Source: Bugula neritina
Lineage: Eukaryota > Animalia > Bryozoa
Direction of reading: 5' to 3'
Assembly (NCBI GenBank): GCA_964035545.1
Contig: OZ037766.1
Location: 8,174,722-8,238,721, forward strand
Length of the DNA stretch: 64,000 nucleotides
Positions 1 through 64,000 of the stretch are shown piece by piece; the stretch's first letter is position 1, and each line of letters begins with the position of its first letter. A model generated the notes under the pieces. That model did no database searches. It worked only from the letters and a program-made list of their open reading frames with translations, and was not told the origin of the DNA. The position numbers and the translations under genes were made by a program.

Positions 1-61
1 ACAGTTGTGGCACCATAACAGTGATGCATGTCACACACATACATGTTGGTTTATATTCCAG

Positions 62-3000
62 CACTACGATAAGATTATAAGTGCTCTACGAGAAGAGATC
101 AATGATAAGGATCAAGAGCTAGAGAGACTGAAAGAGGAAAATGCTGCTATACTCCAGTCTGAAGCAGAGACTGCACAAGCCCTGGAGAAGTTTGAAAAGA
201 TGATCATCCATGAGATTAATGAAGAATGCAAGAAGACAGCTGATTTGCTAGGGGTGCAACCGAGGAAGGCTCAGACAGTTTCGTGAGTTTTATAAAAGTA
301 TATTTTGTTTCAGGTGTTTTTGCCGAAATTGATGATGTTCTATATTGTAGCAAGATTTACTCAGCTTAGAGATATTATGCGAGCCAGGGAGATAACTTCT
401 AGTTTAAAGAATGACAAAATATTCTTAGTTATATAATACCTTTTTAAGCAGTTTTGACTTTTTTCATCTTAAAACATATCCTTACATTATACATAAATTC
501 GAATCAATAATTTTAAGCTTTCGAAAGCAAAGTAGAAAGCCTTCAACATTGATTTATGGCAAACAATAAATTACTCATGTCATGTGGCTCTGGAGTTTGT
601 AAATTTTTATTTCAATTGGATTTTTTTCTAGGTTTTCAAGGTCTAGCTCACCGAGCAAGATGAAAGCACGCAAAAGATCAACATCACGATCTCTAACTGC
701 CTCAGCAGTAGCTAATCTGAGAGCATGTAATGAAGAGCTAAGAAATTCGATGGCAGAAGTCAAAAGTGAAGCAGAAGATCTGAGCAACACCATTGAAAAG
801 TCAGAAAAGATAAAGGTGTGTTTCATGCTAAACTGAACTATATTGTCTCTAGTAAACTTGGAGTACTAACCTCCTTGTTTACCTTAAAAAACCATTTTTT
901 ATAAAACAACTCCAATCTACTGTATTAAGAAACATGCTTTAACTTTATAAGTATATAATATACTGCATATACTACTCACTTGTGCAATGTATCATAGCTA
1001 AAGCACAAATCTGACACAGGCTGCATGCATTCTTCTTGTAGGAGTTAGAGCTGGATACGTTGAGGAATCGACTAAACAATGAGAAGAGGCAGGAAATCGA
1101 AGATATGAAGACAACTTTAGCTAAAGTAAGCTTCAACTTTATCATACAGTTCTGACAGACCAATAGAAATTGTAATTCTAATGTCAGCAGCTTTATAATG
1201 ATGCAACTACCATATCATTGGCTGATACAACAGTCAGTCTACCTTACAAAACAACTCAGAGAATACCATAAAACCAATTTGTGTCACCAAAAAAAACGGT
1301 TTACTACATACAATGATGCAGTCAGTCATGACTTATTTTTTCATCAGTGGTCAAAGTTCTTTCTAGACATAATGTTACATCTAAGTATACAAAAATAGTT
1401 GTGTAGTCAAATTATTATGTTATGTGATGTCAATGATTATGGCTGTGTTACGTCGTGTAATGTTGGTGTTGAAGCAGGAACAGGCGTATATAATGCTGCT
1501 GAGACAAGCTGGCTCTTCCCAGCTGGATACTCTCACAGAGTTCAGCGAATCTCAGAGTATTAGCTCTGAGCTTGACGACAGTGAGAGAGACTGTAACTGT
1601 GTAAGAAGAGTGTCCCTCACTGTCTCTGCTATTATCATGTTTACTTTCAGCTTCTTGTAGCACATCTACACGTCTGCAGACATCATATGATTCTAGCACC
1701 TTTTCTTTAAATTTCCTTTGTTGTTATTCTTACTTCTATTTCAAAAAAGAATTTTCTAATGAAAATCAAATTCAAAGCTGCATTTGAATTTAAAAGTTTG
1801 ATGATTTCGTTTCAACAAAGTACATTGAAGATGGTTAAAATAGTAAACAAATTTTGATGTTCAAATTACATATATTTACAGATGCCTGTGTGTCGCCGTT
1901 CCTTGACTGAACCAAAAGACCCGTAAGCAGTTCTGTCTAACGATTAACACTGTATATCTGCTTGTGCCAAGTTGCATGCACCTTTCATTTGTCTAGTAGA
2001 CTTTCACTTTCCTCATCTCTAACCTCTAACAGCTGTTCTCCATGTCACTGCAACTGTCTCAGCTAGTTGACTTTAGGAAGTCATTTATAATCTAACCTAC
2101 TGGTAATAGTCTGATTGAACTGTCAATATTTGAGCCTTGGTTTTGGTGTATCAACTGCCATTTGACCTAAAAGCATGTATAGACAAGTTGGAATATTTAT
2201 GAGGTGTGCTCTGCTGTAATTAACTGTTTCAACTGCAGGAGATAAGTCTTCCAGTAAGCAGTTTGACTAAGTAGGTAGCGGTTTCTCCAGTGAAAACTTA
2301 GTAGAGTGGTTTTCAGATTATAGGCCTTACTTTCTTTTGCTTACCTCACAGCCACACTGTTAGGTCAAGGGCAACTATATAAGTAACAGGGATCTATTAG
2401 GGAGATTCATTTAAAGTTTTGTGCATATTGATAGGACCAAAGGGTAGATTTGAAGGACTTGTATTCAAGTCTAAATTCTTCATCCTACTTCAGTGAACGA
2501 TTGATAAAGAAAGAAAATGAATTAAAAGCATTGCAGAGGAACATGGATAAATGGAAACATGAAGTTGTTAATAAAATGGTTGCAAATTTTGATGAAGAAT
2601 TAGAGAGACAGTTAAAAACGTAATAGCTGAGTTCTGCCTTCAGTGTAAATGGCTTATCTTCTATATATGCTAGTCAATAGAATTAGTTACTAGATATTCT
2701 GTGTGATTATGTGTCCTTCCGGGACCTCTATTGTCAAGTATTTGTCTAATTTTTCTAAAGTTGATTATATATCACTGGTTGTGTACAGGCCTATATACAC
2801 AATGCTGCAATGATTGAGGAAATTTACTTAGATTAATTTCATACATACAAAGTTACAGTTTATGAAAAATGAAACAGCAAAATATTTGGTTAGTAGACTA
2901 TAATGATAAAGGGTAATTCAGCTTGAAGTCAGCAAAAGATTATTGAAGATTATGGCTCATTTAATTAGGAGTTATTATGAAAAAGTATATAAGCTTTATC

Positions 3001-5180
3001 GCATTTGCAATTAATAGTTAATAGGAGTTGAAAATTAAATTTGAGAAAATTGTTTAAAATATGATGTTCTTTTGTTTTGGAGAGTAGAAAATCATGTTGT
3101 AGCTGGAATTATAAACATAGATAAATTCCAGACTTCTGCCTGTTGATTTAATACGGTTTATTTACATTGGGGCAACTCTTTCTATCTTATTCTTTTCTCT
3201 TCACTTTTTATTTTGCCTCTTTAAACTTGTTCTCAACTAGGTGCAAGTCTCAAATTATAAGTCCTATGCAAGTTGAATTAGAAATATCTACCAAAAATAT
3301 GTTTTTCCACCAATACTATGTAGACTTGGAGTAGTCAAACGTGAAATTTGTTGCATAGGACTTACAATGTAGGACTTGCATTCTTTTGTGGCCAACCATT
3401 TGCTATAGCTACACCAATTTAATACTAACAGTGCAATAAACTAATTTCTTAGTAATTTTTAGCATAACTGTAACAGAAATTGCTTCAGTTCCAGATTTTA
3501 CTGAATGTGTGAATTTGCTTATGAGAAACTCTCAGAAGAAAATTTTGCTTACTATTTGCAAATCACCTTCTGTGTTGTGATTTGGTTTTGGTTGACATTT
3601 CAACAACTAATACAGATTTAAATGCTCCAATTTTATTTTTGTTTTCCAACTGCTTCTAACTCACAATTTGTTGAAAAAAAATTGACATAGATACTGATTA
3701 AAATGACATGGCGCCCATATGGTTTGGACCAAATTACATACATTATATATCTACTGTTTTACAAACTCACACTTTGCATATGCATATGTACATATGTTGA
3801 CAATTGCAGGTATCAAATTAAGCTAGAACGAAGAGCTTCTGAAAAAGCTGTAAAGAAATCACTCTCGGGATCGTATACTAAGGTATATGAACAAGTCTTG
3901 AGATTTAGACTTCTCCAGTAACCATGGAAACTGCTGCGATGTTAAACTTACTTGCACAATACTCATGGCCTTATTTTATTTTTACTATGCATTATGAAAC
4001 TATAACTTCTGGTGCTACTTTAGACTTGATAATAGATAGGGACCAAGTTTATTTGTCATTTTAACATTGTTGCCTTTTGATTTGAGATTATCATTGAGAC
4101 ATATAAAGCGAAAAGAGCCTGCAGTGCATGTAAATTTTTCTTTTAAAAATGTGTCGTCTTTCATTTCATTCTACATGTGTGTAGGTAAACGGACTTAGTC
4201 CTTCTGATTTTGCCATGAGACCAACTGAAGAAGCTCAAGAAGCTGTTCCAGGTTACTCTGTCCCGACCCCGTCACCTGACAGACTAAAGCATATCCGAGC
4301 TGGGTCTCCGTTTAGATATAAATCCAATCCTCTACTGTCCAGCTCTGTCAATGATATCACTAAATACTCATCATCACAAAATCTCTCTAGTGCTGTAAGA
4401 TTTTCTAGTGTTTTGATTTGAAAATAGAAATTATAGCAATTTGTAAAAAATAGTAAAGAAAAATGTTAGATAGTTTTTAATTGAGAAGAAATTTATGATC
4501 AAAATTGATTTTAGTTTGTCAGTTTTAGTTTTTAGTTTGTTCATATATTATGTTCTATTGAAAACAAATGTTTCAGGGTATGGATAGTTTAGAGCAAAAA
4601 GTACGACTTGCTGAGTTGAAAGCGAGGCTAGCTGATGAGCGAGCCAATAGAAATCAAGCTATGCTCTCACAGAAAATGCAGGAAGTAAATGAACTTCAAC
4701 AAACTCTCAATCACCAAACTAAGGTATAGCTTGAGGAGAAGTTTAGATGCAAGTGTATTATATGCTTAAGTTTAGTGCTAAAAAATTTCATATAAGATAG
4801 CTAAATGTAAAATTTATAATTTCATTGTCTGAGTTTGGTTTAAAATTTCTTTTTTGGACTTTTTACAAACATTTATGGCTGTTCGTTTTATAATTTAAAC
4901 ATATATGACTGTATAAAATAGCTAATGCATGTAGCTTGTACGCAATTGCTATGGGTAAAGATATTCTGGTGCTATGAGTTTATTTACTTGCTGCATGTAT
5001 TGCTTATTAACTAAATTCAATAATAAGGAATTCAGACACAACAGAATACGATTTCATTGCATGATGTAATGTTTATTTCTGCAGGAAATTATGGGCCTCG
5101 AGAGATCTTATGATGACCTGAGGTCTGCGCAGTATACGCCAAACAGATACTCTGTGCTCAACAACACGTTCCCTCATTAA
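62..5180 (+). CDS. 3' portion of a multi-exon uncharacterised coiled-coil protein gene (5' end lies outside the window)
   Basis: Phase-consistent GT-AG exons: 62-282, 632-815, 1042-1125, 1478-1600 (weaker, symmetric), 1882-1922, 2494-2619, 3810-3882, 4185-4394, 4577-4723, 5085-5180 (TAA). Translation is E/K/L/Q-rich with heptad character (e.g. LREEINDKDQELERLKEEN, LEQKVRLAELKARLADERANRNQAMLSQKMQEVNELQQTL). No family recognised. Confidence 0.8.
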
Positions 5181-7115
5181 TTGCTATCAGTTTATATAAT
5201 AGCCTATGGTCGGGTTATACGCTAGTAACATTCAGCCTATCAAAGGTAATTGAATGAGTAGCCCTACTGAAGGATTTCAAAACGTTCACAAATCTCCTCT
5301 TATATCATAGGCTAATGCTGATCATTTTGATCACAACTTAAGGATTATATTTATTCTATTATATTTCATACTAGTTTATGCAGATGCCTTTATACGCTAC
5401 TCGATTTTCAATCATAATTATTATATATTTTAGTATTGCATTGTGTGGTACGTAGCTGCTATCAAATGTAAAATTATGCTACTTAACAACTTGCTTGGAT
5501 TTTTGGCTGTTGAGTTTTCACACTAGAGTATAGTTATTCGTATAAGAATAATCATGACCATCTACTTAGAGATATACAATTTTATAATGATTATATTTAT
5601 TCAAGTTTTTCCTTCATGATCTTACACCAAACTTGGTAATTCAAATCCCTACTCTATTTAAATACCTTTGTTACAGTTATTGCTATGTCTCCTTCCGTCC
5701 AATTTATTTACGAAAACAGTATTTATCATTTTTGAAAAAAAATTACAGTTGCTCTATTTTTATTGATAATGCTATGATGTGTGGAAAAACATTGAAATAT
5801 TTTTATGTATAACTCTTATAATCTTTGACGCACCGGATTTAGTGTAGAATTTGTTGTCACTGTTGAAAAATATACTATGCAAACTCTCAGTGTGCATTTT
5901 ATCAATAGAAGGCTTAAAATACATTACTGTCTCTGTATTATAAAGCAAGGTTCACTGTTCTAACAACACATGTTACCTAATTGTATTGTGTTGTTGTAAA
6001 GTTGTTCACACACGTGCGCATGCTCACACACATAGATGTACACACAAACACAACAGACATGCAGTAATATTGCTCTCACGTTAGGCTCAGGAATGGGTAC
6101 TTCTGTTAATGAGCACTTGGCCATAGCCATGATGAGTTCAACACATTTGGCATTATGCAAGGCTTGTCTTAGTGAGATTTACTTGAGCATTTTAGCTTGA
6201 ATCCATATATGGTTATCTCAAATTAAAATGGATTCCTACAACCTTTAAATATTCTTTAGTAAAGCCATTAGTTCAATTTTTCAACGGCGTGGATCATGGT
6301 CCTCTGACTGTTTCGTGATGACGAGGGGATAATCCTATTCACTAGACACAGATTGAGTTATATCTGCCATATCTTGATGCAAGTGAGCTAATAACAGCCC
6401 ATAATAAGTTTTCCATACAACCTACGCTCAATATTCATGAGTAAGCAAAGAAAGATAACTCTATCACAATTAATTATGTACACAAGTTCAGAAATACTTA
6501 GAGTCTAAGACATTCTGGTTTAATTATACCAATTTATCTGAGGTAAAAATAGAAATTATTAAAGCCACAAAATAAATATTTTTCACTCATGCAAATAGCA
6601 CAGCCAGACCATACAATTATAAAAAATAATTAGCATATAATACTATCTGTCATAATAATTTTGCATTCTTTATTATATTAGATTTGTCATTTACCTATGT
6701 CTCTTATATAAATCTTAGATTTTAGTGGGTCCAAACTCTAGCGTGTTCTACAATAGCTAAACTTGTCTTGGTACACCCTATTTGGCTGCTTCTATTTTCC
6801 TTATAAAGGTGTAGAGTTACCTCCCCTAAACTTTATTAGATAACTTCACAACAGTATTTATCTGTGGCGTATTTTTTCTAACGTGATAAAAAATTGCATA
6901 ATATTTCAAAATAAAAAATAAAATTTTATCCTACTGAAAAATGAATTCATTAGGCTAAAATCACAAATAAATTTTTAGGATGTCATTTCGTATTATATAT
7001 CTTTTTATATTCAGACTGGTGGACGAGAGTAGGTTCATGAACACCCCCCACCCCCCACCCCAACTCGCAATTTTATACTATGTACATTCTTATTATTAAT
7101 CTGAACCTTTTTTAA

Positions 7116-7134
7116 TGACGCGTATCGCCATTTT
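7116..7134 (+). promoter_or_regulatory. Probable core promoter of SR gene A: half-CRE TGACGC and YY1-type CGCCATTTT
   Basis: Local CpG cluster with CGCCATTTT (7126-7134), ~800 bp upstream of the acceptor tttag (7922) just before the ATG at 7941. This implies a non-coding first exon. Confidence 0.45.
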
Positions 7135-7279
7135 TCTTTTTTGCTTGTCATCAGTAATGATCATCTTCTACATAAATACCAGATAGTTATGCTACTAGTT
7201 GAACTAGTTATATTCATATTGATATTGCATTGGTCATCAATATGAGTATTGGTCTTATTCTTAATATTTGTAATTGCGA

Positions 7280-7617
7280 TCACTATCACTATCAGTCACT
7301 CACCAGACTCGGTAACACTAACAATAAGTATAACTTAAACTATAAGTAATGAATAACTAACATAATGATTTTAATTTATAATTATCATTATGATTATTAT
7401 TATCATTATGATTATGATATTGATTAAGTTTAACTAAATGAATAACTGTAACACTAACAGTCACTAACAGTAAGTGTAACACTTTGACTTAGACTGTAAG
7501 TGTAAGAGTAAGTGTTAGTAAGTTAGTCAGTAAGTCTAACAGTAACAGTATGAGTATCAGTATGACTATGAGTATGAGTAACTCAAACTGTGACTAACAC
7601 TAACAGTAACACTAACT
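7280..7617 (+). repeat. Degenerate ~6-bp-periodic tract rich in ACTAAC, GTAAGT and GTATGA in the inferred 5'UTR intron of SR gene A
   Basis: 7 ACTAAC and 5 perfect GTAAGT counted directly, plus agtatg/actatg runs. Confidence 0.7.
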
Positions 7618-7635
7618 GCGAATTCCTTCTTTATC

Positions 7636-7755
7636 AATATAAATATCTATCATGTATACTGTGAAAAATAATTTTAGTTCTAAATGCCTTTGAGGGCCAC
7701 ATAATTATAAGCTGGAGCCACATCCGGCCCTGGGGCCGCCTGTCGGACAGCCCTG
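7636..7755. mobile_element. Terminal fragment of a hAT (Charlie-like) MITE
   Basis: Clearly similar to 46300-46382 (atgcctttgagggccacataa...ctggggccg.ctgt.ggacagccctg). Ends in a ...GGACAGCCCTG terminus followed by ATCTAGAT, matching the NTCTAGAN target preference of Charlie-type hATs. Confidence 0.65.
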
Positions 7756-7940
7756 ATCTAGATCACTCATCAGTATATCACAATTACTCCTCATCTTCAA
7801 CTCTTTAGTTTAGATGAAAATCAAATGCTGTTAAATTGATATTTATTATTTGTGTATACATTCGAATGTTTATAAACTACCAGCTTGTGAAGCAAAAAAT
7901 GAATACATACATTAAATTTTAGACTAGGAATTTTGCTGAA

Positions 7941-10427
7941 ATGTCCCGAGGAGGTGATTTAGAGTGTAAAGTATATGTTGGCGATTTGCCCAGAGATGCT
8001 TCAGAAAAAGAGTTGGAAAAAGAGTTCAGTTATTATGGAAGGTAAAATTAGTTTATTTCATCACAGTTGTTAGCATATGTTGAAATAACACTTGTTAGCT
8101 CATTTGTAATCATGTATATTCTATTATTGTGATATTTTAGATTGCGTAAAGTTTGGGTAGCTCGTAATCCTCCAGGCTTTGCCTTCATTGAGTTTGAAGA
8201 TCCTCGTGACGCCGATGATGCCATTAAAGCTTTGGATGGACAGTGAGTCATTTTATACTATTTTAGTTGCTGTGATTTCTGTTTTTGCTTTCAAAATGTG
8301 CGATTCATATGAATAGCCTGGTATGTAGGCATGTGTTATTTTAGAACCATGTTTGGAGAACGTATTCGAGTAGAACCTTCATCTGGGAAGAGTAGAGCTA
8401 AACCTTGGCAGAGAGAGAGTAGAGGCTATGGTGGTGGTGGGGGTGGTGGGCGAGGACCCCCTCGCTATGATTCCTACCGAGCACCAGCTCGTCCTGGCCG
8501 ACCATTTGATCCTAGAGATAAATGCTACAAATGCGGCGAGACGGGACATTACGCCTATGATTGTCGAGAGAGCGGCTCTGGTGGCGGAAGGCGCAGATCT
8601 AGGTAAGAAGTGTCTCTCAAACAAAATTAAACCACCTGTTGTAGCTGCTTGGTGGGTTGTTTCAGTATGTAGTAGCTCATCCTTATCTGTGGGCATCTGT
8701 TAAATTTATTAATGTGTACCAGAGAAAAATCTGGAATCATTACATCTTTTTATCAAAGCAAAATATGATTCGGAAGACATCAAGTGGGACCTGAAACATG
8801 TTATTGTAATCCTACAACTTAAGATTGGGTTCTAATGCTAGTGGAGTTCAAAGCTAGTCAAATGAGTCCTATTTGTAAAAAGAAATGCTTACTCCAAAAA
8901 TCAATTTAATAGATATAGTACCAATAGAGAGCCCACATAATTGTGTTTATAGTGCAGTTTCTCTGTAAATGTTGATGTACATATTCACTATAATGCTTTC
9001 AGATATCAAAAAATCAAACTCTTACAACATTCTGAGAGTCAACTAGACTATGTCATCAACCTCCTAATTAGATCTACACTTCCTTTTTTCAACTGATCAG
9101 CATTGAGTCAAAATGTCACCTTTGCTCATCAACAGTTGAGAAACATACGGCATTCGCCTAAAATAAGAGCCGTCAACTCAAATTTGAGCAATTTGTTGCA
9201 ACTAGAGCAGACAATACGGCAGAGTGACTTTCCTTGCCACGCCTCTACTGGCCACACTTGCTCAACCTGCCAGTAGTTGTCTACTCTACTTGAGACATAT
9301 TTACTGTCCTTGATTCTACAATAGAGTGTCATCTAGATTGGCAGCGTGCAGCATGCAACACTTGACGTTCAACTTGTCATCACTTCCTTTCTTCGACAAT
9401 TTGTTGACTTAGGAAGGTAAAACAAAAAGTCTGGTTGAAAATTAGCTGCTCTGTATATTCTAAAACGAGTCTGCACTCGTTTTATTTCAAGTAGAGTAGG
9501 TGTTGATAAATTATGTGCATATCAACATAAAATGTAGTAGAAGTACAGGTATTGTGAGCCCTGCGTGGTCATGACCTCTTATAGTCCTGTTATCATAATA
9601 TTTATGTTTCCCTTTCTCAGAATTAAAAATGTAACATTTAGTTATCTGTTTTCTTGTTTTTTTGCCCCATTTATCAAGTAATGCCAATTAAAGTAGCATG
9701 TTTCCTTACAGGTCTAGATCTAGGTCTAGGTCTCGCTCTCCACGCGATAGACGAAGGAGAAGTTACTCAAGGAGCAAGAGTAGATCTAGGTCCAGAGCTC
9801 GAAGCAATAGAAGGTATATACTCTAGTTGGTCTGCTTTCCTACAGTCAACTAGTCAACATAAGCATTTTGGTTACTTTTAATAAAATATGCTTCCTTGAT
9901 TACAAGTCTGTTAATGCAGTGCTTCAATGTATTAGCTCTAGCTAGCCTTATTGTTGAACAATATGTTCTTTATTTCACCTCTTCAAACTCCTGCTTATAT
10001 TATGGATGTTTTGCCTATTCTATCTCAAAGCATTTTTCAATAAGGTTTTAGCTATTTTCCTTTCTAAATTAAAAATAAAATTATAATTAATTGGGTAAAA
10101 ATGCAATAGTTCCAGCTCTAAAAAGTAAATCACCATGTTTTGTCAGATGAAGGCAGTGGAGTTTTTCTCAAAGTTTAAATCTATTTTGGACTCCTGTCAT
10201 GAAATATTGAATGAAGTTAACATTATAGAATTTGCCCGAAAATCACAATCTTGTAATAGCATTTTTATATTTTGAATATTGTGAGTAATTACTGATGCAT
10301 TGTGGTCATTTGACATACTTCAGTATAATATGCTTTCTTATGAAAGTCTTGATCAATCGAGATTATTTGTGAATACTCTTTGTATTGGATCTTGTGTACT
10401 TGTAGTCGCTCAGGATCTAGAGACTGA
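7941..10427 (+). CDS. SRSF7: SR splicing factor, SRSF7/9G8-like (RRM + CCHC zinc knuckle + RS domain), ~194 aa; 'SR-A'
   Basis: Exons 7941-8041, 8141-8242, 8345-8602, 9712-9813, 10406-10427. [11 protein letters not shown]...[24 protein letters not shown] is typical of SRSF3/7. Knuckle [14 protein letters not shown] (8523-8564). RS tail [29 protein letters not shown]. Confidence 0.93.
9003..9416 (+). other. Candidate poison (PTC) cassette exon of SR-A
   Basis: tttcag acceptor and AAG|GTAAAA donor, in the intron between knuckle and RS exons. In-frame TGA at 9094-9096. Seven TCAAC plus several TCTAC in 414 nt. Confidence 0.7.
10147..10280 (+). other. Candidate second stop-containing cassette or alternative last exon of SR-A
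   Basis: ttttgtcag|A TGA gives an immediate in-frame stop. GTGAGT donor at 10281, upstream of the RS-type last exon at 10406. Confidence 0.4.
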
Positions 10428-11883
10428 AGGGAATGTGTGTCAGCAGATGCTGCTGCAAACATGAGTACTGATAACATTAGTGTTGTGTTTTATGTAAATA
10501 ATAATGTTTATATCCGTGTAGCTCAACTTTCATCATCATATTTATCTGATATGTAATCAATATATAACAAGGTTTTCTTGTGTATTATATTGTATTAAAG
10601 TTCTCGTGATCTTATGATCTTCATAAACAAAATAGTGTTAACTTTGCTTTTAATTTATGACGAACTTTTGTGGAATTTCTGTAAATGAGTTGTATGCATT
10701 GAGCTAAATAGCGGGTGATTTATTGATTTGTTTCTTCATTATAATTTTTTTCAATAATTAACCCAAATATAATTGTTAAATTTTACATAAAACGTAATTA
10801 TATTTAATGTCATCCCAATATCATATAATTGGAAGGTGGTTTTAGTAGTTGACACAAACCAAGATTTCACTTTTTTGTCTAAATTATGAATGATTTCCTG
10901 TTTCAACAATTTCTTCCCAATACCTTTAAAACTAGGCATCGGATATTTTTTATTCTTGGTCTAAAATTGTATGTAATGCATGTGTAAAATTATTTCAATG
11001 GATGCAAGCTACCTCATGCCTGTTGGCTTATTAACAACTAGATTTGATGATTCTTCATGAGTCAATCAATTGCAACCTTGTGTTAAGTGCTACCTCAATC
11101 ACACCATCAACTCGAATTTTAGAAAGGCTCAATAAATATTTGTAAAAAAGTATTTTAGATCATGTTTCTAACAAGCCTATTTGGAATGTGTGTTGAATTA
11201 AATCGGGTGCTCAAGTCTGTGCTGTTATAGGATTATAATAAATATTTTACAGTCACAAGGTAACTAATAGGGGTTCACTTGCATTTTCTGCTTTGTAACA
11301 ACCTAACAAGAAGCATCTTTACTATAATGACAAGTGTTTAGAGAAAAATAAATTTTCTGAGTTCTAACAACTTTGCTGTGTTAGGGTGCATGGTAAATGC
11401 TCCATTCATATAGCATGCCTTTACCATGTCCATGTTTACTGCATGCATTCTGTATAGCAAGTTTGTGCACAGCTATTGGATAATAGCCCATAATTATCTT
11501 TGTTGCTGCACCAACTGCAGGGCCTACTGTCGGGCGTTGGTAATATATTATAATGTGAACTTTCTCTCATCAAATGCTCTTCCTGACATCATCAATACCC
11601 CTGCAGCCTGCTAATATTCTAAAAATGTTAATACTAAATTAGCCTAAATTTACAATATCTAGCAGCTCGTGTGATAATATTAATACATTATAGATTATAG
11701 TATATAGTGGTTGCAAGTAATTGGCCTGTAATTTATAGAAAACACGAACTGTTAATTGTTCTTTGAATTAAAAGAATGGTAATAAATATTTTTATGGCTG
11801 CAATGGGCTCATGTGGCACTCGTTGTGGAAACATGCAGTATTACTATATTGCGATTATGTCCTCTTGTGCAAATTTGGTCCAT

Positions 11884-11935
11884 TTCGGCTGCACTTCGCG
11901 CTTAAATATCGGCGCATTATCGTATTTCCGGTTCA
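11884..11935 (+). promoter_or_regulatory. Probable core promoter of SR gene B with ETS-type site ATTTCCGGT
   Basis: CpG-dense patch in AT-rich DNA. ACCGGAAAT on the minus strand at 11924-11932, ~100 bp upstream of the first coding exon. Confidence 0.45.
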
Positions 11936-12032
11936 AGCACCACACTGAGGAAGGCCTTGTTTGTCAAAGTCGGTTACCAGCTGCTACTCAAGCAGTTTTA
12001 ACAAGTTTTTGTTTGTAGCCTACTGCTTCATC

Positions 12033-14475
12033 ATTGATTATTACGGCGAAGACGACCGAAGGCGAAATCGCCGGGAAGATGTCGAATGCAAAGTATATGT
12101 AGGTGACCTAAGTAAAGATGCATCTGAACAGGAGCTGGAGAAAGAGTTTGCTGCTTACGGCAGGTGAGGTGAACTTCAACTTGAAGTTGATATGATCATG
12201 AATGATAATGATGATGATATGGTTTAATTTTACTACTTTTGTTTAATTGTTTGGCACTTGAAATTGTATCACTTTATTGGTAAATCTTAGTTCTGCCATG
12301 ATGATGATCGCTACTAATAATAATATAAAAGTAAAAGACAAAAGTGAAAAGCGATATGTAAAGATGATATTAAATTTAATAATAATTTAAACCAAAGACA
12401 AGTGAAAGTGAAAATCCAATATGAAATTGAATAAATATCAACATCAGTAATACTAATAGTATCACTTTAACTATACGTATTACTATTAGTATTAGTATTA
12501 GTATTACTATTAGTGTTTGGTTATTAGTTAGTGTAACTATAAGTATAAGTATAGTTCATTTAAATATAAAATTCAGTATTCAATTGAAGATGAATAACCA
12601 GGGTTGGGGTAATTGTAATTTGTAATTGATGTATAAAAATGTGATTCTAATAGTAATTAATTACATATCTAATGTAATTGATTTTTGAAATTAATTTAAT
12701 GATTACATGTCAATTACTTCATATTTTTGAATTTTTAAGTCTCATACTTTTCCTACCATTACAATGTCTTCTGTTAAATAACAACTAAACAAGTTCAGAT
12801 TAATTCAATGTAGTATTGTATCACCCTATAAATCAATGTGAAACTAAAGGATGTTCTCCTGTGTCAAAATTGCCCAGGTAGTTGGACTGCAGAAGTGAGA
12901 TTATATATAGCTTGCCTTAATTTTTTTTAATCTAGTATGTTTATATTTATTTTGTTATAGAATTAAGAAAGTTTGGGTCGCCAGAAACCCTCCAGGTTTT
13001 GCATTTGTGGAGTTTGAAGACCCCAGAGATGCGGAGGATGCTATTTCGGGTATGAATGGACAGTAAGTTTTATTGATTATACTTTGTACTATTATACTAA
13101 ACTGCTGTGTTTATTAAATATCATAGTTGTATGCTTGTGTGCAGTATAAGGGTAAATACAGTCATACATTCTAAGTACATTACTTTTATGTAAAGTTTTT
13201 CTGTACAGCTACATGTTAAATATTTGTTTTGAAAGAAGGGGACGTCTGCAATTTATTAGAATAATGTGGTGTTCATTACCAGCTTTCTCGGCTATGGGTA
13301 TATGCAATTTTGAACATGGTCAGTGTTGGTAAAAATTTGAGTTCTCGAATTGTTACTTTTTCAGAGATTTCTGTGGCCAACGTATCAGAGTAGAGCAGGC
13401 CTCTGTTAGACGGTCTGGACGCGGTGGTGGGCGTGGTGGAGGATATAGCCGAGGTCCACCTCGATACGACTCATACAGGGGAGGACGAGATGGCGGCGGT
13501 AGAGGTGGCTATGGCGGCGGTGGTAGAGGAGGCTATGGAAGTGGCGGTAGAGGCGGCTATGGGGGTCGCGGCGGCGGTGGTTACAAATATGGAGAGTCTG
13601 GTAGCTATGGAGGAGGTAGCAGCAGCAGCGGCAGCAGGTATTTTTTGTTCTCTAGTATCTCAAGGTGTTGACTATTTTTTAAATAAATTATTCGTTTAAT
13701 TCACTGGCTTGCATAGAATTAAAACAATATATATTAATTGTTCTTGTTGAGCTTCTAATGAATAAATATAGAATTTGCTTTGTTTAATTCTAACTGGGAT
13801 TTGAGTAAATGATTTGTTTCAGCATGAGCCTTTTTAATTCGTGTTGTCATACTTTTAGGTTGCTAATAGCATGGTTATTACAACTTCTGCTTCATGGGGG
13901 TCATGTTAAGGGCAACTTGCTTATTGGCTGATAAAATATATCTGCTGCCAACTTGAAAGTGCATCTCCAATTTAATTCGGCAATCATCAGCCCATCCAGT
14001 CACTGCATAGTGGACAGATGTAGCCAATGTACATCCGCCAATCAGCCTTGTCTTAATATATCCTACAAGTTCACTTCCTTCAATAGCTTCAGTGTATTGT
14101 ACAACTTGCCCGCCAGCTAGGCTGCTCAGCGTTAAATTACAATTCTGAATTTTCTTCACCTCATAAACTTACACAAAACTGCATCACAACATCTTCACTG
14201 AGTTGTATGTTACTCAATCAGGTTTGTAATGTCTGGTAAAAAATTGAAGTTTTACATTATTTCACTATAATAAAAAATACAATTTCAGTAGAGCTAGTGA
14301 AAATTATTGTAAAAGTCCCAAAGATAATACTGTGAGCTGTGCAATGTTTTATTTGAATCTATGTTTTACCGCATGTTGGAGATTTGATTGAAAGGTTTGT
14401 GTATTTTATAGGAGTTATGGTCGAGACAGACGTCATAGTTATTCTCGTAGCAGGAGCAGGTCACCTGGACATTAA
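12033..14475 (+). CDS. Tandem SRSF3/7-like paralog: RRM + RGG/GY-rich region + degenerate knuckle + short RS tail, ~189 aa if started at ATT 12033; 'SR-B'
   Basis: Exons 12033(?)-12163, 12961-13062, 13365-13637, 14412-14475 (TAA), plus a 3'UTR intron 14487-15140 and AATAAA near 15347. Intron positions and phases match SR-A. RRM is closely similar ([32 protein letters not shown]) and the linker [10 protein letters not shown] is shared. Start codon uncertain. Confidence 0.88.
13859..14221 (+). other. Candidate poison cassette exon of SR-B
   Basis: ttttag acceptor (alternative in-frame acceptor at 13822) and CAG|GTTTGT donor. In-frame TGA at 13929-13931. Enriched in CAACTT/CATC. Same intron as the SR-A cassette. 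Confidence 0.55.
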
Positions 14476-14601
14476 CAAGTTTCGATGTAAGTTTCATAGC
14501 TTATAAAACAATCACATGGGTTTATACTCGCCATCACTATGAGAATTCCTGATGAAAATGACCTGCTTTTCTATTGTGGCAATTGTGCAATTATAACCAA
14601 T

Positions 14602-14680
14602 GGCCTTTACCGGGATTTGAACTTCTGACCTTGTTTTTACTAAGCCAGTACTCTAACCCTTAGGGCCTAGGCCCTAGACC
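14602..14680 (-). mobile_element. Degenerate tRNA-like head (probable tRNA-derived SINE fragment)
   Basis: Minus strand reads ...GGCCCTAAGGGTTAGAGTACTGGCTTAGTAA...GGTCAGAAGTTCAAATCCCGG: A-box-like and B-box (GTTCAAATC) at tRNA-like spacing, but the stems do not pair well. Confidence 0.45.
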
Positions 14681-15687
14681 ATAGATTATATTATGAGTGT
14701 GATATATTAGGCATGGCAACTGAGAATAATTTGTCTTTAAAATTGGCTTTATCAAATAGGACTTAGTTATGCATGTCCTGTTGTATTGCTATCATACAAG
14801 TGCATGAATCATCTTCAGTGATGCAACACGAAGTACAGCATTGGTTCTTCATGCAATGTGTTTTGTACTGCTTTGGCCTGTAAATTAAGCATAATATTTC
14901 CAGTTTCTTTACATCATAAAGATGGGACAACTACATAAATCTATTAGAGATTTGGTTATTGGCTAAACATAATCTTTGAATACAAATATTTTTATGCATG
15001 TAAAATGGACTTCTAATGTGTAAAACATCATCTTTTACTCTTAAATAAGCCTAAATATTATAGATTTGTTTTGTGTAGTCAATCCTGAATAAACAAGCTA
15101 TACTGTACAATTTTTATGAATATGAATTTTTCTTTTACAGGTGCTGTAGAATTACAAGCTAAGAGAGCCTATGGTATAGAGCTTGTAACTACAAAAAACT
15201 ATGTGAAAAATTACGTGCATGACTTACTAATTTGGGCTCCTTTGCAGCTGTAGTGTCATTGTATATTTCCTATTATAATCATTGTTCATTTTCTTTATGA
15301 CTTAGGTATAAGCATTTAATTAAAATGTTATAAATGTGTTATTTGTAATAAACCGCAAAATAAATATATATATATATAAAGTTACAATACTTATTTCTAC
15401 TAGTTACCAGCTTACAAAACTTAAAATATGCTGATAAAGAAACATAAAATAAAATACAAATCTACACAAATATTGTGGTAATAAATAAAAGGGTCTGTAA
15501 AAGATGGGTTGTCAATTGTTTTAGTATTAATTTACCTGTGTTAGTAAATTGTTCATAAATTCCATGTCTTCAAGTTTCAAAAATAGTAAATTTAGTGACA
15601 TCCTTTCTATAAAATATTTTGAAGCTTTCTACAAAGTTGCTATTGAATCGCCCCCTCCCCCCTTTACATTCAGTAAGGGTGAGTGTA

Positions 15688-34550
<18,863 letters not shown>

Positions 34551-37232
34551 CTGGGTTTATCTGTATATATAGGCTATATATTATATATGCATATATGTAT
34601 ATAAATTTAAACGTGTGTATTGAGTTATTGATTTAAAACATTCAGCAAGTACATCAAACAGGTTTACTATCACATTTGACTAAGAAGCATCATATAATTG
34701 CTTCGTTGTTGATTTTACAAGTATCAAATCACAGTTTGTTCAATTTAGTGTCTGCAAGCATCTGCAGCTCCGTTAGTTAGAACTTGCAGATTTAATACTC
34801 TGCATATGACTCTAATGAATTAGAAGATTAATTTGACATCACAGCTGTCACCATCTCTGCCTGTTACACAATAAATAAATCGATATACTATTAAAAATTA
34901 CCTTTGTCAGAGCAAATGTCAAGCTTTGTGGCTAGAATTTACATAATTATGCCTTTGAGAAGTCATAATAGCTTATAGCCAATCCTGAGAGAATTTTGCT
35001 TTGGAATCTTTTATTTTGTGCAGATTACGTTTGAGAAAAACACCATATCCTTCTCAGTCTTCTTCAAGCTAATAATAACGTCTGTTTAGAAAGATATTCA
35101 TTCTATTAATATTTGTAAAAACCAACTTTGTGTTTGTTAGAAAAATGGGAGGAGATAAGTTGTCCCTAATCCAATCATTTTGTACTAGCATCTATAATAA
35201 AAAGTTTGACAACTCCAAAAAAACTTTTACATCCTAGTGCTCAATATTTAAAAGAAAACTATTTAGTACTGGAAGTTAGCAACTTGGAAGCTGTCTAGCT
35301 ATGAAAGTAAAGCCAGAACTCATAATCTCATGTTAAGCAAAAACTACATCTCGGCTCTATAAAAGCAAGCACCTTCTTTTACTAGTCAATGTTTCAGACT
35401 AACTAAACAGATTTTACTAGCAAACAAAACTTGAGAGTAGATTATGATATCATGTGCATACAAATGTCTATTGTATAGAATTGAATGTGTCAATAAAGGC
35501 ATATGAAATAAAAATGTTCATCAATTCATGAATAATAGAAATTCTATGAGGAAATAGTAAGCTAACATAGCCTAATGGGACTGATATTTTATTGCATTGG
35601 CTTGCTTCAATAAAACTATCACTGAGCTTGAATAAAGTTGCAGAATTGTAGATTGGATAACATAAACAGGCTGTTTATGCATGAGTTATAACATTTGCAG
35701 CACATTATATATCATTGAAACTAAAACTAAGCCTTATGGGACATTTTTAGTACGTCCTGCAGACTGTCAGCTTGCTTAAAAATAACATTCTTCAATATTT
35801 ACTCGCTTAGAGAATAAAAATGAAGTTTTAATATGAATATAATTTATTAGTATTGAAAAGTTTTTAATTTTCAACACATGTTTCTCAACTTTTAGTTATA
35901 GAGCACTACGGTGATTAGAAAAAGAATAAAGAAATAAATACGAAATAAGAGAAAAGTATGTAAATACAAGCATTAATTGTAGTGAGATAGCTAGCATAGC
36001 AATAATGATTATTTTACAAGAGCTCATATGATACACTATTTAAACATATACCATACCAAGGGAGTACAATTCTGCTAATATATTAATATGCTTTCATCAA
36101 TTAGCTCATCTCCTTCCAGGCATTCCTTTAGAATTCACCAATCAGGCTCAAATCTTACATTACAGCTTTAAAAAATTTAGATATAATGCTATGTTCAAAT
36201 TTTTTGACTGGATGAACAAACTTGATTTTTTTAAACTTTAAAGCTTGTTGCCATATGTGCCTGAAAAGTGAAATGTTCTGCCAAATAAGCTCATACAAGT
36301 AGTAATTTTTATTTGGTATATTACTATAAATCACAAATACAAAACGTACCATGTTATGCTATGTTTTCAAGGAATTCTTCCATGTTATACAAATTTCGTT
36401 GTTTGCATTTTGCTTGAACTAACAGATTCTCAATGGATTCATATCATTATTACTTATAATATTATGTATTATGCATGCATATATCATGCATATTATATAT
36501 TATAGTTGTTAAAACAATGACTTTCAAAATATAAAAGTATAGATATGTTTATAAAGCTTTGATTCTCTCATCAGCTTATCAATATCTAAACTAAAGCAGC
36601 CTATTCTGTTCCTAATTTAGTTTTTTTCATAAAGCACAATCGGTTCTCTAAAATATTGACCCAGTCAGCAATGAAATTAATAAGGAAGGTTAAAGATAAA
36701 TAATCTCAATGGCCAGCTGTATAACCCAGTTCTAAAATTGTAAACTTCCTAAACAAGTCATATAACCCAGTTTCCTGTTTCTAAATTAAAATAAAATGAA
36801 TTCTTATACGATTTACTTATAATACTATAAATTATATAATATAGTCGAGAAACTTATTCATATAGTAGAACAATGAAATCTATACATAGTGTAATTAGAG
36901 TATCAGAAATAAAACATAGATAATGTAGTCTAAATAAAGACACGCATTAAAATTATAATATATAACAATATGTAACACCCCTGTTTTCCCAAGCTTATTA
37001 TCCGCAAAACAAACAAAGGTTCTGGAAAATTGGTAACTCATACCATCTTCTGTGCTATCCAATTAGAAAAGTTGTTTCATTTATCTGTGTAAATGTGATT
37101 ACTAATATTGCAAGCCTATTGGCCAAACTTTAAACTATATAAGCAAGCGCATTTATGAATAAACGCTAAGCAGACACCAACATATCAAGAAGTAGCAAGT
37201 TTATGCTGTAACTAGAAGCCACAATCAAAAGC

Positions 37233-39382
37233 ATGTTGGCAATTCGCAGATTTTTATCAAGAAATAAAAAAATCCACAAGCTTAAACGGATGCAAGTATG
37301 TTAAAAGTGTTCATCTAAATTTAAAAATTTTCTTGCGACATTTTTAATATCATCTAATACTAAATAAAAGTACCACTTGGGGCTTCCGAAATAAAAGAGA
37401 TTATATTTTGTACTTGTCGAAAATAGTGTATCTGAACATGTTATGCTATATTTATATCACAGGAATGCGAAAGTGTCAGTGACATTTCTGACATCTCGCC
37501 AATTAAGAAGAGAAGTAAACTTGAAAGGCTTCTCAGAATAAGAAAGAAGAAAAAAGGTGAAAAATTTTGATAACTTTTATGTCTAATTAATTAAGTTATC
37601 TATATTGGTCCCACAATCAATCATGGAAAGTTTTAAAACCTACCAAATTGTTTTTATAAATCGATAAAAATATTGCAAATTGAATCATTACAAATAAATA
37701 TATATTGGTTAAGCAAAATCTTTTAATCTTTTCAATTAAACTTGAATTGCATTACATTGCATTGACAAAGCTGCTTAAAATGAATGTGTGAATTTGCCTT
37801 AAAAATGCTTACCTTCTGTCAACATAGAACTTCAATACGGATTGTAAAATTCTACTTACCAGTGAAAATTTAGAATATTTGCAGTTTATATGATTGTGAT
37901 ACATTTTTAATGAGTACATACACTGACTTATAGACAATTGCTGTTAAAAGACTGTATAAAAATTTTTTGTACAATAATTTAATTTTTGTAAAGTTGAATG
38001 CTTATATTATATTTATAGATGGTAGAAGAGGGCTTTTCAAACAGGCTGACCATAATGACCGAAGTGAAAAAGAGCAGGTCAAGAGTTCACCACCACATCC
38101 CAGTAAGTTTTGCTGAGTTGTACACTACACAGCTTTACAGCTAAATTTAAACATAAAGTTACAATCTTAATATATAGGAAGGCCCTTATACATTTACTAT
38201 AATTATGTTCAAGAAACCGAGTGTGTTTTGTAATTTATAAACTTACTATTTTAGATGGATTTCAAAACTTTGGGTATAATTACACAAATCCCACATTGCA
38301 GGTAATATACTGTATATACAATATATAAATTTATGTATATGTGTTTATAAAGTTCACAAGAATAATATAATTTACCAGTTAACTATGATAATGACTTAGC
38401 CTAAAAGGTCAAATGAATTTTTTCTGTTCTATTTCTAAAAGTGGCACCCACGCAACGCTATAGCAATGCAACAAATATCTGCTCTACCATTATGGGTTTG
38501 TGGGTTTGTAATAAATGTGTATTGTGACTTTTGAAACCTTTTTGAAAAAGTTGTAAAAATATCTGCTGTAGGTTGAAATTCTTGTTAGTCCCAAACCAAA
38601 ATTTATTAAAAAGACTAAAGAACTTGGCTATAAAAATTTTTCTACTACTGCACCTAAATGACTGCACTAATTAAAATGTTATGATTGCACTAACTTTTAC
38701 TAAATAAGTTTTGTCAGGACTTTCTTATCAATATTTACTGTAACTAAAATAGTTGCTAACTTACTTGTTAATTCAATGTTGTTGATAATCACTACATTCA
38801 GTTGACCTGTAAGTTATATGGATACTAATACATGATATAGTAAATGCAGCCGAAGTTTCATCTTTTCGAGTTTTTGTGTAGAAAACACAAGCATCTTAGA
38901 GATATTTACTGTCAGCTAATATATATTCATAGACTACTAACTCTCTCTCTGGCCCTGGAATTCAAGACATTATAACGATGTTGGATAAGATGCACAAGGC
39001 CCAGGAAGATCAGAACAAGCTACTTAAACAACTTTTTGAACAGACTTTAAGGTAGGTGTAGCTCAACAATGACAAGAGTGTAATCAATTGTTTTATGTAG
39101 AACATGTCTTTTTAATACCTGAAACATTTGATTAAATGCATGTGTCTGATACATTATCCAAAGTGTGAAAATTTTCTGTCCTCCGCTTGTATATAACAGA
39201 CGACATAATATTGTCTTTATTTGAATTCTTCACCGATTCAAGCTAATCCATTTACATGCATGTGTAGACCTCCGGTGCAGGCTTGTGGCAGCCTTTCAAG
39301 TGACGAAGGTTCAAGGTCAGCTTCTCTAGTGTCTGCTGAAGACGCTACATACATGTCCACCTCATCTGATGACAATTCATAG
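37233..39382 (+). CDS. Small unrecognised protein, 173 aa, 6 coding exons (basic N-terminus, short coiled coil, S/D-rich tail)
   Basis: Exons 37233-37295, 37463-37556, 38019-38102, 38255-38301, 38933-39051, 39268-39382 join with phases 0,1,1,0,2 into a 522-nt ORF with good donors (GTATGT, GTGAAA, GTAAGT, GTAATA, GTAGGT). TAG is immediately followed by GTATGT. 3'UTR exon from ~40170, AATAAA at 40368. Confidence 0.78.
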
Positions 39383-40867
39383 GTATGTAAAGTTACCGAA
39401 TCTCACTAGCTGAGGTATGTAAGTGAACTTTTAGGGTTGTCAAGGTTTGAATGCAATTACTTGCACTCTTCAACATTTAACCGAAATTTAGGTTATAATG
39501 TACTATATTGTGATGAAAACATTATAGGATTACTTCTCTAAAAATTTCCAGCAATTAGCATTTCATTGCACTAAACAGATCAAGAACTTTGATAATTCCT
39601 GAAACTCAACAGAAATTGATTTGTTGGTGGCTGCATGTCCAACAGATGCATAAGTATTGCTGCTATTTAAAGCAGCACCGTCAATGTAGCAGATCATAGG
39701 TTGCAAGTTTCACACTATTTTTAGTGATCTTAAATTTTGGCTTTCAGCCGTAAACACTAAATCAAGAGCGTACAAGTCTGAAAAAATTCTCTCTGATGTT
39801 ATGTAGGTGACACATGATATATTTAAACTACATTCTGTATGCAAAAGTTGATTTGTCTCACCAGTTGTCATCACAGCATAGTAATATAATACTTTCTGAA
39901 GGTCTTCCTCTACAATGTAGAAATATAAAAATGCCCCAAAAACACATCATATTGCATAATTTGTTCACAGGCTACTTTTGCATCATAAAGTTTGTTGCAA
40001 TGTGTTCAACTCTTTATGTAGATTCAGCAAGTCTTAAAGTCAGATAATATAAAAAGTGCTTATATTAGCGAAAGAAATGACCTCTAAATATGTTTTAGCA
40101 TTGCTAAGTAAACTAATATTACTGACACAACATACTGCATAGATATATTACCTATCATATTTCTTGCAGGGAGCATATATGATTGATGATAAAGGTGGTG
40201 AGGCAAGCTTTAGATAGTTTGTAGTTTAACCCCACATTATAGAGCTTTCTTCAACTGCCTACGTAATATATATGTAACTTTTAAATATTGTTTTTTAATG
40301 TCAATATATTATTGCATGCAACCATATATTTTCAAAATACTTATACAATTTTAACAAACACTAAATTAATAAAATGATTCTGCTGCTCATTTTGATTTTA
40401 TTATCATTTGCACTTTAAATAAAATAACCCATTCAATATGTACATATATGCCAGTTTGTATTTCAAATAAACATGAAATTACTTATTGACATCCAAGGCT
40501 AAAGTGTAAATGTTAGAAAAATGACCAGTAACAGAAATATTTACAAAAAAAATCGCATAACATGCTATAAGAATGAAAGGGATTCCATAACAAATGAACA
40601 GTGAGTTAAAAGATGATGACTAATATGTACAATGCATCAATTGTCCTTAAACTACTCATTGATTATGCAGTTTTTGAAATGCATTTGGCAAGGAGTTGAC
40701 CAATGCAGCCATCTTTTAAGGTAAAGTGAAAAATGTACAGATAATGCTACTCTTCATTAGAAACCTAGAGAAATATGGATGCTTTTCATCACTAAAGTCA
40801 GAGAGTTTTGACTAGGAGGGTTTCTGTACAATATAGCACATCACTTAATTTAGTTTATTAGCAGGCG

Positions 40868-48872
<8,005 letters not shown>

Positions 48873-51201
48873 TATACTTGTCTAGTAGTTTAGTCATTGT
48901 TCAATCTTTTGATTTTTGAAATCTACTAGTACTAGTATTTCTTTTTTATTTTCACATTTTAACCGTTCGCCATGACAGTTATCTTCGCTGAATTACGTTA
49001 TCTTCGGCCTACAACGAAAAGATCCTCACTAAAAATTTATTTTGAGACAAGATAACTCCTTAAAACCTTGCGTGTAATCTGAGTTTAGAAATTTACATAC
49101 TATACGTTATGTATACATTATAGCAAAATAAGCGACACAAACATAATATAGTAACAGGGTTTTTTAGTTTTCAATTAATTTTTTTACATTGATTATTCCT
49201 CTTTTTGCTTTCAAACTACTAGCTGTCTATATCACAAAATATAGGTTTGTATAATGTATAGATGTAAGTACTAAGTCAAATCTGAAAAAAATCATTAGCT
49301 GCATGTTGCGCATGATTGCACTCATTTATACCTAATACGTGTGTTGTAGCACAAGCTATACATGTATAAACACCGTAATAAAAAGTCTATCAGTTCAACT
49401 ATATAAACCAGTATAGTTTTATGAAAATTGGATTAATCAGTATTGGTGGTGTGAAAGTATTTTAAACTTCATTTATGATCTTGGATAAATTTATTAACAA
49501 CTTTAGCTTATATAATTATTGTAGTATACGCTTAATGAATAATATGGCGATTAAACTAATTTAAAACAATTTAGTATTGCATCATGCAGGTACCCTGATT
49601 TGTCTAATTAGGCTGCCATTGACCGCAAACTTGAATTATTTTGGAAATTTTCAGTGCACAAAAGATAAAGAGTTATAGTGTCCATCACTGCAATTATAAG
49701 TTTATCAAAATAAAAGATCATGGCAAAACAACTTTTGAGCTAACAGCAACCATTATAAGGAAATTCTGTTTGATTTGTTTTTCTAATATATTCACACATG
49801 AGGTCAGCAATAACAAATGTAGTTATGTGTATACATAATATTATATGCAATAAAATCATTGATCTTCATTTCAAGAGTTGTCATATAGCAAAAAAAACTT
49901 TATGCTGTTGAAAAACATTCTAGCAGCATGAAAAAGCCTACAGGGTAGAAATGTTATAAAAATAGCAAAAGTTTGGAAACATGCTAAGGTAAATCAAGTA
50001 AACACATATATATAACGTCATAGTATAGGTCAACATACAAATTAACCGTAGACATCATTGATGTTATTAGGCAGCCATGTAAAACATGTCAGCTAATTTA
50101 TATAATTATTTGCATAGTTGATATTTTTTTAACCTTTCTGAAGGATGAATAAATTAAATATTGTCTCGACCTGAGCTGCACGCATACTGTGTATATGCCT
50201 CGTGTCAGCTAATTGGATGTCGCTCTCATTTAGGCTTTAACACCCTATTGATTAATTGCACGTAGATCACAGTAGAGTAATGAATAAATTCTTAAATATA
50301 TTGAAAAAAATTGACATGCCAATTAATTGATATTAACCTAAAAAGTACATTGCTTATAAGACGCGAATTTCTCCAGGAAATGCAATGATGTGTGTATAAA
50401 TCTTACTGCATGTTGGTGCTTACAGCTTGGTTGATTGTTTGAATTCATGTTCTTTATGTTTGGCATGATGATGTAGCAGGGTTTAGCTCATGGACAGATT
50501 TCTGTTCACAGTTTAGTAATCTCACCAACAACCGACAGATACAACACAACATGTTAGATAGTGTTTTTCTGTTAATAAAGCAAGTCAATTTGTTTTAATA
50601 ATGTTGCATTTATTGCACAACATAATCTCAAAATTCATTTGTACAGTATAATTGTAAAATATTTACAGCAATAAATATAAAACTGATAAAGCATTTAAAC
50701 AGAAAGGAATATATTGATTATGATACATTTTGAATAGAAAAATATTTTCCATTAGTAAATGGCGTGACTTTTTGCTATGATAGACATAAAAATAATTCTG
50801 ATGACAATATTAGATATATTAAAATAGGCCTTTTATGTTTCAAAATGACTTCTGCAAATAAGCTGTAGGTTGTATTGATTAAAGTATTAGTTGCTTAACA
50901 GCTTTTTAATGATTTACAACACTAAATTAAAGAGTGATATTTTAGTTTGAATTTTAGCAACATACCAGCCAGGTTTAAACATAAAACAATTATGAATGAT
51001 TGATTGTCATTCTGATTCCAAACTATTTAGCATATTTGTTAAAGGAGGGCTACACTAAAATGAATTCTTTAATTTGCTCTAACCGCAAAGATATGACACT
51101 GGTGATCGTAAATGGTTTCCACTGCTTGGTACATTCACCAACATGATGAAGATGAAATTAATTATGATTTTCAGTTTTGAAAGCTTCATCAAGGGCCCAG
51201 T

Positions 51202-54200
51202 TTAGTTTTCCAATTCATCCAGAACTTTGGGAGTTGATGTTCCTTTTAAAAATGTAGTTTGCGATTTCCGCCTGCTTCTACTTAATGATTTTTCATCTTT
51301 ATGCCGAAGTTTATTAAGACTTGGGTCAGTTTGATCTTTCATATTTTTGAGAAATTCTTTTTCTGTCAATTTGAGATCTGATATATAATCAGGAGTATTA
51401 CTGAGAGCAGGTAAAAGTCCATTTCTAGGACTAATACTATCAATGCTACTAGAGGATGTGCTACTTTTCTCTGACGAGCGTATCCCCTTCTTTTTGTCTC
51501 TTTTTCGTTGACGCTTACGCATTTTTCGCCTTCTTGCCCTTTCTCTTTCTTTCCGTAGTTGTTCTCGTTTTCTTTGTTTCTTGCTAAGTTTTTCTGAGGC
51601 ACTATTTTGATCTTCCATGTCAAGATCGTAGTTTTTGCTTACACAATCTAAAAATAGACTTTCGTATCCCACCGACTGTGATATTATGTCAGAATAACGC
51701 TCTTGCTCACACAACTCTTGAGTTTGCTCCATTAGAATAACAGCAATAGAGTCTGTATTGATAGCTACCTCTTCGCATCTGGGTCCTTGTCTATCAGATG
51801 GACACCTAAAACAACCAAGCCAAAACAACATGAGATTTTGCAACTTCATACAGCATACGTTAGAAATACTAAAATAGTTGAAAGCTACTCCAATTAGTTG
51901 CATCAACCTATTATTCTTGACTAAAATAGTAAAGCCCTAAAGACCGATGCAAATGTGTTCGGAGTTTGCTAGAACTTTTTTTTAGTATAATGGGTATATT
52001 AATAAACTTATGGATGCTCTTAGGGGAAGGTTATAAAGGTGCTTGTTTACACCAGTTGCTGCAAGCTTGCATTTAAAGAGAGATAACTCCTATGACTGAA
52101 GAATTTGCAGTTCTCACAAAATTCATTTTTTAATGCTCAATAATTAATAATGCCGACAGTTAACAAACTGAAAACTGGCAGCATTTTTAGAAGCATTGGC
52201 AGTAATTACATATGAAATATCAGCAATCATTAGTGTCAGTTCTATAGTGCCTCAAACACTGAGCCACTGCATTAGTCGGTCAGCCATCCACAAAACTTAT
52301 TATAAAACCATCAGAGAGTCTTTAAAAGACAAATGAATTTTAGAAATTGGTTTCTGAAACTGCGAAATTTGTCTTTTAATATTAATTGATCTTTTTAATT
52401 TGTAAACTTTTAGCTACTGCCAACAAATTATAACGGTTGCAACAAAAAATAGTATTTCTACATATTTTTTATGTTATTCTTTTATTATTCAACAGCCTGA
52501 GTATAATAACTATGGAGCTAGCAACATAGACAGGTCAGCAAATAGTAGTCAAAACTCAAATTTATTTTTGTAAATAAACAGCCACTTAAAATGAAGATCA
52601 AAAAGATAAAACAGTTTTCTATAAAATTCTCAGTACCAAGCCCTATTAGTGTGCCAATCTTGTAGCAACTGCCAGCACACATGATTCAGTTGTTTTACTA
52701 TAAAATAGCAAAGAAGACTGAGAAGGTAAGACAAGATATCTTGTTTTGATATTACAATCACATTCTAGGAGTGTTTTACTATTATTTCTTCATCACAATG
52801 TGTTTCAAATATCAGTAATTAGTGTCTCAGGCCGCAATGTTTTGTACTGGTTGTATTAAAAGAAAAAAGGGGGTGATGATCCATGAGTACTCTAACCTTC
52901 TCGTGTGTCACACAGTAAGACAAGTAAACGAGTTCCGTACAATTAATGTGTTTACAAGCAATATATAATATCATGTAAAGAGCTAATCCACAGCCATGTC
53001 TTGAAATACTAGTATATAGACCTATCTTTGCAACCCAAAGTTTTACGCCTGTGACTTTAAGAAATAAATGCTTAGTCTTTAACCTTCTGTCATCTGGCAA
53101 TCAAAACAGTACCACCAGCTAGGATATTTTTTATAATATTGTAATATTATAACATTTATATGTAATAGCGTTGCGTTAATTGATGCGATTACTGCAACAA
53201 TGTTGCTGTCATCTATTATATAATGTTTTGTGGTGTGAGTTTTCAACCATAACAAGTTCCTGTTTAATGTTGCATATCAAAAATCTATGTAAATCTGTTT
53301 ATATATATATATTTTATTTTTAAATTTTGCTGTCTTTCATGAGTTCATTAGGTTCGTTTTTTAGACAGGAAAAACTTTTCAAATAATTAGTTTGGCTTTT
53401 ATGGAAGTACAAACAGCTCATATGATGAGTTTTTGCAAAAAATATTGGAAGTCTTTTTTGTAAGAATGCAGCCTAACAAAAATGAGATTATACAAATAAT
53501 TAAAATACTAGGTTTTATGATGATTGATGCTAAATAATAATTTTAGGCAACCAAACAATTTATAAAATACTAGGTAATGAAATAGTTTAACTGAGCGTGT
53601 CATAAAAGTCAACTTCACCAATTTTGAATAACATCTATTTTTCTTTGTCTATAAAGCATAGTTACAAGCTTATAGAAAATTTTAAAAATTCTATTTGCCT
53701 CTTCGTGTTAAGAATGTTTTTAATTTATAGTCGGCCCTACATCTCGGTCTTGAAAATAAAGACACTCCAAATAATGAATTATGTACCAATAAAATAGTTG
53801 GAAGTTGTCTACTACCTTGATGTTTCAGATAGCTCCCTAGTGTCCACCATTTAAGATAATAAAGAATTTAAATTGGTACTATGTCAATAATAGCATATCC
53901 ACTTTAGCATTTCCACAACTATTTAAATACATACCAATTGAGATATGAAAGACATGAGGGCCTTTATAATTTAGAGATGTGCAATAATGATTATTAATAA
54001 GACTATGTTTTACTGTGGGAGTTTGTGTTGAAGTGGCATATGAAACGTCAGATAATAGTAGGCCGGTCTGTAATTCATAATATTTAGCTTGGCTAAAAGT
54101 TCAGTTTTAAAATTGAACTCATACAGCTACACAGAAAAGGTCTATTTACACTCAAATTCGAATATTGCAGTAATAATATTCCTATTATAATATTAGTCTG

Positions 54201-57200
54201 ATGAATAGGCCTTCAAAAGCTTGCTATTGAGGATGCCTTAATATATTGGAATATCTTAAAATTCAGCAATAAGGTTCACAACCTAAGGGATTCATTTAAG
54301 AGATAATTCTTAGAAAGAGGTGTATTGTGGTAAAATTTAGTATATGAAATATTTGTATACACAGTCTGCACTCAACAAAAGAAGATGCCAACGGCTTTTG
54401 AATTTTAAGTTAGCAACTCAGTTAATGTAGAGCAATAGTTTTACTCACTCCAGAACTTACAAAACAGCTAACAATCTTTCAAATATTTGCAACTAAATTT
54501 TTCTATAATATTAGTTAAAAAATTAGTAAACTTTTCTTCAACTTTTGTTATATGCCAGCCAGTTGATTCAAATATTAATTCAATCTGAAAACTGTAGAGA
54601 ATTTAGCAATTTTTTGACCAAAGATTGCTGCCACTGCCCCACTTATTTGCTATCTTAAGTGAAGTTCTCAACCTATTCATAGCAAATCTCAGGTTCAATA
54701 GCCTAAGGTAATCTAATTTTAATTACAAGAAAGAGGACAATCTGCAATCTGGATTAATTTTATTATTTTTCAATAATTACAAAGCAAGTATACTATTTTA
54801 CAACTATTGAAGTATCTAAAAGTTTCTAATAAATAATAAGACAAATCCTAAAATATACGATGGGGGGAGGGGGGAGGGGGGGGGAGGGGGGTTTGTGCTG
54901 TATTAATTACAGTAGTATAGGTATTTAATAACAAAATGTGTAATTATAATTACCTGCAGATTATGAAAGTGTGATAATGACTGGTGACTAAAGCGGCACA
55001 AGTTCCAGCTAGGCAACCTTGCTGTTGCTTCTCCTTTTCAGTACATTCTCGTTGACCCAACTTTTCTACATGAAAAATAATACATTATATATATTATTTT
55101 ATATTAGAAAGTAAAATGTGTCATCACATCTATGATAGCTTATTTTACATACTAGAATGTTTTATTTAAAATATCATAGTGGTTGTATTCATTTGAGAAA
55201 TTAGGCTAAAACTAGAGCTTAGCCATTGTTCAGCAAATATTTTAAATGTCAAGGTTGCATATTATTATGGAAAAGAGAATCATATATACTACAATATTAT
55301 ATTATATGTCACAATATATTATATGCTACTATATATCATAGAAAAGGTTCGCTGCTATTATATATTAAAATGGTGCATCAATAACAAAAAGGAAAAAACA
55401 CGCTGCAGTCAAATTCCGTTGATGAAAGTGAAACATATTTTGAGGCAGATGTTATCAAGGCCAATAAGTTGAAGTAAAAGCTTAATCAATCAATAATTGG
55501 ATAATTGTAATCTTTTTGTACAGCTAATTTTAGTTGTTTAACCCCATTATATTCTATATGACTATACAACGCTTGTGGTTTTGTTTTGTCTAAATATTAC
55601 AATTCAGAGACTTGTGGAGAACAAAGTCGGACAATGGAAACAGGCACTCAGTCCAACGTTGAACACAGCGCACAAGTATCCTGAGAAATCTAGAAACTGG
55701 TGAGATTTTCCTATCAAGTACTTGCAAGTAGTGCAGCATAGCGCCCAGTATGAAACTTACAACACTGTCTTTTTCAGCTCTAGGTGTAACAACAACATAT
55801 CCAATTGCCCCGAGGTGTGTTTCAGTGTAAACTTTATACTCAACCTTGTTAAAATATTGCATAAACTAGACAAATGATCAGCTGTCTAATGAATAAGTGT
55901 ACGCCCATTTCTGTCTTCTATCATTTTCAGTTCTCTTGAGTGGGAAATGAAAACATTGAAGCTCAATTATGTCTTCAGTTTATCGCATAGCCAAAAAGTG
56001 ACATGAGAAATTGCAAGAGATAAGAATGCTGCGATTAAATTTGATAAGTATTGCTATTTTAGATGCGATGGGATGATCAACATCGTAAAGCTGGGATTAT
56101 ACCATTGGCTGTGTTATAACATCATACGGTATAAATATAAAATGCATTTACAGGCAAAATTGCATTTAAATGGGGGAAATAAAAAGATTATAGTAGTTCA
56201 AAGCAATAGCTTGATTGTTAATGAGGTCAAACAATAGGCTGCCGCTGCTGCAGTATGTCAAACTCATAAACATTTACAGAGCATAGTAAATGACAATTCA
56301 TCACTAAAATTTCAAAGGCAAAATAACAGCCATAGAAGATTACAGTACTGCAGGTCTATCACAATATGAGAATGAGGCTGGGCAAACAGCAGCCGTTTAA
56401 AGTAGTTCGAAAGGCATGCATGTATAGAGAGAACTCTGATTTGAAATATACACAGCTAAAAATAGCTTCAAGAGCAGAAAATAGTCAACTGATTTCATTT
56501 CAGATTTAATCATTCAGTTTGTAAAACTCAACTTAAAAACATATTCAAATTTCAAAGCTAAAGGAATTGTTTTCTTTTTGCCTTGAAAAGGTGTTCTTTC
56601 CATTAGTTGAAGTTCTACAACATTGGAAGGTTCTACCTCACAGCTTTAGCTGCGAAATTCATTGATCCCCTTTTTAGCAGTATTGTATCATTTACATATT
56701 CGCTGTAGAATATTTCCCCAACTTGTTAGATTTATTGTCTACTTTGGAATAGAAACTTATTAATTTGATAAGTTTGTTACAAGCATATCTTTGTTATTTT
56801 GTAGTTAGCTGTTTTGTGCATATTATTTAGTTTAAAAAAAGATTATGGAGAGAAGTGAAAATAATCACTTTTTTAATTTATCTGATGGTTTAAATAGTTT
56901 CCCACATAGTAACAGTATATCGGGCAATGATGACACAACATACAACTAAGAATGATCAATTATTAGCCTTGGCACCTTAAACTAATACTTTCTCCTCCAG
57001 CAGGCTTATATAAAAATGTTCCTTACTTCTAACCTCACTAATATTTGAAAATTTTGAGGCTAAAAAGTTTATATTTATTTTGAAAAAATTGAAACCGTAA
57101 ATCAACAGTTGGTGCATGAAGGTTTGAAATTCATTAAAAATTGGTAGTAAACATTAGCATTCCAATTTCCACAGCATTGCTATAATAATATCTCCTTTTT

Positions 57201-59908
57201 CTTGATAGACACAGCTGCTAGGTGCAAAGTTGTAATTATTCTATCTATTCAGCATTCTAGTTTCAAGAGTGCTGTTGAATTTTGTTTTGCTTAGCCTTGT
57301 AGACAAGTACTTTTTTATGCCGAACATTTTTACCAGAACTAAGTACTAAACTGCAACAACTAAAACTACGATGAAATAATATAATGAGGTGCAGTGAAAT
57401 AGTATCGAAAAGGACAGAAAAGTTGGCCTAACTGCTGTTTCCATGGGCTACCTCATACTGGGGTTGCCACAGATAAAAACTAAAGCCAACAGACTAGGTA
57501 TTTGATAATGTGCTCCAATGGTTCGTAGAAACCACTTAATGCATTTCTTATCACACCTCCAAATTATATTCTATTGCGAATCAATTTTGTGTCACTTTAA
57601 ATTTGCAGTAGAACTGATTAGTAAGGAGCTGATCTGGGGTAGGAAAGTTGCCTTAGTGATTCAATGTTGTGAGGTAACTACGACCAGAACTGAAATCAAT
57701 TACGTGATCAAATGTTTACTGGTTTGAGGGAAACTGAGTGCTGGCCACCAGTAGTTTGGTGCAGTCATCATCGCTGACTGCATTTTATTGTTATTGGGCA
57801 TACCTTAGCTGTTGTAATGAGTGAGCATCCCCAGGTTTGATTTCATGCTATCTCTTAGATAAAACATAAAGGAGATACATAGTTAACTGCAGTGTGTTTG
57901 TTGTTTTCCTTGGTATGAGTCAATGAACAACAAGAATTGAAGTATACATTTTCCAACTATTGTTTAGAAGATTAATTAATAAGTTGCAAAAAACCATTCA
58001 CACCTGAGTGCCATCTCAGTACAGTTCCACTATTTCTATATTGAACGATATTGCTTCTGAAACCATTATACTTATTGTATAGATTGTTTAGTAGACGAGT
58101 TAAAGCAAATATGAATTGATAACTTTGTCGGTTGTGGTACACAAATCTAATGAAGTTACAATGGATATGGGGCAGACAAGATAGGGGGCTGAGGTATATG
58201 GTGCAGTCTGTTTCTCAAATAAAGTATTACAATATAAGATTGGCACCTTCCATTAAATCCATTAACAGTTGCAATTACAATTATTAGCCATCGTATAGAA
58301 GTATAAGGACTCTTTCACCCTATAGATTGACAACAGGCTAGGATACAAAAAATCAATCTAATTGTTCTAGAAAAGATGTGTCACATAGAAGTCTTGGTGA
58401 TCAGCATATTGTACTTGCCTATTGTAGTGGTAAAAACACCAGCTAATTGCTTCTTATCAAGAAAAGTAACAAAACCATACACTTAAAACCATCTGCATGG
58501 TTTTTAAATAATCTACAGCAGTATAAACCCCAGTTTATTTTCTGCTCTTGTATAATTATTGGTATAGACGCTACTTGTAATCTCACTAATTATGACATGT
58601 TCAATTTCTCGTCTGAGTATTGTATATATAGTTGAGATCAAAAGTCACATATTTGTAAGCTGTTGCAAAGGACAAATGTATGAAATTTTAACTTTCGCTA
58701 TAGTTTACAGTAGCAATTACAGTCTAATAAGTTATTGACACATTATATAATTTACAGCAGTGCTATATTATGATATGGTAATTTTGCCTTTGCATATACA
58801 CTTTTGTATACTACAAGAATCGGCATATTAGATTATAGTATGCTAGCAGTATTACCAAGCATATATTTACATCTACAGAGATATGTTCCAGATACTTAAT
58901 GAAAATGTTGATTAGCTTTTAGAGCTGTAGATATCAAAGTGTTTTTATGATGTGCAAAATTATAAGATTTTAAGGGCCGAAAATGTTTTAATTCAACTCC
59001 ACGCGCGGTAGCCGATGAATGTAAACATAAAGCTAGCACTGCACAGCTTCTTATCTTGGGATGGTCGTGCATATGTTTGCTTGCAATCTCTCTGATCCCC
59101 ATAACCGCTGTGGGCAGAATAGCATTGTCATTTTTGAAATTGAACCAAGAAAATAGTAAATTCAATCATCAGTGTCTCAATAGCACAGCTTTCAGTACAT
59201 TGCTGCTACCCCACCCTTAGATACCGCAAATAGTTTGAACATATAAACTATTTTATAATGATTGCTGCCAACAGCTGTTGTGTTGTAATGCAGGACATCT
59301 ATTATATATTTTACTCTTGAATTTATAATCTACCATACATGTGTTACAGTGAATAATCCGTTAATTACCAATAGCAGCTAATATTTTCTATTTTTAATTA
59401 TTGGCCTTGTTGCTTGATAAAAACAGAGAGAGGGCGTGACAATTTTGTTAATAAAGAAGAAATAGAAACTTTGCCCTAGAAAAAGTTATTACCTAATTGG
59501 ATAATTTGCCAGACGCCCCACATGCAAGGTCAACAATAGAAGGTGTGGCTGTTTTCAAGACGAGCTACACCAGCAAGCAGGTAAGGTTACCTACCAGTAC
59601 AAGCTGCTGACTACGTTGCAACATGATTTTCATCAGTAAATTCAATAGTAATTACTTTATGATAAACTCTGATCGGTATATAATATTGTTCTCTTACCTT
59701 TCAAAGAGCTGTTGCCCTGAACATCTTTTGCAGTTCCATTTTTCTCTACATTCTGTTGATCTTTTATAGAGCCAAGAGAAGCTGCGTTGCAACCCTGGCT
59801 AATCGTCAATACAATGTTGCTGGTAATGTATATCAACATTACTATTCTACTAATATTTAGGGCTTTATCTGCTCCTGAATTATCGTCAAAAGTAGAAATT
59901 AACCTCAT
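51202..59908 (-). CDS. EGFR-ligand-like single-EGF-domain protein, ~308 aa, probably secreted, with a basic C-terminal tail
   Basis: Exons 59908-59698 (phase 1), 55065-54954 (phase 2), 51805-51202 join in frame. EGF: CTEKEKQQQGCLAGTCAALVTSHYHTFIIC|RCPSDRQGPRCE (C-x9-C-x4-C-x13-C-x-C-x8-C, terminal GxRC). Hydrophobic N-terminal segment IVMLIYITSNIVLTISQGCNAA. Confidence 0.8.
54862..54890 (+). repeat. G-run tract with G-quadruplex potential in the EGF-gene intron
   Basis: Four runs of 5 or more G separated by single A. Confidence 0.6.
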
Positions 59909-62900
59909 GCTAAACAGTAATCAGCTGATGTAGGCCAGTAGCTGCATGGAGAATCATGAGAGGGACATCTATCAGAAAAAGCTAACCTTTAACGATAGCA
60001 AGCCGTACCGCACTGTCGTCTTTTCTAAAATAGCAAATAGTACGGAAGTTCTTCTGGCCAATAAAATAATCCTTCCTGTTAATCCATGTTGGGCCGGCCA
60101 GAAATGAAGCTCAAAAACAATTTATTTGTAAACAGAGGCAAAATGGAAAGTTGATCAGCAGTATTGATTGTAGTGAGTAGTAATCCCAGCTGAGTGCAGA
60201 TACATTCATCAAGTAGAGAATCGGCTCTGGAAAACAATATTCATTAATAATATAGATTAATGCTAATTGCTCCTACTTCATGTTGGTCTCCAAGTTTTTA
60301 TGATATTGACATTACTTGCAGAATATGCCCACGGTTTAACCTAGTAATTGGATGCAGGAATTAGAGTAGTATGCATGCAAATTAGCCCAAAAATTATGCA
60401 TGGAAAATAATACATTTGTATCAAAATTTGAACATACAATTCTACCCATCAGTGATGTGATTGGATTATTTTTGTACTGCAATCATGCCATTTTATTTTT
60501 TCATAATTTACAAAAACTAAAATATGTAGAATAATATCTTTCACTATTGAAACAAGAATGCACTATTTCTTTTTTTTTAATTGAAGGATTTTCACTGCTA
60601 ACTTAATAATAATGAAACTTATTACATTGTAATTAAAAGATGGTTGCTACTAAAAGTAGTTATAAGTAAACATGGCAACCAAAGTGAAATCACTGGGATG
60701 AAATATTTGGCAAGGAATGTAATATATTAATTAACTTCTAAGAGCAAACTTTTGTCTATGTAATTGAATATTTTCAAACAAAGATGATGTGCCGCTATCT
60801 TTCTTTTATCATTTATGTGCCCTCCTAAACTGTGTACTATAATGGGCTCTAAACTTAGCCTGTGACAAAGACGTTCAAGGATAATATGAGTAATCTCGAA
60901 GCTGCACTACGCCCTTATTTGATATTGATAGAACTAATAAACACCGAACTTAGACGAAATTGCGTGGGATGCATAAGCACATGGAACACAAATAGATTAG
61001 AGGGCAGTTTACAGCAAGAACTATCTTTTAAGAAACCTAATTTAAAACGCTATTCTATAAATTTATCCCAGCTTTAAGAATCCAACTAATTTATCAAATT
61101 GCACCAGTCAAAATTTAATTGACACTAAAATTAATTTGTAAAAATACAGCCTATAAACTTAGGGAAACAAAAATATATAGATGAATTACCTTGAATGTTA
61201 ACTGTTGACTAAAATATTCGAATGGTACAAAATTCTTGTTTACCCAAATCTATGTTACAGGTACAGGTAAATATTACAGTTACTTGTGCTATCAATACTC
61301 TAGCTGCTAGGCATGTAAATGTCAAACCATGTTATGTGCAAGCTAAGCATCTAGGTATCCTTCAACCTCAATATAATTGGCCTATGAGTAGACTCAAATC
61401 AATACCCATTGGCTGGTTGAAATGTGAATGATAGGTTTATAGCCAAGTGTCTAGATTTACTGTACATTCAAGTATAATAGTTCCAGCATTATAATATAAA
61501 TATTTGGCTGTCCAAATGAAGAAACTGTGTAGATGTTATGCGACTTAAATGCAATTTGTTATCATCTTATTGCTGACTGCATTTGAATTTTCAACTGTAC
61601 TTTGTATTATGAATAAAACACGGATACATTGGTACTATAAAATTACAAAATAATATGATGGTTATAGAAGGTAATAAAAATTTTAGAGCCAGTTCCACGA
61701 CCTTTTGCAACTCTGCTTTTCTGTAGGCAGCAGCCCTCCCCCCATACTAAGCAATTGCACTTGCCTTTTAGCAGCCATAGCTTTGCAGTGGCTTATGTAC
61801 ATGAAATGATGTTGAGTATTTACATTATAATTGCACAGAATTTGCTGTACAACAGATATAGGGGAGTTACATCTCTGTGTTCTGACACCTTGACCAAGTT
61901 ACACAAATATTTTATGTTATAAACAATGTAGAGAAATGTAGGTGTAATCAAAATTACTAATGTGCTTACAGCTTATTGTTTCTACATCAAAAATGAAGCT
62001 CGGACAAATACAAAATGCAAAAGATGGCTATAAGCCACCATTTGCTTTTATGTAGTAATTTCAAGTAGTAAAAAAGTTATGCTTACTAATTTAACTCACA
62101 AGGCAAACCCAGCTAAATTTTCCATACTAAGCATTATGCGCAAGTTTATGTTCTTAATTGACTAAAACGGTTAGTAATAAAAAGAGCAGCTACTCAAGCA
62201 TTGAAAACAAACAATTGTATTATATAAAACGTATTGTTTTGCAATTTTCACAGCCATCAATGAGGGACATATTCCAGATATTGGGCTCTGGAGTCAACAT
62301 GGAGTATAAAGTTTGATAAAGTTGCCCCAAGATAGCTCTAAGATCTATAATTTGAGGATAGTTACAGTTTATAGCTGCTATTAATATGGAGGATAGTATA
62401 TAGAAATACTCAACCGGAAAATAGGTAGCATTCCCATGTTCAGCAAAACAAGGTAAATGCATAGCTTTGTCTGCATTATTCAACTAACATTTTTGCTTAA
62501 TAAATAATCAGATTTTTAGTTCAACTAAGGCATAGTATGATACAATAGAAATAAGGTAAATGTAAACAAAATGAACAAAAATCAAAGCTGAAAACTGTAT
62601 AAAAACAATTGTCACATTGATAGAAATTTGAGACATCAAAACATTACGAGGCCAGATCAATGTCTGAAATGATGTTGACAATATTATAGCTACCATTAAT
62701 ATGAAACAATCAAATAAAATAGCAGAATGTGTATGTAAAGCAAAAACACCATGTGTATCGATTGCAAGCCTGTTTATTGAGCATTCTAAGAAAACTATTA
62801 TATAAAAAAGTACAAATTTAAAATTTTTAAACGCCAAGTTATAAGAATGGTAAAAAATGATATAAAATCAATAGAGCTCATATGATTAAAATCAAAGTTA

Positions 62901-64000
62901 GCAACAAAATCAGCACCTCATAGAATTAATTAAGTAAATAATATATTAGATAATCCCTTATAGCACAAAAGCTAAAGATAATTTGACTAGATTTATACTA
63001 TGGATATTATTAACAATATGATTGGAGTTCACAGCTAAGCCTACAAGCGTTCAAGGGTAGGAATACAAATCAGTTGTGCAACTGGCGAGCAATTTTCTCA
63101 ACTTGACATTCTTCAGCTAATCCATCCTAATAAAAATAAAAAGTAAATATAGAGATCTATTTTAGGAAGTGTGTAAAGAAATTAAACTTAATTTTAATTT
63201 TTTACCGGTTAATCTCACAAATATTATTAAATGCGATGCATTCAACAGAAAAACAATTAATGTGTTAGGGGTGAATGAAATACATGTGATATATGACTAT
63301 ATGATATTGAAAAATGCAGTTCAACCAAGTACTGAAAAAAGGTCAAGTGTTTGACTTTATCTGGGGGGGGGGGTTTATACCATATTCTGTAAAGCAAATC
63401 ATTATTCTTTTCTGTTTGATCCTAATTGACTTTCAGTCCCAAAGCAGGAGACTCTGCAGTCTTAATAAATATACATCTCTTGTTTGTGCATCTAATTTAG
63501 ACGTAATAGTAAGCAGACTTGGTATAAATGTCTTAAGCTTTCTAGAATCATAGCTGAACTGATATTGATAATGTTACTCTGATACTACTTAATATTGTCT
63601 CTAGGCATATCATGAGAACTACAGCAGTTCTCAGTCTGAGCTCGGCAGCACTGACAGCAAGTCTAAGTCAGCAAACGGACCTGCAAATCACCTGAAGTTC
63701 AATTTTCACTTGAACTGTCAATCAAATAACACGTCACTGTTCAGAATAGTAACTACTTATTTTCATTTTAGCAACATTGACTATCCTTGTAATTTTAATG
63801 ATGAGAAGCCATTGAAAGCACATACCAATCTAACCTTCATACAGCTTCTTTGGCATAAGATTAGCAACTGTACAATCACTAAATGTCGCAGGTGAAATAT
63901 TTTGACCTGCACATCTTTTACATGACACGACCAGAAATGGATCCCAAGACTTGCTTGACAAGCCCTATAGCTATATGTACAAAAATAGTTAAGGGAACTT

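What the first reader, a model, noticed from the sequence alone, without database searches (positions are those of the whole stretch)
7941..14475. Tandem SR-protein pair that may form a cross-regulating splicing module
Seen: two adjacent same-strand genes with matching intron positions and phases and closely similar RRMs. A is a canonical SRSF7-like protein. B has lost the knuckle ligands, shortened the RS tail, gained RGG repeats and lacks an in-frame AUG. Both retain a stop-containing cassette in the homologous intron. Known: vertebrate SRSF3 and SRSF7 auto- and cross-regulate through poison exons, and Drosophila RSF1 (RRM + G/R/S-rich tail) antagonises SR proteins. Inference: a lineage-specific duplication produced an activator plus a modified competitor with similar RNA specificity, linked by NMD feedback and possibly translational control.
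Basis: partly seen in the sequence, partly recalled or inferred. Interest (0 to 1): 0.85.

Follow-up and report, generated by a model that had tools for sequence, protein, structure and literature searches.

The report
Bryozoan SR duplicate starting at AUU
In moss animals (bryozoans) a splicing-factor gene was duplicated; both copies keep a self-limiting 'poison' exon, and the second copy is expressed and conserved yet appears to start its protein at the unusual codon AUU instead of AUG, which has not been described for this protein family as far as I could find.

Summary
The window is very probably Bugula neritina. Two tandem SRSF7-family genes share intron positions and phases, and RNA contigs from four studies confirm every junction tested. 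B groups with A in a bryozoan clade, not with SRSF3/RBP1 (AU p 0.008), and is under strong purifying selection (dN/dS 0.014). The pair is syntenic in Watersipora. B's poison cassette is spliced in; A's cassette acceptor is used, but its conserved donor was not seen used. Both cassettes are more conserved than their flanking introns. Corrections: a third paralogue (C) carries a similar predicted cassette; knuckle loss is seen only in Bugula; a third bryozoan has one gene at this locus. B's cassette lacks the GAY motifs of A's, and B has Ala at the SRSF3 Ser81 RNA contact, so partial decoupling is as likely as a matched activator/competitor pair. Cross-regulation is untested. The strongest new point is B's start: no in-frame AUG, but an ATT in A-3/G+4 context, invariant in three Bugula assemblies and Watersipora, at the coding boundary; a more distant orthologue has AUG there. 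The scan noted this only on this window.

The parts
7941..8041 (+). Gene A coding exon 1 (AUG start, RRM RNP2)
   Evidence: 83% identical to Watersipora A exon; not covered by the RNA laying
8141..8242 (+). Gene A exon 2 (RRM RNP1)
8345..8602 (+). Gene A exon 3 (RRM end, Gly linker, CCHC zinc knuckle at 8523-8564)
   Evidence: Pfam zf-CCHC E 1e-7; donor 8602 used in RNA
8958..9002 (+). Second alternative acceptor of A intron 3 (AG at 8956-8957)
   Evidence: contigs of X2 and X3 begin at 8955 (table 8); inferred from contig starts, no joint listed
9003..9416 (+). A poison cassette / alternative 3' splice site; in-frame stop at 9094-9096; C-rich, WCWWC-rich, GAY present
   Evidence: acceptor used in X2, X6; 98.6% identical between Bugula lineages (Fisher p 3e-6 against flanks); acceptor and donor motifs conserved in 3 other species; donor use not seen
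9712..9813 (+). Gene A exon 4 (RS domain)
10406..10714 (+). Gene A last exon (stop 10425-10427, 3' UTR)
   Evidence: joint 9813-10406 in 3 runs; contigs reach 10714
11987..12032 (+). Gene B 5' leader, unspliced across the AG at 12018-12019; no ATG for 176 nt upstream of the ATT
   Evidence: X3 contig 11996-12160 plus loose end
12033..12035 (+). Proposed AUU start codon of B, A at -3 and G at +4
   Evidence: invariant in window, L006, L012 and Watersipora; only shared in-frame near-cognate codon; AUG in equivalent context in L015; inferred, not shown by ribosome data
12036..12163 (+). Gene B exon 1 coding part (Asp/Arg-rich N-terminal extension, RRM RNP2)
   Evidence: 6 of 6 changes between Bugula lineages synonymous; Pfam
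12079..12102 (+). First AUG of the B mRNA: out of frame, 7-codon ORF
   Evidence: out-of-frame AUGs also in orthologues but at non-homologous Asp codons, possibly incidental
12961..13062 (+). Gene B exon 2 (RRM RNP1)
13365..13637 (+). Gene B exon 3 (RRM end with Ala at Ser81-equivalent, RGG/GY tract, decayed knuckle at 13579-13620)
13860..14221 (+). B poison cassette exon; stop at 13864-13866; C-rich, CNYC-rich, GAY-poor
   Evidence: both junctions in RNA; 99.2% identical between Bugula lineages (p 0.002); acceptor conserved in Watersipora and L015, used in L020
14412..14486 (+). Gene B exon 4 (short RS tail, stop 14473-14475)
   Evidence: joint in all 4 runs
14487..15140 (+).
   Evidence: loose ends at 14489 in X2, X3, X6 match sequence after 15141; GT..AG

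Best explanation
An SRSF7-type gene duplicated within bryozoans, giving C (dispersed) and then the tandem pair A and B. All three inherited one unproductive splicing event in the intron after the knuckle exon. SHOWN: B and the tested 3' part of A are transcribed and spliced; the B cassette is included in some transcripts; A's cassette acceptor is used; intron-retaining forms exist; cassette stops lie 250-390 nt before the cassette donor; the cassettes are under strong selection. INFERRED from the known SRSF3/SRSF7 mechanism: rising protein binds the C-rich cassette, promotes its inclusion or intron retention, and the transcript is lost by NMD or nuclear detention. B diverged faster: Ser81 to Ala in the RRM, an RGG-rich linker, a shorter RS tail, a drifted knuckle that finally decayed in Bugula, and a cassette emptied of GAY motifs. 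This replays the SRSF7-to-SRSF3-like path and probably loosened, but did not abolish, cross-talk, since WCWWC motifs remain in all cassettes. In the lineage of Bugula and Watersipora B also exchanged its AUG for an AUU in optimal context (INFERRED, about 0.8 on its own). Most scanning ribosomes would pass it and meet a short out-of-frame ORF, so B protein is made at low yield and in proportion to how lax start-codon selection is.
For: Junctions and isoforms in 4 studies. Tree: bryozoan A+B+C 97/86, A+B 99/84, B 96/96; B+SRSF3/RBP1 rejected. dN/dS 0.023 (A) and 0.014 (B) between Bugula lineages. Synteny in Watersipora. Cassette identity 98.6% and 99.2% against 90-96% in flanks. C content 24-30% in 9 cassettes against 9-16% in control introns, WCWWC above shuffles in most. 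GAY 7/1139 nt in B cassettes against 41/1144 in A. AUU: 20 of 21 nt around it identical between Bugula and Watersipora while only 24 of 68 same-residue RRM codons are identical; 3/3 in-frame changes upstream non-synonymous plus a 2-nt indel, 6/6 downstream synonymous (p 0.012); AUG-started orthologue with a similar N-terminus; two public annotations reach an AUG only through unrelated upstream exons.
Against: No ribosome profiling or N-terminal peptide. Contigs cannot give transcript starts, so a rare upstream exon is not excluded, and the Watersipora 5' structure is predicted only. The RNA runs come from a different Bugula lineage than the window (they carry L006/L012-type variants). A's cassette donor was never seen used. 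The motif contrasts were found after looking, rest on 3 related species per gene, and reflect GA dinucleotide depletion rather than GAY as such. The tree has 82 columns; under LG+G4 the bryozoan clades fall to 84-86 bootstrap. The downstream hairpin that could help AUU is not significant in the window (z -1.2) and is not conserved.
Confidence: 0.6

Rival explanations
1. One reading: A is a splicing activator and B an RSF1-like competitor with the same RNA specificity; the two form a reciprocal two-gene NMD circuit.
For: RRM surface residues Tyr13, Trp40, Arg43, Asn44, Phe48 and Glu79 are kept in B. Both cassettes share WCWWC enrichment. B's RS tail is short. Human SRSF3 promotes the SRSF7 poison cassette (PMC3439968), and close SR paralogues tend to compete (PMC9022966).
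Against: Knuckle intact in two other B orthologues; Ser81 to Ala; cassette motif content has diverged; a third paralogue has a similar cassette; one bryozoan has a single gene at this locus; B still ends in RS repeats; no functional data.
Confidence: 0.2
2. The loops are fully decoupled: each gene only autoregulates, and B has moved to another job (for example mRNA export, translation or granules through its RGG tract), with tandem position a mere relic of duplication.
For: Long B stem branch (0.25 changes per column); RGG tract held invariant between Bugula lineages apart from one Gly insertion; GAY depletion in B cassettes; Lareau and Brenner argue that paralogues start cross-regulated and then decouple (PMC4379411).
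Against: The cassette stayed at the homologous site in all three paralogues and kept the same class of C-rich motif; the RRMs remain close.
Confidence: 0.25
3. B has an ordinary AUG on an upstream exon that the contigs missed (as both public gene models assume), or starts at another near-cognate codon.
For: A pyrimidine-rich AG at 12018-12019 looks like an acceptor; A and Watersipora B have upstream non-coding exons by prediction; NCBI models for both species splice to an upstream AUG.
Against: No contig between 10740 and 11940 and no joint into exon 1 in four runs; an X3 contig crosses the AG unspliced. The Bugula model's first exon lies in A's 3' UTR (10461) and its frame is broken in the window by a 2-nt indel. 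The pyrimidine tract is degraded in the other lineage. The three AUG mini-exon candidates are weak and uncovered. The two annotated N-termini are unrelated.
Confidence: 0.15
4. B is a transcribed pseudogene that lost its start codon.
For: No in-frame AUG; decayed knuckle in Bugula.
Against: One non-synonymous against 22 synonymous changes over 190 codons; intact frame in Watersipora with the same ATT.
Confidence: 0.02

Closest known systems
Vertebrate SRSF7 (9G8) / SRSF3 (SRp20) pair
   Same: Single RRM of this subfamily (best PDB matches 2HVZ, 2I38, 9ASQ), knuckle in one member and not the other, conserved poison cassette plus intron retention after the RRM/knuckle exon, C-rich G-poor cassette motifs (PMC3439968, PMC9022966).
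   Different: Independent duplication inside bryozoans, tandem, three paralogues. B has an RGG tract, Ala at Ser81 and an AUU start. Cross-regulation is shown in mouse cells, untested here.
SRSF4/SRSF6 shared poison cassette (Lareau and Brenner 2015, PMC4379411)
   Same: A poison exon inherited by both products of an SR gene duplication.
   Different: Different subfamily; here the cassette stays strongly constrained in both copies and diverges in motif content.
Drosophila RSF1 and RBP1
   Same: Single RRM with a Gly/Arg/Ser-rich tail and no knuckle, as in Bugula B (RSF1 anatomy and antagonism from memory; PMC4274639 counts it among eight SR proteins).
   Different: B does not group with RBP1/SRSF3; RSF1 itself was not in the tree; the resemblance is convergent and antagonism is not shown.
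Genes initiated solely at non-AUG codons: TEAD1 (AUU), EIF4G2/DAP5 (GUG); PTEN-beta isoform (AUU)
   Same: Near-cognate codon in favourable Kozak context as the only start of the main ORF (PMC5666671).
   Different: No SR-protein case came up in my paper searches; here an AUG-started orthologue exists, so the switch can be placed on a tree; no conserved downstream hairpin.

Membership tests
SRSF7/9G8 subfamily (gene A) | One N-terminal RRM of the SRSF3/7 type | tested here: met
   Pfam RRM_1 per exon; tree inside spiralian SRSF7
SRSF7/9G8 subfamily (gene A) | CCHC zinc knuckle between RRM and RS domain | tested here: met
   zf-CCHC 32 bits, over cut-off
SRSF7/9G8 subfamily (gene A) | C-terminal RS domain (about 50 aa, over 40% R+S with RS repeats; definition from memory) | tested here: met
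   last 50 aa 76% R+S, 24 RS/SR dipeptides
SRSF7/9G8 subfamily (gene B) | Descent from an SRSF7-type gene | tested here: met
   A+B clade; shared intron positions; orthologues keep the knuckle
SRSF7/9G8 subfamily (gene B) | CCHC zinc knuckle | tested here: not met
   absent in Bugula B; present but drifted in Watersipora and JGI orthologues
Canonical SR protein (gene B) | RS domain of about 50 aa with over 40% R+S in RS repeats | tested here: inconclusive
   last 50 aa 44% R+S, partly a Ser run; 8 dipeptides, longest run 3
SRSF3/RBP1 clade (gene B) | Orthology by RRM phylogeny | tested here: not met
   p-AU 0.0076
RSF1-type SR antagonists | Orthology to RSF1 | not tested
   no RSF1 sequence among fetched proteins; B is nested in a bryozoan SRSF7 clade, which argues against it
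RSF1-type SR antagonists | Represses splicing or blocks SR activity | not testable with these tools
   needs splicing assays
SR poison cassette exon | Alternative exon with in-frame stop more than 50 nt before a downstream junction, seen in RNA | tested here: met
   B: both junctions, stop 355 nt before donor. A: acceptor used, donor only conserved
SR poison cassette exon | Exceptional sequence conservation | tested here: met
SR poison cassette exon | NMD sensitivity and response to the gene's own product | not testable with these tools
   no NMD-inhibited or perturbation data
Sole non-AUG start genes | No in-frame AUG before the conserved coding region; conserved near-cognate codon in strong context | tested here: met
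Sole non-AUG start genes | Initiation shown at that codon | not testable with these tools
   needs ribosome profiling, N-terminal proteomics or reporter mutation

The most novel reading that the evidence does not exclude
B is an SR-family regulator whose only start is a conserved AUU, so its level reads out start-codon stringency (eIF1/eIF5/5MP balance, stress) and passes that signal, through shared C-rich poison cassettes, to the splicing of A and C. That would couple translation-initiation fidelity to an SR splicing network, with the AUG-to-AUU switch, knuckle decay and cassette motif drift each placeable on the bryozoan tree.
Probability: 0.2. Interest if true: 0.8.

Novelty: new variant of a known kind. 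Interest (0 to 1): 0.55.

Why it matters
Poison-exon feedback in SR genes is well known, so the pair alone is a new instance. Two things add to it. First, it looks like a sole, conserved AUU start on an SR protein, for which I found no precedent; two public annotations attach unrelated N-termini to avoid it. Second, the bryozoan trio is an independent replay of the SRSF7-to-SRSF3 path with intermediates still alive: knuckle intact, drifted or decayed, and cassette motifs diverging alongside. It makes directly testable the proposal of Lareau and Brenner that duplicated SR genes begin cross-regulated and then decouple.

Tried and rejected
Upstream AUG exon through the AG at 12019: no RNA support, tract degraded in the other lineage. 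Assembly error (ATG read as ATT): ATT in three Bugula assemblies and Watersipora. An AUG supplied by a trans-spliced leader: joining at either predicted acceptor gives the wrong frame or a stop, and the only 5' loose end is sequencing adapter (my reasoning). Downstream hairpin aiding AUU: present in Bugula but z -1.2 (window) and -2.5 (L006), not conserved in Watersipora. GAY enrichment over dinucleotide shuffles in A cassettes: none; the contrast is depletion in B. Placing the single-gene species L042 by flanking genes: equidistant from Bugula and Watersipora, unresolved. The Watersipora A dN/dS is invalid (exon 2 was mis-picked) and is not used. The bacterial promoter scan does not apply. 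The metagenome scan gave only one further B orthologue. The SRp20/9G8 structure paper was not held; a later structure was used instead. Spliced models were never sent to a search tool: searches were exon by exon or by stored protein id, and joined translations were built only inside scripts for frame checks, trees and dN/dS.
Full report
Identity. The window lies on contig C2 of a 216-Mb genome. The first exon of gene B matches a cluster that holds KAF6032336.1, SRSF7 of Bugula neritina. That assembly (L012) aligns to the window at about 89-91% over both genes, so the window is B. neritina or a very close member of that species complex. Spliced models were searched exon by exon or by stored ids; the joined search step was left out, and joined translations exist only inside scripts.

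Observation. Gene A (7941-10427) encodes 194 aa: RRM, Gly linker, CCHC knuckle, RS domain. Gene B (12033-14475) has the same first three introns at the same codons, all phase 2, an RGG/GY tract in place of the knuckle and a short RS tail. RNA contigs from four studies laid on 8540-14520 confirm all constitutive junctions in that stretch and reveal a further intron in B's 3' UTR, 11 nt after the stop. B's cassette 13860-14221 is joined on both sides, and full retention of intron 3 is also seen. For A, the acceptor at 9003 is used in two runs and probably a second at 8958, but these contigs read through to exon 4; the donor at 9416 was not seen used. Contigs drop rare forms, and cassette inclusion is the form NMD should remove, so this is not evidence of absence. 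The donor motif is kept in Watersipora, in a JGI metatranscriptome species and in L042.

Origin. Watersipora subatra has the same tandem pair between the same flanking genes. A marine metatranscriptome holds A and B orthologues of an unnamed, faster-evolving species that groups with the bryozoans. A third paralogue, C, lies on another contig with the same introns. RRM trees give bryozoan A+B+C (97/86), A+B (99/84) and B (96/96), inside spiralian SRSF7 and away from RBP1. With a simpler model and fewer rows the first two fall to 86/89 and 84/84, but forcing B with SRSF3/RBP1 is rejected (p-AU 0.0076). One further bryozoan-like contig (L042) has both flanking genes and a single SRSF7 gene between them; whether B was lost or never present there is unresolved.

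Selection. Between the two Bugula lineages A has 1 non-synonymous and 14 synonymous changes (dN/dS 0.023) and B has 1 and 22 (0.014). B is a working gene, its RGG tract included. The cassettes are 98.6% (A) and 99.2% (B) identical, against 90-96% for the flanking parts of the same introns (Fisher p 3e-6 and 0.002), as expected for SR poison exons (PMC4379411). All seven A- and B-type cassettes tested carry an in-frame stop 250-390 nt before their donor.

How B changed. The knuckle is intact in Watersipora B and in the JGI B, though it has lost the conserved preceding motif and the aromatic residues of A and C; only Bugula B has replaced the ligands. All three B proteins have Ala where SRSF3 has Ser81, whose side chain hydrogen-bonds the first C of CNNC (PMC11100773); 182 of 199 fetched family members have Ser there. 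All nine cassettes are C-rich (24-30% against 9-16% in control introns), and most are enriched in WCWWC. B cassettes hold 7 GAY in 1139 nt and A cassettes 41 in 1144, while CNYC is commoner in B (70 against 45). The knuckle is reported to shift SRSF7 from CNYC to GAY (PMC9022966). The pattern fits each cassette being tuned to its own protein, with residual shared motifs. It is a post-hoc contrast on three related species.

The start codon. B has no in-frame ATG, and no ATG in any frame for 176 nt upstream of 12033 (2.9% of random window positions). An RNA contig runs unspliced from about 11987 through exon 1; nothing covers 10740-11940. The ATT at 12033 has A at -3 and G at +4 in the window, in L006, in L012 and in Watersipora, and is the only in-frame near-cognate codon they share. 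Twenty of 21 bases around it are identical between Bugula and Watersipora, although only 24 of 68 same-residue RRM codons are identical (about 0.002 for six codons, post hoc). Between Bugula lineages the three in-frame changes just upstream are non-synonymous and a 2-nt indel breaks the frame, while all six downstream in exon 1 are synonymous (p 0.012). The JGI orthologue starts with AUG in the same kind of context and a similar Asp-Tyr...Asp-Asp/Arg-rich N-terminus. Both NCBI models reach an AUG through unrelated upstream exons; the Bugula one begins inside A's 3' UTR. Sole AUU initiation is known for TEAD1 (PMC5666671). I found no SR-protein case and no paper on these bryozoan genes. The first AUG of the mRNA is out of frame and opens 7 codons; similar AUGs in orthologues fall on different Asp codons and may be incidental.

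Mechanism and verdict. Shown: expression, junctions, B cassette use, A alternative acceptor, conservation, origin by duplication within bryozoans. Inferred: NMD-linked autoregulation of each paralogue (likely, by homology to SRSF3/SRSF7, PMC3439968), AUU initiation of B (about 0.8), some cross-talk among A, B and C (about even), and B as a dedicated antagonist of A (about 0.2). The finding is real. It is a new variant of the known SR poison-exon network, and the AUU start is the part a specialist would not expect. Interest 0.55.

Noticed in passing
G000:C7 near 657244 (L003, minus strand; predicted cassette L003 1056-674): Third SRSF7 paralogue C, 182 aa with intact knuckle and the same introns; intron 3 holds a C-rich, TCAAC-rich predicted cassette, also present in another bryozoan's C (L007 1319-1642).
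   Followed up: partly
L042 2789-4467: A bryozoan-like contig with the same flanking genes but a single SRSF7 gene, whose RRM has some B-like residues; loss of B or pre-duplication state.
   Followed up: partly
window 13396 to 12092: One RNA contig (run X2) joins mid-exon 3 back to mid-exon 1 of B at non-canonical sites; seen in one run only, probably a library chimera.
   Followed up: no
Bugula B seems to lack the equivalent leader intron that Watersipora B has by prediction.
   Followed up: no
window 10461: The NCBI model KAF6032336.1 starts in A's 3' UTR and ends by reading into B intron 3; A itself is not among the called genes of that assembly stretch. Both look like annotation errors.
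   Followed up: yes
window 7280-7620 and 12434-12552; L003 2170-2380: Six-base-period simple repeats (ACTAAC/AGTATT-like) occur upstream of A, in B intron 1 and upstream of C; partial matches also appear among RNA contigs from elsewhere.
   Followed up: no
window 15690 onwards, minus strand: Convergent neighbour with C2 and MUN domains (UNC13D/BAIAP3-like by domain content), syntenic in Watersipora and L042.
   Followed up: no

Follow-up and report, generated by a model that had tools for sequence, protein, structure and literature searches.

A knuckle-less SRSF7-type gene beside its knuckle-bearing paralogue in Bugula neritina, with a probable remnant of the zinc knuckle

In this study we describe two SRSF7-type genes, here called SR-A and SR-B, that lie head to tail about 4 kb apart in the window, the whole stretch of 64,000 nucleotides of Bugula neritina DNA that was analysed. 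SR-A carries an intact CCHC zinc knuckle. SR-B is a transcribed, spliced and strongly constrained working gene, whose protein consists of an RRM, an RGG/GY tract and a 20-residue RS tail. From comparison with its relatives, SR-B very probably descends from a gene that bore a knuckle. The residues of that knuckle may still be legible: on a balance that is positive but modest, we take the core Y-K-x-G-E-S-G-x-Y at 13582-13608 to be a knuckle remnant, either of the full motif or of its core.

Two neighbouring genes of one type

The DNA of the window is AT-rich (about 32% GC), and the two genes within it are built alike (Table 1): all three introns of SR-A and SR-B sit at matching codon positions, each of them in phase 2. 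In SR-B the RRM frame is open from 12075 or earlier in exon 1. Among the 91 residues of exon 3 there are 39 Gly, 15 Arg, 12 Ser and 9 Tyr, and no Pfam family matches this exon at E<=10. Its 24-nt tandem array encodes an 8-residue Gly-Arg-Tyr repeat and ends 8 nt upstream of the segment 13579-13620. Spliced protein models were built from the coordinates and used for alignment, tree and dN/dS, and sequence searches were run exon by exon.

Table 1. Positions of the features of SR-A and SR-B, counted from the first letter of the window
Feature	Position	Strand	Description	Basis
SR-A	7941..9827	+	exons 7941-8041, 8141-8242, 8345-8602, 9712-9827 (may continue)	splice sites read, translation
SR-A domains			RRM, CCHC knuckle, RS domain	Pfam RRM_1 and zf-CCHC
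SR-A intact CCHC zinc knuckle	8523..8564	+		PF00098, 32 bits
SR-B exon 1	11949..12163	+	start is at least 11949	RNA contigs
SR-B exon 2	12961..13062	+	RRM, second half with RNP-1	RNA joints
SR-B exon 3	13365..13637	+	end of the RRM, shared 10-residue motif, RGG/GY tract, then phase-2 donor	
SR-B 24-nt tandem array	13492..13571	+	about 3.2 copies, 81-85% matches	Tandem Repeats Finder
SR-B segment	13579..13620	+	probable substituted knuckle remnant, core 13582-13608, 0/4 ligands left	
Alternative exon start in SR-B intron 3	13859..13931	+		one low-depth RNA contig, joint 13635>13857 (cut +2)
SR-B exon 4	14412..14475	+	20-residue tail with short RS run, stop 14473-14475	RNA joint 13635>14410 (cut +2)

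SR-B has the conserved RNP-2 and RNP-1 blocks of the SRSF7/SRSF3 (9G8/SRp20) RRM subfamily, and the RRM_1 profile matches its exon 1. Its RRM is 74% identical to that of SR-A over 74 aligned positions, and the second exons of the two genes are 79% identical. A 10-residue motif ahead of the spacer is the same, letter for letter, in SR-A, SR-B and P0003. An exon-by-exon search of the assembly (216,009,554 bases in 321 contigs) found four genes of this RRM class, namely SR-A, SR-B and the paralogues C and D, and no second knuckle-less member besides SR-B. Paralogue C, on another contig (L003, G000:C7:655424-658654, minus strand), has the full SRSF7 architecture with intron phases as in SR-A and SR-B; the exon-intron structure is the same in these three genes, and in D the first intron is absent. 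In SR-A, C and D the homologous exon has a perfect CCHC knuckle at its end, with a phase-2 intron coming next, and SR-B alone is without the knuckle. The knuckle is also found in P0002 and P0003, which are relatives from other organisms. A tree of SR-A, SR-B, C, D and P0003 (113 columns) gives no firm branching order and no date for the duplication; the distant D joins the SR-B branch at 74%, a grouping that is possibly due to long-branch attraction. Since the outgroup and the sister genes bear a knuckle under every topology, parsimony assigns a knuckle to the ancestor of SR-B.

Two of these relatives have features of their own. Paralogue D (L007, G000:C2:8819983-8823075, minus strand) is distant, with an intact knuckle and an RRM that has no intron inside it, and its long Arg/Ser-rich open frame lies upstream, not downstream, of the RRM. 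P0003 (L010-L013, JGI metatranscriptome contigs) is an SRSF7-like transcript of another marine organism. Its frame stops precisely where the exon-3 boundary would fall, and the transcript continues for >1 kb; it resembles an isoform with a retained intron or a poison exon.

The segment at 13579-13620

Set against the SR-B segment in the coding frame of exon 3, the knuckle of SR-A (8523-8564) agrees with it at six non-ligand positions and differs by a conservative T/S exchange at another, and in SR-B all four CCHC ligands are replaced (C>G, C>Y, H>S and C>S). The sequence-only reading had said as much, and had also counted seven RGG motifs, three of them RGGY, in the preceding region of SR-B; direct reading agrees with it, and a motif count gives the same numbers for SR-B exon 3. 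It further expected a zf-CCHC profile to find SR-A and to miss SR-B. This was borne out: the Pfam profile (gathering cut-off 20.8 bits) matches exon 3 of SR-A with 32 bits (E 1.2e-7) and gives no match to SR-B at E<=10. The pattern C-x2-C-x4-H-x4-C is likewise present in SR-A, C, D, P0002 and P0003 and absent from SR-B, which has G, Y, S and S in its place. For a second lineage we used Logan contig L009 (10.9 kb), which carries both genes and whose non-coding DNA has diverged from the window by 9-10%. Neither this contig nor the DNA and RNA contigs of four runs restore the Cys/His codons; all of them are the same as the window over 13579-13638. SR-B cannot coordinate zinc through this segment.

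A further claim, that the segment occupies the same position as the knuckle just before the phase-2 intron, is true only as an approximation. Both exons do end at a phase-2 GT donor, but the distance to the exon end is 6 residues for the segment and 13 for the SR-A knuckle, and the distance downstream of the shared 10-residue motif is 33 residues in SR-B and 14 in SR-A.

Several observations speak for a remnant. In the 53-residue tail of SR-B the best local match of the SR-A knuckle is this very segment, with nine residues and a BLOSUM62 score of 34, a score that has P 0.0007 against shuffled tails and 0.006 against shuffles in which Tyr is held fixed. For six or more identities P is 0.001 with full tail shuffles, 0.03-0.04 with Tyr fixed and 0.005 when the shuffling is confined to D, K and E. 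The single Lys and the single Glu of the tail occupy the Lys and Glu positions of the knuckle, position 7 of the knuckle is Ser in P0002 as it is in SR-B, and both the segment and, in SR-A, the knuckle are found towards the 3' end of the exon. The homology proposed at the outset thus stands in part: the core match beats shuffled sequence, but homology over all 14 positions is no more than likely, as Y2, G5, G8 and Y10 are expected from the 8-residue period as well. The positions that are specific beyond the repeat are K3 and E6 (plus S7).

That the tract alone could have produced the resemblance has to be weighed most seriously. The two Tyr of the knuckle stand eight residues apart, which is the repeat period of the SR-B tract, so that an in-register copy of the repeat already accounts for four identities out of six (Y, G, G, Y); indeed three upstream windows of the tract score 4 identities with the knuckle. 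Hence the knuckle might have been deleted or overwritten by repeat growth, with 13579-13620 made up of two decayed repeat units and linker and with Lys and Glu placed by accident. We regard this as rather unlikely. The two units that follow the array in 24-nt register do show 54% and 62% identity in DNA and 5/8 in protein, the identity test with Tyr fixed lends the remnant little strength, and the match was first spotted by eye, which makes the P values optimistic. Alignment programs also place the knuckle elsewhere. Needleman-Wunsch under four gap settings and MAFFT (run twice) set it opposite an upstream repeat, and in the same alignments the ESGS..GGG part of SR-B falls on the post-knuckle linker of SR-A; the alignment as a remnant is therefore not unique. 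However, a chance origin sits poorly with the scored local match (P 0.0007-0.006) and with a location near the exon end that fits a knuckle. Moreover, the array as delimited by Tandem Repeats Finder stops before the segment, and the first Tyr codon of the segment is TAC, as against TAT in the three Tyr codons of the array.

Two other comparisons are uninformative. At the codon level 22/42 nucleotides are identical between SR-A and SR-B, which says little at the given divergence, and AlphaFold models of single exon-3 peptides have a mean pLDDT of 51 for SR-A and 50 for SR-B, the real knuckle of SR-A being unmodelled as well.

The placement on the linker leads to a third account, which we hold to be distinctly improbable. 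Here only the five residues of 13579-13593 would go back to the knuckle, to its first half; the half with His and the last Cys would have been lost in an in-frame deletion of 10 codons, and ESGS.GGG would correspond to the SR-A linker. No other alignment yields as many identities (Y, K and G, followed by E, S, G, S, G, G, G), the SR-A linker opens with the same four residues, and the two Glu codons of SR-A, 30 nt apart and followed by the same base, form a short direct repeat. But the linker match carries no statistical weight, since shuffled tails match a G/S-rich linker no worse (P 0.95), the Ser codons of SR-A and SR-B come from opposite families, and three indels are required. On account of the same P value against shuffled tails, the post-knuckle linker was dropped as a rival anchor.

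No orthologue of SR-B from another species, and none in an intermediate state, was found, in searches limited by gene callers that on genomic contigs choose another frame of exon 3 and by a length band that excludes full-length kin; the negative results are thus no sign that orthologues are absent. In a word search with the open frame around SR-B exon 3, low-complexity candidates swamped the result and no match was obtained; with the non-repetitive 40 residues of the exon it gave 9 candidates and 0 matches. In a phmmer search of 1.84 billion representatives there were 0 matches, SR-B itself included, so that the SR-B frame lies outside that library, and two scans of JGI metagenome contigs confirmed nothing for SR-B.

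Expression and constraint of SR-B

Exons 1, 2 and 3 of SR-B are joined by an RNA contig of depth 693, and a joint between exons 3 and 4 at GT..AG is present in other RNA contigs. Runs of five studies contain about a fifth of the sampled words, which is roughly the exonic share. Between the window and L009, SR-B differs by 20 synonymous substitutions, 1 that is non-synonymous and an in-frame insertion of one Gly within the repeat, with dS 0.18, dN 0.0025 and omega 0.014; for SR-A omega is 0.043. In the main body of exon 3 the listed substitutions (7/7) are third-position and silent, and therefore the low-complexity tract of SR-B is protein-coding and constrained. The length difference of one Gly lies inside the repeat, and the tract, made in part by tandem duplication, is still length-polymorphic. 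From 13579 up to the donor, 60 nt in all, the two lineages do not differ, which at the given divergence is no more than a weak hint of extra constraint.

These data also bear on the possibility that SR-B is a decaying pseudogene and its 'fossil' knuckle ordinary erosion. Although an in-frame ATG is missing from SR-B (11949-12102) in both the window and the sibling lineage, and the first AUG of the transcript (12079) lies in another frame that meets a stop after 7 codons, we rule this out as extremely improbable on the strength of the omega of 0.014 with 20/21 substitutions synonymous, the sole indel being in frame, the correct splicing of all introns in abundant RNA contigs from several studies and the intact intron phases.

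Some further observations concern the 5' end and the introns. The AUG at 12079 looks like the ancestral start moved out of frame. The 57 nt upstream of 12075 show hardly any change, and when the RRM frame is read on upstream the difference at 12074 is silent; an upstream ATC has become ACC in the sibling lineage, and the next ATT is kept. Within SR-B intron 1, 12524-12900 is a high-copy interspersed repeat: the summed contig depth in run X1 is about 45,000-50,000, and variant contigs and loose ends are numerous. Between SR-B exons 1 and 2 there are 1047 letters in the other haplotype of X1, as against 747.

In SR-B intron 3 (13639-14411) 18/729 bases differ between the lineages (2.5%), far below the dS of 0.18, and RNA contigs cover the intron in large part at lower depth. 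Where exon 3 is joined to 13859, the frame runs for 24 codons and then reaches a stop at 13929-13931. This intron may contain a conserved unproductive-splicing switch, the isoform coming from one low-depth contig and contigs giving no levels.

A possible route and known systems

Where the sequence-only reading saw a folded zinc finger that is being converted into a low-complexity domain, the result can be kept and the process cannot. SR-B is a knuckle-less derivative of an SRSF7-type gene, and its exon 3 encodes an RGG/GY tract; but a segment that is identical in two lineages at dS 0.18, in a gene under strong purifying selection, represents a finished and stable state. The route to that state very probably began with a gene that had a CCHC knuckle in exon 3 and gave rise to SR-B as a paralogue of its neighbour SR-A. 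The proline-rich spacer ahead of the knuckle probably gave way to the RGG/GY tract, enlarged by slippage of the 24-nt unit, and the knuckle itself would have been disabled through ligand substitution and not through clean deletion, its core being left embedded in low-complexity sequence. In the most far-reaching version the conversion happened in place: the four ligands were lost one by one, and the Tyr/Gly/Lys/Glu scaffold was kept under selection as already fitting an RGG/GY tract of the condensate type, which would amount to an order-to-disorder change in a still essential splicing regulator, independent of SRSF3 and RSF1. We put this version forward tentatively and, taken as a whole, consider it doubtful.

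As to function, what is known of the family suggests that the SR-B RRM, being close to that of SR-A, could recognise RNA without a contribution from a knuckle, and that the RGG/GY tract could offer sites for arginine methylation and multivalent extra contacts to RNA or protein. SR-B may act as a co-regulator or competitor of SR-A, as Drosophila RSF1 does for SR proteins, and by analogy the short RS tail makes a modulator or competitor of SR-A more likely than a classical splicing activator.

Loss of the knuckle has been repeated within the SRSF7/SRSF3 subfamily, and the manner of it is seldom visible. Here a knuckle-bearing parent type and a functional knuckle-less derivative stand 4 kb apart with the same gene structure and with a candidate remnant that can be read. 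As such they might serve as a natural pair for separating the share of the knuckle in RNA specificity from the contribution of the RGG/GY tract. If bryozoan orthologues were to show intermediates, this would provide a stepwise record of a transition from a folded to a disordered domain. The general understanding of SR proteins is left unchanged by SR-B.

Among known systems, SRSF7 / 9G8 (Drosophila x16/XL6; plant RSZ) combines the RNP-1 block of the family with a knuckle in the third exon and, beyond a phase-2 intron, an RS domain; SR-A, C and D fit it fully. SR-B has the RRM, the intron positions and the pre-knuckle motif in common with it, but is without ligand Cys/His and without a zf-CCHC match, has an RGG/GY tract where the spacer would be, and ends in an RS tail of 20 residues. 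SRSF3 / SRp20 (Drosophila Rbp1) resembles SR-B in being knuckle-less and in belonging to the same RRM subfamily. In SRSF3 the RRM is followed by a long RS domain and no RGG/GY tract is known, and in both respects it differs from SR-B. In SRSF3 and SRSF7 the intron ahead of the RS exon contains an alternative exon that brings a premature stop; a candidate for such an exon in SR-B is seen in one low-depth RNA contig. Under the strict definition attributed to Manley and Krainer 2010, the RS domain of an SR protein is said to need at least 50 residues and an RS content above 40%. SR-B has 20 residues after exon 3 and one short RS run, and is better called SR-like. Glycine-rich RNA-binding proteins such as CIRBP and the plant GRPs consist of one RRM and an RGG/GY tail. 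They share the overall layout of SR-B, but the RRM subfamily differs, the RRM and the gene structure of SR-B being those of SRSF7.

Knuckle-less members are known in the 9G8/SRp20 subfamily (PMC3173450). Drosophila RSF1 (Rox21) is described in PMC4274639, with reference to Labourier 1999, as having an RRM of the 9G8/SRp20 type and a Gly-Arg-Ser-rich (GRS) domain, with neither a knuckle nor a long RS domain, and an RNA motif that resembles that of XL6; in later work RSF1 was found mostly to co-regulate with SR proteins (PMC4274639). The likeness to SR-B is one of architecture only, both having a domain rich in Gly, Arg and Ser directly after a 9G8-type RRM and no knuckle, whereas the tract of SR-B is of the Gly-Arg-Tyr type and repeats regularly every 8 residues, and a short RS tail is retained. 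In conclusion, SR-B is a further case of a known kind of knuckle loss, and what is particular to it is the adjoining gene of the parent type, the Tyr-rich periodic tract and a candidate remnant that can still be read.
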